DNA of 64,000 nt from Gammaproteobacteria bacterium (GTDB taxonomy: Bacteria > Pseudomonadota > Gammaproteobacteria > Eutrophobiales > Eutrophobiaceae): the NCBI GenBank assembly GCA_965116495.1, contig OZ220696.1, forward strand, positions 1,888,001-1,952,000, in the 5' to 3' direction. Numbering within the stretch: the stretch's first letter is position 1; each line of letters begins with the position of its first letter. The notes under the pieces are model-generated. The model did not search any database. It had not been told where the DNA came from and saw only the letters and a program-made list of their open reading frames with translations. Position numbers and translations under genes: made by a program. Positions 1 through 64,000 of this stretch are shown here, one piece after another.

Positions 1-89
1 GCCCGTATTGAAGGCCTGTTTGAAGGCTTTACCGGCAGGACCTCACAATAATTCCCAACCCGACCGGGAATGGAGGGCGGGAAATCAGC

Positions 90-1799
90 ATGCGAACTAC
101 GGAAACCTTGTTGGCCACCCTGCGCGAGGCCCCGGCGGATGCCGAGGTCATCAGCCACCAGTTGCTGATGCGGGCCGGCATGATTCGGAAGGTGGCCGCC
201 GGGATCTACAACTGGCTCCCGCTCGGCCTCAGGGTGCTGCGCAGGGTAGAGGCCATTGTCCGTGAAGAAATGGATGCCTCCGGCGCCCGGGAAGTCCTGT
301 TATCCGGAGTACAGCCGGCCGAACTGTGGCAGGAATCCGGGCGCTGGGAGGAATATGGCCCGGAATTGTTGCGTTTCCAGGATCGTCATAAACGGGATTT
401 TTGCCTGGGACCCACCCACGAGGAAGTCATCACGGACCTGATCCGCCATGAAATCCGCAGTTATAAACAACTGCCGGCCAATTTCTACCAGATCCAGACC
501 AAATTCCGCGATGAGATCCGCCCCCGTTTTGGCATCATGCGGGCGCGGGAATTTATCATGAAAGACGCGTATTCCTTTCATCTCAGCCAGGTGTCCCTGG
601 AACAGACATATGAACTGATGTACCGGACCTATACGCGTATCTTCAAACGCCTGGGGCTGGAATTCCGTCCCGTTCTTGCCGACAGCGGTAATATCGGCGG
701 CAAGGTGTCGCACGAATTTCACGTGCTGGCCGACTCCGGGGAAGACAGTATCGCGTTTTCGGAAGGCTCTGAATTCGCGACCAACGTGGAACTCATTGCC
801 GCGCCCCCGTCCCTGGATAACAGGCCGGCGCCATCCGAACCGCTGGAGAAAACCGCGACGCCCGATCAACATACCATTGACGATATCAGCCGTTTCTTTG
901 ATGTCAGCCCGGCGCGTTGTCTGAAAACCCTGATCGTCAGGGGCAGCGACACCGACCTGGTTGCTCTGGTATTGCGCGGTGATCACGACTTGAATCGCCT
1001 GAAAGCGGAAAAACTGCCGGGACTGGCAAAACCTTTAGCCTTCGCATCCCCCGACGAGATCGGCAAGCAACTGGGATGCGATATCGGTTCACTGGGCCCG
1101 GTCGGGTTGAATATACCTGTCATTGCCGACAATGCCGCGCTGGTTATGGCGGATTTTATCTGCGGCGCCAACGTGAACGGCTACCACCTCACGGGAGTGA
1201 ACTGGCAGCGGGACCTGGAAGAACCCGGACAGGCCGACCTGCGCAACGTAGTGGAAGGCGACCCGGCTCCGGACACATCCGGGCCGCTTAAAATCGCCTG
1301 GGGTATCGAAGTGGGGCATATCTTTCAACTGGGCACAAAGTACAGTGCCACCATGAAAGCCCTGTGCCTGGATGACACCGGCGAGGCGGTAACCCTGTAC
1401 ATGGGCTGCTACGGTATCGGTGTCTCCCGCATCGTTGCCGCCGCCATTGAACAAAACCACGATGACCGCGGCATAATCTGGCCGGATGCCCTGGCCCCGT
1501 ACCAGCTTGCATTGATACCTATCAACGCACACAAGTCACAACGCTTGCGCACGGCCGTTGAGGACCTGTATCAACGGCTTGCCGACAGCGGTATTGACGT
1601 ATTACTGGATGACAGGAAGGAAAGGCCGGGGGTCATGTTTGCCGACATGGAATTGATCGGCATACCCCACCGCTTTGTCTTCAGTGAGCGCGGGTTGGAT
1701 AACCATACCCTTGAGTACAGGGGCAGACGAGACGGGCAAAATATTGACATCCCGCTGGAAAGCGCCGTTGAATTCATCAGGGAAAAACAGCAGTCCTGA
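90..1799 (+). CDS. proS: Proline--tRNA ligase
   Basis: 569 aa; LCLGPTHEE-like, [35 protein letters not shown] motifs; INS editing domain. Confidence 0.98.
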
Positions 1800-1807
1800 G
1801 TCCCTGG

Positions 1808-2077
1808 TCAGCGGATGCGAAAACCGTCAAATTGTTGCAATTCGGTCTCTTCCCATTCCAGTTTCAACACTGTCGCCGCGACCGGGCCGCGTTTCAACCA
1901 GTCACGAAACATATCGAGCATTGCCGCGTCCCCCGTCGCCCGGCCATCCACACGTCCGTTCGGTAAATTCCTGACCCACCCCGTTATATTCAGCAACTCA
2001 GCCTGTTGCCGGGTCGATTGACGAAAAAAAACCCCCTGGACCAAGCCACTGACTTTGAAAGAACAGGTTTTGATCAT
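1808..2077 (-). CDS. acyP: Acylphosphatase
   Basis: VSGLVQGVFFR and GWVRNLPNGRV signatures, 89 aa. Confidence 0.92.
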   Translation of the reverse strand: MIKTCSFKVSGLVQGVFFRQSTRQQAELLNITGWVRNLPNGRVDGRATGDAAMLDMFRDWLKRGPVAATVLKLEWEETELQQFDGFRIR

Positions 2078-2153
2078 ATTCGTGCGTTGTAATGCGGGCT
2101 ATAATACCGAGCTTCAAAATATAGCATTTTAAACTGAACGAAAAAGACAGAAA

Positions 2154-2501
2154 ATGACCATAACAATTTATCATAACCCCCGTTGTTCCAAATCGCGGCG
2201 GACCCTGGAATTACTGCGCCGGCAGGGACTGGAACCCGCGATTATCGAATACCTGAAAACTCCGCCTGACAGGGACGAACTGAGCGGTATATTGACCTTG
2301 CTCGGGCTCTCCCCCCGGGATTTGATGCGCAAAAAAGAAGAGGCGTATAAAGCCAATGGTCTGGATGCCGGGGATTTATCCGACGACCAGTTGCTTGACG
2401 GGCTGATCGAGCATCCGGTCCTCATGGAACGACCTGTAGTCCTGGCCAACGGGAAAGCCGCCATCGGGCGGCCACCGGAAAATGTGCTCGAGATACTCTG
2501 A
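2154..2501 (+). CDS. arsC: Arsenate reductase (glutaredoxin-type ArsC family)
   Basis: IYHNPRCSKSR, LMERPVV, IGRPPE motifs. Confidence 0.9.
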   Translation: MTITIYHNPRCSKSRRTLELLRRQGLEPAIIEYLKTPPDRDELSGILTLLGLSPRDLMRKKEEAYKANGLDAGDLSDDQLLDGLIEHPVLMERPVVLANGKAAIGRPPENVLEIL

Positions 2502-3896
<1,395 letters not shown>

Positions 3897-3910
3897 CCTG
3901 GTTCACTGCC

Positions 3911-4975
3911 TCATTGAATGAGGCGATAGTAATGACCATCAAAGTTTTCAACCGGCTCGAGGGTCCTTCCCAGACCGATGGTTTGTACAATGGCCTGTTC
4001 GCCGCCATGAGCCGTCAATGCGAGTTTAACTTCCCCGGTGCGCACTTCCCTGACATGGATTTGACTGATTGTACTCAAGGAACCCAGGTAGTTTATCAGG
4101 CGCGCGTACTGTTCGACAGAGTTGATGTCACCGACCGTAATTTCCATATCTCCCAGCAAGGTGTAACTGCTGCCGCGGGCAAACTCGGTTGCGAGCATAT
4201 CAACAAACCCGTCAAATCCTTCTTCCAGTGCGGTTTCCAGCAGGTCGGTTTCAGTCTCCCACTCGTGGTTCAGCCCGTCACGCCGGTAGCTTTTCCACCT
4301 GCCCTCCCATATACCCGGAGCAGGAGAATACACGCCTGCCGTAAGGATAATATCGGCATGATACCTGGCGGATGCGGCCATAATCGGCTCCTGGAAACCA
4401 AGCCATACGTCACTGGGTTGTATCCGTGCTCTGTCATCCAGGTCCTGCAGCGGAAACAGGACGGAAACCCCACGACGCTCGGCAAGCTCATGCACCTGCG
4501 CCAGTAATTCCGGATAGCTCTCCGCTTCGGCGAACAATCTCCGGTTCGCCTGTTCCAGCGCCAGCCAGAGCAATATGGACGGACGTTCGTTGTCCCAGAC
4601 CGGGATCCCCGAAGCGCGCAAGGACTTATTCAGGTTCTCTTCATCGAATTTAACGGCAAGATGCCACTTCGTCACGGAAGATGAATCGTCCATGGAGATC
4701 GTTTCCGTTTGAAATTCCCGGTAGCGGTATTGCTGAACAAACTCATCCGCCCGGTCCAGGAATAGCTGTAGTGCAGCCTTACCCGCTATGTTCCGCTCAC
4801 CGGTCAGTTTTACCAGCACCGTACCCAAACAAGTTCGTATTGCCGCAGTTCTGCCTGCACTCGATTGATTGGCGACCATGACTTCCGCTTCGTATAGACC
4901 GGGCACCTTGATTGCATGAACGAGCAGCGGGCACAAACACCATAAACAGCAGAAAATCCGTAATGCTTTTTTCAT
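3911..4975 (-). CDS. DUF2066 family exported protein
   Basis: Signal peptide then LYEAEV, VLVKLTG, PVW..RP.ILLWL, FPLQDLDD; start placed at MKKALR (4975) because the longer ORF runs through a palindrome. Confidence 0.8.
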   Translation of the reverse strand: MKKALRIFCCLWCLCPLLVHAIKVPGLYEAEVMVANQSSAGRTAAIRTCLGTVLVKLTGERNIAGKAALQLFLDRADEFVQQYRYREFQTETISMDDSSSVTKWHLAVKFDEENLNKSLRASGIPVWDNERPSILLWLALEQANRRLFAEAESYPELLAQVHELAERRGVSVLFPLQDLDDRARIQPSDVWLGFQEPIMAASARYHADIILTAGVYSPAPGIWEGRWKSYRRDGLNHEWETETDLLETALEEGFDGFVDMLATEFARGSSYTLLGDMEITVGDINSVEQYARLINYLGSLSTISQIHVREVRTGEVKLALTAHGGEQAIVQTIGLGRTLEPVENFDGHYYRLIQ

Positions 4976-5009
4976 ATCCTCAAGCCGTATAAAACCCAAA
5001 TCCCTGGAA

Positions 5010-5063
5010 CTTAATTTGGGACACCCACAAATTAGACTCAATTTATGGGTGTCCCAAATTAAG
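5010..5063. repeat. Palindromic repeat family A (AATTTGGGACACCCA...TGGGTGTCCCAAATT), copy 1
   Basis: 24-bp inverted arms 5010-5033 and 5040-5063, one mismatch. Confidence 0.9.
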
Positions 5064-5153
5064 CTTCTCCCAAATTTAAATACTCAAGTTCCTGGAAAGT
5101 AACGATCCATCACATTATAGTAACGCAATTTATGTCTGAATATCATCGAATCA

Positions 5154-6188
5154 ATGAAGCATTCCGAGTATGAGGCCGCCGGGGTCAGTATCGACCGGGG
5201 CAACGAGCTGGTAGCCAATATCAAATCCCTGGTGCGGACGGCGCATCGCCCTGAGGTGTTGGCCGAACTGGGCGGTTTCGGCGCATTATTTGACCTTTCC
5301 GCAACGAAATATCGCCAACCGGTGCTGGTTTCGGGCACCGACGGCGCAGGGACAAAAATCAAGCTGGCCATCGAACTCGGCCGGCATGACACCATCGGCA
5401 TCGACCTTGTCGCCATGTGTGTCAACGACATCCTGGCGCAGGGCGCCGAACCCCTGTTCTTTCTGGATTATTTTGCCTGTTCCAGGCTGGACGTAGCCAC
5501 GGCTACAGACGTCGTGAAGGGGATTGTCCGGGGCTGTTCACTCGCAGGGTGCGCCCTGGTTGGGGGTGAAACCGCGGAAATGCCGGGGATGTACCAGCCC
5601 GGGGACTACGACCTGGCCGGTTTTTGCGTGGGAGTAATGGAAAAGGCTCAGGTAATAACCGGGGGACAGGTCAGGGAGCAGGATATCCTGATTGCCCTCC
5701 CCTCCAGCGGACCCCATGCAAACGGTTATTCCCTGATCCGCAAGATCCTGGCCGACTCCGGGACATCCTTGACCGATGACCTGGGGCACACTCCTTTTTC
5801 CGAGTTATTGCTGAAACCGACACGAATTTACAAGGAGGCCATTTTCGCACTGTTGCCGGAGGTGGACCTGAAAGCAGTTGCGCACATAACAGGAGGAGGA
5901 TTGACGGAAAATATCCCCCGGGTCATTCCCGAAAATGTATGTGCTGAGATCCGCCGGGACAGTTGGCGCTGGCCGCCGATATTCCATTGGTTACAGGATA
6001 CCGGCAAGGTCAATACGACGGAAATGTACCGGACGTTTAATTGCGGTATCGGAATGGTGCTTGTAGTCAGCCCCGGTGAAGCGGAAAAGACCCTCGGATT
6101 ATTACGGACAGTCGGCGAACCGGCGTGGCGTCTCGGCACAATCCGGGAACATGACGGCAAAGCCGGGCGGGTCAGATACGTGGATTAG
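5154..6188 (+). CDS. purM: Phosphoribosylaminoimidazole synthetase
   Basis: [49 protein letters not shown]. Confidence 0.97.
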
Positions 6189-6209
6189 CCGGTAGCGTGG
6201 GGATATTTT

Positions 6210-7358
6210 CTACCTTCTTTCTATAGGTACAAACTCCACCATATCCGGCCCGGTATAGTTGGCGCCGGGGCGTATTATTTTTCTGTCCTGGCGCTGTTCG
6301 ATAATGTGTGCTGTCCAGCCCGTTACCCGCGCCATCACGAAAATCGGCGTAAACATGGCGACAGGAATATCCATCATGTTATAGGAGACAGCGGAGAACC
6401 AGTCCAGGTTGGGGAACATTTTTTTGACGTCCCACATTACGGTTTCTATTCTTTCGGCAATATTGAAGAGGTTCATGTCCCCTTTTTCAGCAGAGAGTCT
6501 TTTTGCAACGCTTTTGATGACTTCGTTGCGCGGATCGGAGACGGTATAAACAGGATGACCAAACCCCATCACGATTTCCTTCCGGGCGATACGTTCCCGG
6601 ATGTCCGCTTCGGCCTCGTCCGGCGTCGTATAACGTTGCTGTATTTCCAAGGCCACCTCATTGGCGCCACCGTGCTTGGGACCGCGCAGTGCACCGATGG
6701 CGCCGGTAACAGCCGAATAGACATCCGACCCTGTTCCGGCAATGACCCGGCCGGTGAAGGTCGAGGCATTAAACTCGTGTTCGGCATACAGTATCAGGGA
6801 GGTATGCATAGCCCGCACCCACAATCCAGAGGGGGGATCGCCATGCAGCATGTGCAGGAAATGGCCGCCGACAGAGTCATCCGCGGTATTCTCGTCTATG
6901 CGCCTGCCGTGGTGGCTGAAGTGGTACCAGTACGCCAGCATGGAAGGGAACGAGGCCACCAGCCTGTCTGCAATATCCCGCGCTTCCGCAGGCGTATGGT
7001 CATTGGATTCCGGCCTCACTGCGCCCAGCAGCGAGCAGCCGGTCCTGAGAACATCCATAGGGGGTGCAGTCGCAGGCAGCAGTTCCATCCCGCCCTTTAC
7101 CTGGTCCGGCAGCCCGCGCAGTCCGGCCAGTTTTATTTTATACCTGTCCAGCTCCGTACGGGTGGGCAGTTGTCCATGTATCAACAGGTGCGCGATCTCT
7201 TCAAATTCACAGGTCTCGGCAATATCGAGAATATCGTAGCCGCGATACGACAGGTCATTACCGCTGCGACCCACCGTACACAGGGCGGTATTCCCGGCCG
7301 GCACCCCGGACAGGGAAACCGATTTCTTGGGTTTAAATCCGCTGTAACCAGTGTTCAT
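6210..7358 (-). CDS. prpC: 2-methylcitrate synthase
   Basis: [46 protein letters not shown]; directly after prpB. Confidence 0.95.
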
Positions 7359-8233
7359 TCCGTAGCGTCCTGAATATACAGGGCATCCAACTTCCGTTCG
7401 TATTCGTGGTAACCCAACAGGTCGTACATGTCTTCCCGAGTCTGCATGGCTTCAATAACATTACGTTGATGACCGTCTTCAATAACGGCCCGGTAAAATG
7501 TCATGGCGGCCTTATTCATCGCCCGGTAGGCCCCGCAGCAGTAAAGCACGATATCGACGCCTGCCGCGCCCAGTTCCTGCGTGGAGAACAGGGGAGTTTT
7601 GCCGAATTCCGTGATGTTTGCCAGGAACGGCACGGGTATCTGGCTGCGCAAGGTCCGGTACTGCTCCAGGCTTGACACCGCTTCCGGGAAAATCATATCG
7701 GCGCCGGCCTCGATGCAGGCGTTCGCCCGTTCTATAACGGACTGCATACCCTCCACCGCCAGGGCGTCGGTCCTCGCCATGATGACAAACCCGTCATCGT
7801 AACGGGCGTCCACCGCGGCCTTGATGCGGTCCACCATCTCCGATTGCGGAACTATGGCCTTGTTGGGCCTGTGCCCGCAACGTTTTTCCGCCACCTGGTC
7901 CTCGATGTGCATGGCTGCGGCGCCGGCTTTTGCCAAACTCCGGGTCGTGCGGGCAATATTGAACGCGCTGCCGAAACCCGTATCCGCATCCACCAGCAAA
8001 GGCAGTTCACAAGCATCAGTGATGCGCCGTATATCCGTCAACAGGTCTTCCAGGGTACTGATCGCCAAATCCGGGACACCCAGGGAATTCGCCGCCAGTC
8101 CGCCCCCCGACAGGTAAATCGCCTTGTGCCCCGCCCGTTCCGCCATGCGCGCGGCCAGGGCAGTAATCGTGCCGACCACCTGTAGCGGCTTGTGCTCTTC
8201 AACCGCCTGCCTGAATTTGTTTATTGAAGTCAT
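7355..8233 (-). CDS. prpB: Methylisocitrate lyase
   Basis: [29 protein letters not shown]; start set at MTSINKF. Confidence 0.95.
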
Positions 8234-8284
8234 CCGGCTGGTACAATCGTTATCCTCGAAAGGATGAAGTCTATTCGTTTCTGA

Positions 8285-9551
<1,267 letters not shown>

Positions 9552-9564
9552 GCCTTCCCGACTG

Positions 9565-10278
9565 TTAAAACAGTTCGTCCAGAAAGTTCAGCAGGGTCTG
9601 CCAGGAGCGTTTATCGGCGCTCCTGTTGTAGATCGCGCCCAGGTCAGGATTGTTGGCCTCCGGGTTGGTGAAGGCGTGCAAGGTATTGCCGTAGACGTGT
9701 ATCTGCCAGTCAGCGCCGGCTTCCGTCAACTCTTTCTCAAGCGCCACCACCGCGTCCACCGGCACCATGGGGTCTTCATGCCCGTGCAACGCCAGCACCC
9801 TGGTCTTAATTTTCGTGCCTGCCGTGTTCCCCGGGGCACCGAACAAGCCGTGAAAACTGGCTACACCGCTGATATCAGTGCCGATACGCGCCAAATCCAG
9901 GACACACAGCCCACCGAAACAATAACCGATGGCGGCAATCCGACCGTTGTCCACTTCCGGCTGTGATTTCAGGGTTTCCAAGGTCGTCGTCAAACGGGAT
10001 TGCAACATGGCTCGATCATCCAGAAAAGGCTGCATCAGGCCGGCGTTCTCTTCAACGCTGTTACCCAGGACGCCCTTACCATACAGGTCGGCGGCGAAAC
10101 CCACGTAACCCAATTCAGCCAATGCACTCGCCTTGTCACATTCAAATTGGCCGCGCCCGCCCCAGGCGTGTACAACCAAAACAGCAGGTTTGGTTCCGTC
10201 TTCAATATCACCACAGGCAAGAAAGCCTTCCAGGTTGGCACCCGCGTGCTCGTATTCAACCAGTCGTTCTTGGATCAT
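9565..10278 (-). CDS. Dienelactone hydrolase family protein
   Basis: AIGYCFGG nucleophile motif, SFHG, HG.EDP, HAFTNP. Confidence 0.9.
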   Translation of the reverse strand: MIQERLVEYEHAGANLEGFLACGDIEDGTKPAVLVVHAWGGRGQFECDKASALAELGYVGFAADLYGKGVLGNSVEENAGLMQPFLDDRAMLQSRLTTTLETLKSQPEVDNGRIAAIGYCFGGLCVLDLARIGTDISGVASFHGLFGAPGNTAGTKIKTRVLALHGHEDPMVPVDAVVALEKELTEAGADWQIHVYGNTLHAFTNPEANNPDLGAIYNRSADKRSWQTLLNFLDELF

Positions 10279-10356
10279 GTCTCGGTCTCCTTAAGATTTT
10301 CCTTTTCATTGTAACCGATAAAGCCAGTTATTTGTTCTCCCTTTCAATAGCGCATC

Positions 10357-10414
10357 AAATTTGGGACACCCATGAATTTCGGAATAACCATCAATTTATG
10401 GGTGTCCCAAATTT
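10357..10414. repeat. Palindromic repeat family A, copy 2
   Basis: AAATTTGGGACACCCAT...ATGGGTGTCCCAAATTT. Confidence 0.9.
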
Positions 10415-10588
10415 ATTACAAGGTGGCCGAACTGCGCCATAATTGCGCCATCGACGACTGAACAGCACCGGACCATGACTGCTATAAATTCCAGCACTGA
10501 AAGTCATAGTGCTTTCATTGGCCAACTTCCATAAAGACGGATTCGTCCGTATACTCAACTTCACAGAAAACTTCCACGCGCTTATGAC

Positions 10589-11704
10589 ATGATCCTCAAT
10601 ACCGAAACCGAGCCTGAGGAATTGGGCCCGGTAACAGAAGCGGATTACAACGAGTTGTTCTGTCAGGCAGTGAGCGGTGAATTGGAAGTCCGCCACAGTT
10701 ACAACTTTGATGCGGGTAGCAGCTACGTGATTGTGGATTGTGAGACGGCGAATACGGTGTGGGAAGGGGGGCTGGACAAACGCAGCAGCTTGGACAGTAT
10801 CCAGCAGGCGCTGTTTTTTCATCACGTAACGGGCAAGACGCCTGCGCTGGTGATTTATGACACGGATGGCGTGGAGGGGATTTACGAATATCGAATACGC
10901 ATCGCCGCCGAGTTGGCTGGCGTCCGCTATGAAACCTTCAACGGCAGGGACAGTGTGATAGACGATACGACTGGTTCTGCCTTTGCCGATACCCTGGTTG
11001 GTGATAATAGCGCCAACGTACTTTCTGGAAGCGCTGGCGATGATACCTTGGCGGGCTTGGCAGGCGCCGATCAACTCATCGGTGGACCAGGTCTTGATAC
11101 TGCGGATTATTCCGCCTCCAATGCGGCTGTCATCATCCGCCTGCACAGTCAGACTGCGTATGGCGGCCATGCCCACGGTGATACCTTCCCGGACACCGTT
11201 TCCGTATCCTACCGCGACACTGATGGTATTGTGCGCAGTGTGTTATTGCCGGATATAGAGAATCTCACCGGCTCTGATTTTGCCGACATCCTGGCTGGCG
11301 ACCGGCGGGACAATGTCCTCGAGGGTGGGGCCGGGGATGACACTTTGTACGGCGGACCCGGCGGCGGTGATGATCTGATGCTGGGTGGTACCGGTGACGA
11401 TACCATTTATGGGGGACAAGGCGCCGATATCCTGGACGGTGGAACCGGAAACGATTTGCTGATAGGCGGGCCTGACGCTGACACGTTTGTCTTTGCGCCG
11501 AAGCATGGTGAAGACACTATCAGGGACTTTGCAGGCGGCGAGGACAGGATAGACCTGAGTGCATTTAACCTCGATGAGAATTACCAGCCTGATTTATCCC
11601 TCCAGGGCGATGGGATACTACTTGACCTGACTGACGTGGACGGCGGCGCCGTGTTACTGGCCGGATTGGATGTTATGCCTGACGGTGGGAGTTTTATAAT
11701 TTAG
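10589..11704 (+). CDS. RTX (GGxGxD) calcium-binding protein with N-terminal PD-(D/E)XK-like domain
   Basis: Multiple GGxGxDxL nonapeptides and a C-terminal DTFVF..HGEDTIRDF..EDRIDLS module; N-terminal ~115 aa non-repeat domain. Confidence 0.8.
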   Translation: MILNTETEPEELGPVTEADYNELFCQAVSGELEVRHSYNFDAGSSYVIVDCETANTVWEGGLDKRSSLDSIQQALFFHHVTGKTPALVIYDTDGVEGIYEYRIRIAAELAGVRYETFNGRDSVIDDTTGSAFADTLVGDNSANVLSGSAGDDTLAGLAGADQLIGGPGLDTADYSASNAAVIIRLHSQTAYGGHAHGDTFPDTVSVSYRDTDGIVRSVLLPDIENLTGSDFADILAGDRRDNVLEGGAGDDTLYGGPGGGDDLMLGGTGDDTIYGGQGADILDGGTGNDLLIGGPDADTFVFAPKHGEDTIRDFAGGEDRIDLSAFNLDENYQPDLSLQGDGILLDLTDVDGGAVLLAGLDVMPDGGSFII

Positions 11705-11949
11705 GGAAGCTCTGATCAAGTCCGTCCGGGACTTGTCAGAGCACGCAAAACAAAGTTGATACCATTCGTTTCCTGAACCAGTTCAGGTCCGGGTATGACG
11801 ATTACACTACAGAGCGAGAAGTATTATTTCAGGATATGACGACAAAAGATATTATCAGCGATATCAAAGTTCATCGTGAAGAGAAGGAGTAGATATCAAA
11901 TCTGATAATATTCACTTCTTGTCTGTTCTACTATCCGGAAGATATTGAT

Positions 11950-12390
11950 TTACGCATCCAGCCTGGATAGTTTTTCCTTCAGTCCTGAAGGCAGGTTTGA
12001 ATACCATTCTTTTTCTTTACCTGACTCCGGTAAAATTTCTCCATACTCGACCATCTGGCTTGGTATCAGGTCGATTATATATACCCAGACGTTCGACTTA
12101 TCCAATTCTGTGAACTTTATTAAAGTATCTCTTAAATCCAGAATTAATCTTTTCTTTACCTCTTCTGTTCTCCCCGAACGAATTTGTCCAAGCAGGAATA
12201 ACTGTGGTTCAGATATGATCTTCCCACCCATAAAATGGTTCCCTTCGGATTTCTCATTAAATATCACTTGAGCAAAAAATTTATTTGCCCCGGTTACCTT
12301 GTAATGCACTTCTGTTATTCCTTTTGCTATCTGATTTTTCTGCTCCGGATTTAAATCCAGAGATGAATGAGTTACTGTATAAGTCGGCAT
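11950..12390 (-). CDS. Tautomerase superfamily, cis-3-chloroacrylate dehalogenase (cis-CaaD)/Cg10062-like
   Basis: After Met removal: Pro1, His28, Arg70, Arg73, Tyr103, Glu114; AT-rich relative to neighbours. Confidence 0.85.
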   Translation of the reverse strand: MPTYTVTHSSLDLNPEQKNQIAKGITEVHYKVTGANKFFAQVIFNEKSEGNHFMGGKIISEPQLFLLGQIRSGRTEEVKKRLILDLRDTLIKFTELDKSNVWVYIIDLIPSQMVEYGEILPESGKEKEWYSNLPSGLKEKLSRLDA

Positions 12391-12506
12391 GATTATCTGT
12401 TACTTGTTTCAGTTTATTTAAGGGATGTTCGAATGCCGTAAATTATAACATTTGACATCTCATATATATCCAGCCCATTAAAATAACGGTAATTCCACGC
12501 AGGTTT

Positions 12507-12626
12507 TCAGCCCGTAATACGCGCGCCGAACGGCATCTCGCGCAGACGCTTGTCCGTGGCGGCATAGATGGCATTGGCCAGCGCCGGGGCTATGGGTGGC
12601 ACACCCGGCTCTCCCACGCCTTCCAT
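12507..12626 (-). pseudogene. C-terminal remnant of a molybdopterin oxidoreductase large subunit (IorB/xanthine dehydrogenase family)
   Basis: [30 protein letters not shown] is the characteristic family C-terminus. Confidence 0.8.
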
Positions 12627-12854
12627 TTGTTCGTGGCGGGCGCAGCCCAGGTGGTCCTCCAGTTCGGCGTTCAGCGCCGCCTCCACCGTGACCTTGGTCA
12701 GCATCCGGCTGAACTCGTCCAGGTCTTCCTCGGTTTTAAGGCCCTTCGCTACTTCACGTACGAAGGCTTCCAGTTCTTGCTTTTTCATGTTACCTATCCT
12801 CACCCATAGCTAAGGTTAATGATAGGCGGTTTACACAGTTTTTGTTACAGTCTC
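12627..12854 (-). mobile_element. Truncated IS256-family element (left end plus first ~54 transposase codons)
   Basis: End-like GAGACTGTAACAAAAAACTGTGTAA on minus strand from 12854; ATG 12788 gives ..[19 protein letters not shown].. typical of IS256 transposases. Confidence 0.75.
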
Positions 12855-12869
12855 CCGACCGCTCTTTAA

Positions 12870-14269
12870 TCAAACATCCAGCCCTAGCGCCTTGATCTTC
12901 CTGGTCAAGGTATTACGTCCCCAACCCAGTAGCTTGGCGGCCTCACTGCGGCGTCCTGCTGATTGTTGCAAGGCTTCTTCGATGAGGATGCGCTCAAACT
13001 CAGGGAGGACGTTACTCAATAACCCGGTCTCGCCTTTGAGCAGGTTTGACCTGACCCACTGGCGCAACGTGCTTTCCCAGTCTCCCGCGGTCTCCTGCGC
13101 GGACTTCGCGTTTCTCAGTTCGGGTGGCAGGTCATCAAGGTGAATCTCCTTGCCCGGGGCCATAACCGTTACCCAGCGGCAGAAGTTTTCCAGTTGCCTG
13201 ACGTTGCCCGGCCAATCCAGCCTGTTCAGGAATTCCTGGGTTTCCGGCAACACCAGCTTGGCTTCAATATCCAGCTCAACGGACGAGCGCCGTAAAAAAT
13301 GTTCCGTCAATAATGGAATATCCTCACGCCTGTCGCGAAGTGACGGAACATGTACCCGGATCACGTTTAAACGATGAAACAGGTCTTCGCGGAACGCGCT
13401 TCGTTTTACCCGTTCTTCCAGGTCCTGGTTGGTTGCTGCAATCACCCTTACATCTGCGTCAACAGGTAAATGTCCGCCCACCCTGTAGAAGGTGCCGGTA
13501 GACAACACGCGTAACAGGCGCGTTTGCAGGTCTGCGGGCATATCACCTATTTCGTCAAGGAACAACGTACCACCGTTGGCCTGCTCGAAACGGCCGAGAC
13601 GCTGTGACGTAGCACCCGTGAACGCACCTTTTTCATGGCCGAACAATTCAGATTCCAACAGGTCTCTGGGGATGGCAGCCATGTTAATGGCAATAAAACG
13701 CCGTTGTGACCGGGGACTGTGGCGATACAGTGCCTGGGCCACCAGCTCTTTTCCGCTGCCGGATTCGCCGGTTACCAGTACGGTGAGTTGAGAACCCGAT
13801 AACCTGCCGATCGCGCGAAATACTTCCTGCATGGCGCCGGCGGAGCCGATGATTTCAGTGTCTGCCGTGTCTTCTGCCTGTGATGCCGCCTGTCCCGCCG
13901 GATGCCGCTGTAATGCGCGTTTCACCAGGCTGAGCAACTCGTCTATGTCAAACGGCTTGGGCAGGTACTCATAAGCCCCGCCCTGAAATGACGACACCGC
14001 CCGGTCCAGGTCCGGAAAGCGGTCATGATAATGACAGGCACATCCGGCGTCCTGAGCTTTATCTCCTCCAGCAACGCCAGGCCATCCAGGCCGGGCATGC
14101 GAATGTCCGAGATTATTACGTCCGGCCTGTCGCTACCGAGTCGTTGCAGTAAATCCCGGGCATTCTCGAAGGTTACCGGTTCCAGTTGTTCCTTGATCAA
14201 GGCGCGTTCCAGCACCCATCTTATGGATTTGTCGTCATCAACTATCCAGACTTTGCTGTTGGCTGCCAC
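12870..14269 (-). pseudogene. ntrC: Nitrogen regulation protein NR(I) NtrC, one-base frameshift near 14014
   Basis: Receiver (VWIVDDD, SDIRMPG) in one frame; AAA+ (GESGSGKE, GAFTGA, WPGNVRQL) and Fis HTH (LGWGRNTLTRK) in another; may be a sequencing error. Confidence 0.85.
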
Positions 14270-14270
14270 T

Positions 14271-15305
14271 TCATTCCACCGGCAGGAGAATCCTGAAATG
14301 TGTCCTGTCATCGATTCTTTCGTATTGAATCATGCCGTTATGGGATTGGATCAATGACTGGGAAATGGACAACCCAAGACCGGAACCACCCGCCCGGCCC
14401 GTCACCATGGGATAAAATATATGTTCCTCAATTTCTGCGGGAACACCGGGACCGTTATCTATCACGTCAATCTGGACGGCCAGCTTGTAATGCCTGTGAC
14501 GGATTGTACAACGGCGTTTGATCCGGGTGCGGATCAGGACTTCTCCGGTATCACCCACCGCCTGTTGCGCATTCCTGGAGACGTTCAACAATGCCTGGAT
14601 CAATTGCTCCCGGTCAGCGCGCAGCGCCGGCAGACTGGGATCATAGTCAAACCGGATTTTAATATCGGATTCCGCCTCTACGATGCGGCAGGTATGTTCG
14701 AGCACACTGTGAATGTTGACGCGGCTGGTCCGGTTTCTTGTCACCGGCGCCAGCATGCGGTCTATCAGGTTGCGCAACCGGTCCGCTTCATCAATGATAA
14801 TCCGTGTGTATTCCACCAGGCTGGAACCGTTCAATTCCCGCTCCAGCAGTTGCGCCGCCCCGCGTAATCCCCCCAGCGGATTTTTGATTTCGTGGGCTAT
14901 ACCGCTTAACGACTTACGCGCCGCATCATGCAGGTAAGACAGGTTGCTCTCCCGCAACGCACGCACCCGGGAGTCGGCATTGATTAATTCAAGAACCACT
15001 TCCTTGCACGTCTCACCTTCAACCATCGGGGTCACGATACAATCCACGCAGACGGTCTTCGAATCGGGAAAATCCAAATCTATACCCCATTCCATACGGG
15101 GTTGTTTTGTCGCGCGGGTGCGTTCGATATTTTCCAGTAGCTTGTGCGAGGCAGCCAGCATTTCATGTGCGGTATGACCATACATCTTGCCACGGCTGAT
15201 AAAAAATAACGTCTCCCCTGCACTATTGATATCCGTGAGCCTGAGAGCATCATCGAATACCAGCACGGCCGTGTAAAGATTATCTAGCAGCCTGTACGTG
15301 CTCAT
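14271..15305 (-). CDS. ntrB: Nitrogen regulation sensor kinase NR(II)
   Basis: PAS, AHEIKNPLGGLRGAAQLL, DNGPG, FYPMVTG, GLGL. Confidence 0.95.
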   Translation of the reverse strand: MSTYRLLDNLYTAVLVFDDALRLTDINSAGETLFFISRGKMYGHTAHEMLAASHKLLENIERTRATKQPRMEWGIDLDFPDSKTVCVDCIVTPMVEGETCKEVVLELINADSRVRALRESNLSYLHDAARKSLSGIAHEIKNPLGGLRGAAQLLERELNGSSLVEYTRIIIDEADRLRNLIDRMLAPVTRNRTSRVNIHSVLEHTCRIVEAESDIKIRFDYDPSLPALRADREQLIQALLNVSRNAQQAVGDTGEVLIRTRIKRRCTIRHRHYKLAVQIDVIDNGPGVPAEIEEHIFYPMVTGRAGGSGLGLSISQSLIQSHNGMIQYERIDDRTHFRILLPVE

Positions 15306-15314
15306 GTATATAAG

Positions 15315-15448
15315 TTATCCGCAGATTACGCAGATTAACGCAGATTTAAAAGAGTGCTAAATCACCGGACGAGGACAACCACATACTTTTGAATCCAGAC
15401 CCAAATCCTCTTGAAGCATATATCCTTATCTGCGTTATCTGCGGATAA
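15315..15448. repeat. Inverted CGCAGAT-unit repeats flanking an ~80-bp spacer
   Basis: TTATCCGCAGATTACGCAGATTAACGCAGAT (15315-) and ATCTGCGTTATCTGCGGATAA (15428-15448). Confidence 0.85.
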
Positions 15449-15464
15449 ATCTTCTGCGGAAAAA

Positions 15465-15488
15465 GGGGACAGATTTAAATCTGTCCCC
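15465..15488. repeat. Perfect 24-bp palindrome GGGGACAGATTTAAATCTGTCCCC
   Basis: Identical copy at 44943-44966; just downstream of glnA stop. Confidence 0.93.
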
Positions 15489-15503
15489 AAAGCAGGCAGA
15501 ATG

Positions 15504-16913
15504 TTACAGACTGTAGTACATATCAAATTCTACCGGATGTGTGGTCATGCGGAAACGGGTTACCTCATCCATTTTCAACCCTATGTAACCGTCAATCATA
15601 TCATCCGAAAAGACACCTCCGGCCGTCAGGAAATCCCGATCCTGGTCCAGTGCCTCCAGGGCCTGATCCAGCGATGAACATACGGTGGGAATGTCCGCTT
15701 CTTCCTCTATTGTCAGGTCATACAGGTCTTTTTCCAGGGGTTCGCCCGGGTCCAGCCTGTTCTGTATGCCGTCGAGTCCCGCCATCATCATTGCCGCAAA
15801 CATGAAGTACGGATTGCCGCAGGAATCCGGGAACCTGATTTCAACGCGCCTTCCCTGCGGGTTGGCAATCCAGGGGATACGGCACGATGCCGAACGGTTT
15901 CGGGCGGAGTAGGCGAGCAATACCGGCGCTTCAAATCCGGGGACCAGGCGCTTGTAGCTGTTGGTGCTGGAATTCGTGAAGGCATTGAGAGCACGGGCAT
16001 GCTTGAATATTCCTGCGATATAATGCAGTGCCAGGTCGGAAAGACCCCCGTATTTATCGCCGGTGAACAGGTTCTGGCCGTCTTTACCGAGGGACTGGTG
16101 GACGTGCATACCGTTGCCGTTATCGCCGACCAGGGGTTTCGGCATGAAGGTCACCGTCTTGCCGTAACCCTGGGCTACGTTCATGGCGCAGTATTTCAGG
16201 GTAAGCAGTTCATCCGCCTTGGTCACCAGTGATTTGAATTTTGTACCGATTTCAGCCTGACCGCCGGTTGCAACTTCATGGTGATGCACCTCAACCGTCT
16301 GCCCCATATCCTGCAGTGCCATACAGATGGCAGTACGCACGTTCTGTAGTGAATCCACGGGCGGCACCGGGAAGTAGCCGCCTTTAACGCCGGGACGATG
16401 ACCATGGTTCGGACCATCCATCAGTTTGTCATTGTTCCAGTGGCCTTCCTCGGCATCAATTTCATAAAAAGCGCTGTTCACATTGTCACTCCAGCGAGCC
16501 TCATCAAAAATGAAAAACTCAGGTTCCGGGCCGAAGTAGGCAACATCGGCGACGCCGGTCGACTGCAGGTACGCCTCGGCGCGTTTAGCCAGGGAACGCG
16601 GACAGCGTTCATAGCCCTGCATCGTGGTAGGTTCAAGTACGTCACAACGCAGGTCAAGGGTCGCCTCATCGTAAAACGGGTCGATCACTGCCGTTTCCGT
16701 ATCAGGCATCAACAGCATATCTGACTCGTCGATCCCCTTCCAGCCAGAAATGGACGAACCGTCAAACATCTTGCCGTTTTCGAAAAACTCGTCGGTGATG
16801 GTATTAACCGGTACCGTGACATGTTGTTCCTTACCCCGCGTATCACAGAACCGCAAGTCAACAAACCCTACCTCGTGCTCTTCGATTAATCCATATACCT
16901 TCTCTTTGGACAT
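15504..16913 (-). CDS. glnA: Glutamine synthetase type I
   Basis: [48 protein letters not shown] adenylylation site. Confidence 0.98.
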
Positions 16914-17008
16914 TGCTTATCTCCTCACACATTATTACAATTAATTTGAGTGTTACCGGTTTCCCCCCTACTACTCATAGTGAAAACCGCTAGCGAACGA
17001 TATCATAC

Positions 17009-17024
17009 TGCACAATTCATGCCA
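17009..17024 (-). promoter_or_regulatory. Sigma-54 -24/-12 promoter of glnA
   Basis: Minus strand TGGCAT-GAATT-GTGCA versus consensus TGGCAC-N5-TTGCA. Confidence 0.8.
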
Positions 17025-17126
17025 CTCCGGGGCTTCAAAAAACCGGCGCAATTCAACATGTTACCTGCCCGCTATTCGCATATCAGTGGGTATGGCGCGC
17101 CAGAATAGCCCATAACATCTCAATTA

Positions 17127-17143
17127 TGCACCATTTTGGCGCA
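17127..17143. promoter_or_regulatory. NtrC binding site (enhancer) upstream of glnA
   Basis: TGCACCATTTTGGCGCA versus consensus TGCACCA-N3-TGGTGCA, ~100 bp upstream of the sigma-54 site. Confidence 0.8.
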
Positions 17144-17210
17144 TTTTTCAGCGGAACATTTGTCAACAGCAACCGTGCAGGCACACCGAAGCCGATGCGG
17201 ATTATACCGT

Positions 17211-18515
17211 TCAAACCGGCAAAATCCTCTCTCCCGCCATCAGTTGCTCCAGCGACTCCCGTTCTCGGATGACGTATTCCTGATTCCCGTCAACCAGGAG
17301 TTCTACCGCCCTGGGCCTGCTGTTGTAATTGGAGCTCATACAGAACCCATAGGCTCCGGCGGACAGGACGGCCAGCAGATCGTTCGGCACCAGGGAGAGA
17401 CTCCGCTGCAACCCCAGAAAATCACCGGTTTCGCACACCGGTCCAACGATGTCGTATTCATGTTCCATTACCTGCTCGTGTTGAGTAACAGCGATGATGT
17501 CGTGCCAGGCCTGGTACAAGGATGGGCGCAACAAGTCGTTCATGCTCGAGTCCACGATGGCAAAGCGCTTTGTGTTGCTTGTCTTCAGGTACTCAACCCG
17601 GGTCAGTAACACGCAGGCATTGCCTACTATGGAACGACCCGGTTCCAGCATGACGCCGTAGCGTTCGGGAATCAAGTCCCTGACGACCTTTGCAAAAGCT
17701 GTTATATCGGATATGTCTCCGTTCCCGGCGCGATCGCTTGCCTGAGGTTGGCTGCCGGTTCGCTGAACAGTACTCTCGCACCGGTAATTGATGCCCAGTC
17801 CTCCACCGATGTCGATATGTCTGACGGGAATACCCGACTGCTCCAGTCTCTCCACCAGGGAGAGCAGTTTTTCCAGCATATCGATGTACGGTTCGACAGA
17901 GGTAATCTGTGAACCGATATGACAGTCAACCCCGATGGGTGTGAGGTAGTCCAGGCCGACAGCCTGCCGGTACGCGGCCAGCGCCCGGTCATGGTCTATG
18001 CCGAACTTATCTTCCCGGCGGCCCGTGGCGATAAACGGGTGTGTCTGCGCATCGGTATCCGGGTTCACCCGGATGGAGATGGGGGCCGTAACGGACATCT
18101 GCCCGGCAATCTCGTTCAGGCGCAGCATCTCAGCCTCTGTCTCTACGTTAAAACACAGGATGCCGACTTCGAGGGCGCGCCGAATTTCGTCAGCGCGTTT
18201 GCCGACACCGGAAAACACCACCTTACCCGGGTCGCCCCCTGCGGCCAGTACCCGTTCCAGTTCTCCGGCGGATACGATGTCAAAACCCGACCCCTGCCTG
18301 GCCAGCAGGTCCAGGATAGCCAGGTTACCGTTTGCCTTGACGGAATAACAGATCAGGGCATCCCTTCCGGCAAACGCCTGCGCATACGCGCGCCAGCGGG
18401 ATTCGATTGCCGCCCGTGAATACACGAATGCCGGCGTGCCATGGCGTTCGGCAAGGGCGGCGAGGGCAACCTCTTCGGCGTACAAGGCGCCGTTTCTGTA
18501 TGAAAAATTATCCAT
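17211..18515 (-). CDS. lysA: Diaminopimelate decarboxylase
   Basis: YSVKAN, FDIVSAGE, CHIGSQ, DIGGGLG, EPGRS, GPVCETGD, GAYG..MSSNYN. Confidence 0.96.
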   Translation of the reverse strand: MDNFSYRNGALYAEEVALAALAERHGTPAFVYSRAAIESRWRAYAQAFAGRDALICYSVKANGNLAILDLLARQGSGFDIVSAGELERVLAAGGDPGKVVFSGVGKRADEIRRALEVGILCFNVETEAEMLRLNEIAGQMSVTAPISIRVNPDTDAQTHPFIATGRREDKFGIDHDRALAAYRQAVGLDYLTPIGVDCHIGSQITSVEPYIDMLEKLLSLVERLEQSGIPVRHIDIGGGLGINYRCESTVQRTGSQPQASDRAGNGDISDITAFAKVVRDLIPERYGVMLEPGRSIVGNACVLLTRVEYLKTSNTKRFAIVDSSMNDLLRPSLYQAWHDIIAVTQHEQVMEHEYDIVGPVCETGDFLGLQRSLSLVPNDLLAVLSAGAYGFCMSSNYNSRPRAVELLVDGNQEYVIRERESLEQLMAGERILPV

Positions 18516-18657
18516 GCATGGACGACTGCAGGGCTGCTTCTGCAGAGGTGTCATCGGGCAGGTAAAGGGCGCCCTTCTGGCCGCAGCCGGATAGGATGAG
18601 AGCCGACGTGAGAATCAGTAGCCAACGGTATATACTGGTAGTACAACGGCAAAACAT
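18508..18657 (-). CDS. lptM: Small lipoprotein, LptM/YifL (LppL) family
   Basis: Not in the ORF track; 49 aa with lipobox LSGC followed by GQKGALYLP; directly upstream of lysA. Confidence 0.85.
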   Translation of the reverse strand: MFCRCTTSIYRWLLILTSALILSGCGQKGALYLPDDTSAEAALQSSMHG

Positions 18658-18874
18658 GATGCATCTCCGGATGGTTGGGGTCTGGGATCAGGTTCGTGAA
18701 TCTTCCAGATTATGGGTTTGAATGTCAATCAGAAACCACGCCAGGCCCGGATTTTGCATTGGACATCCCGTTGGTAGAGATTTTTCACAGAGCACTTGAA
18801 ATTGATCGATATTTCGGATGAAATGGTACCCCCTGTCCTACATACTACAGATATAACCATAGGTGACACACAAT

Positions 18875-19201
18875 ATGAATAACAGCATTATCCACGTAAC
18901 TGATTCCAGTTTTGAAGAGGATGTATTAAAATCGGGAGCGCCGGTTATGGTAGATTACTGGGCGGAATGGTGCGGTCCCTGCAAGATGATAGCGCCAATC
19001 CTGGATGAAATCGCCGACGAATATACCGACAACCTGAAGGTTGCCAAGATCAATATCGATGAAAATCCACAGACCCCGCAGAAATACGCAGTACGCGGCA
19101 TACCTACGTTGATGATATTCAAGGACGGCGAAGTCATTGGAACAAAAGTAGGGGCGGTATCGAAATTACAGCTGTCTGCCTTCATTGACAGTACTATTTA
19201 A
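18875..19201 (+). CDS. trxA: Thioredoxin 1
   Basis: [13 protein letters not shown]; trxA-rho order. Confidence 0.97.
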
Positions 19202-19385
19202 CCTGATTTCCAACACATATAAGAAAGAGTTATAAAAAAACCTGGACGTTTCCGACTTGACGTGCTAGTTTTTACTTAACCTGTCGTGATCTCCCTCTAA
19301 CTTAACCTGGGCTTTTTTAGCGCATTTCAACCACATGGCCGTATGCTGTAGAGCCGGTCAATAAAATCATATTTGTACGCAGCAC

Positions 19386-20648
19386 ATGAATCTCACAGAA
19401 TTAAAGCAACAACCCGCATCAGAATTGGTTCTCATCTCCGAATCCCTCGGCCTCGACGGTCTGGCCCGCTCCAGAAAACAGGATGTCATATTTGAAATCC
19501 TGAAGGCTCACGCCAGAAAAGGCGAAGATATCTACGGCAGCGGCGTCCTGGAAATTCTCCAGGACGGCTTTGGATTTTTACGTTCCGCTGACAGTTCCTA
19601 CCTGGCCGGTCCCGATGACATCTATGTCTCTCCCAGCCAGATAAGGCGTTTCAACCTGCGAACCGGCGATAATATCTCCGGCAAGATCAGGCCGCCCAAG
19701 GAAGGAGAGCGCTACTTCGCACTGCTCAAGGTCAATGAGATCAACTTCGAGGCGCCTGAAAGAGCCAGGAACAAGATCATCTTTGAAAACCTGACGCCGC
19801 TGTTTGCACAGGAACGTTTGAAGCTGGAGGTGGGTAACGGCAGTACCGAGGATCTGACCCCGAGAATCATCGACCTGGTAGCGCCTATCGGAAAAGGTCA
19901 ACGCGGCCTCATCGTGTCGCCGCCCAAGGCTGGCAAAACGATGATACTGCAATCCATTGCCCAGTCTATCAAGCACAACCATCCGGAATGCCATTTGATC
20001 GTACTGCTCATCGATGAGCGGCCGGAGGAAGTCACGGAAATGGAACGCTCGGTCCGGGGAGAGGTGATCTCCAGCACGTTTGATGAACCCGCCTCGCGCC
20101 ACGTACAGGTAGCTGAAATGGTGATTGAACGGGCTAAACGCCTGACGGAGCATAAGCGGGATGTAGTCGTCCTGCTTGATTCAATCACCCGTCTTGCCCG
20201 GGCCTACAACACGGTTGTTCCGGCATCAGGCAAGGTATTGACCGGCGGCGTTGACGCCAATGCATTGCAAAGACCGAAACGTTTTTTTGGCGCAGCACGG
20301 AATATCGAGGAGGGTGGCAGCCTGACTATCCTGGCCACTGCCCTGGTCGATACCGGTTCGCGCATGGATGAAGTTATTTATGAAGAATTCAAGGGCACGG
20401 GTAACATGGAACTGCACCTGGACCGGGAGATTTCGGAGAAACGCATTTATCCCGCCATCTACATCAACCGGTCCGGCACCCGGCGCGAAGAGTTGCTGAC
20501 CGAAAAGGATGAATTACAGAAAATGTGGATACTCAGGAAACTTCTGCACCCCATGGAATCCATCGCTGCCATGGAATTCCTGCTGGAGCGGCTGAAAGCT
20601 ACGAAGAACAACGCCCAGTTCTTCGACGCAATGAAAAAGAGGTCGTAA
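19386..20648 (+). CDS. rho: Transcription termination factor Rho
   Basis: [38 protein letters not shown]. Confidence 0.98.
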
Positions 20649-20676
20649 TAACCGCCACTCCGGCGAGGACCTATAA

Positions 20677-20768
20677 CGTCATTCCCGCGCAAGCGGGAAC
20701 CCAGTAATGCAACGAGTCGCCTCCGGCGACACATTATAACTGGATGCCGGGTCAAGCCCGGCACGACG
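20677..20768. repeat. REP/MITE-like element with two inverted hairpin units
   Basis: CGTCATTCCCGCGCAAGCGGGAACCCAG ... CTGGATGCCGGGTCAAGCCCGGCACGACG; related unit at 57338. Confidence 0.8.
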
Positions 20769-20823
20769 AACGAAACCGCCCGGCACGCCTGCCCCGGCAT
20801 GATTTAAGCCGGGGACGAATAAA

Positions 20824-20847
20824 AAAACCCGCCGGAAGGCGGGTTTT
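20824..20847. terminator. Bidirectional intrinsic terminator between rho and groEL
   Basis: AAAACCCGCC-GGAA-GGCGGGTTTT with A and T tracts on both sides. Confidence 0.85.
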
Positions 20848-20872
20848 CTATTTCAGGCATAACTGCGATGGG

Positions 20873-22549
<1,677 letters not shown>

Positions 22550-22837
22550 TTATTCGATAACGCCCATGATGTCGTCTTCACGCATCACCAGCAGTTCTTC
22601 ACCATCTATTTTCACTTCCGTGCCTGAGTACTTACCAAAAAGGATCTTATCTCCTGCTTTGACATCCAGGCCGCGTACTTCACCACTCTCCAGGATCTTG
22701 CCGTTGCCGACGGCGACGACTTCTCCCTGGATGGGCTTCTCAGTGGCACTGTCAGGGATGACAATCCCGCCGGGGGACATCTTTTCCTCTTCCAGCCGCC
22801 GCACGACCACCCGGTCGTGTAATGGTCTGATATTCAT
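22550..22837 (-). CDS. groS: Co-chaperonin GroES
   Basis: [22 protein letters not shown]. Confidence 0.99.
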
Positions 22838-22894
22838 CTACTGATTACCTCCTCTGAACTGAACTTCTGTTGTTTTATGAATATAATGGAATTG

Positions 22895-22921
22895 TTGGCA
22901 CTCTCTCAATGCGAGTGCCAA
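22895..22921. promoter_or_regulatory. CIRCE element (HrcA operator) of groES-groEL
   Basis: TTGGCACTC-N9-GAGTGCCAA. Confidence 0.9.
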
Positions 22922-22922
22922 C

Positions 22923-22950
22923 AATATAGCGACAAATTTTCAGATGTCAA
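22923..22950 (-). promoter_or_regulatory. Sigma-70 promoter of groES-groEL
   Basis: Minus strand TTGACA-16 nt-TATATT directly upstream of CIRCE. Confidence 0.7.
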
Positions 22951-23007
22951 CAAAAAATGTGGCTGTAGTGGAAAAATCTGTGGTCTGATCAACGTTACTG
23001 CTTTGTT

Positions 23008-24195
23008 TCAGGCAGGCACCCGGTAATGTTCCATGAGAATCCGGGCCACCTCCGGGCGGGCAAACTCTTTTGGCAATGGTTGACCTGCGGCCAGCATTTC
23101 CCGTACTTTTGTCCCGGACAGAAGTACGAAATCTTCCATCCTGTGATCCGGGACGTCACGCATCATGACCACACGGTTCAGATTTTTTGAATACGCAGTG
23201 TGGTCCGCCTCGAATATTTCAATTTCCAGCGCACCTTCAGGCACCTGTTCACGGAACATGGCCTGGGCGTCGAACGGGCCGTAATAACTGCCTAAACCCG
23301 CATGGTCACGACCCACAATCAAGTGGCTGCAACCGGCATTCTGGCGAAACACGGCATGCAGTACCGCCTCACGCGGGCCGGCATAGAGCATGTCGAAACC
23401 GTAGCCGGTTACCATGACGGTGTTTTCCGGGAAATACAGTTCCACCATCTTGCGGATGGCCGCATCGCGCACGTCGGCGGGGATGTCTCCCGGTTTCAGC
23501 TTCCCCAGCAACATGTGGATCAGTACGCCATCGGCTTTGAGCGCGTCCCTGGCCATCTTGCACAATTCCTCATGTGCCCTGTGCATTGGGTTGCGTGTCT
23601 GGAAGGCGACTACCGTCTCCCAGCCATTAGCGGCTATTCCTGCCCGAATCTGCATAGCCGTCCTGAAGGTATCGGGAAAATCCCGCTCGAAGTAACTGTA
23701 ATTCAATACCTCTACGGGACCGGACACGAGTCGGTTTCCGGACGCAGTAAACGTTGCTACGCCGGGGTGGTTCCGATCCAGGGTGCCGAAAACCTTTTCG
23801 GTAATCAATGAGATTTGCCCAGCAGACAAGGTTTCCACGGAAGCCACATCCTGAACTGCAATAACCGGTTGGCCGTCGACATTAGGGTCGCGTAACGCAA
23901 TACGCCCGGCACCGTTGATCGCCGAAGTATCCGTACTCAGGTTCACACAGGGCACCGGCCAGAACAGGCCGGCAGTTGTATGCATATCCCCGGCAACGCT
24001 GACAGCATCGGCGGCATTCATGTAACCCGGCAACGGTGAAAAATAGCCAGCCCCCAGCATCACCGCATTGGCCGCGGCCGCCGAGTTGAGCAATAACTGC
24101 GGCAGGGTTTCGGCTTCTTCCAGCAATTCCCGGCGCTTCTCTTCATCCTGGATGAACAACGGTTGTAGTTCACCGGATCCATGCGGTCTGATCAT
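23008..24195 (-). CDS. sat: Sulfate adenylyltransferase (ATP sulfurylase)
   Basis: AFQTRNPMHRAH, YAGPREA, VGRDHAG, SGTKVR. Confidence 0.96.
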   Translation of the reverse strand: MIRPHGSGELQPLFIQDEEKRRELLEEAETLPQLLLNSAAAANAVMLGAGYFSPLPGYMNAADAVSVAGDMHTTAGLFWPVPCVNLSTDTSAINGAGRIALRDPNVDGQPVIAVQDVASVETLSAGQISLITEKVFGTLDRNHPGVATFTASGNRLVSGPVEVLNYSYFERDFPDTFRTAMQIRAGIAANGWETVVAFQTRNPMHRAHEELCKMARDALKADGVLIHMLLGKLKPGDIPADVRDAAIRKMVELYFPENTVMVTGYGFDMLYAGPREAVLHAVFRQNAGCSHLIVGRDHAGLGSYYGPFDAQAMFREQVPEGALEIEIFEADHTAYSKNLNRVVMMRDVPDHRMEDFVLLSGTKVREMLAAGQPLPKEFARPEVARILMEHYRVPA

Positions 24196-24260
24196 AATTT
24201 ACTCTATTTAGTTGGTGTGATAATCGGCAGGTACGGCAATTCCGAAATCCGGAAATCGAC

Positions 24261-24836
24261 TCAGTAACGTGTTTCCGGACCGGTCAGAAATTCGTGGCCG
24301 GTACCGTTACGTACAATGTCCCCGGTATGCAGCCGGTGGCTGTTGTTTTTCTGGTCTTCAAAGAAAAGTTCCAGCGTATAGCGGATCGTGGTGAAGGCCA
24401 GTGCCCCCCATGGGATCTCGTCCCGGGAGAACAGCGCCACTTCCTGGCTCTCATCGCCGGCGGAGAAATCCAGGTCCACGAGGTTGGAATTGAACATCAG
24501 GTAAATCTGGTTGACGTGAGGCAGGTTGAACAGTGTAAACAGGTTGACGATCTCAACCCGGGCATTAGCTTCCTCCATTGTCTCCCTCAACGCGGCCGCC
24601 TGGGAGGTCTCACCCAGTTCCATGAAGCCCGCGGGTAGGGTCCAGTATCCGTAGCGGGGTTCTATCGCGCGTTTGCACATCAACACCTTGTCCTCCCACA
24701 CGGGAATGCAGCCGGCGACTATCTTCGGGTTCTGATAGTGGACCGTATCGCAGGACGCGCACACGTAACGCAAGCGGTTGTCATCCGGCGGTATTTTCTG
24801 TACCACCTGGGCGCCGCAATCAGTACAGTAGTTCAT
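24261..24836 (-). CDS. NUDIX hydrolase with N-terminal zinc ribbon
   Basis: YCTDCG..VCASC, HYQNP, LPAGFMELGET....ALRETMEE. Confidence 0.9.
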   Translation of the reverse strand: MNYCTDCGAQVVQKIPPDDNRLRYVCASCDTVHYQNPKIVAGCIPVWEDKVLMCKRAIEPRYGYWTLPAGFMELGETSQAAALRETMEEANARVEIVNLFTLFNLPHVNQIYLMFNSNLVDLDFSAGDESQEVALFSRDEIPWGALAFTTIRYTLELFFEDQKNNSHRLHTGDIVRNGTGHEFLTGPETRY

Positions 24837-25456
24837 CGACCAGTGTCCGTTTTCAGCAGCGGATAAAGGTCCGGCCATATATTGTCCAGCATTATTTCCT
24901 GAGCCTTGGCTGTGGGGTGAATGCCGTCACTTTGCATTAAATCCGGGTTATCGGCAATATTATGCAGGATAAACCGGGCCAAGGTAACATTATCCCGCAA
25001 GGCCAGGCTTTTGTATATGGTGACAAACTCATCGATATAGGCCGCACCGTAATTTGGCGGCAGCAGTATCTGCACCAGCAAGACCCTGCTGCCCGCGGCC
25101 AAAATTTTTTCTATAATAGCGGTCAGGTTAGCCTTGACTTCCGCCAGGGGAATGCCCCTCAGTCCGTCATTGCCGCCCAGTTCAACGATGGTGATATCCG
25201 GTGTGATTTCTTCCAGGATGACGCCGAGACGTGTGTTCGCCCCGTGGGTGGTTTCACCGCTGACACTGGCGTTGATAACTTCATGGGGGTAACCTGTGCT
25301 GCTTAGCCGCCGGCGCAATTGAGGCACCCAGCCCGCTTGTGCGTCAATACCGTAGGCGGCGCTCAGGCTGTTACCCATGATGAGGATGGTTTTTTCGGAA
25401 CCAGTCGCGCACAATGGTACTATCAAACCTACAATAAAAATAATCGACCTGAACAT
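24833..25456 (-). CDS. tesA: Arylesterase / acyl-CoA thioesterase I (SGNH family)
   Basis: GNSLS (GDSLS variant), NASVSGETT, ELGGNDGLRG, DGIHP. Confidence 0.88.
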   Translation of the reverse strand: MFRSIIFIVGLIVPLCATGSEKTILIMGNSLSAAYGIDAQAGWVPQLRRRLSSTGYPHEVINASVSGETTHGANTRLGVILEEITPDITIVELGGNDGLRGIPLAEVKANLTAIIEKILAAGSRVLLVQILLPPNYGAAYIDEFVTIYKSLALRDNVTLARFILHNIADNPDLMQSDGIHPTAKAQEIMLDNIWPDLYPLLKTDTGR

Positions 25457-26150
25457 GGATCAAACCTCAAAATATATTATCCGGGCAGAAAACCTGGGCA
25501 AACGGGTTGTCAGCCCAACCGGCAACCTGACTATCCTGGATAATATCAGCCTGAAAATAAAATATGGAGAGAGTCTGGCGATAACAGGTGTATCCGGTTC
25601 CGGAAAGTCCACACTCATCGGTATACTGGCAGGGCTGGATCTGCCGACCAGCGGCAGCGTCATACTTGATAATACGGAACTCACCGGCCTGGATGAAGCA
25701 GGCAGGGCAAGGTTGCGTAACCGGCGGGTCGGTTTCGTATTTCAGTCATTCCAGTTGTTGCCGAGCCTGACTGCCCTGGAAAACGTGATGCTGCCGCTGG
25801 AACTGGCGGGAAACGGCGCTGCCAGGGAAATGGCGCTGGCACACCTGGCGGAGGTCGGGTTGTCGGCGCGTACGGATCATTACCCGAACCAGTTATCCGG
25901 CGGCGAACAACAGCGGGTCGCCATAGCCCGCGCCTTTGCGGGCACGCCGCGGGTGTTGTTTGCCGATGAACTGACCGGGAACCTGGACCAGGAAACCGCA
26001 GCGCAGGTTGTGGAACTGCTGTTTCGCCTGAATTCGGAACGCGGCACTACCCTGGTCCTGGTCACCCATGATGAGGCCATCGCCACCCACTGCTCCCGAA
26101 AACTGACACTGGACGGCGGACGGATTATCGAGCCTCATGTTTCTGCTTAG
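25455..26150 (+). CDS. ABC transporter ATP-binding protein (YbbA-like)
   Basis: GVSGSGKST, LSGGEQQR, FADE; divergent and overlapping with the tesA start. Confidence 0.92.
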   Translation: MDQTSKYIIRAENLGKRVVSPTGNLTILDNISLKIKYGESLAITGVSGSGKSTLIGILAGLDLPTSGSVILDNTELTGLDEAGRARLRNRRVGFVFQSFQLLPSLTALENVMLPLELAGNGAAREMALAHLAEVGLSARTDHYPNQLSGGEQQRVAIARAFAGTPRVLFADELTGNLDQETAAQVVELLFRLNSERGTTLVLVTHDEAIATHCSRKLTLDGGRIIEPHVSA

Positions 26151-28614
26151 GCTGTCACTTACCCAGTTGATGCGGGATTGGCGCGCAGGAGAACTACGCC
26201 TGATCGGCCTGGCGGTGATCATTGCCGTGGCCAGTATGACAACCGTTGACTTCTTCACCGACAGGGTCAACCTGGCTACGGAAATCCAGGCCACCGAATT
26301 GCTCGCCGCGGATCTTGTTGTCAGCTCAGCAGACCCTTTCAAGCAACAATTCATTGAACAGGCCCAGGACATGGGATTAAAAACGGCGCTGACCGTCAGT
26401 TTCCGCAGTGTCGTTGTATTCGACGGCAGGCTTGAACTGGCCGAGGTCAAGGCGGTGCAATCCGGTTACCCGCTGCGGGGCAGACTGCTGGTTTCAGAGC
26501 AGTTATTTTCCGCAGAGATCACCAGCCGGACCATTCCGGGGCAGGGCACGGTCTGGCCTGATGCGAGACTGTTCCAATTACTTGATTTTAACGTCAACGA
26601 TGAGGTCAACCTGGGGGCATCGTCGCTCCAGGTTTCAAAAGTACTGACTTATGAACCCGATCGGGGCGGCGACATGTTCAATATCGCCCCGAGATTGTTA
26701 ATGAACCTTGCAGACCTGGAGACCACCGGCCTGATCAGGCCCGGCAGCCGGGCAACATACCGGCTGCTGGTTTCAGGATCAGGTGAGGCAGTAACCGGCT
26801 TCCGTAATTTCATCGACAAGCATGAAGAATACGATATCCGGGGTATACGTGACGCCCGGCCTGAATTACGTACCGCCCTGGACCGGGCGGAACAATTCCT
26901 GGGTCTTGCCGTACTGGTCAGTATCGCCCTGGCCGGACTTGCGGTTGCCCTGTCGGCACAGCGCTACGCGACCAGGCATTTTGATAATTGCGCCATTATG
27001 CGCTGCTTCGGTGCGGACCAGGACACGATCGTTAAAATCTATTTCATCCAGTTGTCGGTCCTGGCCCTGGTCTGCAGCGGCATCGGCTGTGTATTCGGCT
27101 ACCTGGGACAGTCGGGCCTGGCAGTGTTGATGCGCGGCCTGGTGTCGAGACCCATACCGGAGCCTACCCTGTTCCCGGTCCTTACCGGCATGGCAGCCGG
27201 TGTGCTGACGGTGCTGGGCTTTGCCATGCCGCAGATTTTAAGGCTTAAAAACGTTACGCCCCTGAGAGTGCTCAGGCGGGACCTGGTTCCCCTGCCCCTG
27301 AGCAACCTGGGCATTTATGCGGCAGCGGTTGGCTGCCTGTTGTTGCTGGCCCCTTGGAAGGCGGGCAACGTGGATTTGATCCTGTACGGTTTTGCCGGGT
27401 TGGCAATAACCGCTGCAGCGTCGTTACTGGCCACGCGCCTGGTAATTCACTGGTTGAACAGGTTGAGGTCAGGTGTTGGTGTTGCCGCCCGCTTCGGCCT
27501 GGCAAATATTGTGCGCCGGGCCGGCCTGAGCACGGCACAGATACTGGCTATCAGTACCGGTGTCATGGTACTTACCCTGTTGGTATTGGTACGGACCGAT
27601 CTCCTGGCAAACTGGCATAATCGATTGCCTCCCGATACCCCCAATTATTTCCTCATTAATATCCAACCCGGTGAGGTGGACGCGGTCAGCAAGTTTATCA
27701 ATGACCGGGCCGGAATGGCGCTGCTCACATACCCGATGATTCGGGCGCGCCTGATTACCATCAACGGCAAGGCGGTAAATCCCGACGACTACACGGAAGA
27801 GCGGGCAAAACGTTTCGCCAGGCGGACATTCAATTTGTCCATTGCGGAATCCCTGCCGGAAGATAACCGCCTGACGGCAGGCAAATGGTGGGGCAATACT
27901 GATGAACACCTGTTTTCCTTTGAAGAGGAGTTCGCCCGCACCCTGGGGATTTCCCTGGGTGACCGGCTGGAATTTAAAATAGCTGACAAGCATACATCCG
28001 GCACGGTTGCCAGTACCAGGTGGGTCGATTGGGATACTTTCAATGTCAATTTCTTTGTTGTCGCCAACCCGGTCACACTGGACGGCTATCCGGCCACTTA
28101 TATAACCAGTTTCCACCTGGCGCCGGAAAACAGGCAACTGCTCATTGATTTGATCAGGACCTGGCCGAGTATCACTGTCTTCGACGTGGATTCCATTCTC
28201 AAACAGGTGCGCGGGATCATGGAACAGGTGGTAAAGGCAGTAGAATTCGTTTCGGGTTTTACCCTGCTGGCCGGCCTTATAGTCCTGCTCGCCGCTCTGC
28301 AAACCACCCATGACGAACGCAGGTACGAAACCGCTTTGCTGAACACCCTGGGAGCAGGACGCGGCCATGTTTTTGCCGGTCTGCTGGCAGAGTTCGCTCT
28401 TCTCGGTCTGATTGCCGGCGTTGTTGCCGCCCTGACAGCCACCGTGGCAGAAATATTACTTGCCGAATACGTCTTTCATATGGACATCCTGATTAATCCC
28501 TGGGTCTGGCTCATCACACCGCTGTTATGCACGCTGATAGTAGTCATCGGCGGACTGGTGGGGACCCGCAAAGCCCTGTCCACACCACCGATGCTGGCGC
28601 TCAGGCAGGGCTAG
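26137..28614 (+). CDS. ABC transporter permease (YbbP-like, FtsX family)
   Basis: [24 protein letters not shown], many TM segments. Confidence 0.9.
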
Positions 28615-28899
28615 GTCTCGTTTCCTCAACCAGCGTGTCGACAAGCGCGCGCAGCGCTTCCTTTCTGTCCAGGCCTGAACCGAGAGCCTGTTCGTAATTC
28701 GCAAGTTGCCGCTGCACTGCAGGGCGTCAAACACCGTCGGCCGGTATGACAACAGGCCGGTGTTTTCCCCTTCCCAGAAGGGCGACGAACAACTCAGGGC
28801 CAGCAGGTGGGGCAGGAAGTAGTTGAACTGATTCATCAGGTCGATGCGTAACTCATTGTCCACAATACCGACGCTGAATTCAGGTTCAGGGATTGCCAT
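28601..28899 (-). pseudogene. Carboxylate-amine ligase (YbdK/GCS2 family) remnant with two large internal deletions
   Basis: N-terminus EPEFSVGI, middle [32 protein letters not shown], and in a shifted frame C-terminus [20 protein letters not shown]. Confidence 0.8.
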
Positions 28900-28911
28900 A
28901 TGGTTTACCTG

Positions 28912-29739
28912 CTATGAAATCAATGGGGTCAGATTCGATTGATTTTGATACAGCGTCTCATCGGCCAGTATCCCCGCCAAGGCTTCGGCGAGGAGACCCG
29001 TCCATTGTTCTACACCGGACGTATCGCACACGAGATCTTGCCGTATCTCAATGGAAACATTGGCAAGCCCCCTGCCCTCAGCATGGTTATCAACCGTGTA
29101 GTCGGCAGGATGACGACCTGAATATGGTTCGTTGTCTCCGACGAGCAAATCCTGGTGCCGCCTGAGCCTTGCCAGCAGGGGGAGTGCGATGCGCGGGTCC
29201 TTGTCCCACAACACGCCGAGATGCCAGGGACGGCGCTGCCCTGCCAGGACAGGCGTGAAACTATGGACGCTGATAATGACGGGCACGATACCCTGCCCCA
29301 GAGAGGCGTCGATCAAAGCGTCTATGGCAGCGTGATAAGGCCGGTGTATTGAGTTACTCCGCCGCTGCTTTTCCGCGGCGCTCAGGTTTTGATTGCCGGG
29401 TATGTCTATACCATCGCTTTGCGGAATGAATGCCGTGGGATCGTCCAGGTTGCGATTCAGGTCGACAACAAGCCGGGAGTAGTTGGCCAGAATCAATGTC
29501 GCGCAGAGCTTTTCCGCCAGGAGTACGGCCACTCCCCGACTGCCGATGTCAACGGCTATGTGCTCGTTGAAAACACCTTGTCCCAATCCAAGATCCCGCA
29601 GGGACGCAGGCACTGCGTTGCCGGCATGATCGGCAACTACCAGGCATTTTGCGGAGCCGCGCTGATCGATCAGCTCGAACGGTTGCGGATCTGCAGGGCC
29701 TAACAAAGGCTCGGCATCCTGTGCTTTCCCGGTGTTCAT
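28912..29739 (-). CDS. N-formylglutamate amidohydrolase
   Basis: ADHAGN, HIAVDIG, SRLVVDLNR, SVHSFTP, GDNEPY, IEIRQD. Confidence 0.9.
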   Translation of the reverse strand: MNTGKAQDAEPLLGPADPQPFELIDQRGSAKCLVVADHAGNAVPASLRDLGLGQGVFNEHIAVDIGSRGVAVLLAEKLCATLILANYSRLVVDLNRNLDDPTAFIPQSDGIDIPGNQNLSAAEKQRRSNSIHRPYHAAIDALIDASLGQGIVPVIISVHSFTPVLAGQRRPWHLGVLWDKDPRIALPLLARLRRHQDLLVGDNEPYSGRHPADYTVDNHAEGRGLANVSIEIRQDLVCDTSGVEQWTGLLAEALAGILADETLYQNQSNLTPLIS

Positions 29740-29928
29740 ATCGGCGACATGGTTTCCCCTGGAAAAGGAAATCCTGATCGTCCCTTATTAGTTACCGGTA
29801 ATCAAGAGGTGGATAGGCAAAAGCCATACAATTCGGGCAACGCAGTCTGTGCCAGGCCGGAACCACTGGTGAAGTTTTCAGGACTGAACCATAATGACGC
29901 GATTACGGCAGAGTTGTAACGACAACAG

Positions 29929-30945
29929 ATGATCAGATACAGCGGCAACCCTGAGTTTAAATACGACACGCCGGCGACCACCGGGGTCCTTGTTACCAAT
30001 CTTGGGACGCCCGATGCGCCGACGCCGGATGCATTGAGAAAATACCTGGCGGAGTTTTTATCGGACCCGCGGGTCATTGAAACGCCAAGGTTACTCTGGT
30101 GGCCCATATTGCACGGCATCATTCTCAGGCTGCGGCCGCGGCGTTCCGCCAGGGCTTACAGTGAGGTATGGACTGAAGCCGGCTCTCCCCTGCTGGTCAT
30201 ATCGGAGAAGCAATGCCGGGCTATCCGGTCGGCACTGGGTGAAACCGGGACATCATTCCACGTAGAGCTGGGCATGCGTTACGGCAACCCGTCGATCCGG
30301 TCGGCCCTGGAGAAGCTGCGCAGCTGCAACCTGGAAAAACTGCTGATCCTGCCCCTGTACCCGCAGTATTCAGCCGCGACGACGGCATCTACGTTCGATG
30401 CGGTTGCGGCCGTCCTGAAAACCTGGCGCCGCATTCCCCGGTTACGCATGATCACGAGCTACCACGATGATCCCGGTTACATCGATGCCCTGGCGGAAAG
30501 TATCCGCGCGCAGTGGGCGCAATCCGGCAAACCGGATAAGCTCCTGTTTTCATTTCACGGTTTACCCAGGGACTATGTCCTCGCCGGTGATCCTTATTCC
30601 GATGAATGCCACGCAACCGCGCGCCTGGTCGCCCGCCAACTGGACCTGGACGAATATCTCTGGGAAGTATCCTTTCAATCCCGCTTCGGCCCCCGCGCAT
30701 GGCTGCAACCCTATACGGATAAACTGTTGCAACAATGGGGCGAGAGAGGGATCGGCCACGTACAGGTCATCTGTCCCGGTTTTGCCGCAGACTGCCTGGA
30801 AACCCTGGAAGAGATTAATATTCAGAACAAGGCAGTATTCCTGTCAGCCGGCGGGAAACAATTTATCTACACTCCCGCCCTCAACGACCAACCCCGGCAT
30901 ATCGCCGCACTGTGCGACCTCATCCGTGGGGTCGGACCACTATAA
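29929..30945 (+). CDS. hemH: Ferrochelatase
   Basis: NLGTP, FLSDPRV, MRYGNP, PLYPQYS, FSFHGLP, FQSRFG, DCLETLEE. Confidence 0.97.
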   Translation: MIRYSGNPEFKYDTPATTGVLVTNLGTPDAPTPDALRKYLAEFLSDPRVIETPRLLWWPILHGIILRLRPRRSARAYSEVWTEAGSPLLVISEKQCRAIRSALGETGTSFHVELGMRYGNPSIRSALEKLRSCNLEKLLILPLYPQYSAATTASTFDAVAAVLKTWRRIPRLRMITSYHDDPGYIDALAESIRAQWAQSGKPDKLLFSFHGLPRDYVLAGDPYSDECHATARLVARQLDLDEYLWEVSFQSRFGPRAWLQPYTDKLLQQWGERGIGHVQVICPGFAADCLETLEEINIQNKAVFLSAGGKQFIYTPALNDQPRHIAALCDLIRGVGPL

Positions 30946-30962
30946 CTTAGTCTCTGACTCCA
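30927..30962. repeat. GGGGTCGGA-type palindromic repeat overlapping the hemH stop
   Basis: TGGGGTCGGA..TCTGACTCCA; GGGTCGGACCA(C/G)TATAACT recurs at 42814-42832. Confidence 0.7.
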
Positions 30963-30971
30963 TATATCTGA

Positions 30972-32198
30972 TTAGATTATCCCATCCCGCCGCAACCGCT
31001 CCAGGTTGGAGGCGTCATAGCCAAGCAAACCCCGGTATATCTCCTCGTTGTGTTGACCAAGGCCCGGACCGGTCCATTTAATCCAGCCCGGTGTGGCCGA
31101 TAACCTGGGAAAAACGTTCTGCATTTTCAGGTTCTTATACTTCGGATCTTCAACCTCCAGGATACTTTCCCGGGCGATAAAATGCTCGTCTTTCAACATC
31201 TCCGGCGCCCGGTAAATACGCCCCGCCGGCACGGCGTTTTCCTCCAGCAACGCCAGCAAGTCATCTGCACTGAATTTTTTCGACCAGTCAGAGATCAGGT
31301 CATCCAGTTCCGCCTGGTTTTCCCCGCGCGCCACGTGTGTGCTGAATCTCTCGTCCTGTGCGAGTTCCGGTTGCAGCATGGCATCACACAGCCGCGCGAA
31401 AACGGTGTCCTGGTTGGCTCCCATGATTATCATGTCGTTATCTGTCGTGGGATAGACGTTGGACGGAGCAATCTTGGCCAGGATTGAACCGGTGCGCTCC
31501 CTGATGGTACCAAGCTGGTCGTATTCCGGAATCATGGATTCCATTACCCCCAGTACCGCTTCATAGATGGCCGAATCGACGACCTGGCCCTGCCCGGTAC
31601 GTTGCCGGCAATGCAATGCCGACAGGGCACCTATGGCAGCAAACATGGCGGCCAGCGTATCGCCTATGCTGATGCCGACCCGGCTGGGCGGCGTGGAAGG
31701 ATCACCGACGATATAACGCAACCCCCCCATGGCCTCACCGATGCCTCCGTACCCGGCGCGCGAGGAGTAAGGACCGTATTGGCCATACCCGGATACCCGC
31801 ACCATGATGATGCCCTTGTTGATCCCGGCCAGGTCGGCATACCCCAGGCCCCATTTCTCCATGGTGCCCGGCCTGAAATTCTCCAGCACGATATCCGCCT
31901 TCTCCACCAGTTCCCGGATGATGGTCTTGCCCTGTTCGGACCTGACGTCCAGGGTGATACATTTCTTGTTGCGTGCCACAACAGGCCACCAGAGGGGCTC
32001 TCCTTTACCCCAGTCCCGCATCGGGTCGCCGCGGCCGGGCAACTCTATCTTGATTACCTCGGCGCCAAGGTCCGCCAGCAGTTGACCGCAGAACGGGCCG
32101 GCAATCAGCTGGCCGAGTTCGAGGACGCGCACCCCTTCCAGGGCGCCGGGAGCGCCATTACCAGCAGGATTTTGTGCCAAATTAGTCGAATTATTCAT
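30972..32198 (-). CDS. CoA transferase family III (CaiB/BaiF)
   Basis: IAGPFCG..LADLGAEVIKIE, RNKKCITLD, ENFRPG, GYGQYGPY. Confidence 0.92.
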   Translation of the reverse strand: MNNSTNLAQNPAGNGAPGALEGVRVLELGQLIAGPFCGQLLADLGAEVIKIELPGRGDPMRDWGKGEPLWWPVVARNKKCITLDVRSEQGKTIIRELVEKADIVLENFRPGTMEKWGLGYADLAGINKGIIMVRVSGYGQYGPYSSRAGYGGIGEAMGGLRYIVGDPSTPPSRVGISIGDTLAAMFAAIGALSALHCRQRTGQGQVVDSAIYEAVLGVMESMIPEYDQLGTIRERTGSILAKIAPSNVYPTTDNDMIIMGANQDTVFARLCDAMLQPELAQDERFSTHVARGENQAELDDLISDWSKKFSADDLLALLEENAVPAGRIYRAPEMLKDEHFIARESILEVEDPKYKNLKMQNVFPRLSATPGWIKWTGPGLGQHNEEIYRGLLGYDASNLERLRRDGII

Positions 32199-32242
32199 GT
32201 CTTGCTACATGTACTCGCCACGAACATTCCTGGATGTCCCCA

Positions 32243-35200
32243 TCATGAAAACAAAAAATCTGCCGCGGACAGGTCGGCAATCCCCACACCTTCCAGGAGG
32301 ATAGTACCGCCGCCGTGTGCCGACAGGTCTAACGTCACCCCGCTTGAAGCGGACGTTAAAGCGAGATCACCAAAACCGGACAGGCCGAGGTCGGACAAGT
32401 CAACCAGGTCCTCTCCATCGCTGAAGTCTACGATAGTATCGTTCCCGTGACCGGCAGTGAAAACAAAGACATCTTCGCCGTAACCGCCATACAGACGGTC
32501 ATTACCGGAGCCGCCGTCAAGCGTATCGTCATGATCGTCTCCAAAAAGAGTATCATCATGAGCGCCTCCGTACAGCGCGTCGTCGCCCACGCCACCATAC
32601 AAGACGTCGTTACCGCGTCCGCCGTATAGCCTGTCAAAACCCATCCCACCGTATATCGTGTCGTCATTGGTGTCGTCACCACCCGGGCCGCCGTACAGGA
32701 TGTCATCACCCGGGCCGCCGTGCAGGGTATTGGCCCGGACGTCGCCGGCCAGGACGTCGTTATGGTCGGAGCCGACCAGGTTGATGATGTCCGGCACCTG
32801 CGCCGATACCGTGCGGCCGTTGTCGGTGTACGTAAAGGCGCTCAACCCCGCGAAGGTATCGCCCTGCGCGTCCCCGCCTGTGGCCTGAAGATTATGCAGG
32901 CGCACGACGACCGCGGCGGGAGAAGCTTCGTAAGACGCCGAGTCAACCCCGTCGCCACCCTGGAGCCGGTCAGCGCCACTGCCGCCGTCCAGTCTATCAT
33001 TGCCGGGGCCACCGTCCAGAGAGTCGTTACCCGGACCACCAGTAAGCACATCATCACCCGCGCTGCCTTCCAACAAGTCATTACCGCCGGCACCGTCCAG
33101 CACGTCATTGCCGGGACCGCCCTCCAGCCGGTCAACGCCGGGGCCGCCGATCTGCACATTGGCGGACTCAAACAGAAAATCAGCCGCGGACAGGTCGGCA
33201 ATCTGGACACCCTCCAGCAGGATTGTTCCGCCGCCGTGCGCCGACAGGTCTATCGTCACACCGTGTGAACCGGACGATAATGCGAGAGCATCGAAGCCGG
33301 ACAGGCCTAAGGCGGACAGATCTATCAGGTCCTGGCCCTGGATAAAGCGCTTGATGAGATCATCCCCGTGCCCGGCAGCAATTACGAAGATATCGTTGCC
33401 CGCCTCGCCTTCCATCCGGTCATCGCCCGGGCCGCCTTCAATTCGGTCATTGCCGGAACCGCCGTGCAGTTCGTCATTACCGGCGCCACCGTAAAGCCCA
33501 TTAGTGCCATCCACGCCGTACAGCTTGTCATTGCCGGCGCCACCGTCCAGCACGTCATTGCCGAGGCCCCCTTCCAGCCGGTCACCGCCGTCACCTCCAT
33601 ACAGATAGTCACGGCCTTCGCCGCCGTACAGCCAGTCGTCACCGTTTCCGCCAAACAGTTCGTCATCACCGGCCTCTCCACGAAGAGAGTCAGCGCGTGG
33701 GATATGCTCAGGGCGGAGAGAGTTGCCGTAAAGTTTGTCATTGCCCGGGCCACCCAAGAGAGTATCACGTCCGGGGCCGCCATCCAGGCTGTCATTGCCA
33801 GGGCCTCCAGACAGAGTGTCTCCACCATCATCGCCCGACAGCCGGTCCTCACCTGTACCACCGTCCAGTTTGTCATCACCGGGACCGCCAATCAGGTGGT
33901 CATGTCCGGAGCCGCCGTACAACTGGTCGTGGCCGGCGCCACCATCCAGTTCGTCATTGCCGGTGCTCCCGTCAAGCCGATCATTACCTGGCCCACCGGT
34001 TATCAGGTAAAGGTCTTCAAAAAGAAAATCAGCGTCTGACAGGTCGGCATTCCCAACACCTTCCAGAAAGACAGTACCGCCGCCGCGCCCAGACAGGTCT
34101 ATCGTTACACCGTCTGAAGCGGATGATAAAGGGAGATTGTCCAGGCCGGACAGGCCGAAGGCGGACAAGTCAATCAGGTCTTCACGGTCGGTAAAGTCTA
34201 CAACGGTGTCGTTCCCATGACCGGCAGAGAACGTAAAGATGTCTTCGTCGTCACCGCCATACAGCCGATCATTACCGGAACCGCCGTCAAGCGTATCGTC
34301 ATCGTCACCGCCATACAGGGTATCGTCATGGGCGCCCCCGTAAAGTTCGTCGTCATTCTCGCCACCATACAGGACGTCGCTACCGCGCCCGCCGTACAGG
34401 ATGTCTGAGCCTTCCCCACCGTACATCGTGTCGTCGTTGGTATCGCCACCCCCCGGCCCGCCGTACAGGATGTCGTCACCTGGGCCTCCGTCCAGGGTAT
34501 TGGCCCGGACATCGCCGGCCAGGACGTCATCATTGTCAGAACCAACCAGGTTGATGATGTCAGGTACCTGTACCGACACGGTCCGGCCGTTATCGTCGTA
34601 CGTCCAGGTGGTAAGCCCCGCGAAGGTATCGCCCTGGGCATGGCCGCCCGCGGCCTCAAGCGAATACAGTCGCACGTTAACGCCAGCGGGAGACCTCTCG
34701 TAAGATGCCCAATCATCTCCAGCGCCACCCTGCAACCGATCAGCGCCGCCGCTGCCTTCCAGCCGGTCATTGCCGGGACCACCATCCAGGGCGTCATTGC
34801 CGGGGCCGCCAGTAAGCGTATCATCACCCGCGCCGCCGGCCAGTTCATCATTGCCAGGTCCGCCATCCAGCACATCATTGCCAAGGCTGCCATCGAGCAC
34901 ATCATCCCCGCCGCCGCTGTCCAGTACGTCATCGCCGGGGCCACCGGTCAGAACGTCATTTTCAGATCCGCCGGTCTGCATGTTAGAGGACCCAAACAGA
35001 AAATCATCTGCGGACAAATCGACAGACCCTTGTACGCCCTCCAGCAAAATTTTCCCTCCGCCGTACTCCGACAGGCCTACCGTCAAGCCGCTTGAATGGG
35101 ATGCAAATGCGAGGTCATCGAAGCCGGAAAGATCCAGGGAAGACAGGTCAATCAGGTCTTCTCCGATGGTAAAGTCTTCGATAGTATCGTCACCATGCCC

Positions 35201-37003
35201 GGCAGTGAAAATGAAAATATCTGCGCCGGGACCGCCAGTTAAAATATCATTATCAGCACCGCCGGACAGCGTGTCATTCCCTGTGCCGCCAGACAACCGG
35301 TCATAACCACCGCCGCCATACAGGATATCGTCACCGGAATGGCCGTGCAGATCGTCACTACCCGCGCCGCCTTCCAATCTGTCATTACCCGCGTCACCTT
35401 CCATATAGTCACCGCCACTGCCGCCGTTCAGGTAGTCATCGCCGTCACTGCCGTCCAGCCGGTCTCTGCCGGCGCCGCCGTCCAACTCATCATTACCTGC
35501 GTTGCCAGCCAGAGAGTCCTCGCCGTTACCGCCTTGCAGCCGATCATCGCCATCACCGCCTTGCATCCGGTCATAGCCGGAACCGCCGACCAGTTCATCA
35601 TTACCGGAACCGCCGCTCAGCTGGTCATTGCCGTAACTGCCGAACAGTTCATCGTTGCCGGGACCGCCGTTCAACCTATCATCACCAACGCCGCCGTTCA
35701 GCGTGTCATTACCGGCACCGCCGTCCAACCGGTCATTGCCGACGCCGCCGTCCAACATGTCGTTACCGGCGCCGCCTGTCAGGTGCACGCTGAACAGAAA
35801 GTCAGCAGCAGATAAGTCAGCAATATCGACACTCTCCAGCAGGACGGTGTTGGCATAGCGGTCCGACAGGTTTATCATCACGCCATCTGCGGTGGATACC
35901 AGTTCGAGTTCATCGAAGCTGAGATAAGTGAAGTGGATAAGGTCAATCAGGTCTTCACCAACGGTGAAATCACTGATGATATTGTCCCCTTCCACTGAAA
36001 CGAAAACGAAGGTGTCATTACCGGCGCCGCCGTGAAGACGATCATTGCCGCCTCTTCTCTCCAGTGTGTCATTTCCGGCGCCGCCATTCAGAGAGTCTTC
36101 ATCCCTGCCTCCGTAGTCGATCAAAAAGTCATCGCCGGGGCCACCATTCAGAGAGTCATTATCGGCGCTACCTTGCAGAAAATCATTGCCGGGGCCGCCG
36201 TGCAACGTGTCATTTCCGGCGCCGTCGTATAACTGATCATCACCTTCATCACCGTACAGTTCATCATTGCCGCTGCCACTTTCCAGCCGATCATCACCAG
36301 CACCGCCGGACAGAAAATCACGGTCGGGGCCGCCGTATAGCAGATCGCGCTCGGCGCCTCCCTCCAGCCGATCATCGCCAAAGCCACCGTACAGCCTGTC
36401 AGAACCTGCGCCGCCGTACAATTGATCATCACCGTCTTCGCCATCCAGCCGGTCATTGCCGACGCCACCGTTTAGCGTGTCATTACCGGCGCCGCCTGTC
36501 AGGTGCACGCTAAGCAGAAAGTCAGCCGCGGACAAGTCAGCAATATCAACACCCTCCAGCAGGATGGTGCGGGTCAAGTATTGATCCGTCACCTCTATCA
36601 TCACACCGTCTGCGGTGGACGCTAATACGAGGTCATCAAAACTGAGATACAGGAAGTAGGTCAGGTCAATAAGGTCTTCGCCAATGGTGAAATCACTGAT
36701 GATATCGTCCCCGTGGGCTGAGCCATTGAAAAGGAAGGTGTCATTGCCTGCGCCACCTTCCAGCCGATCATTGTGGAGGTCACCAGACAGGGTGTCATCG
36801 CCGGGGCCGCCGTACAACTCATCAGAACCATCATCGCCGTAAAGCTGATCATCACCGTCCTCGCCGTACAGCCGATCAGCGCCACCATAACCACCCAGCC
36901 AGTCATCGCCGGGGCCGCCGTACAATTCATCATTAGCGCGACCTCCTTCCAGCCGGTCATCGCCGGGGCCGCCGGTTAATACGATACGAGGTGTTAGCAT
37001 CAT
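32243..37003 (-). CDS. Large RTX calcium-binding repeat protein (~1586 aa), probable type I secreted
   Basis: Dozens of GGxGxDxL repeats; six copies of a ..DF..GEDLIDL..ILLEGV.IADLSAADFLF module; start set at MMLTPR (37003). Confidence 0.88.
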   Translation of the reverse strand: MMLTPRIVLTGGPGDDRLEGGRANDELYGGPGDDWLGGYGGADRLYGEDGDDQLYGDDGSDELYGGPGDDTLSGDLHNDRLEGGAGNDTFLFNGSAHGDDIISDFTIGEDLIDLTYFLYLSFDDLVLASTADGVMIEVTDQYLTRTILLEGVDIADLSAADFLLSVHLTGGAGNDTLNGGVGNDRLDGEDGDDQLYGGAGSDRLYGGFGDDRLEGGAERDLLYGGPDRDFLSGGAGDDRLESGSGNDELYGDEGDDQLYDGAGNDTLHGGPGNDFLQGSADNDSLNGGPGDDFLIDYGGRDEDSLNGGAGNDTLERRGGNDRLHGGAGNDTFVFVSVEGDNIISDFTVGEDLIDLIHFTYLSFDELELVSTADGVMINLSDRYANTVLLESVDIADLSAADFLFSVHLTGGAGNDMLDGGVGNDRLDGGAGNDTLNGGVGDDRLNGGPGNDELFGSYGNDQLSGGSGNDELVGGSGYDRMQGGDGDDRLQGGNGEDSLAGNAGNDELDGGAGRDRLDGSDGDDYLNGGSGGDYMEGDAGNDRLEGGAGSDDLHGHSGDDILYGGGGYDRLSGGTGNDTLSGGADNDILTGGPGADIFIFTAGHGDDTIEDFTIGEDLIDLSSLDLSGFDDLAFASHSSGLTVGLSEYGGGKILLEGVQGSVDLSADDFLFGSSNMQTGGSENDVLTGGPGDDVLDSGGGDDVLDGSLGNDVLDGGPGNDELAGGAGDDTLTGGPGNDALDGGPGNDRLEGSGGADRLQGGAGDDWASYERSPAGVNVRLYSLEAAGGHAQGDTFAGLTTWTYDDNGRTVSVQVPDIINLVGSDNDDVLAGDVRANTLDGGPGDDILYGGPGGGDTNDDTMYGGEGSDILYGGRGSDVLYGGENDDELYGGAHDDTLYGGDDDDTLDGGSGNDRLYGGDDEDIFTFSAGHGNDTVVDFTDREDLIDLSAFGLSGLDNLPLSSASDGVTIDLSGRGGGTVFLEGVGNADLSDADFLFEDLYLITGGPGNDRLDGSTGNDELDGGAGHDQLYGGSGHDHLIGGPGDDKLDGGTGEDRLSGDDGGDTLSGGPGNDSLDGGPGRDTLLGGPGNDKLYGNSLRPEHIPRADSLRGEAGDDELFGGNGDDWLYGGEGRDYLYGGDGGDRLEGGLGNDVLDGGAGNDKLYGVDGTNGLYGGAGNDELHGGSGNDRIEGGPGDDRMEGEAGNDIFVIAAGHGDDLIKRFIQGQDLIDLSALGLSGFDALALSSGSHGVTIDLSAHGGGTILLEGVQIADLSAADFLFESANVQIGGPGVDRLEGGPGNDVLDGAGGNDLLEGSAGDDVLTGGPGNDSLDGGPGNDRLDGGSGADRLQGGDGVDSASYEASPAAVVVRLHNLQATGGDAQGDTFAGLSAFTYTDNGRTVSAQVPDIINLVGSDHNDVLAGDVRANTLHGGPGDDILYGGPGGDDTNDDTIYGGMGFDRLYGGRGNDVLYGGVGDDALYGGAHDDTLFGDDHDDTLDGGSGNDRLYGGYGEDVFVFTAGHGNDTIVDFSDGEDLVDLSDLGLSGFGDLALTSASSGVTLDLSAHGGGTILLEGVGIADLSAADFLFS

Positions 37004-37032
37004 GTTGTTAATATTCGTCGTTATCTCGGGAT

Positions 37033-37443
37033 TTATTTTTCTGAAACCAGCCTGTCCAGGATTAAACCGTAAAACGAGGCATCGCCCCTGAATGACCAGC
37101 CGAGGTGTTCGCCACAACTCCGGCATACGGCAAGCCTCCAGCTATGGCCCGGAAACCAGGTATGCTCTGCCGTCGCCTCGCCCACAGTTGAGCACCCCGG
37201 TGCGTCCGAATAACAGCCAAACTCGAAGGTAAAACCGGCAGGGTTAGTGCGGCAATGAACAAACCGGCCCAGTGGCGTTGTTTTCTGACTGTTATCCGTT
37301 ACCGGATCCAGACAAAAGCGGCAAAGCAGCCTTTTTTCTTTTTCAGCGAATGTATCACTCTCGGGTTTGCGTCCGGGTTTGATCTCATCCGACGCGGTTG
37401 CGTCAAAAAAATACCAGGGACTGGTCAATTCCACCTGGTTCAC
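37033..37443 (-). CDS. Cereblon-family (CULT domain) protein
   Basis: CRFC..NPAG..EHTWFPGHSW..CRSC..HLGW..FYGL. Confidence 0.9.
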   Translation of the reverse strand: MNQVELTSPWYFFDATASDEIKPGRKPESDTFAEKEKRLLCRFCLDPVTDNSQKTTPLGRFVHCRTNPAGFTFEFGCYSDAPGCSTVGEATAEHTWFPGHSWRLAVCRSCGEHLGWSFRGDASFYGLILDRLVSEK

Positions 37444-37927
37444 TCACTCAGACCGAACCTGTACATGACCAGGGACTACTGACCTGGCCGGAGGTTGCCT
37501 TGATAAATCACTTATTTTCACTGACGTAATCATAAAAACTCTGCTTGACGCGCCAGTCTTTTGCCTTGGACTGGTGGGTTAACTCAGATGACTGCCAGAT
37601 ATTCACAGGGTCATCCACCTCACAGGCAGCCAGTGCCATGTAAGCAAGCGGTCTGAACTCCCCAGGTATCAACCGGGACGGGTACGAGCGCATGATCATT
37701 CTTGTTAATACCAGGAAACAGCTGTTGCTCCGGAATGCCCTTGAGTTTTCCGTCCGGCTGGAACGTCCAGCCATGACAGCGGCAGGAAATCAATGTACGG
37801 AATGTTTGAGACCGTGTTCACAGTATTTCACGCCTGTTCGCTGCAAGCAGCGCTTTCGTCACGTATAGTAGCAGGAATGCGATTGCCAGATGCAGAAAAC
37901 TGCGCAAGGTGAATACATACAACCGCT

Positions 37928-38872
37928 ATGGGCATGGGGAAAATCGGCATTCTCGGCGGCAACGGTTTTGTGGGCCGGACACTCGCGCGCCGGTTAAGCG
38001 GCGCCGGCCATGAATTGAAGGTGCTCACGCGCCGGCGCGCGGCAAAACACCACGCACTCAGCCTGTTGCCCGGCCTGGAACTGATCGAGACCGACATCCA
38101 CAACCAGGCGCAATTAACCGCTCACCTGTCCGGCTGCCGCGCGGTGGTCAACCTGGTCGGGATTCTGAACGAGCGGGGAACAAGCGGTACCGGGTTTCAT
38201 CATGCCCACGTTGAACTGACCGGCAAGGTCATTCGCGCCTGCCGGGAGAACAGTGTCGAGCGTTTGTTGCACATGAGCGCGATCAACGCCGATGCAACGG
38301 CCGGCGCCAGTCATTACCTGCGCAGCAAAGGGCTGGCCGAAGATAATGCCCATGCAGCGCAAGGTATCCGGGTTACCAGCTACCGCCCGTCCGTTATCTT
38401 CGGAAGCGAAGACAGTTTCTTCAACCGCTTTGCAGGGCTGATCAGGTTGATGCCCGGGATATTCCCGCTGGCCTGCGCCGGGGCGCAATTCGCACCGGTG
38501 TCTGTAGACGACGTCGCCCGGGCCATGTCCGACACGCTGGCAGACCCGGCACATTACGGCAAACGTTACGACCTGTGCGGGCCGCGCAGTTATACGTTGC
38601 AGGAACTGGTCGAGTTCACCGCCCGCTGTACCGGCCGGAACAGGTTAATCATCCCGCTTCCCGATTTTGCCGCCAGGATGCAGGGACTGGCCTTCGACCT
38701 GACCGGTTTTATATTCCCTGTACTGGGTATCGAACAACCATTTTCGACGGACAACTACCGGTCGATGCAGGTCGATGCCGTTTGCCGGTGCAATGCTCTC
38801 CCCACACTGGGCATTACACCCGCGGCCGTCGAGGATATCGTGCCGGCGTACCTGCAGCGCCAAACATCATGA
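37928..38872 (+). CDS. Complex I NDUFA9-like NAD-dependent epimerase
   Basis: GGNGFVG, NLVGIL, SHYLRSK, RPSVIFG. Confidence 0.88.
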   Translation: MGMGKIGILGGNGFVGRTLARRLSGAGHELKVLTRRRAAKHHALSLLPGLELIETDIHNQAQLTAHLSGCRAVVNLVGILNERGTSGTGFHHAHVELTGKVIRACRENSVERLLHMSAINADATAGASHYLRSKGLAEDNAHAAQGIRVTSYRPSVIFGSEDSFFNRFAGLIRLMPGIFPLACAGAQFAPVSVDDVARAMSDTLADPAHYGKRYDLCGPRSYTLQELVEFTARCTGRNRLIIPLPDFAARMQGLAFDLTGFIFPVLGIEQPFSTDNYRSMQVDAVCRCNALPTLGITPAAVEDIVPAYLQRQTS

Positions 38873-40179
38873 CCCCAAACATCCGCAGCTACATAAAACT
38901 GCTGCTCAAGATCGAAGCCCATGAAATCAGGGCTGCGTTTACCTCGTTCTTTTTCATGTTCACCCTGATGCTGGCGTATTACACCTTGCGCCCCGTGCGC
39001 GACGCCATGGCCAGCGACTGGTCCGATGCCGAGTTGAGCTGGTTATGGACTTCCACCTTCGTCATCAGCATGGTCGCCGTCGTCATCTACGCCGGCGTTA
39101 TTTCCAGGATCAGGTTCAGGCGTATCGTCCCCGGCGTGTACGGATTTTTCTCCCTGTCCTTCCTGGCGTTCTACCTGGGTACGCACATGACGGACAACCC
39201 GGTCTACATCGACAAGACATTCTACGTCTGGCTCAGCGTCTTCAGCCTGTTCCACGTGTCCGTGTTCTGGAGTTTCATGGCGGATACGTTCTCGAAGGAC
39301 CAGGGAAAAAGGCTGTTCGGGTTTATCGCCTCCGGCGCCAGCATCGGCGCGGTTGCCGGGCCTGTCTTTCCGGTGTTTTTCTCAACGACCCTGGGCGTAT
39401 ATAACCTCATCCTGCTTGCTGCCGTGCTGTTGCTGCTCATCATCCCCCTGATCACGTATATGGAGAGGCTGAAACAGGAAGATCTGCATAACGGGCAGGC
39501 CGGCACGGACCAGGCATCCTGGGTAACCACAGGCGGTAATCCGTTCGCAGGTTTCGTCGATTTCTTTTCCAGCCGTTACCTGCTCGGGATCGGCCTGTTT
39601 ATCCTGCTGTACACGGCCATGAGCACGTTTGTTTATTTTGAACTGAAAAACATGCTGGCCGAGTTCGATCGCGTCACCCGCTCACAGTACTGGGGTGTGA
39701 TGGATTTGATCGTAAATTCACTCGCTGTGCTCACTGCCATGTTCGCCACCAGCCGCCTGGCTGTCCGCTTCGGCTTGACGGTAACCTTGTCCATAGTCCC
39801 CGTTGTGATCATCGCCGGCTGGCTGGTCGTGGCGGTTTCCCCCCTGCTGCCGGTGCTCATGGGCCTGCAAGTCGTGCGCCGGGCCGGCAACTACGCCATT
39901 ACCCGCCCCGGCCGGGAAATGCTCTTCACACAGGTGAGCCGCGCGACGCGCTTCAAGACAAAACCGGTGATAGATATCGTGGTATACCGGGGTGGGGACA
40001 TGATCAGCGGCTGGGCCTATACCGGCCTGGCCCAGGGATTTGGTCTGGGACTGGCGGGTATTGGACTGATCGGTGCGGGTATTGCGTTTTTATGGACAAT
40101 CGTGGCAGTATTCATCGGGAATGCCTATGATCGAGACCGCCTGCACAGCGTCTTAAACAAACCTGGTGAACCGGAATGA
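38869..40179 (+). CDS. MFS transporter (NTP/NDP exchange-like family)
   Basis: YYTLRPVRD, SVFWSFMAD, RPGREMLFT, KTKPVID.VVYRGGD. Confidence 0.85.
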   Translation: MTPNIRSYIKLLLKIEAHEIRAAFTSFFFMFTLMLAYYTLRPVRDAMASDWSDAELSWLWTSTFVISMVAVVIYAGVISRIRFRRIVPGVYGFFSLSFLAFYLGTHMTDNPVYIDKTFYVWLSVFSLFHVSVFWSFMADTFSKDQGKRLFGFIASGASIGAVAGPVFPVFFSTTLGVYNLILLAAVLLLLIIPLITYMERLKQEDLHNGQAGTDQASWVTTGGNPFAGFVDFFSSRYLLGIGLFILLYTAMSTFVYFELKNMLAEFDRVTRSQYWGVMDLIVNSLAVLTAMFATSRLAVRFGLTVTLSIVPVVIIAGWLVVAVSPLLPVLMGLQVVRRAGNYAITRPGREMLFTQVSRATRFKTKPVIDIVVYRGGDMISGWAYTGLAQGFGLGLAGIGLIGAGIAFLWTIVAVFIGNAYDRDRLHSVLNKPGEPE

Positions 40180-41096
40180 AACATCTCACACTCTCGCGCC
40201 GCAACTTCATGAAACACGCCTGGACCGGACCCGTTGCCGTGGGGATTCTGCCCCGGATGTTACCTGCCATGGCTGCTGATGTAATCAAGCGCGCCATCCC
40301 TGCCGGCGGCGAGGAAATAGCCATCATGGGCATGGGCACCTCCCGTACCTTTACCCATGCCACGCCCATGGCGCAACTCGCTGAAGTCACGCAGGTGTTT
40401 TTCGACCACGGCGGCCAGATGATCGATTCGTCGCCCATGTACGGACCGGCAGAAGGCATCGTAGGCGAACTGCTCAAAACCATGCAGAACAGCGCGGGGT
40501 TGTTTGCCGCCACCAAGGTCTGGACCGACGGGCGCGCAGCCGGCAGAGACCAGATGAACGAATCCATGCAACTCATGGGGGTCGAGACGATGGATCTCAT
40601 GCAGATCCACAACCTGCGCGACTGGAAGATCCACCTCAGGACGCTGCGGGACTGGAAGGAACAGGGACGCATCCGTTACCTGGGCATCACCACCTCGCAT
40701 GGCCGGTTTCATGAGGAACTGGAGGCCATCATGAAAACGGAACCGCTGGATTTCATCCAGTTGAGTTACAACATTGCCAACCGGACTACCGACGCACGTT
40801 TACTGCCGCTTGCCCTGGACAGGGGCATAGCCACGATCATCAACCGCCCATACCAGCGCGGGGACCTGTTCCGGAGAGTCAGGGGGAAACCCTTGCCGGA
40901 CTGGGTCGGGGAGATCGATTGCGCCAGCTGGGGACAGTTTTTTCTGAAGTTCATTGCCGGCCATCCTGCCGTAACCTGTATCATACCGGCCACCACCAAG
41001 GTCAAGCACATGCTGGACAACATGGCCGGCGGTAAGGGCCGGGTGCCGGATGCGGCAATGCGCGAGCGTATGATCAACTACCTGGAAACGCTGTAA
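40176..41096 (+). CDS. Aldo/keto reductase with Tat-like signal
   Basis: SRRNFMK; IDSSPMYG, ATKVW, DLMQIHNL, IRYLGIT. Confidence 0.88.
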   Translation: MKHLTLSRRNFMKHAWTGPVAVGILPRMLPAMAADVIKRAIPAGGEEIAIMGMGTSRTFTHATPMAQLAEVTQVFFDHGGQMIDSSPMYGPAEGIVGELLKTMQNSAGLFAATKVWTDGRAAGRDQMNESMQLMGVETMDLMQIHNLRDWKIHLRTLRDWKEQGRIRYLGITTSHGRFHEELEAIMKTEPLDFIQLSYNIANRTTDARLLPLALDRGIATIINRPYQRGDLFRRVRGKPLPDWVGEIDCASWGQFFLKFIAGHPAVTCIIPATTKVKHMLDNMAGGKGRVPDAAMRERMINYLETL

Positions 41097-41109
41097 TCAT
41101 TTAACGACC

Positions 41110-42330
41110 ATGCAGATTTATCAGGTCGGCGGCGCGGTACGCGATGAACTGCTGGGGATCGAGGTGAGAGACCGCGACTGGGTTGTGGTCGGCGCCAGAC
41201 CCGGGGAAATGACCGCCCTGGGATACAAGGCAGTCGGCAAGGAGTTTCCCGTATTTATTCACCCCGATACCGGGGAAGAATACGCCCTGGCACGTACCGA
41301 ACGTAAGTCGGGGACGGGCTACAAGGGTTTCGTATTCAACACCTCGGACAGAATCACCCTGGAACAGGACCTGCAACGCCGGGACATCACCATCAACGCC
41401 ATCGCCAAAGATGAAAACGGCGCCCTGGTTGATCCGTTCAACGGCCGGAAAGACCTGGAGGACAGGATCATCCGCCATGTCTCCGACGCTTTTGTCGAAG
41501 ACCCGTTGCGGGTATTGCGGGTCGCCAGGTTCGCCGCGCAGTTTAATTTTCCCATTGCTGATGAAACACAGTCCCTGTTAAAGGAACTCAGCGCTACGAA
41601 TGAACTGCAGGCACTGACGCCGGAGCGCATCTGGGTTGAAACGGAAAAGGCATTGCAAACGCCGCAGCCGCAGCGCTATTTCGAAGTGCTCAGGGAATGT
41701 GACGCACTGGCCGTGCTGTTTCCCGAAATCGACCGCCTGTTCGGGGTTCCGCAACCGGAGCGCTATCATCCGGAAATCGACTGCGGTGTTCATACCCTGA
41801 TGGTGCTGGAACAGGCAACAAGACTCACTGCCGACACGGAGGTGCGCTTCGCCGCCCTGGTGCACGACCTGGGCAAGGCCACAACGCCGCAGGAGATATG
41901 GCCCAGCCACCATGGTCATGGCGAGCGCGGGGTTGACCTGATCGACAAGCTGTGCGACCGCCTGCGTGTTCCCAACCGGTACAGGAACCTGGCAATTCTC
42001 GTGGCGCGCTACCACCTGAATTGCCACCGCATACAGGAACTGAGCCCGGCCGTGGTCCTCGGCAAACTCGAAGGGCTGGATGCCTTCCGCCGCCTGGAGC
42101 GCTTTGACCAGTTCCTGCTCGCCTGTGAAGCCGACGCGCGCGGGCGCAAGGGCAAGGAACAGCAGGACTACCCGCAGGCGGATTTGTTCAGGAAATACCG
42201 CGAGACCTGCCTGGCCGTGAATACCAGGTCAGCGGACTTCCATGACCTGGAAGGAACACAGATTGCGGAGCGCATACGCACACAACGGATTAAGGCAATC
42301 AAGGACGTCAAGGTGCAGGAAGCGGGATAA
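41110..42330 (+). CDS. cca: Multifunctional CCA tRNA nucleotidyltransferase with HD domain
   Basis: VGGAVRD, DRDW, ALARTERK, RRDITINA, EDPLRVLR, HDLGK. Confidence 0.96.
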   Translation: MQIYQVGGAVRDELLGIEVRDRDWVVVGARPGEMTALGYKAVGKEFPVFIHPDTGEEYALARTERKSGTGYKGFVFNTSDRITLEQDLQRRDITINAIAKDENGALVDPFNGRKDLEDRIIRHVSDAFVEDPLRVLRVARFAAQFNFPIADETQSLLKELSATNELQALTPERIWVETEKALQTPQPQRYFEVLRECDALAVLFPEIDRLFGVPQPERYHPEIDCGVHTLMVLEQATRLTADTEVRFAALVHDLGKATTPQEIWPSHHGHGERGVDLIDKLCDRLRVPNRYRNLAILVARYHLNCHRIQELSPAVVLGKLEGLDAFRRLERFDQFLLACEADARGRKGKEQQDYPQADLFRKYRETCLAVNTRSADFHDLEGTQIAERIRTQRIKAIKDVKVQEAG

Positions 42331-42412
42331 CGGTTATGTTCGCGCGGGCAACCTCCGTACGATCTGCGCCTGTGCCTGCTAAATACAACCATACCAACAA
42401 CGGGAGAACACC

Positions 42413-42814
42413 ATGAAAAATCAATTTTCTCCAAGTCTGTTCACATTCTTGCTGGTCAGCATTGTCATGTTGCCGTCCTCCGCCTTTTGCGCGGAAGTCG
42501 CCATATTATTCGAACAGGACCTGGTGGATACGCCGGGTAAGGCCGGCCAGGTACTGACCGTGGAATTTGCGCCGGGGGAAGTGTCAGCCCCACATCGTCA
42601 TAACGCCCACACGTTCGTTTACGTACTGGAAGGTTCCGTGGTAATGCAGGTGCAGGGAGGTGAAGCAAAGACCCTCAGCGCGGGACAAATCTTTTATGAA
42701 AACCCGGACGACATCCATACCGTTGCGAATAACGCCAGCGCCACGGAACCGGCAAAGATACTGGTTTTCTTCATCAAGGACAGCGAGGCCCCTGCCAGTA
42801 TTCCGGTAAATTAG
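42413..42814 (+). CDS. Exported cupin domain protein
   Basis: Signal peptide; HRHNAH..YVLEG..FYE..DIH. Confidence 0.85.
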   Translation: MKNQFSPSLFTFLLVSIVMLPSSAFCAEVAILFEQDLVDTPGKAGQVLTVEFAPGEVSAPHRHNAHTFVYVLEGSVVMQVQGGEAKTLSAGQIFYENPDDIHTVANNASATEPAKILVFFIKDSEAPASIPVN

Positions 42815-42842
42815 GGTCGGACCAGTATAACTCTGTATAGCT

Positions 42843-43874
42843 ATGAACAGCTATCTCAACAACGCCTGGTACATGGCGGGCTGGGGAAAAGACCTGAAAG
42901 ATGAGCCTGTAGCCAGGGAATTCCTGGAAACACCGGTAGTCATTTTCAGGGATGCTTCCGGCGCGCCCGCAGCGTTATACGATATGTGTCCCCACCGGTT
43001 TGCGCCGTTAGCGCGCGGAAAGCTGGTGGATGGCCAGATCCAATGCGGTTATCACGGCCTGCGTTTTAACGGTGACGGCCGCTGCACACATAACCCGTGG
43101 ACCGGCAGGATCCCGCCGTCCGCGCAGGTCAGGCCGTTCCCCATGGTCGAACGGGACGGAATCCTGTGGCTCTGGATGGGCGACTGGGACAAGGCCGACC
43201 CGGACCGGATCACTCGCTACCCCGAACTGACAGACGAAAAATTTCGCTTTGTGTTCGGATCCAGCCGTGTCAACGCACATTATGAAATCGTAACCGACAA
43301 CCTGCTGGACCTGCTCCATTCACCCTACCTCCACCCCGGCTTCGGTCAGGACTGGAGACCTGAATATAACTGCCGGGTCGAGGGTGACATTGTGTATTCG
43401 GACTACCTGGTGCCTCCCTACCAGGGGTCGGGCTTCACGGATATATTATGGCCGCAAACCAGGGGCAAGATGGTGGATGATTTCGAATCCATGCGCTGGA
43501 ATCCCCCCTGTATCCTGGAATTGAGAATCTTCATAGGCGTTGACGGTATGAAGGTGACCGAAGGCGAGGGTTTCACTAATATTGCCCCGCACATCGTGAC
43601 ACCAGCCAATGAAACGAGCAGCCATTATTTCTGGGCCAGCGGTATAAAGGCATCGGAATCAACGGTCACCGACGAGGCACACCTGGAGCTTGTCAGCCAG
43701 GCATTTGATGTGGAGGATGCGCCGATGCTGGAAGCAGTACAGCGAAGACTGGGGGACAACACGGATATCCTGGCCAGAGATCCCAGACCGGTTGCCCTGC
43801 CCGGCGATACGTCAGCGGTACATGCACGGAATATAGTGAAAAAACTGATCAAGCAGGAGAAACAGATCAGATAA
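42843..43874 (+). CDS. Rieske non-heme iron oxygenase alpha subunit (VanA-like)
   Basis: CPHR..CGYHG Rieske motif; DNLLDLLHSPYLH; EDAPM. Confidence 0.88.
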   Translation: MNSYLNNAWYMAGWGKDLKDEPVAREFLETPVVIFRDASGAPAALYDMCPHRFAPLARGKLVDGQIQCGYHGLRFNGDGRCTHNPWTGRIPPSAQVRPFPMVERDGILWLWMGDWDKADPDRITRYPELTDEKFRFVFGSSRVNAHYEIVTDNLLDLLHSPYLHPGFGQDWRPEYNCRVEGDIVYSDYLVPPYQGSGFTDILWPQTRGKMVDDFESMRWNPPCILELRIFIGVDGMKVTEGEGFTNIAPHIVTPANETSSHYFWASGIKASESTVTDEAHLELVSQAFDVEDAPMLEAVQRRLGDNTDILARDPRPVALPGDTSAVHARNIVKKLIKQEKQIR

Positions 43875-43894
43875 ACATACACGAGGACAACAAC

Positions 43895-44917
43895 ATGTTC
43901 ATGCTCACCACAGCAACCCCGTCAACCTCGCTGCGCCCGCAAACCTCGGGGATATCCGAAAACGACTGGACCGTACTGTCCCGGTTCTGGTATCCCATCG
44001 CCTATGAACACGAGGTTGAAGACACCCCCGTGGCAGCAAAGCTCCTGGACGTCGACCTGGTTATTTTCCGCGCAGGGGATGAAATAGGCGTTGCCCTGGA
44101 CCGCTGTCCGCACCGGTATATCAAACTCAGCGCCGGGACCGTCGTGGACGGCGGGATCAAGTGTCTTTACCATGGTCTGGAATTCAATACCGGGGGGCAA
44201 TGTACATTCGTACCCTCGATTGACCCCGGGACGAAACTGCCGGCCACCTGGCGCCTGACCTCGTTCCCGTTGAAGCGCCGATACGGCCTGATCTGGACCT
44301 GCCTGGCGCAGGAAACCGGGCAGGATGTGCCGGTCCTGTTCAGGGGGGAAGACCAGGATGCGGGTAACCTGCTGTTTGTAAAATCACGCATCTGGCCTGC
44401 TTCAGCGGCGCGGCAGGTCGAGAACTTCATCGACCTGGCGCACATACCCCATATACATCCGGGCTCCCTGGGCGGCGATCCGAATCACGTCATAAAACCC
44501 GGGGAAATCGAACACAGCGAGGACGGCATAATCCAGACCGCCGTTTATACCGAGGTGCCGTTCGGCGGTACGCCGCGCGATGTCGTCTTCATCTACCGGG
44601 TCGTGCTGCCGTTCGCAATCGATTTTACCGTCCACGACCCGCACGGAGGCGACCAGCGGACCTGTAACATCCCCAGCCCGCGCAGCGCGCATGAATGCAA
44701 GGTATTCCAGTTCAGTGCCGACACCCGCGACATCGATGACGCCCACAATGCCCTGCTGAACGGACTGGATGTCCTGAACCAGGAAGACATCGGTGCTCTC
44801 CGGCAACTCTCAGTACCGGACCTGCCCCTGGACGCCCGGCACGAGATCCACCTGCCGGTAGACAATGTCAGCCACGCCTACCGGCAACGTATGCGCGAGC
44901 TCGGCCTTGGGCAGTGA
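43895..44917 (+). CDS. Rieske non-heme iron oxygenase alpha subunit
   Basis: CPHR..CLYHG; ENFIDLAHIPHIH; QED. Confidence 0.86.
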   Translation: MFMLTTATPSTSLRPQTSGISENDWTVLSRFWYPIAYEHEVEDTPVAAKLLDVDLVIFRAGDEIGVALDRCPHRYIKLSAGTVVDGGIKCLYHGLEFNTGGQCTFVPSIDPGTKLPATWRLTSFPLKRRYGLIWTCLAQETGQDVPVLFRGEDQDAGNLLFVKSRIWPASAARQVENFIDLAHIPHIHPGSLGGDPNHVIKPGEIEHSEDGIIQTAVYTEVPFGGTPRDVVFIYRVVLPFAIDFTVHDPHGGDQRTCNIPSPRSAHECKVFQFSADTRDIDDAHNALLNGLDVLNQEDIGALRQLSVPDLPLDARHEIHLPVDNVSHAYRQRMRELGLGQ

Positions 44918-44942
44918 GGTGAAAACCTGCAAGGCAATGCCT

Positions 44943-44966
44943 GGGGACAGATTTAAATCTGTCCCC
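44943..44966. repeat. Perfect 24-bp palindrome GGGGACAGATTTAAATCTGTCCCC
   Basis: Identical to 15465-15488; lies between convergent genes. Confidence 0.93.
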
Positions 44967-44981
44967 GTCCGGAAATCCGGA

Positions 44982-46457
44982 CTACCTCCTGCGTAACTCG
45001 TCGAGCCTGCGCTGAAGGTCATCTATGCCCGGTCCTGCCGGTGATTCCACCAGGTTGTTGTTCACGGAGATTGTATCGGGCGGCATGTAGGAGGTGGCGT
45101 CGATAATCAACCGATGGCCCTTGCCACCGACCTCCGCCGACGGGTCCGCATCGCTGAGCGGCATGTTCGGCAACACGATAATGTCATCGGCCCGGGTGCG
45201 GTTCGACAGCGACCACATGACCTGGTTCAGGTCAAACGGGTCGATGTCGGCATCCACCATGATGAGGTTCTTCAGGTACATCAGACCATGGGGCGTACCC
45301 AGCGCCCGCAGGGCCACGGATTTGGCAAAGCCGGCAAAGCGGTTCTTCACGGCAATGACCGCAGTCAGCCCGTGCTGATAGAGCGCATTGACTGCAACGA
45401 CCTCAGGGAAATTCTGTTTCAACTGGTTATATACCGTCGCACATACGTTGATGCCCAGCAGCGTGTCGTGCTCCGCCCAGCTTTTGCTGCCGATGTACAA
45501 ACTCTCGAAGATGGGATTATCCCGGAAAGAAACGGCCGTCACCCGGAACACGTTCAACCGGCGCACACCGCTGTAAGTACCGGGGAACTCACCAAACGGC
45601 CCCTCAAGAATACGCTCCTTGTTGACCATCGTCGCCTCGATGACCATCTCCGAGCCGGCCAGGATATCAAGGCCGTTGCCGGATGTAGTCAACCGCAGCG
45701 GGGCCCCCATCATCTGCGAGGCATACGCATATTCCGATTCATCGTAGTTCACCGGCGTCCCCGCAAACATCGCCAGGGCAGGATGGTTGCCGATCATAGC
45801 CGCGATGTTCAGGTCGGCACCCTCCCGCTCGGCAATACGAATGTGTTGCCCCATGTCGTGGGACGGCACGGCATCCAGGCTGAACAGGTCCGGTCCATGC
45901 ACCTGGATGCGGTAGATCCCCACGTTCTGCTTGCCGAAGTCCTCCGGGTCCGACGGGTCCCGGCTCACCACGTTGGCCTTGTCGATATAGAAACCCCCGT
46001 CATACTCGTTGATACGGTACAGGGGTAGCAGTTCGTACAAATTGATATTCTCCTCAACCCGGTTGGTGTGCACCGGCGCCTGTGTCGGGGGCACCCGCTC
46101 GATCAACGGCTCGTCACTGCCCCAGCGATTCACCATCTCGTAGAACAGTTCCTTCACCGGGGTACCCTTGGCACGACCCATCAGCAGGGCCAGGTTGGTG
46201 AAACTGCCGTGTACCCCCACCACGACCTGTTTGCCGGGATAGCCCTTGATGTTGGTGAGCAACACGGCCGGGCCGTGCATGGCGTCGCGGCCCGCGGCAA
46301 CGGAGATATTGCGGATATCCGGTTCAGGCAGGACTTCCTCTTCCCAACGCGCCAGTTGGCCGTTTTCGTCCAGCAATTCGAGGAAATCCCGCAACCCCTT
46401 GATGCGCTGACCGACGGCGATTGCCTCCGGGGATATGGAGTTTGTGGAGTATCCCAT
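44982..46457 (-). CDS. UbiD-family (prFMN) decarboxylase, related to hydroxyarylic acid decarboxylase subunit C
   Basis: DGGFYIDKA, FGKQNVGIYRIQV, EGPFGEF, ALGTPHG, VDADIDPF. Confidence 0.88.
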   Translation of the reverse strand: MGYSTNSISPEAIAVGQRIKGLRDFLELLDENGQLARWEEEVLPEPDIRNISVAAGRDAMHGPAVLLTNIKGYPGKQVVVGVHGSFTNLALLMGRAKGTPVKELFYEMVNRWGSDEPLIERVPPTQAPVHTNRVEENINLYELLPLYRINEYDGGFYIDKANVVSRDPSDPEDFGKQNVGIYRIQVHGPDLFSLDAVPSHDMGQHIRIAEREGADLNIAAMIGNHPALAMFAGTPVNYDESEYAYASQMMGAPLRLTTSGNGLDILAGSEMVIEATMVNKERILEGPFGEFPGTYSGVRRLNVFRVTAVSFRDNPIFESLYIGSKSWAEHDTLLGINVCATVYNQLKQNFPEVVAVNALYQHGLTAVIAVKNRFAGFAKSVALRALGTPHGLMYLKNLIMVDADIDPFDLNQVMWSLSNRTRADDIIVLPNMPLSDADPSAEVGGKGHRLIIDATSYMPPDTISVNNNLVESPAGPGIDDLQRRLDELRRR

Positions 46458-46565
46458 CGGTGGAGAAAGTAATATAGTCTTACTGAAAAAGCCAGAGAAC
46501 TTAATTATTATCCGGATAAAATCTTTTGTGTCAGTTATCAATACCCATTAATGAGGGCAATCTAA

Positions 46566-46964
46566 ATGTCTACGGTAAAACTGGTTGAATACGATGAAGC
46601 AAATGCCGAGGTGAAGGCCGTCTACGATGACATCAGGCGGGTGCGGCAGACCGATTTCATCAATAACTTCTGGAAGGCGCTGGCCAACCACCCGGCCTTG
46701 CTGGAACGGGTCTGGTCCGCCGGCAAGGAAGTCATGGCGCCCGGGGAGATCGATGCCCTGACCAAGGAGATGATTTATATCGCGGTGTCAGTCGCCAATG
46801 CCTGTGAATACTGCGTGCACTCACATACCGGCGCGGCCTTCGGCAAGGGCATGAGTGAAGCGCAGTACGGGGAACTGCTCGCGGTCATCGCCCTGGCGCA
46901 ACAGAATAACGGTCTCGCCAGTGGTATGCAGGTGCCCGTCGATAAAGTCTTCCTGAAAGAATAA
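46566..46964 (+). CDS. Carboxymuconolactone decarboxylase / AhpD-like protein
   Basis: TKEMIYIAVS..NACEYCVHSH. Confidence 0.87.
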   Translation: MSTVKLVEYDEANAEVKAVYDDIRRVRQTDFINNFWKALANHPALLERVWSAGKEVMAPGEIDALTKEMIYIAVSVANACEYCVHSHTGAAFGKGMSEAQYGELLAVIALAQQNNGLASGMQVPVDKVFLKE

Positions 46965-47029
46965 AGGAACGTCCGCTAGCACAGCCTGCAACAAGTCCGG
47001 GACAGACTATCAGTGCAGGGAACCCTGAA

Positions 47030-47821
47030 CTACCAGAACAGGGCAAATAAAATGCCGCCCAGGAACAGCCGGTAGATGACGTAAGGCAGCATCCCGGTGC
47101 GCTCCACCAGTTTCAGGAACCAGTGAATCGTCAGCCAGGCGCTGATAAACGAGACGGCGCTGACCGTGAACAACGACGTCCAATCCACCTGCATTGCGGT
47201 GAAGGAAACGTTCAGCAGTTCATAACCTGAGGCCAGCAGGATGGTCGGGATTGCCAGCAGGAAGGCAAACCGGCTGGCGCTCTCCCTGTTCAAACCCAGC
47301 ATTAATCCCGCAGTAATGGTAATCCCCGCACGTGACGTGCCGGGGATTACGGCCAATACCTGAAACAGGCCTATCACTACGGCGTCCCTGAAGCGGAAAT
47401 CCTTCAGGCTGCGCCGGCGTTTGCCATAGCCGTCCGCCCCCCACAGCAGCAAGGCGAACAGTATCGTCGCGGCGGCGATGATCAACGGATCGCGCAAGAA
47501 ACCGGCGACATTGTAAAACAACAAACCGGCCAGGCAGATCGGTATGGTGGCAATGATCAGGAACCAGACCATATCTGATTCGCTATTCCGCCCGCTGTTG
47601 AATGACCTGACCCAGCCGACAGTCATGTTTCCCAGGTCCTTCCTGAAATAAATGAGCAACGCCAGCAGGCTGCCGAAATGCGCGCCAACGTCGTACAACA
47701 GGCCCTGGTCTGCCCAGCCCAGCAGTTTCGGCAACAGGATGAGGTGGGCCGAACTGCTTATGGGCAGGAACTCGGTAAGCCCCTGGATCAAACCCAGGAT
47801 AATTGATTGCAGGATATCCAC
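47030..47821 (-). CDS. uppP: Undecaprenyl-diphosphatase
   Basis: QGLTEFLPISSSAH, PGTSRAG. Confidence 0.95.
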   Translation of the reverse strand: MDILQSIILGLIQGLTEFLPISSSAHLILLPKLLGWADQGLLYDVGAHFGSLLALLIYFRKDLGNMTVGWVRSFNSGRNSESDMVWFLIIATIPICLAGLLFYNVAGFLRDPLIIAAATILFALLLWGADGYGKRRRSLKDFRFRDAVVIGLFQVLAVIPGTSRAGITITAGLMLGLNRESASRFAFLLAIPTILLASGYELLNVSFTAMQVDWTSLFTVSAVSFISAWLTIHWFLKLVERTGMLPYVIYRLFLGGILFALFW

Positions 47822-47857
47822 AGTAACTCTTTCTGTATACTATAGGGATTTATTCCG

Positions 47858-49087
47858 CTAACCGGATTCCTGTCCCTGCCCTTTATTCCACAGCTGTTCC
47901 TGCCGATCGATGAATTGAAATCCCAGCAACGTTTCCGTGAAATTCCTGGTAAAGGCAATAGCCTTGAAGCGTTCACCCATTTCCCCGGGCAGGGTCAGGC
48001 GCTTTACCTGGCCGGACACGGCGGGGTCAGGACAGTCTTTATCATCTGCAGCGATTTCAGCCAGGCCGCAGCCGATGAGAAAATGAGCCTGGCTGGTATA
48101 ACCTGCCAGTCGCATTCCGTTATCCAGGGCAGACAGCGCCACTGCGGTGAAATCCACGGATGCCGTGATATCCTGCAGCCCGGGATAAAAGAACGGATCA
48201 TCATGGAAACGGTGCCGGTAATGGCAAAGCAGGGTCCCCTTGTCCCTTTGCGGGTGGTAATACTCGTACCTGGGATAACCGTAATCGATCAATAACACCG
48301 CCCCCCGATCCAATGCCGACGAGACGGATCCTAACCAGGCATCGCCGCGCAGGCAAATTTCCGTCTCAAAGCGTTCGGGAAGCTGCGGCGCCAGGTAACC
48401 TGTGATCCTGTCCCAGGCTGTACGGACAGGACCGGCCGGGCGCGGAGTCCTGACCCAGTAAAACTCATCCCCATTATGGCCTACACACAATTCATGTAAC
48501 ACTCCATTTTCCAGCAGTACCCGCGTGACAGGTAGTGCATCCACCACCTCATTGACGATGATTACCCCGTTCACGGGGTTTCCAGACAATGTCTCGAGCC
48601 ACCTGATGCGCGGCAATAAATGGGGGATACGGGAGCTATACAATTGTTTCTGACGGAGGCGCAAATCTGCGCTGGTTTCCAATATGAAATAGCGATCCGG
48701 CAGGGCTTCCAGCGCCTCCAGTTCAAGCAACAGGTCCAGCGCCATAACCCCCGATCCCGCACCGAGTTCCAGGATATCGCCTGAGTCCATGGACGCCAGC
48801 ACCTGCCGGCACTGCCTGGCTACGCAGCGGGAAAACAGGGGGGAGACAAGGGGCGCGGTAACAAAATCTCCTGACTCGCCGAACCGGGTCGCCCCGGCAC
48901 TGTAATAACCCCAGCCGGGCTCGTACAGGACCATTTCCATATACCGCTCGAAGCTGATGTTTCCTCCGTTTTCGTGAATCCGTGCGCACACCAGTTCGGT
49001 GAGACCCTGGCTGTGCTCCCTGGCCGGTCGCGGCGGAACCGGCAATTGCCAGTCCGGGTTCAATCCATTGGTCGGGTTGTTATTCAT
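47858..49087 (-). CDS. SAM-dependent methyltransferase (MidA/NDUFAF7 family)
   Basis: GYY..GDFVTAP, ELGAGSG, NEVVDALP, IDYG, QDITASVDF. Confidence 0.9.
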   Translation of the reverse strand: MNNNPTNGLNPDWQLPVPPRPAREHSQGLTELVCARIHENGGNISFERYMEMVLYEPGWGYYSAGATRFGESGDFVTAPLVSPLFSRCVARQCRQVLASMDSGDILELGAGSGVMALDLLLELEALEALPDRYFILETSADLRLRQKQLYSSRIPHLLPRIRWLETLSGNPVNGVIIVNEVVDALPVTRVLLENGVLHELCVGHNGDEFYWVRTPRPAGPVRTAWDRITGYLAPQLPERFETEICLRGDAWLGSVSSALDRGAVLLIDYGYPRYEYYHPQRDKGTLLCHYRHRFHDDPFFYPGLQDITASVDFTAVALSALDNGMRLAGYTSQAHFLIGCGLAEIAADDKDCPDPAVSGQVKRLTLPGEMGERFKAIAFTRNFTETLLGFQFIDRQEQLWNKGQGQESG

Positions 49088-49140
49088 TTGCAACAGATGT
49101 ATATATATGTTGTGATATCCGGCAACATAATACCCAGACA

Positions 49141-49872
49141 ATGACAGGTAAAACAGTATTGATTACCGGGGCCGCCCGGCGTATTGGCGCTGCTGCCGCA
49201 CGCTACCTGCATTCGCAGCAGTTCAACGTGGTCATTCACTACAACCGGTCCACGGCGGAGGCGAACCAGTTGGCCGATGAACTTAACAGTATCCGGGCCA
49301 ACTCATCCTGTACCATACAGGCCGACCTGCTGGCGGCATCCTCCTATAACTGGGTGATCGATACGGCACTGGAACTTACCGGCAGCCTGGATGCGCTGGT
49401 GAATAATGCTTCCATGTTCTATCCGACCCTGTTACCGCAGATCAAGGATCCCACCTGGGACGAGATCATCGGCACAAACCTCAAAGCGCCGCTGTTCCTG
49501 GCCAGGCATGCCGCCGTTCACTTGGAAAAAACCCGGGGTTGCATCATCAATATCACGGACATTCACGGCAGTCGACCGTTGCCGCATCACTCCATGTACA
49601 GCGTGGCAAAGTCCGGCCTGATGATGCTGACCCGCTCCCTGGCACAGGAACTCGCGCCGAACGTACGGGTGAATGCCGTCTCCCCCGGCGCCATACTCTG
49701 GCCCGACGGGATGGATGACGAGACGAAAGACTCGATACTGTCCGCGATCCCGCTGCAACGCCCGGGAGAACCTGCCGAAGTAGCCAGGGCAGTGTATTTC
49801 CTCATTGCCGAAGCTGATTATATCACCGGCCAGGTTCTGGCCGTGGATGGCGGCAGGAGCCTGTCCCAGTAA
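49141..49872 (+). CDS. folM: Pteridine reductase / dihydromonapterin reductase
   Basis: TGAARRIG, VIHYNRS, NNAS.F, YSVAK; adjacent to folK/folB. Confidence 0.85.
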   Translation: MTGKTVLITGAARRIGAAAARYLHSQQFNVVIHYNRSTAEANQLADELNSIRANSSCTIQADLLAASSYNWVIDTALELTGSLDALVNNASMFYPTLLPQIKDPTWDEIIGTNLKAPLFLARHAAVHLEKTRGCIINITDIHGSRPLPHHSMYSVAKSGLMMLTRSLAQELAPNVRVNAVSPGAILWPDGMDDETKDSILSAIPLQRPGEPAEVARAVYFLIAEADYITGQVLAVDGGRSLSQ

Positions 49873-49873
49873 C

Positions 49874-50374
49874 TCACTGTTCCAATTCCGGATCAAACTC
49901 AGCAGGCCATAATTCCTGCCCCGACCGGTCGAATTCAGACCAGAGGCGGGCGTAGGTTTTGCCGGAGACGGGATGGTGCAGTTCGGCAGCTATTTCCGCC
50001 AGGGGACAGAGTACGAAAGCATATTTATCAATATCGGGCCTCGGTAATTTAACCGATTCCGTCCTGAGCACCAGGTCATCGTACAACAATAAATCCAGGT
50101 CCAGGGTGCGGGACGAGAACTGCGGCTGGCTCCGATCACGACCGTGTTCATCTTCAATCCGGTGGATCTGGCGTATGACCTCGTCCAGGTCCAGGTCGGT
50201 ATCACACCCAACCACAAAATTATAAAAATTTGTGCCGGTAAACCCTACTGCCTTGTTTTCATAGATCGTTGATATCCGTAAATTATGGAATACTCCCCTG
50301 ATCTCACGGATACCGGCCCTGATGTGTTTCTCGCGCTCCAGGTTACTGCCGACGCCGATAAAAATACGCGACAT
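49874..50374 (-). CDS. folK: HPPK (2-amino-4-hydroxy-6-hydroxymethyldihydropteridine diphosphokinase)
   Basis: GVGSN, RTLDLDLLLY. Confidence 0.93.
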   Translation of the reverse strand: MSRIFIGVGSNLEREKHIRAGIREIRGVFHNLRISTIYENKAVGFTGTNFYNFVVGCDTDLDLDEVIRQIHRIEDEHGRDRSQPQFSSRTLDLDLLLYDDLVLRTESVKLPRPDIDKYAFVLCPLAEIAAELHHPVSGKTYARLWSEFDRSGQELWPAEFDPELEQ

Positions 50375-50375
50375 C

Positions 50376-50732
50376 TCAGTGTTTTCTACCCCGTTCTATG
50401 ATTATGCCCACGTCGCGCACGCCGCGCACCGCGCCGCGTTTATTCAGTCGTAACCGGCACCATTGCACCTTGAACTCATCCAAGAGTATCTCCGCCACCC
50501 GTTCCGCCAGCGTTTCAATCAACTCGAACTGCGCTTCACTGACGAAGCTGATCAGCCGTTTCGCTACCGCCTTGTAGCTCACCGTGTCATCAATATTATC
50601 GGACCGGGCTGCCTTGCTGATATCGGCAGCCATCTCGATATCGAAGATAACGGTCTGTTTGGTCCGGCGCTCCCAGTCATAGATACCTATCACGGTATCA
50701 ATGCGCAGGTCATTAAGATATATGATGTCCAT
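50376..50732 (-). CDS. folB: Dihydroneopterin aldolase
   Basis: VIGIYDWER, LIETLAE, VGIIIER. Confidence 0.94.
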   Translation of the reverse strand: MDIIYLNDLRIDTVIGIYDWERRTKQTVIFDIEMAADISKAARSDNIDDTVSYKAVAKRLISFVSEAQFELIETLAERVAEILLDEFKVQWCRLRLNKRGAVRGVRDVGIIIERGRKH

Positions 50733-50847
50733 AGTTCACGGATAAAGTTTATTTGTACAGACTTTAGCAGATGTGGGGTCGGAGTAAAAACACCTGATAT
50801 TTATCAAACACCTTGACTGGCCGGCGATTACCCATTCCAATAAGCCC

Positions 50848-51435
50848 ATGGTCTTCCATATCGGACTCGTAATCCTGGCCTACCTGGCGGGTTCTCTTGC
50901 CAGCGCCGTCATCGTTTGTAAAATCCTGGGCCTGGATGACCCGAGGGAACACGGCTCGGGCAACCCGGGCACGACAAACGTTTTACGCCTGTACGGCAAG
51001 ACAGTCGCCCTGCTGACCCTTTGCGGAGATGTACTGAAAGGCCTGCTCCCCGTCATGTTACTGCGCTATGTCCAGGCTCCCGACGTATTCATTACCGCAG
51101 CCGGCCTGGCTGCCTTTTCCGGTCATCTCTACCCGCTGTTTTTCAGCTTCCACGGTGGTAAGGGGGTAGCGACATTGACAGGCGTATTGCTTGCTTTCCA
51201 TTGGCTGCTGGGTGCGGCTTTCATTATGACCTGGTTGCTGATAGCGCTGCTGTTCAGGTATTCCTCCCTGGCAGCGATTACGGCCGGCCTGCTCGCGGCT
51301 GTATACTGCTGGTTGATGATACCATCTCCGTACCATGTCGCCGGTGTAAGCCTGATGTCCGCGGTATTAATCTGGCGCCACCGATCAAACATTAAAAAGC
51401 TGCTGGCGGGCGAGGAAAACAAGATCAGACTGTAA
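50848..51435 (+). CDS. plsY: Glycerol-3-phosphate acyltransferase
   Basis: GSGNPGTTNVLR, GGKGVAT, RHRSNI. Confidence 0.95.
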   Translation: MVFHIGLVILAYLAGSLASAVIVCKILGLDDPREHGSGNPGTTNVLRLYGKTVALLTLCGDVLKGLLPVMLLRYVQAPDVFITAAGLAAFSGHLYPLFFSFHGGKGVATLTGVLLAFHWLLGAAFIMTWLLIALLFRYSSLAAITAGLLAAVYCWLMIPSPYHVAGVSLMSAVLIWRHRSNIKKLLAGEENKIRL

Positions 51436-51442
51436 AACCAAT

Positions 51443-51568
51443 GGGGCCAGTCTCGATTGATTTGACCCCATAAACCTAATTTGGGACACCCATAAATTAA
51501 ATGAGTGTTCAAAATTTATGGATGTCCTGGATTTACTTTTTAATTTATGGGTGTCCCAAATTAGGTTT
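51443..51568. repeat. Repeat cluster: GGGGCCAG..GACCCC unit plus family A copy 3
   Basis: Perfect 30-bp inverted arms 51472-51501 and 51539-51568 with a degenerate third unit between; includes the tsaD stop. Confidence 0.9.
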
Positions 51569-52571
51569 TTGATTTTAAGGGCCAGCGGGGATAGGCTGCA
51601 AAGCGCAGGGGTTCGCGTTGGCCCGCACTGATTTTAACGTAACCCGTATAGGCGATCATGGCGCCGTTATCAGTGCAGAATTCCGGCCTTGGATAGTATA
51701 TGCGCCCGCCCGTCTCGTCCGCCATCCGTTTCAGTTTCAGGCGTAGCTGTTTGTTGGCGCTGACCCCGCCGGCCGCCACCAGCCTGGTAATGCCGGTCTG
51801 TTTCATGGCCCGCTCACATTTTATGGCCAGGGTATCAACCACCGCCTCCACGAAGGCGCGGGCGACGTCGGCGCGCACCTGCTCGTCAGCGCCATCAAGC
51901 TCCTTGACCACCAGCGCCACGGCAGTCTTAAGTCCGCTGAAGCTGAAATCCAGTCCCGGCCTGTCAGTCATGGGTCGCGGAAACCTGTAGCGGTCGCGGC
52001 GCCCGGCCTCCGCCAGGGCTGACAAGTGCGGGCCGCCGGGGTAACCCAGTCCCAGTAATTTTGCGGTTTTATCAAAAGCCTCACCCGCCGCATCATCCAG
52101 CGATTCCCCCAGCATCGTGTAATCACCGGCCGACCTGACCTCCAGCAACTGGGTATGCCCCCCTGAAACGAGCAAGGCGAGAAACGGGTAATCAGGGCAC
52201 TCCTCTTCAAGCATCACCGCCATCAGGTGCGCTTCCATGTGGTGTACGGCGACCGCAGGTACACCCCAGGAGTAGGCTAGACTTCTGCCGACACTGGCGC
52301 CGACGAGCAAGGCCCCGATCAACCCGGGACCGGCAGTATAGGCAATACCGTCGATAGCGCCCGGTTTCGAGTCCGCCTCCTGCATGGCTGCTGCCAGCAA
52401 CGGCGCGACCCGGCGCACATGGTCCCGCGATGCCAACTCCGGCACCACGCCGCCATAGGGATCGTGCAGACGAACCTGGCTGTAAAGCTGGTTGGCCAGC
52501 AGACCATATTCCGAATCGTAGATAGCGATACCGGTTTCATCGCATGAGGTTTCTATTCCCAGAATGCGCAT
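51561..52571 (-). CDS. tsaD: tRNA N6-adenosine threonylcarbamoyltransferase
   Basis: [37 protein letters not shown]. Confidence 0.97.
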
Positions 52572-52745
52572 TCCATATCTCCGAGTTGCCGATATTGTAC
52601 AGCACTAACCACCTGCCGGACCTGTGGGATTTGAACGAATATGGAACTCCTTTTGGGCCTGTTCGTCATTTCTTCTTGCATTTAACGCGATTCCTACTAG
52701 AATCACCGATTATTTTGGATGAACAAAACAGGAACCACATACTCT

Positions 52746-52961
52746 ATGCCCAGTGTAAAAGTAAGAGAAAATGAACCGTTCGATTTCGCGTTACGGCGTT
52801 TTAAGCGGGCCTGCGAGAAAGCCGGCGTACTGGCTGAAGTCCATCGCCGTGAATTTTACGAAAAACCCACACAAATGAGAAAACGAAAAGCTGCCGCAGC
52901 GGTAAAACGCCACCAGAAGCGCCAGGGGAAAACCGGACCCCGGCAAATCAGACAGTACTGA
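52746..52961 (+). CDS. rpsU: 30S ribosomal protein S21
   Basis: [15 protein letters not shown]. Confidence 0.97.
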
Positions 52962-52987
52962 GCGCTCTTCCTCACCACTGCAGTTCC

Positions 52988-53437
52988 ATGGGTGATCTCA
53001 AACACCAGATCAAAGAAGACGTTAAAACCGCAATGCGCAGTAAGGAAAAAGAGCGCCTTGCGGCCTTACGGCTCATCACCGCCTCCATCAAACAACGGGA
53101 AGTGGATGAACGTATCGAACTTGACGACATCCAGGTCATGACTGTCCTGGATAAAATGGTAAAACAGCATCGCGATTCCATCCAGCAATACACGAAAGCG
53201 GACCGCCGGGACCTGGTCGAAAAAGAGCAATTCGAGCTTGATATCATCCTGGGCTACCTGCCCCGGCCGCTGGATACCGAAGAAATCAACATCATGATCG
53301 ATGAGGCGATTACCGCAACAGGCGCCGCATCAATGAGAGACATGGGAAAAGTCATGGGACAGTTAAAACCCGCGCTGCAAGGGCGTGCGGATATGGGCAA
53401 GGTAAGCGCACTGGTAAAAGCCCGGCTGAATACGTAG
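52988..53437 (+). CDS. GatB/YqeY domain protein
   Basis: KTAMR, KQHRDSI.QY, DMGKVM, GRADM. Confidence 0.92.
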   Translation: MGDLKHQIKEDVKTAMRSKEKERLAALRLITASIKQREVDERIELDDIQVMTVLDKMVKQHRDSIQQYTKADRRDLVEKEQFELDIILGYLPRPLDTEEINIMIDEAITATGAASMRDMGKVMGQLKPALQGRADMGKVSALVKARLNT

Positions 53438-53581
53438 TATAAGCGTCAGGGCCTTTTCAAAGCCGACCAGGACCAGCCGTCACTTCTTACATGGGATAAA
53501 ACACAGCCTGGCAGAGGGAACGGCGCCGGGGTGACGGGTCTTGACAGGTTTGGCCGCTTACGTGGAACCCAGGCAGGGCTG

Positions 53582-55342
53582 ATGGCGGGCAGAATACCTC
53601 AAAGTTTCATTGATGACTTACTGGCGCGGGTCGATATTATTGAAATCATCGACAGTCACGTCCCTTTGCGTAAAGCAGGCAGGAACCACCAGGCCCTGTG
53701 CCCGTTTCACGATGAGAAAACACCTTCATTTACGGTAAGCCAGGACAAGCAGTTCTACCACTGCTTCGGTTGCGGCGCCAGCGGTACGGTCATTACCTTT
53801 ATCATGGAATTCAGCGGTCTGGGATTCGTTGAGGCGGTAGAAGACCTGGCTGCACGCTACGGCCTGGAAATCCCGCGCGAGGCAGGTTATCAACCGGTGT
53901 CAAAGCATCATGACGAACTGTATGAACTGCTGGAACAGGCCGCACAATACTACCAGCGCCAACTGCAGGGTCGCGACGGCAGGGCAATGGATTACCTGGA
54001 AAAACGAGGCATCAGCGGTACCGTTATCAAGGACTACGAAATCGGCTACGCGCCGCCGGGCTGGAAGAACCTGGTGAACGCCCTGGGCAAGTCTGCCGCA
54101 GCCAAGGCCCGATTGGTCGATGCCGGGATGATAAAAACCCGTGATACCGAGGGATATTACGATCATTTTCGCGACCGTATCATGTTTCCGATACGCGATC
54201 AGCGCGGACGTATCATCGGGTTTGGAGGTCGGGTGTTGGGTAAGGATACGCCGAAATACCTGAACAGCCCGGAAACCCCCCTGTTCCACAAGGGCCGCGA
54301 GTTATACGGCCTCTTCCACGCACGCCGCAAGAATAAGCAACCTGAGAGACTTTATATTGTCGAAGGTTACATGGATGTCATAGCGCTGGCCCAGTACGGT
54401 GTTGAAAACGCAGTCGCCACTCTCGGCACCGCCGCGACGGATAGTCACCTGGAAAAACTGTACCGGGTAGCCAGCCGGCTTATATTTTGTTTCGACGGGG
54501 ATGAAGCGGGCAAAAAAGCGGCCAGGAGGGCATTGGAAATCGCCGTCCCCCAACTCAAGGAAGGAAGACAGGCCTTGTTCAGCTTTATGCCCGAGGGAGA
54601 CGATCCGGACAGTTTTATCAGGCGCCACGGAGCAGAACAATTCCTGTCTGATGAAACTACCGTACCCCTTTCCGATTTCCTACTGGATTCGGTAAGATCC
54701 AGGTCCGGTACCGCCACCCGCGAAGGCAGGGCAAATTTTCTGGACCTGATCCTGCCTTACCTGGCTAAAATGCCTGTCAGCGGACTGCGCGAACTATTGT
54801 TGCATGAAGTCGCCGGGATCGCGCAAATCGATCCCGCCGGGATTCACAAGCTGTTACAGGAAAACCGGCCCGGCGCCAGCGCGCGTCGTTCCGGCATTCG
54901 CCCCCCCCGGCAGCATCGTGAAAGAACAGGTGATCTCAGCGTCATCATCTCGTACATCCTGAACAGGCCCGAACTGGCCATGCTGGTAGAAGACCCCGCC
55001 GAACTGTCCGGCATTGCAGTTCCAGGCGTCGAGTTTTTAGTGGAACTTGTCACGCTGGTCCACATGAACCCTGAAATAACCTGCGCGGGCATACTCGAAC
55101 ACTGGCGCGGCTCCCGTTATGAGCAACGCCTGAATGACCTTGCTTCAGGCTCCGGTTTGCCGGCAGATAAAGCTTTCGATCCGGAAAGTGAATTTATTGA
55201 CATGGTGGATAAGCTGAAAGCGGCTAAAATCAGACAATCCATGGAAAGGATTACCCGGTCAAGCCCAAGTGAACTCACTGATGAAGCTAAAACACAACTG
55301 CGCAGACGCTACTCAAAAGATAATGGGGGGAAAAACAGGTAA
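53582..55342 (+). CDS. dnaG: DNA primase
   Basis: CPFHDEKTPSF, CFGC, KYLNSPET, VEGYMDV, FDGD, DPD. Confidence 0.97.
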   Translation: MAGRIPQSFIDDLLARVDIIEIIDSHVPLRKAGRNHQALCPFHDEKTPSFTVSQDKQFYHCFGCGASGTVITFIMEFSGLGFVEAVEDLAARYGLEIPREAGYQPVSKHHDELYELLEQAAQYYQRQLQGRDGRAMDYLEKRGISGTVIKDYEIGYAPPGWKNLVNALGKSAAAKARLVDAGMIKTRDTEGYYDHFRDRIMFPIRDQRGRIIGFGGRVLGKDTPKYLNSPETPLFHKGRELYGLFHARRKNKQPERLYIVEGYMDVIALAQYGVENAVATLGTAATDSHLEKLYRVASRLIFCFDGDEAGKKAARRALEIAVPQLKEGRQALFSFMPEGDDPDSFIRRHGAEQFLSDETTVPLSDFLLDSVRSRSGTATREGRANFLDLILPYLAKMPVSGLRELLLHEVAGIAQIDPAGIHKLLQENRPGASARRSGIRPPRQHRERTGDLSVIISYILNRPELAMLVEDPAELSGIAVPGVEFLVELVTLVHMNPEITCAGILEHWRGSRYEQRLNDLASGSGLPADKAFDPESEFIDMVDKLKAAKIRQSMERITRSSPSELTDEAKTQLRRRYSKDNGGKNR

Positions 55343-55388
55343 CCGAATAAAAAATAGAACATTTAATCAACTCATTGATTTTTTTATA

Positions 55389-55397
55389 TGCTATAAT
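55389..55397 (+). promoter_or_regulatory. Putative extended -10 promoter upstream of rpoD
   Basis: TGCTATAAT in an AT-rich intergenic region. Confidence 0.5.
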
Positions 55398-55450
55398 AGA
55401 GAATTATTTTTTTGCTAAAAAGCAGTCCAACCACTTGATACCGGATTCTG

Positions 55451-57298
55451 ATGCCTATGTCGGACATTGAGACACTTGAAGAGCACGAACTCGAACACGA
55501 AGAAGATGATGAGTCGCAATTAAAATTATTAATTGCCAAGGGTAAGGAACATGGCTTCATCACCTACCATGAGGTCACGGAACATTTGCCTGATGAGATC
55601 GTAGACCCGGAACAGATCGAAGATATCATCAACATGATCAACGATATGGGAATCGAAGTCCATGAATTCCCCCCGGGCCTCGATCAATTGCTCCCAAACA
55701 ATTCGGAAACGCCCGTTGACGCGAATGCCTCCCTGGTCAGCGTTGAAAACGAATTCGGGAGAACAACCGACCCGGTTCGTATGTACATGCGGGAAATGGG
55801 TACGGTTGACCTGTTGACCCGCCAAGGCGAAATAAAAATCGCCAAGCGCATTGAAGGCGGCATGAACCAGGTTCTGTTCGCGCTTTCCCAGTATCCCGGG
55901 ACCATCAATATGCTCCTGGATGCGTACTTTTGCGTCCAGAACGGGGAATTGAAACTGAGTGACATTGTCCTTGGATTTAATATCCAGGAAGAGTACCCCG
56001 ATAAAGGTCTGCCTCCTTCGGCCAAGAAACAAACGTCCCGTCAAAACTCTGATGATGACTCCAGTGACACCGACTCGGACGATTCGGTGGACTTTGAGGA
56101 AGTCCGCAAGTCGATTATCGGACTTGATGGACTTTACAAGAAACTGGTCAAATACATCAAACAGCATGGCAAGGCTCACGAGAAAACTACGGCTATTCAA
56201 GATGACATCACGGAAACGTTTCTCCGATTACGCCTGGCGCCGAAATTTATCGCTGAATTGACCATCAACGTGCGCCGCACGATTGAACTGATCCGGAGAT
56301 CGGAGCGCGAGATAATGCGCTTGTGCGTAAAAACGTCGCGTATGCCCCGCAAGAACTTTATCGCCTCTTTTCCCGGTAATGAAAGAAACACGGACTGGAT
56401 CGGGCAACAGGTCGAAAATGACACCCCCTACGCACAGGACCTGGCGCAGGTTATGGACCAGGTGATTAAAATTCAGGAGCGGTTAGCCGAGGCGCTCAGG
56501 GATAATTTACTTTCTATCGCGGAGATAAAGGAAGTCAACCGGAAGATCTCCATCGGCGAGGCGAAAACACGCAAGGCAAAAAAAGAGATGGTCGAGGCCA
56601 ACCTGCGCCTGGTTATCTCCATTGCGAAGAAGTACACCAATCGCGGCCTGCTGTTTCTCGATCTCATACAGGAGGGCAATATCGGCCTTATGAAGGCGGT
56701 GGATAAATTTGAATACCGGCGCGGCTATAAATTCTCCACCTATGCGACCTGGTGGATCCGCCAGGCTATCACGCGCTCGATCGCGGACCAGGCCAGGACA
56801 ATTCGAATCCCCGTGCACATGATCGAGACCATCAACAAACTGAACCGAATCTCGCGACAGATACTGCAGGAGCAGGGCCGGGAACCCACGCCGGAAGAAC
56901 TGGCGGAAAAAATGGACATGCCGGAAGAAAAGATTCGCAAGGTGCTCAAGATCGCCAAGGAACCCATTTCCATGGAAACCCCCATCGGCGATGACGATGA
57001 TTCCCACCTGGGCGACTTTATTGAGGACCTGAATACCCAGGCGCCGGCCGAATACGCCAGTTTTGAGGGATTGCGGCAGACGATGAGGGAGTCGCTCAAC
57101 GGGTTGACGTCCAGGGAAGCAAAAGTATTACGCATGCGCTTCGGCATTGAGATGAATACGGACCATACGCTGGAAGAAGTAGGCAAACAGTTTGACGTAA
57201 CCCGCGAGCGCATCCGGCAAATAGAAGCCAAGGCATTGCGCAAGCTGCGCCACCCGAGCCGTTCCGAGCAGTTGCGGACGTTCATCGAAGGCAGTTAA
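55451..57298 (+). CDS. rpoD: RNA polymerase sigma factor RpoD
   Basis: [42 protein letters not shown]. Confidence 0.98.
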
Positions 57299-57300
57299 TT

Positions 57301-57364
57301 GTCATACTGACGTAAGATCGTCATATCGGCGTTGTTCGTCATACCGGTGCAAGCCGGTATCCAG
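57301..57364. repeat. REP-like GTCAT units (two degenerate, one intact hairpin)
   Basis: GTCATA at 57301, 57320, 57338; last is GTCATACCGGTGCAAGCCGGTATCCAG. Confidence 0.65.
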
Positions 57365-57399
57365 AAATCTGAGATACAATTCAGCTGGACTAAATATTT

Positions 57400-57439
57400 G
57401 GGCCTGTAGCGGGGCCGCATGGCGGCAAGGTTAGAGCAG
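57400..57439 (+). pseudogene. Degenerate duplicate of the tRNA-Ile 5' half with a hairpin insert
   Basis: GGGCCTGTAGC-[GGGGCCGCATGGCGGCAA]-GGTTAGAGCAG versus GGGCCTGTAGC-TCAGTT-GGTTAGAGCAG. Confidence 0.7.
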
Positions 57440-57498
57440 GGCAACCCGCCAGGGTTACGTGTATGATCTGCCGCAATATATTTAATTTGTAATAGTTT

Positions 57499-57821
57499 GG
57501 GCCTGTAGCTCAGTTGGTTAGAGCAGTGGACTCATCAAAAATGGTGCGTTCATATCGAAAGATATGAAATGAACGGGATGAATTCAGGGAAACCTTAACC
57601 CGCCTGCCCACCAGGACAGGAGGAATGGCAACCCTGAGCCAAGCCGGGGGTACACCCCCGGAAGGTGCAGAGACTACCTGGGAACTGAAGTGTTCTTAAT
57701 ATCAGGCTAGAGCGTCCCGTACCCTAACATTTGGTTGAGGGTAGTGAGATAGTCCGCTCCTTTTAGAAATAAAAGGATAAAGTGAATCCATTGGTCGTAG
57801 GTTCGAGTCCTACCGGGCCCA
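57499..57821 (+). tRNA. tRNA-Ile2 (anticodon CAT, lysidine type), exons 57499-57535 and 57785-57821
   Basis: Joined exons fold as a cloverleaf: acceptor GGGCCTG/CGGGCCC, anticodon arm GTGGA-CTCATAA-TCCAT, T-arm GTAGG-TTCGAGT-CCTAC; C4-G69/C5-G68 and post-rpoD position favour Ile2 over Met. Confidence 0.92.
57536..57784 (+). ncRNA. Group I self-splicing intron (IC3-like), 249 nt, no ORF
   Basis: P1 with U-G splice pair, P2 and P9 GAAA hairpins, P3 ACGGGATG/CGTCCCGT, P and Q elements, P7 GACTA/TAGTC, terminal G at 57784. Confidence 0.92.
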
Positions 57822-57923
57822 CCGGATAACGTTGTTATGCCTTCGCCCTACAAGTCCTGGACCAGGCGAAAGCCCAGGTAAGCGTCCCTCATTCCTGCGA
57901 CGGGTTGTTATCCGGAACCGTTC

Positions 57924-60263
57924 TCACACAACTGACACCGGTTCCGGCCTGGCCATGCGGTAGCCGACCGCGCGCACGTTCTGGATGTAGACCGGCAGGG
58001 CCGGGTCATCACCGAGCTTTCGGCGCAGTTGCTTGACAAAGGTACGGACCCGGTCCTGGTCGCCCGATTCAGGACCGTTCCATAGTTGGCGGATCAGCGA
58101 GTCGTAACTGACTACGCGTCCCGCGTTCACCGAGAGGATGTGCAGCAGCTCGTATTCGGTAGCGGTCAGATCTACCGGGCGGGCGGCCATGGTCACCCGC
58201 CGCTGCTCGTACTGGATGGCGAGGTCGCCGAGTACGAAGGGTTCCAGTTCGGTGCGCCTGCGCAGGGCAGCACGGACCCTCGCCGTCAGTTCCGTCGCCG
58301 AGAAGGGCTTGACGATATAGTCGACAGCGCCCTGTTCCAGCGCCTTGGCGATTGTCTCGTCCCGGCCATAGGCAGAGATGAAGATGACTGGAGTGTCGGC
58401 GATCTCCGAGGTACTTTGCATGATCTCGATGCCGTCGGCGCCGGGGAGGATCAGGTCAAGCAAGACCAGGTGGGGCTTCTGCGCCTGAATGATCCGGGGC
58501 AACTCGTTGTAGTCACCGGTCACAATCGGGGAGTAGCCGGCCCGATCCAGTGCGTCGCGAACGAAGCGGAGTATCTGCGGGTCGTCATCCAGCACCAGGA
58601 TGGGCGGGCGCTCGCTTCCCTGCTGGGAGGGGCGGTATTGATCACGAACGCCGCCGGCCTCTTCGGCTACCGGAATCGTGAAAGTGATTTGTGTCCCCCG
58701 GCCCGGCCCGTCGCTGTGCGCCTGGATGCGGCCTCCGTGGGCCTCCACCAGCCCCTTGCAGATGGCCAGCCCCAGACCGCTCCCGCGCCTGTCATCGTCG
58801 CTGAGGATCGTGTACTTGCGGAACAGGCGCGGGAGTTGCTCCGACGGTATCCCTTCACCCTCATCTGTGACCGTGACTGCCACGTGCAGGCCCTCGCGTA
58901 ACCCGGCGACCCGGATAGGAGAGGTACCGAGAGAGAACCTGGAGGCATTGGAAAAGAGGTTGCTCAGCACCTGTACGATGCGCCCCCTGTCGGCGAGCAC
59001 ACGGGGCAGGTCCTGCGGAAGGTCGATCAGGATCGTGTGCTTGCTGCCGCCGCTCAGGAAAGCATTCCTTGCCTGGTCCACCAGTGCGGCCAACTCGACA
59101 GGCGCTGGTGAGACGGACAGTGTGCCCGCGTCGATGCGGCCCGCGTCCAGGAGGTCGCTGATCAGGCCGCGCATGTGATCGGCCTGCTCATCGATGATGC
59201 GAAAGAACTGGTTCACCTCGCCCGGGTCCAGCGCAGAAGAGGCATCCAGCAAGGTGGTGGTCGAGCCCTTGATGGCAGCGAGCGGCGTGCGTAACTCGTG
59301 GCTGACCATGCCCAGGAACTCCGCCCGCAACCTGTCCAGTTCCTCCAGTTGCGCCAGGTCCTGCATGGTGACCACCACCGAGTCGACTTCGCCCTGTGCG
59401 GAACGGATGGGCGTGACGTTGAGCAAGGTGGTGACGCTCCTGCCGTCAGGAACCGATAGCACGACTTCCTCGGCGCGCATGGTCTCGGCTGTCGTTAATG
59501 TTTGTACGCCCGGATACTCGCTCAACGATACCTCGCGCCCATCGGTGAGCCGGCACGTGATCACCTCAATCAGTTCCTCCATGGACTTGCCCGGCATGCG
59601 CAGACCTTCGCCAATCCGGTTGGCCTCCCGGTTGAACGATACCGGCATGCCGGTCCTGGCGTCGAACACTACCACGCCCACCGGCGAGGTCTCCACCAGG
59701 GCCTCGAGGTCGGCCCGCGCCCGCTGCTCGTCGCGGTGCGTGCGGGCATTGGCGATGGCCGTCGCCGCCTGTGACGCGAACAACACCAGCACCTCTTCGT
59801 CCTGGTCCGTGAACGCCTGCCCGCTTTCCTTACCGGCGAGAAAGAAGTTGCCGACATGCATGTCGCGACGACAGATCTGCGTGCCCAGGAAGGTCTCGGA
59901 CAGAATCAGGTCCTCCGAGTAGCCGAGCGAACGGATATAAGTGGACAGGTCTGCCAGCCTCACGACTCCCGACACATCGCGCAAGTGTTCAATGAGCCGC
60001 GGGGTATCGGGGTTTTGCTCGAATTTTTGGTGCTCTTCGCCGGTGAAGCCGGAACTCACGAAGTCCTGGATTTCCCCGCTTTCTCCATAGGTGGTGATGA
60101 TGCCGTAGCCGGCACCGGTCAGGGCGCGGGCGCTGTCCACCACCTCCTGCAGGACGGTGTCAACGTCAAGGCTCGCGCTGATACGCAGGATCGCCGCACT
60201 CAACTGCGAGAGCCGCTCCTGCAGCGCCTCGAGATCCCGCGTATTTTCTTTGCGATCAACCAT
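57924..60263 (-). CDS. Soluble hybrid sensor kinase/response regulator (GAF-PAS-HisKA-HATPase-REC-winged HTH)
   Basis: SHELRTPL, NLFSNA, DEGEG, GSGLGL, VLDDD, LLDL, KPF, LTATEYELL, LRRKLG, VRAVGY; no TM segments evident. Confidence 0.9.
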   Translation of the reverse strand: MVDRKENTRDLEALQERLSQLSAAILRISASLDVDTVLQEVVDSARALTGAGYGIITTYGESGEIQDFVSSGFTGEEHQKFEQNPDTPRLIEHLRDVSGVVRLADLSTYIRSLGYSEDLILSETFLGTQICRRDMHVGNFFLAGKESGQAFTDQDEEVLVLFASQAATAIANARTHRDEQRARADLEALVETSPVGVVVFDARTGMPVSFNREANRIGEGLRMPGKSMEELIEVITCRLTDGREVSLSEYPGVQTLTTAETMRAEEVVLSVPDGRSVTTLLNVTPIRSAQGEVDSVVVTMQDLAQLEELDRLRAEFLGMVSHELRTPLAAIKGSTTTLLDASSALDPGEVNQFFRIIDEQADHMRGLISDLLDAGRIDAGTLSVSPAPVELAALVDQARNAFLSGGSKHTILIDLPQDLPRVLADRGRIVQVLSNLFSNASRFSLGTSPIRVAGLREGLHVAVTVTDEGEGIPSEQLPRLFRKYTILSDDDRRGSGLGLAICKGLVEAHGGRIQAHSDGPGRGTQITFTIPVAEEAGGVRDQYRPSQQGSERPPILVLDDDPQILRFVRDALDRAGYSPIVTGDYNELPRIIQAQKPHLVLLDLILPGADGIEIMQSTSEIADTPVIFISAYGRDETIAKALEQGAVDYIVKPFSATELTARVRAALRRRTELEPFVLGDLAIQYEQRRVTMAARPVDLTATEYELLHILSVNAGRVVSYDSLIRQLWNGPESGDQDRVRTFVKQLRRKLGDDPALPVYIQNVRAVGYRMARPEPVSVV

Positions 60264-60469
60264 TTACCCGCCCCCGCCCCTTATTGTGAGGATTTATTCC
60301 ACGCAATCCCCGAAATACTCACAATTAAACGCATTAAGGGCACGATAATCACACGATTGCTATGTTAGAGTCAATCGCACGCTATTACAGATCCGTATAC
60401 GATAAGCCACAACCTGGGGAGGTCACACTTGAAACCAACACTACAGGCGCAGTCGCACCCATTGCCTGA

Positions 60470-61609
60470 ATGACTTCAGAATCAGGCACATCCGCCGGCT
60501 TATCGGAGCCCCCCGTTCTGGTCACCGGCTCTGCCGGGCACGTAGGCGCCAACCTCGTGCGCAGGCTGCTCGACGACGGCATCCGGGTACGGGTGTTGCT
60601 GAGACACGAGGACAACAACGAGGCATTGGAAGGACTCGAAGTCGAACGCACGTTTGCTGACATCCGGGATCTGGATGCCACCCGGCGCGCACTGGAAGGC
60701 TGCCAGGGCGTTTATCACGTAGCAGCCAAGATCTCAACCATCGAAGGCAACCACGCCCATCGCCGCGAAGTATTCGAGTGCAATGTCCTCGGTACCCGCA
60801 ACGTGCTGCAGGCTGCGCGGGAGGCGGAGGCCGGCCGGGTGGTGGTGACGGGATCATTCAGCGCGGTCGGTTATGACCTGGATGACCCGTCGGCGCCCAG
60901 TGACGAGACCATGCAGTTCTACCCCATGGAACGCACGATGCCCTACGAGCGCAGCAAGACACTGGTCGAGCATGAATGCTGGCGCGCCGCGGCAATGGGG
61001 CAGGATGTCATTGTCGCCACCTGTTGTGCCGTAATCGGGAGCGCCGATTTTTTCCCCTCGCGCCTGGGCAGGACCTTGTGCGACTACACCAACGGCAAGC
61101 TCCGTGCTTACGTGGATGGCGGTTTCGAGTTCGTCGCGGCGCGGGACATCGTCGAAGGACACCTGTTGTGCATGCGCCATGGACGCCCGGGCGAAAAGTA
61201 CATCTTCAGCAGCGAGTACAAAACCATTTCCGAGATCCTGGACCTGTACGAGGAGGTCTCGGGCATCCCGCGACCGCGCAGGCGGATACCGATCCCGATG
61301 ATGCTCGTCTTCTCGGAGGTGGCGAGCTTTTACCTGAGCCGGTTTCACCCGGGTTTCAACCAGCGTTTCACCCCTGGCGCCATCCGCCTGTTGAAAAAGT
61401 GCCGCCACGCCAACATCGACAAGGCGAAACGGGATCTGGGCTACCAGCCCACCAGTATCCGCGCCGCGGTGCACGAGGCCTATGCGTTCCACTACCAGCG
61501 CAACGCGATCAGGAACCCGCGCGCGAAACGCCCGTACGTTGACGCCGTGAGTCAGCCGGAAACTCTCAATCCGGGCCAGGGTATCCAGGTATCTACCGAA
61601 GGGGCTTGA
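60470..61609 (+). CDS. NAD(P)-dependent 3-beta-hydroxysteroid dehydrogenase/epimerase-like SDR (SdmB-like candidate)
   Basis: TGSAGHVG, YHVAA, NVLGT, YERSK. Confidence 0.8.
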   Translation: MTSESGTSAGLSEPPVLVTGSAGHVGANLVRRLLDDGIRVRVLLRHEDNNEALEGLEVERTFADIRDLDATRRALEGCQGVYHVAAKISTIEGNHAHRREVFECNVLGTRNVLQAAREAEAGRVVVTGSFSAVGYDLDDPSAPSDETMQFYPMERTMPYERSKTLVEHECWRAAAMGQDVIVATCCAVIGSADFFPSRLGRTLCDYTNGKLRAYVDGGFEFVAARDIVEGHLLCMRHGRPGEKYIFSSEYKTISEILDLYEEVSGIPRPRRRIPIPMMLVFSEVASFYLSRFHPGFNQRFTPGAIRLLKKCRHANIDKAKRDLGYQPTSIRAAVHEAYAFHYQRNAIRNPRAKRPYVDAVSQPETLNPGQGIQVSTEGA

Positions 61610-61610
61610 T

Positions 61611-62696
61611 ATGAACCCGGCATCATGTGCGCCACCCGGCTTCGATGAAGCCCGCACCCTGCGCCAGCAGGCGCGGGCCGCGGGCATGGACCCGGATTAC
61701 TGGTACGCGGTCGAGGAAGTGCGCCGGGTTAAACCGGAGACCGTGGTCGAGATTGTTTTCTGGAAGCGTTCCATAGCCCTGTACCGGGCGAAAGACGGCT
61801 CGTTTCACGCTATGGATAACCGCTGTGCGCACCGGCAACTCAAACTTTCCCTGGGCGATGTGCAGGGTTGCCGGCTGGTGTGCGCCTACCATGGCTGGGA
61901 GTATGATGAAAACGGGGTCCCCTACAGCCGGTCCGGGCAGGGCCTCAGGAACCTCGCGCTGAGGACCTATCCCATACAGGTCCGCTACGGCCTGGTCTGG
62001 CTGTTTCCCGGGGATCCGGAGCGGGCGCGGCAGCGCGAAATCCCGGATATTCCTGAACTCGAAGGCCCATCCCGGTGGGCCTGTGTACCGCTGAGCTTCA
62101 CCTGGTCAGCGCACCACTCGATGGTGATCGACAACGTCAGCGACTTCACCCACGCCCACCTGCACCGCCGCTACCGCCCCTTTGACGATGCCACCCTCAC
62201 CCGCTGCGAGACCGACGGCGACAACGTGCATCTCGCCTACGACACGCAAGTCGGGCGCGGGCCCGTCTCCAGGCTGTTCGTCGACCACAACCGTATCGAC
62301 ACCAACCACATGGAGCTTTGCTACCAGTACCCCTACCAGTGGTCGAATACCGATGACGAGATAAAACACTGGCTGTTTGTGCTACCCATCGATGAACGCA
62401 CCACCCGGGCGTTTTTCCTGTTCTACTTCCGGTCGCTGAAAATCCCCGTTCTGCCGGTGAGGATCCCCCGGTTCGCCATGACCACGGTTATGAAGATTTC
62501 GAACCGCATGCTTATCGGCCCGTTACTCAGCCAGGACGGCGTTGCGGTCGAGGCGGAGCAGCAGGGGTACGAGAGGCACTGGGATGCCCCTCCCTTCGAG
62601 TTCAACCCGGTCGTCAAGGCTTTTCAGGATGTGACCGTGCGCAAGTGGCGGGAACACCTGGCGCGCACAAACGGGAGCGGTGATGCCGGGGCCTGA
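61611..62696 (+). CDS. Rieske oxygenase (SdmA-like sterol C-4 methyl oxidase candidate)
   Basis: CAHR..CAYHGW; DNVSDFTHAHLH; QDG; sterol assignment rests on context. Confidence 0.8.
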   Translation: MNPASCAPPGFDEARTLRQQARAAGMDPDYWYAVEEVRRVKPETVVEIVFWKRSIALYRAKDGSFHAMDNRCAHRQLKLSLGDVQGCRLVCAYHGWEYDENGVPYSRSGQGLRNLALRTYPIQVRYGLVWLFPGDPERARQREIPDIPELEGPSRWACVPLSFTWSAHHSMVIDNVSDFTHAHLHRRYRPFDDATLTRCETDGDNVHLAYDTQVGRGPVSRLFVDHNRIDTNHMELCYQYPYQWSNTDDEIKHWLFVLPIDERTTRAFFLFYFRSLKIPVLPVRIPRFAMTTVMKISNRMLIGPLLSQDGVAVEAEQQGYERHWDAPPFEFNPVVKAFQDVTVRKWREHLARTNGSGDAGA

Positions 62697-63783
62697 GCCG
62701 CACTTTCTGTTGTCCGCGCTGTCCGGCGCCGCCCTGCTCAAGGCGGCGGCTATGCTGCTGGTGTTTACCGGCGGGTTGTTCCTGGGTTCCATGCTGCTGC
62801 CCGGACGCCGGATTGCCGGGACGGACCTGGAGGGAACACCACACGAATACAGGCTCAACGGCCTCGCCCTGTTCCTGGCAACCGTGATTGCGGCAGGTCT
62901 CGTCCAGGTCTCCGGCTGGTTCTCACTTTCCACGTTGTATACCCACTTTGCCGCCTTGTTCGTGGCGGCCAACGTACTTGCATTTGCGCTTGCCGCCTGG
63001 CTGTATTACCGGGCCGCCCTGACCCGGGACTCAGCGCCGGGAATCCGGCCGAGCTTCTTCTATGGCGTGGAGTTCAATCCAACCGTGCTCGGGGTGGATT
63101 TGAAGCTTTTCAGCTACCGCCCGTCCCTCATCGGCCTGGCGCTGTTCAACGCATCGTTCGCCGTAGTGCAATACGAGACCTACGGCGGGCTGACCCTGGC
63201 AATGGCGCTGTACCAGGTCTTCACCTTCTGCTACGTGCTCAACTACTTCCAGTTCGAATACGGCATGACCCACACCTGGGACATGGTCAGCGAGCGCTTC
63301 GGCTGGATGCTGATCTGGGGGGACTACGTGCTGGTGCCGTTTTTCTATTGTCTCGCCGGCTGGTGGCTGGTCCACGCACAGCAACCGCTGTCTCTAATCG
63401 CCACCGCGGCGATCGTCATGTTGTTCATCATTGGCTTCTGGCTGTTCCGCGGCGCCAACGAGCAAAAACACCGCTTCAAGCGCAATCCCGGCGTGTCGAT
63501 CTGGGGACAACCCGCCCGGTCGCTGGACGGGCGCCTGCTGGTCTCCGGATTCTGGGGGATCGGACGGCATCTCAACTATACCGGTGAGATCTGCATCTAC
63601 CTCGCGTTCGCCCTCACCACGGGGTTCGGATCCTGGGTGCCTTACCTGTTGCCCGCGTGGCTGGCGCTCCTGTTGTGGCATCGCTCAAAACGTGACGATC
63701 GCCGCTGCCGCGCCAAGTACGGCGAACTGTGGGGACGCTACACGCAGCGGGTGCGGTATTCAATGCTGCCGTATGTCTACTAA
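62683..63783 (+). CDS. Sterol reductase, ERG24/ERG4/LBR family (probable delta-14 reductase)
   Basis: YRPSLIG, TWD..ERFGWMLIWGD..VPF.Y, LLVSGFWG..RHLNY.GE, HR..RDD.RC..KYG..W..Y, PYVY. Confidence 0.9.
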   Translation: MPGPEPHFLLSALSGAALLKAAAMLLVFTGGLFLGSMLLPGRRIAGTDLEGTPHEYRLNGLALFLATVIAAGLVQVSGWFSLSTLYTHFAALFVAANVLAFALAAWLYYRAALTRDSAPGIRPSFFYGVEFNPTVLGVDLKLFSYRPSLIGLALFNASFAVVQYETYGGLTLAMALYQVFTFCYVLNYFQFEYGMTHTWDMVSERFGWMLIWGDYVLVPFFYCLAGWWLVHAQQPLSLIATAAIVMLFIIGFWLFRGANEQKHRFKRNPGVSIWGQPARSLDGRLLVSGFWGIGRHLNYTGEICIYLAFALTTGFGSWVPYLLPAWLALLLWHRSKRDDRRCRAKYGELWGRYTQRVRYSMLPYVY

Positions 63784-63789
63784 CCCGCA

Positions 63790-64000
63790 ATGTCACAGCA
63801 ATCCGACAGCGTAGCCAGCCTGCATTCGGTGCAACCCCCGCCGCGGGCGGCAACAGCCGTTCCCTTGATCGGGGGCGGATGGCCGTTAATCGGCCACCTG
63901 CCGGGCTTCCTGAAGGATCCGGTCTCGATGTTGAGCCGCGGCTGGCGCGAACAGGGTGAACTCGTCCGGTTCCGTATCGGTCCCCGTAATTTTGTCCTGT
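63790..64000 (+). CDS. Cytochrome P450 N-terminus (CYP51-like), truncated by the window end
   Basis: Not in the ORF track; MSQQ..GGGWPLIGHLPGFLKDPVSMLSRGWREQGELVRFRIGPRNFVL matches the P450 Pro-rich N-terminal region. Confidence 0.75.
   Translation, partial: MSQQSDSVASLHSVQPPPRAATAVPLIGGGWPLIGHLPGFLKDPVSMLSRGWREQGELVRFRIGPRNFVL

Follow-up and report, generated by a model that had tools for sequence, protein, structure and literature searches.

The only tRNA-Ile2(CAU) gene found in the gammaproteobacterial genome G000 is split by a 249-nt group I intron that carries no ORF. Very probably the intron removes itself from the precursor and this copy was acquired, from a related lineage, together with a tract of about 35 kb. 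The gene lies in the window, i.e. the whole stretch of 64,000 nucleotides that was analysed; positions are those of the window unless another sequence is named. G000 is the genome holding the window (one contig, 99.5% complete), and G001 to G022 are its congeners. The features of the locus are collected in Table 1.

Table 1. Features of the split tRNA-Ile2 locus in window coordinates, with the pairing evidence from an alignment of 47 introns.
Feature	Position	Strand	Remarks
rpoD (sigma-70)	55451..57298	+	Pfam Sigma70 regions; end gene of rpsU-yqeY-dnaG-rpoD, upstream of the tRNA
Upstream unit, about 100 nt	57400..57498	+	Opens like a tRNA 5' end; two short hairpins; extended -10-like TG-TATRAT box at 57460-57467
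tRNA-Ile2 5' exon (positions 1-36)	57499..57535	+	Anticodon CAT at 57533-57535; U36 = U(-1)
Group I intron, 249 nt, no ORF	57536..57784	+	RF00028; empty alleles; omega-G 57784
P1	57533-57537 with 57542-57546	+	U57535.G57544 wobble; 4/5 pairs kept in 47/47 introns, the fifth broken in 22
P2, GAAA loop	57549..57568	+	Two-sided changes in 8/8 pairs
P3	57573-57580 with 57713-57720	+	Outer A-U pair kept in just 8/47
P4	57584-57589 with 57632-57637	+	Alignment of 47 introns
P5	57593-57594 with 57627-57628	+	With variable P5a hairpin
P6	57638-57639 with 57665-57666	+	
P6a	57644-57661	+	
P7	57670 and 57672-57676 with 57750-57755	+	6/6 pairs invariant in 47 introns
P7.1	57677-57680 with 57703-57706	+	Invariant, 4 bp; followed by a conserved 6-nt bulge
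P7.1a	57681-57685 with 57692-57696	+	5 bp, 100% paired; two-sided changes at 2 pairs (26 and 20 of 47 sequences)
P8	57721..57742	+	CCCTAAC..GAGGG motif
P9.0	57756-57757 with 57782-57783	+	Read from the alignment, not counted
P9, GAAA loop	57758-57777	+	
tRNA-Ile2 3' exon (positions 37-73) and CCG	57785..57824	+	AATCC from 57785; discriminator A 57821
Start of the tract, probably laterally shared	57825..64000	.	65-nt flank common to G022, G015 and G014; hybrid histidine kinase; sterol cluster continuing past the window

The intron is inserted between tRNA positions 36 and 37. Rfam model RF00028 matches 57526-57776 with 84.8 bits (cut-off 50, E 1.4e-21), so the covariance-model search proposed in the earlier note gives a match; the intron region folds with z = -4.84, and none of 200 shuffles is equally stable. 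Of the 49 splice registers tried, a single one, the one adopted, has a U directly 5' of the intron, a G as its last base and a normal 76-nt tRNA in which the anticodon is correctly placed; the other 48 lack this combination and were rejected. Both boundaries are fixed by 11 genomes of the genus in which this gene is uninterrupted, exon against exon. Two public runs of unrecorded library type (X19 and X22) supply contigs that match 57507-57820 without a mismatch, and as they may come from the source material they are not independent; their overlap is 29 letters at the 5' junction, just under the 31-letter rule, and 36 at the 3' junction. These contigs span both junctions and ten congeners carry the same insertion, which speaks against misassembly at either boundary.

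Annotation can miss this gene because ARAGORN drops it by default and miscalls it when introns are allowed. The default run reports no tRNA in the window, as the earlier note had thought possible. With introns enabled the gene is detected but called Gln(CTG), a register error that was rejected. As a finding about annotation this is routine, a seemingly essential tRNA being dropped or miscalled by standard tools. The gene ends in CCG rather than CCA, so CCA would need adding after trimming; CCG also ends the gene in G022 and G014, and CCA ends it in G015, G016, G019 and G001.

The fold is that of a group I intron: a P1 helix with a U.G wobble at the 5' splice site, a terminal omega-G, the P3-P7 pseudoknot core with P4-P6 and a putative guanosine-binding G-C pair. 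All coordinates and helices named beforehand (P1, P2, P3, P, Q, P6a, P7, P8, P9 and CCTG..CAGG) were recovered, and the description of a split tRNA holds throughout. The extra CCTG..CAGG stem is present as claimed and is really a two-part P7.1/P7.1a domain at 57677-57706. By analogy with established group I chemistry, G57672-C57754 is predicted to be the guanosine-binding pair, next to the bulged A57671.

A 65-pair model was scored on 47 introns of the same subtype, which were selected out of 63 candidates so as to match in length. Pairing holds in 96.4% of cells, and 24 pairs show two-sided changes. None of 500 shuffles scores as high, a comparison that related sequences can win by relatedness, and slid controls reach 34-43%. 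The structural support rests on P2, P6a, P7.1a, P8 and P9, because P4-P7 are nearly invariant; invariant pairs (P4-P7 and P7.1) are uninformative for structure. The U57535.G57544 pair is kept in 47/47 introns, and P1 has a probability of 0.38-0.56 in the modelled precursor. GNRA loops occur at L2 and L9, and the L9 pattern is found in 79/79 subtype members. The CCCTAAC motif in P8, present in 16/79 members, is with GAGGG a putative IC3-type GNRA receptor. When the alignment was inspected by eye, the P6a loop and P7.1 showed no covariation that would indicate pairing with each other. No ORF lies in the intron, where the longest stop-free stretch is 53 codons, in line with the earlier claim that it encodes no homing endonuclease. 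It is therefore not a mobile (homing) intron in the sense of encoding its own enzyme, and no HNH homologue was found in the genome.

The intron belongs to the site class Ile2.5Ug, being placed after position 36 of tRNA-Ile2 with U(-1) and G(omega). This is one of four classical sites in a survey of 5,292 split tRNA genes from 80,413 genomes (Williams 2020, bioRxiv 10.1101/2020.01.27.920355), and the tRNA, the site, U(-1) and G(omega) are all shared with that class. The survey treats the introns of the site without division into structural lineages, and members of the present P7.1 subtype may well be included in its data. Knowledge of the site goes back to 1992 (cited in PMC4033280); the accessible text of that 2014 review names tRNA introns just for cyanobacteria and a few alpha- and beta-proteobacteria. 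The insertion 3' of the CAU anticodon is indeed the site used in Azoarcus. The rarity implied by the earlier note does not stand: the site is patchy, not rare, with the intron in 10/22 congeners, full-length relatives in 20/299 other genomes of the class (an even sample) and about 1,300 GTDB stretches estimated. The site class is a classical one with many members, and the intron is an ordinary representative of it.

The GTDB estimate comes from a search for P7' plus the 3' exon pattern, which found 121 loci in 6 of 64 parts. Merged mapping placed 105 of these and left 16 unmapped; the second mapping method missed 30 loci and miscalled some. The mapping demands U(-1) and omega-G, which are therefore not counted as evidence. 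The mapped loci comprise 104 tRNA(CAT) genes and one tRNA(TGT). Among the 104 CAT introns, 79 carry the CCTG..CAGG insert, 16 carry other P7.1 forms (mostly Burkholderiales and Bacteroidota) and nine are short introns of 202-223 nt that lack an insert and, where a class is given, come from Betaproteobacteria. The P7.1-bearing form is accordingly the commonest in the samples drawn (95/104), and the gammaproteobacterial host named in the earlier note is consistent with records titled Gammaproteobacteria for 73 of the 79 subtype introns. RpoD fragments, compared over unequal lengths, likewise come nearest to gammaproteobacterial records. A metagenome sample of 121 loci gave 72 CAT introns (59 long, 13 short), 34 unmapped loci, nine intron-less false matches and six others, three of which are 'CCT' calls that resemble miscalled CAT introns. 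The intron had no match in plasmids, and cultured phages gave partial matches only, in 10 records.

Related P7.1-type introns also occur at position 36/37 of other tRNAs. The one in tRNA-Lys(CTT), found among the 20 class genomes, is 237 nt long (genome G050, locus L018); those in tRNA-Thr(TGT) come from two viral contigs and one bacterial record (L038, L043, L101). A tRNA(CAT) intron of Saprospiraceae (L116) is 687 nt long, and on inspection by eye its P1 loop holds an interrupted HNH-like frame; it is the sole bacterial copy seen with such a remnant.

Sequence comparison places the intron in a gammaproteobacterial lineage with P7.1/P7.1a, separate from the short Azoarcus-like introns. With the insert removed, its core identity to the 80 introns of its own subtype is 67-86%, and to the nine of the short class 49-54%. 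In the core tree the subtype and the short class each form one side of a branch (SH-aLRT 98 and 100); for this tree the insert was cut out automatically, at a wrong place in some of the rows from other subtypes, and about nine rows of the present subtype were shortened by it. The distance from P7 to P7' is 72, against 37-49 in the short class. The traits of the short lineage (no P7-P3' insertion, about 205 nt, clustering) are absent here. By size and hosts, the short class of 202-223 nt is taken to be that of the Azoarcus intron. Databases mark classical tRNA introns as IC3. One criterion for subgroup IC3, the lack of a P7.1 extension, does not fit an intron in which P7.1/P7.1a is present and conserved, and it is not filed as IC3 here.

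The Azoarcus pre-tRNA-Ile intron, of 205 nt according to PMC13168695, shares with this one the anticodon-loop insertion and a compact ORF-less group I core. The present intron differs from the Azoarcus-like class in its 249 nt, the added P7.1/P7.1a domain and the P5a hairpin. P7.1 and P7.2 help to define group I classes (PMC3984707). Bacterial tmRNA introns (PMC11915505) likewise sit in a structural-RNA host, have a P7.1 region and mostly lack an endonuclease (36/883 carry the gene); they differ in lying in the T-loop of tmRNA and in placing LAGLIDADG endonucleases in P7.1 or after P9. No account of P7.1 in tRNA-Ile2 introns turned up in the literature search, which covered sources other than the older subscription literature on tRNA introns of proteobacteria.

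Phage relatives of the intron carry a different cargo. A viral search with a pattern of P7 and the P7.1a-bulge motif returned 105 loci, 25 of them then followed by a tRNA-like 3' exon. Several hold introns of 700-780 nt with a frame of 184-229 codons that runs from L1 through P2-P4 into L5, and 8/8 of the phage intron ORFs tested match Pfam HNH_3, with zinc-finger and helix-turn-helix-like parts kept. Among the best 36 viral loci for this HNH family, 14 are tRNA(CAT) introns at 36/37, 704-777 nt long and of the same P7.1 architecture; they amount to 9 distinct sequences, two nearly identical, and a 15th is recognised by its junctions. HNH-bearing CAT introns at 36/37 include L373, L359, L360, L386, L406, L407, L415 and L434, and ORF-less phage copies at the same site are L365, L395, L398 and L433. 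Other members of the family are free-standing, often beside tRNA genes (phiKZ, BRkr and PBC2).

Phage tRNA(CAU) introns thus share the site and the P7.1/P7.1a architecture with the G000 intron, as well as a core identity of 67-81%, in which the values for L462/L463 and L469 are floors owing to a misaligned 5' core. They differ in length, in their HNH-zinc finger-HTH ORF and in being borne by phages (uncultured viral contigs), and they fall outside the bacterial subtype clade (98/89), where the deeper branches are weak. No paper was found in the literature search on HNH introns in phage tRNA(CAU); a 2014 review (PMC3984707) knows phage introns in protein genes alone, in the text accessible. The phage introns are a plausible ultimate source.

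Whether a phage enzyme placed this particular copy is a separate question. In such homing, a phage HNH enzyme acting in trans would cut a tRNA-Ile2 gene that lacks the intron, and the intron would then be copied from a donor during repair, along with a long co-conversion tract. The same-site loci, the HNH_3 matches, the core identities and the free-standing relatives beside tRNA genes all fit that account, but it is unlikely: the shared tract is about 35 kb and one-sided, cleavage is only supposed, the phage introns lie outside the bacterial clade, and an HNH homologue of the phage type was found neither in G000 nor in any of 400 class genomes (a search without positive control). The recipient lineage was, besides, probably intron-bearing already, because the sisters G001 and G019 carry the intron, and cleavage would therefore be blocked.

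A wider history can be put forward tentatively. The P7.1 tRNA-Ile2 introns may represent a second invasion of the Azoarcus site, derived from phage HNH introns, in which the enzyme was lost and the intron, kept in a single-copy tRNA that is essential, spread between species by hitchhiking on tracts that start at this tRNA, here the sterol region of about 35 kb. If this history is true, endonuclease-less tRNA introns would have a DNA-level route of spread for which reverse splicing is unneeded, and a putative ribozyme architecture would be at hand, an IC3-like core with P7.1/P7.1a. The reverse-splicing route itself is described in PMC3984707 as being without direct experimental support. The commonest intron at the site in these samples is the P7.1-bearing form, not the Azoarcus-like model ribozyme, and its phage relatives carry HNH; the extra domain and the homing target are therefore open to direct test.

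The proposed splicing pathway follows the two-step guanosine-dependent mechanism of group I introns (PMC3984707). A free G would bind at P7 (G57672-C57754) and attack after U36 within the P1 wobble; the 5' exon would next attack after omega-G57784. Omega-G, P9.0 and the anticodon stem probably define where the 3' cut falls. A37 would face the guide G, so no canonical P10 is formed, and exon pairing in the anticodon stem plausibly substitutes for it. In the Anabaena intron, such anticodon-stem pairing is reportedly a requirement. TilS would then modify C34 of the spliced tRNA, which would read AUA.

It is distinctly unlikely that the intron splices with protein help only, i.e. with a chaperone or maturase that binds P7.1. 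The strong conservation of P7.1 and its bulge, for which no pairing partner was found by eye, and the marginal P1 of the model would suit a protein partner, and some other group I introns do have known cofactors (PMC3984707). Against this, the core is complete, GNRA loops are present at L2 and L9, and self-splicing in vitro is established for the pre-tRNA intron of Azoarcus (PMC13168695). Self-splicing is thus preferred.

The spliced product would be tRNA-Ile2(CAU). It has G3-C70, C4-G69 and C5-G68, which are marks of tRNA-Ile(CAT) under rules taken from PMC1635315, and lacks the C3-G70 of Met and the A11-T24 of fMet. The genome has three other CAT tRNA genes, all with C3-G70, which read as an elongator Met gene, an fMet gene and a degenerate relative of the latter. 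A search of G000 gave neither a second Ile2 gene nor a second copy of the exons or intron, and 0/46 tRNA genes called by ARAGORN at the default threshold have a TAT anticodon; a low-threshold run (3,837 calls) was noise and was discarded. The supposition that this is the sole AUA-decoding tRNA therefore agrees with the genome as searched. A single intact tilS is present (TIGR02432, 181 bits, 446-aa open frame), and ATA is used in 1,176 of 1,197 long ORFs, mechanically called. With an intact tilS and no further Ile2 gene from the search, splicing is likely required in G000. The degenerate initiator-tRNA-like sequence (G000:C1 2292737-2292808) keeps its 3' half intact and is perhaps an integration remnant.

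The survey of the rpoD-tRNA locus suggested by the earlier note shows how the intron is distributed in the genus: of 22 congeners, ten have an intron of 241-251 nt at the site, 11 are uninterrupted, and in one (83% complete) the gene was not found. Among 14 genomes of other genera of the family there was no intron match, and seven read as uninterrupted. On rpoB and rpoD trees, 2 changes suffice to account for presence and absence of the intron, and shuffled states take 7.4-7.7. The intron is likely ancestral in the genus and precisely lost at least twice (in G014 and in a clade of 10 empty genomes), a reading in which gain versus loss depends on the root of these midpoint-rooted trees; the intron tree has one starred branch of 10.

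The copy in G000 departs from this host pattern. G000 is sister to G001/G019 (100/100 in rpoB), and its rpoD groups with that lineage both in the tree and by informative sites. Its intron, in contrast, differs over 249 sites by 3-4 from G022, G015 and G016 and by 19-21 from the sisters, and an AU test rejects the intron in the sister clade (p = 0.015). Informative sites, which are not independent of each other, match G015/G022 at 16/17 positions in tRNA plus intron, against 71/221 in rpoD and 152/411 in rpoB. The adjoining DNA shows the same affinity: 57888-63787 is 96.5% identical to G022, and from the tRNA locus to G000 position 1979975 (1945451-1979975) blocks are 93-97% identical. Outside this tract, identity to G022 is 77-84% upstream and mostly 78-87% from G000 position 1998693. 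The sisters G001/G019 have no high-identity tract, and GC climbs to about 0.62 at its start.

The simplest reading is that the tRNA locus was acquired with the tract by recombination, the direction of transfer being presumed. G000 would have taken the locus and its intron as the left edge of about 35 kb from the G022/G015 lineage, with the resident allele replaced without an endonuclease of the intron's own; on these comparisons, the copy likely hitchhiked in from a non-sister lineage. It is very unlikely that descent was purely vertical, the likeness to G022, G015 and G016 reflecting slow evolution or change on the G001/G019 branch. Presence and absence do follow the host tree and the intron is short and constrained, but the introns of G007 and G003 also differ from that of G000, at 18 and 22 sites, and the AU test, the informative sites and the jump in identity of the adjoining DNA all oppose it. 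With acquisition by recombination preferred, the locus offers a concrete case of likely co-transfer of an intron with flanking DNA, for which occupied and empty sister alleles are known. Integration of an island at this site, which would leave the tRNA end in duplicate, was considered and rejected, since the genome holds no second 3' exon or intron copy; the only integrase nearby is 40 kb away and broken by an internal stop.

All runs were examined as contigs, six of RNA and two of unrecorded type. Contigs of the six RNA runs contain no exon-exon joint; in those from relatives, the intron is covered or the junctions are crossed unspliced. The circle joint was not seen in the six RNA runs and the two of unrecorded type. 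X19/X22 do contain a 57535-57785 joint, i.e. a 249-nt skip, but this was not accepted as a sign of splicing: its sides are 22-25 letters, the communities are mixed, and other organisms have uninterrupted genes. That the gene is dead or misassembled and AUA read by another route is scarcely credible: the CCG end and the lack of spliced RNA would agree with it, against a perfect core, the same insertion in ten congeners, contigs across both junctions, an intact tilS and no other Ile2 or TAT tRNA at the default ARAGORN threshold.

The tract contains a sterol cluster (window 60470-64000 and L215 6491-12407) with a 3-beta-HSD-like protein, a Rieske oxygenase, ERG4/ERG24, a P450, a squalene epoxidase-cyclase fusion of 1,150 aa and a sterol methyltransferase. 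Of 23 genomes of the genus, 11 have a second such cyclase, which adjoins the tRNA in G000 and G022 and lies elsewhere in G020. Sterol clusters have been described in uncultured bacteria (PMC10070321).

The single 23S gene of G000 holds two group I introns 34 nt apart (L001 5059-5404 and about 5439-6182; G000 617058-618181), the second with an intact LAGLIDADG ORF (L001 5660-6148, Pfam E 3.9e-26). Both are complete, among five congeners, in the sister G001 alone; G003, G014 and G022 are empty, and G004 has part of the first. In contrast to the tRNA intron, they are shared with the sister and not with G022. Their sites resemble L1917/L1951.

The unit upstream of the tRNA gene (57400-57498) is present in intron-bearing and empty genomes alike and is not tied to the intron. 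It is single in G000, G003, G014 and G016, partial in G001 and G019, and tandem in G021 and G022; one RNA-run contig loops back on it. A role as a structured RNA was unsupported (z -1.58; two-sided changes in 3/35 pairs), and no sigma-70 consensus promoter was called in it; it is possibly a promoter-leader duplication. In the gap between rpoD and the tRNA, a sequence of about 30 nt (about 57335-57365) recurs some 40 times in the genome.

Follow-up and report, generated by a model that had tools for sequence, protein, structure and literature searches.

The question raised by this locus is whether a bacterium, likely a sponge symbiont, makes sterols of its own or remodels those of a host. A preliminary description of the window (the whole stretch of 64,000 nucleotides that was analysed) had proposed either, on finding four tightly packed, co-directional genes at its end. 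The window lies in a near-complete genome that forms a single contig (genome G000, contig C1).

Gene content of the operon

All four genes were recovered as + strand ORFs with the position and spacing that had been described: a 1-nt gap between the SDR and Rieske oxygenase genes, an overlap of 17 nt between the Rieske and reductase ORFs, and 6 nt between reductase and P450 (Table 1). Reading past position 64000, the check that had been proposed, extended the claimed post-lanosterol gene set, which is supported but incomplete. The operon runs on into a fusion of squalene epoxidase with oxidosqualene cyclase, starting 1.2 kb past the window end and overlapping the CYP51 ORF via GTGA, and into a C-24 methyltransferase (SMT); cyclase and epoxidase had correctly been placed outside the window. 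The order SDR-Rieske-reductase-CYP51-cyclase on a single strand, the fusion of epoxidase and cyclase in one ORF with V453, and the SMT at the 3' end are all as in the published msb and CSG clusters. Among the best 80 of 543 related stretches, linkage within 10 kb was found in 75 loci each for sdmB, sdmA and the reductase, in 74 for CYP51 and in 57 for the SMT.

Table 1 Features of the sterol locus and of unlinked genes in the same genome. Positions are those of the window unless prefixed with C1 (contig of genome G000); TsSOB, T. swinhoei Chromatiales.
Feature	Position	Strand	Details
tRNA, anticodon CAU	57499-57823	+	directly after rpoD; island left edge; ARAGORN with introns
Group I intron	57536-57784	+	249 nt, directly after anticodon; Rfam RF00028 84.8 bits, E 4.6e-21
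Hybrid GAF-PAS-HisKA-HATPase-receiver-winged-helix protein (histidine kinase/response regulator)	57924-60263	-	between tRNA and operon, divergent
SdmB-like SDR (msbA equivalent)	60470-61609	+	379 aa; NF052578 295.5 bits, cut-off 600; 80% identity to TsSOB cluster gene
SdmA-like Rieske oxygenase (msbB equivalent)	61611-62696	+	361 aa; NF052579 390 bits
ERG4/ERG24-family reductase (msbC equivalent)	62680-63783	+	367 aa from GTG; PF01222 242 bits
CYP51 (msbD equivalent)	63790 onward, cut by window edge; whole gene C1:1951790-1953199	+	469 aa
Squalene epoxidase::oxidosqualene cyclase fusion (msbE)	C1:1953196-1956603, beyond window	+	1135 aa
Sterol C-24 methyltransferase (SMT; msbF position)	C1:1956681-1957706, beyond window	+	3' end of operon
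Desaturase-like gene	C1:2010710-2012182		unlinked to operon
DHCR24-like gene	C1:2012195-2013751		unlinked to operon
Squalene synthase-type gene	C1:3690429-3691469	-	unlinked; PF00494 196 bits

Profile and PDB matches bear out the family calls made for the four genes (SDR, Rieske, ERG24/ERG4 reductase, P450). The SDR and Rieske proteins have as their best NCBIfam families SdmB (next HpnA, 228 bits) and SdmA (profile positions 4-343 of 351; next family 33 bits), as expected of the proposed sterol type; neither reaches the curated equivalog cut-off of 600 bits, and they are therefore filed as SdmB-like and SdmA-like. A role of the Rieske protein in aromatic degradation, or of KshA type, is ruled out by the family profiles, with solved aromatic-degradation Rieske enzymes matching only at E>=4e-16. 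The closest other SDR within the genome has only 31% identity, and of 23 genomes in the genus, the 11 with the cyclase fusion, and no others, have SdmA. From these matches the Rieske oxygenase is likely a C-4 methyl oxidase and the SDR likely a C-4 decarboxylase/3-keto reductase. The same Rieske and SDR combination, with the same best NCBIfam families, occurs in a sterol context in Methylococcus capsulatus, Calothrix and Enhygromyxa salina, although the present proteins score under the cut-offs of the methanotroph SdmA/SdmB models. SdmAB pairs homologous to the present ones are reported to be active when expressed: the SdmB of Calothrix sp. NIES-4105 with SdmA removes both C-4 methyls, M. capsulatus SdmB one, and E. 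salina SdmAB alone none (Lee 2023, PMC10202945). TsSOB SdmB, given as 54% identical to that of Calothrix and 43% to that of M. capsulatus, is nearer the former, which makes double C-4 demethylation plausible. A separate KshA_C Rieske gene recurs in 7 loci among the best 80 of 543 related stretches.

The P450 had been called CYP51-like and does not fall outside that family: at E<=1e-30 there were 58 PDB matches, of which the top 56, all but one, are named CYP51 or sterol 14-demethylase, and the best (4e-101) stands well apart from the 57th, a different P450 (1e-38). It carries AGQHTS and FGGGKHRC, which we take to be its I-helix and heme motifs. Unlike the ferredoxin-fused CYP51 of M. capsulatus, the protein is without ferredoxin fusion, covering residues 7-450 of the 551-aa chain 6mcw. 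Its gene abuts that of the reductase, the only ERG4/ERG24 member found in the genome. Both PDB matches of the reductase are delta-14 reductases (delta(14)-sterol reductase 4quv, E 1e-69), and delta-14 reductase is its likely function.

The cyclase portion matches lanosterol synthase at E 6e-133 versus 2.5e-52 for squalene-hopene cyclase (SHC), and TIGR03463 at 729.8 bits (curated cut-off of 851 not reached) versus 264 for TIGR01507; the broader TIGR01787 is passed (500, cut-off 323). Catalytic D455, H232, C456, W387, W581, Y503, C533, F696 and V453 are kept. The acid motif VxDCTAE together with H232 are presumably oxidosqualene cyclase marks, SHC having DxDD. Compared with human lanosterol synthase, four positions are substituted (Y98->M, T381->A, C449->H, N697->F) and invariant in 87 sequences; shifting a one-residue gap would make position 381 G rather than A. 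Instead of the eukaryote-type set of T381, C or Q449 and V453, all 87 sequences thus have A (or G)/H/V. According to Wei 2016, V453 tracks lanosterol in all bacteria tested, where it alone of these residues is diagnostic, and three residues, position 381 among them, control the product; the product of a cyclase of this kind was assigned from one valine alone by Mohanty 2020 (PMC7074536). From the fusion trees the frameshifted sequence L033 was left out, and for the 30-row tree the quick version was used.

The SMT has a Sterol_MT_C domain, and its motifs YEYGWGESFHF, LDIGCGIGGP and YEWCMT are common, or nearly so, with plant SMT1 rows; it reads IEAMAHAT where plant and algal rows read IEATCHAP. 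It falls in a clade of its own (support 1.0), 37-49% identical to cassette SMTs and common to only 2 loci among the best 80 of 543 related stretches. By phylogeny, the SMT derives from a clade other than that of the usual cassette enzyme. The CSGs of Ircinia symbionts mostly carry an SMT of the cassette clade, encoded on the opposite strand (Kelly 2022, PMC9531527), in contrast to the co-directional gene found here. Bacterial SMTs are reported to be active when expressed (Brown 2023, PMC10070321).

An intron-split tRNA and the insertion behind it

The tRNA described upstream of the operon is real. ARAGORN at default settings missed it (0 genes); the conclusion that there was no tRNA upstream was overturned by a run with introns allowed, together with the Rfam match to a group I intron. 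The ARAGORN label 'Gln(ctg)' is likely an artefact of shifted intron placement, because intron-less relatives read cat; from its position and the other three CAU tRNAs the gene is likely tRNA-Ile2. Across rpoD loci of the genus, 9 of 20 have the intron and 11 of 20 an uninterrupted tRNA(cat) at the same site. The boundaries of the intron coincide with the joint L001 1536/1786 of contigs that lack it; this exon-exon joint was not accepted as splicing evidence, as it comes from DNA contigs, probably of other organisms.

The operon heads an insertion of ~53 kb behind the tRNA(CAU), which also holds a 123-aa phage-integrase fragment and IS remnants. Because the site is empty in two congeners, the proposal of an acquired island stands, as does the higher GC noted earlier: 0.623 across the six genes versus a genome mean of 0.547, a level equalled in 5 of 471 equal-sized genome windows. 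The search for an att-type repeat of the tRNA 3' end was negative and yielded no more than a degenerate 5' tRNA fragment lying upstream. At third codon positions, core genes differ by 34–40% between this genome and G022, and five operon genes by 4–8%; within the genus, operon copies do not form one clade (AU p≈9e-7). These comparisons suggest that the operon likely arrived by horizontal transfer, recent between species. In every operon gene third positions have changed more than first and second positions relative to G022, as expected of working genes. Misassembly is unsupported: in 4 DNA runs from a single study, the contigs on rpoD and those spanning the operon are of similar depth, evidence against an assembly error, and the layout around the operon is the same in G022.

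A homologue of the divergent hybrid kinase adjoins sdmB in 4 loci, at 62-97%, among the best 80 of 543 related stretches, and this histidine kinase/response regulator is a possible regulator of the operon. A scan for promoters and terminators gave counts not above those of shuffles (1 vs 3.5; 6 vs 10.2).

Predicted pathway and alternatives

A DXP reductoisomerase (DXR) gene is present elsewhere in the genome, as is squalene synthase, which makes de novo synthesis likely, rather than host-sterol remodelling only. Of the two roles first proposed, making sterols is thus supported by the fusion and squalene synthase, while remodelling alone is less favoured. It is probable that the intact six-gene operon behind the tRNA turns squalene made by the cell itself into sterols that are methylated at C-24 and probably of delta-8 type. 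To judge from tested homologues, the fusion would epoxidise squalene and cyclise it to lanosterol, CYP51 would take off the 14-methyl, the reductase would clear the delta-14 bond, the SdmA/SdmB-like pair would strip one or both C-4 methyls, the SMT would add at least one carbon at C-24, and the unlinked DHCR24-like enzyme would reduce the side-chain double bond. Searches of the genome turned up no C-8 isomerase, no C-5 desaturase and no second reductase of ERG4/24 type, and a fecosterol- or ergost-8-enol-type product, not a delta-5 sterol, is therefore predicted. The EBP, ERG2 and FA_hydroxylase families gave no match; the ERG2 absence carries little weight, because that search was silent in every control genome too.

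Other end products would be expected if the cyclase of this de novo pathway formed parkeol or a delta-7 isomer instead of lanosterol. The clade-wide M98, A381, H449 and F697 would be in keeping with this, position 381 being product-controlling (Wei 2016). Against it, V453 is universal among the 87 sequences, and CYP51 and the delta-14-type reductase stay linked in 74-75 loci among the best 80 of 543 related stretches. Such linkage fits a delta-8 lanosterol substrate, and a different cyclase product appears quite improbable. A larger departure would be that de novo synthesis is a minor activity and that the tailoring enzymes, chiefly the SMT and the pair of desaturase and DHCR24-like proteins, mostly modify sterols from the host or the diet. 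Twelve genomes of the genus gave no cyclase match, and 5 of these do have SMT homologues (G003, G014, G015, G018 and G019, the last copy TGA-broken); the SMT clade of the operon is represented in G003, in which searches found neither cyclase nor SdmA. At third positions the SMT differs more from its G022 counterpart (0.117) than do the remaining genes of the operon (0.044-0.082), and an active SMT is reported from a Chlamydiae MAG without synthesis genes (Brown 2023, PMC10070321). Conversely, the epoxidase-cyclase fusion, CYP51 and squalene synthase are all intact. Demethylases for C-4 and C-14 are of little use on fully demethylated host sterols, which also makes this an unlikely account of the locus.

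A further possibility concerns purpose, with a chemistry compatible with the pathway above: the operon could supply the sterol core of a glycosylated or oxidised secondary metabolite (sarasinoside-like) and not a membrane lipid, as proposed for the msb gene set (Mohanty 2020, PMC7074536). The genome also encodes a squalene-hopene cyclase, a GPP34-P450 fusion and a flavoprotein; homologues of the latter two adjoin the operon in 25 and 26 loci, respectively, among the best 80 of 543 related stretches. A general lipid role fits better with an operon that, by record title of related stretches, spans seven phyla, and the island ORFs that were scanned included no glycosyltransferase; we give the secondary-metabolite purpose a low probability.

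Known clusters and the desaturase gene

Clusters of this type have been in print since 2020. The msbA-F genes, from a gammaproteobacterium living in the sponge Melophlus sarasinorum (Mohanty 2020, PMC7074536), correspond to the present six in function and in lettered order (SDR, Rieske, sterol reductase, CYP51, epoxidase/cyclase in one bifunctional protein with lanosterol-type Val, SMT), with squalene synthase elsewhere in both; the tRNA-island context and recent transfer seen here are absent from the available text of that account. Kelly 2022 (PMC9531527) found CSGs in 115 of 537 Ircinia symbiont MAGs from 10 phyla, with horizontal transfer and purifying selection; these have an ERG24-CYP51-LSS core, preceded by 'DFR' and a hypothetical gene and followed by an SMT, and the words 'desaturase', 'DHCR24', 'tRNA', 'island' and 'integrase' are all absent from the main text. 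The clusters of Brown 2023 (PMC10070321), from TsSOB, Aplysina and Nitrospira, have ERG1 and ERG7 as a single gene, with sdmA, sdmB, ERG11, ERG24 and ERG6 adjacent. Compared with the TsSOB-titled stretch L076, the first five operon proteins are 71-80% identical and the SMT only 43%. DHCR24 in the published TsSOB cluster is two gene numbers from the SMT, the gene between being unlisted in Supplementary Data 1 (PMC10070321); in L076 this slot holds a homologue of the desaturase.

The desaturase and DHCR24-like genes have the same low divergence from G022 as the operon, and the pair adjoins the operon in other lineages. The desaturase has three His boxes (H167, H171, H209, H213, H214, H329, H362, H365 and H366, invariant in 39 rows) and an Asn four residues before H329. 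Its structural model (pLDDT 87) resembles AlkB (Z 14.3, rmsd 4.3, 288 aligned) and SCD1 (Z 5.8); Foldseek with the model gave no match at E<=0.001. With di-iron His boxes and an AlkB/SCD-like modelled fold, it is a candidate non-P450 sterol desaturase. DES22A/B of Tetrahymena thermophila, non-P450 sterol C-22 desaturases, are a precedent for a PF00487 long-spaced di-iron desaturase acting on sterols (Sanchez Granel 2022, PMC9485055). The Asn is like the third motif given there for that group, SCD and AlkB; being common to SCD and AlkB, it gives no pointer to a sterol substrate. Homology to DES22 is not established, as no named Tetrahymena or fungal protein is among the desaturase matches listed. 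A profile scan of metagenomes returned 54 loci and a single-protein scan none; reading L189 as a ciliate gene (code 6) is unsupported, since the matched stretch needs no recoding. A link between such a desaturase and sterol clusters was not found in the literature searched, though subscription papers and supplements could hold it.

These features allow the tentative suggestion, clearly short of an even chance, that sterol pathways of sponge symbionts are built of swappable modules, in which an undescribed non-P450, membrane di-iron sterol desaturase (acting at C-22, or replacing the missing C-5 step) travels with a DHCR24-like reductase and, with an SMT of separate clade, yields de novo 24-alkyl, further-unsaturated, eukaryote-like sterols. 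The relevance of 24-alkyl sterols from bacteria to the interpretation of sterane biomarkers, and to the source of sponge sterols, has already been published (Brown 2023, PMC10070321). What is new from this near-complete single-contig genome is a transfer of the operon, likely recent, into a defined tRNA site, an SMT from outside the clade of the common cassette enzyme, and a candidate gene for ring or side-chain desaturation, a step otherwise missing from these clusters. The genome also allows the end product to be predicted from absent genes.

Organisation and predicted product of the sterol operon

The preliminary description had proposed a sterol-modification operon from four co-directional ORFs. 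The family assignments were confirmed, as was the tight packing of the four genes (1-nt gap, 17-nt overlap, 6-nt gap). The window corresponds to C1:1888001-1952000 of the source genome (G000; a single 4.34-Mb contig, 99.5% complete, GC 0.547). Reading past position 64000 recovered the whole P450 (469 aa) and after it, all on the + strand, a squalene epoxidase::oxidosqualene cyclase fusion (1135 aa), whose gene joins that of the P450 through a GTGA overlap, and a sterol C-24 methyltransferase (SMT; 341 aa). Genes 3' of the SMT belong to unrelated families, with GC down to 0.46.

The P450, which lacks a ferredoxin fusion, is a CYP51 as had been suggested: its best PDB chains matched at 4e-101, the top P450 outside the CYP51 block at 1e-38. 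The reductase, the sole ERG4/ERG24 member found in the genome, matches both solved delta-14 reductases. The top NCBIfam models for the Rieske protein and the SDR were SdmA (390 bits) and SdmB (296 bits), each under the 600-bit cut-off. The N-terminal 300 residues of the fusion align with human squalene monooxygenase and its C-terminal part with human lanosterol synthase (6e-133). Relative to the latter, H232, W387, V453, D455, C456, Y503, C533, W581 and F696 are kept, while Y98 (M), T381 (A, beside a one-residue gap), C449 (H) and N697 (F) are changed; these four changes are invariant across 87/87 homologues, and D455 is G in two. V453 by itself is described as predicting lanosterol in bacteria (Wei 2016).

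We infer a whole route from squalene to a delta-8, C-24-methylated sterol. Squalene would be converted to 2,3-oxidosqualene and then to lanosterol, which would lose its C-14 methyl and one or both C-4 methyls (SdmAB homologues are reported to strip zero, one or both, by organism; Lee 2023, PMC10202945); C-24 methylation and then side-chain reduction would follow, the ring remaining delta-8. The EBP, ERG2 and FA_hydroxylase families had no match in the G000 genome, the ERG2 search being run without a positive control. G000 also encodes an HpnD-like gene, DXR, a squalene-hopene cyclase (L005:1387-3459) and a squalene synthase-type gene (L003:1381-2421). With the last two both present, hopanoids and sterols would draw on a single squalene pool.

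A scan of species-representative genomes identified 543 related stretches. The best 80 of these (62-97% identity) come, by MAG title, from Gamma- and Alphaproteobacteria, Nitrospirales, Binatia, Thermodesulfobacteriota, Bryobacterales/Vicinamibacterales, Opitutales and Palauibacter. Several bear sponge-derived names, and from these relatives a sponge host is inferred for G000. Within 10 kb, these 80 loci, a few of them from the genus and several cut by contig ends, carry sdmB (75/80), sdmA (75/80), the reductase (75/80), CYP51 (74/80) and an SMT (57/80). A variant without CYP51 between reductase and fusion was seen in L022, L023 and L029. Operon genes are broken or interrupted in L024, L056, L066, L013, L085 and L104 by frameshifts, by insertions or, in an SMT, by a TGA, which shows that some lineages are also losing the cassette by decay.

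Such clusters have been reported before. Mohanty 2020 (PMC7074536) describes msbA-F, with the same six functions, including a bifunctional epoxidase/cyclase; Kelly 2022 (PMC9531527) reports the cluster in 115/537 Ircinia MAGs from 10 phyla and describes it as horizontally transferred and under purifying selection; Brown 2023 (PMC10070321) names sdmA/sdmB in such clusters, enters one gene as both ERG1 and ERG7, and finds 8/10 symbiont SMTs active. The operon is intact, real and of a sponge-symbiont sterol type already described in print.

Features of the G000 genome (window positions, or locus with genome position)
Feature	Position	Context
CAU tRNA	57499-57823	3' of rpoD; split by group I intron
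Group I intron, 249 nt	57536-57784	inside CAU tRNA
Hybrid sensor kinase + receiver + winged-helix DNA-binding domain	57924-60263 (-)	divergent from sdmB
PF00487 desaturase-like and DHCR24-like genes	L159:6711-9752 (G000:C1:2010710-2013751)	between phoH and ybeY, ~53 kb beyond SMT
Amine-oxidase-type flavoprotein	L230:8724-10085 (G000:C1:3730723-3732084)	77% to genes beside operon in 26/80 loci
GPP34-domain::P450 fusion	L231:6641-8527 (G000:C1:180640-182526)	41%; homologues beside operon in 25/80 loci
MMPL/RND protein with LolA-like neighbours	L232:5547-10601 (G000:C1:1227546-1232600)	27% (MMPL), 45-52% (LolA-like); MMPL homologues flank operon in 22/80 loci

An island at an intron-bearing tRNA

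The suggestion of an acquired island held: the pdxH block lies ~200 bases or less from rpoD in G004 and G009, two other genomes of the genus, and ~53 kb away in G000. Besides the kinase and the operon, the island (C1:1945824-1998696) contains catabolic genes, a type ISP restriction gene, a fragment of an integrase gene, remnants of IS elements and a gene of low GC that resembles M10 metalloproteases and encodes RTX and FG-GAP repeats (L002:11421-13523; G000:C1:1975420-1977525). Its downstream blocks are common to G014 and G015 (90-96%), in which the operon is absent; G015 retains two scraps at the kinase gene. A kinase homologue occurs near sdmB in 4/80 loci, among them L011/L012, whose operons are closely related to this one.

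Among the rpoD loci scanned (20 of 23 genus genomes), 9/20 carry the intron and 11/20 an uninterrupted tRNA(cat); a group I intron is known in the tRNA-Ile anticodon loop of Azoarcus. The tRNA-plus-intron stretch of G000 is 94-97% identical to those of G015, G016 and G022, compared with only ~83% for rpoD. If the CAU tRNA is the sole tRNA-Ile2, AUA decoding would require splicing. Immediately upstream (57395-57498) the 5' half of the tRNA is repeated in degenerate form, possibly as a scar of integration; G022 has two such copies.

The operon was likely transferred recently at this tRNA hot spot. Long syntenic core matches between G000 and G022 are 76-87% identical (three regions); from the tRNA onward, ~24 kb are 94.7-96.5% identical. 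Third-position differences are 0.40 (dnaG) and 0.34 (rpoD) in the core, 0.044-0.082 in five operon genes, 0.077 in the kinase and 0.117 in the SMT. The fusion occurs in 10/22 other genus genomes, with SdmA in the same 10; neither was found in G001 or G019, the closest by RpoD (91%). In fusion trees, which are unrooted and from which neither donor nor direction is claimed, G000, G016 and G022 group with other Gammaproteobacteria, apart from the seven other genus copies. A constraint keeping seven genus fusion rows together, a taxonomic group but one chosen after the first tree was seen, was rejected (AU p 8.8e-7, 19-row quick tree).

The methyltransferase, the desaturase-DHCR24 pair and unlinked genes

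The G000 SMT matched 20 protein clusters at 69-93% identity, the next ones at 50% or less. Its clade is distinct (support 1.0) from that holding most cassette SMTs, including the one of the T. swinhoei Chromatiales symbiont of Brown 2023. Because the closest operon relatives (L010-L012, L031) carry the usual convergent SMT, the G000 gene appears to have replaced the cassette one. In G020 and G002 the gene of this clade lies at a distance from the operon; members are also present in G003 and (broken) G019, where a cyclase search found none. L109-L111 (G015, G018, G014) carry SMTs of a third clade, whose motifs are altered (MVFGWNESLHF, QEMCMT); flanked by KshA-type Rieske and GPP34-P450 genes in genomes in which no cyclase was found, these loci are possibly a host-sterol modification unit.

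The desaturase and DHCR24-like genes are each present in 2/23 genus genomes, G000 and G022, at different sites, with operon-like third-position differences (0.059 and 0.046). In 6/80 loci (Porisulfidus/Chromatiales, Nitrospirales, Binatia) the desaturase is no more than 10 kb from the fusion, adjoining DHCR24 in four of the six; in two further genomes it is beside DHCR24 at a site away from the operon. It occurs in 11/80 cyclase-bearing genomes versus 0/399 others in a class-wide sample, a contrast confounded by habitat and kinship. Its His boxes are invariant and its modelled fold is AlkB-like. Tetrahymena DES22A/B (PMC9485055) are described as members of the desaturase superfamily able to desaturate sterols; no named Tetrahymena or fungal protein stood among the sequence matches listed for the desaturase. 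A core role is opposed by the desaturase not being found in 69/80 cyclase genomes or in G016, and by eukaryote-like relatives (34-47% identity) without sterol context. Of 54 metagenome desaturase loci, five (L177, L180, L185, L209, L222) adjoin an SMT or the operon, and one further locus (L174) a KshA-type Rieske gene; the others are mostly short or eukaryotic-looking, several bacterial ones being without a sterol neighbour. In two contigs, a 365-374-aa FAD-dependent protein is encoded immediately upstream of the desaturase homologue (L173:1532-2626, L175:3816-4937).

G000 also has unlinked homologues of genes recurring beside the operon elsewhere. The flavoprotein could supply a missing sterol step, and the MMPL/RND protein, which scores far under the BstA cut-off, is a possible sterol or hopanoid exporter. 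Homologues of the GPP34-P450 fusion also adjoin stand-alone SMTs in several genus genomes.

That the operon probably moved recently, at a tRNA hot spot, adds precision to a conclusion already in print; the leads for experimental work are the desaturase and the G000-type SMT clade.
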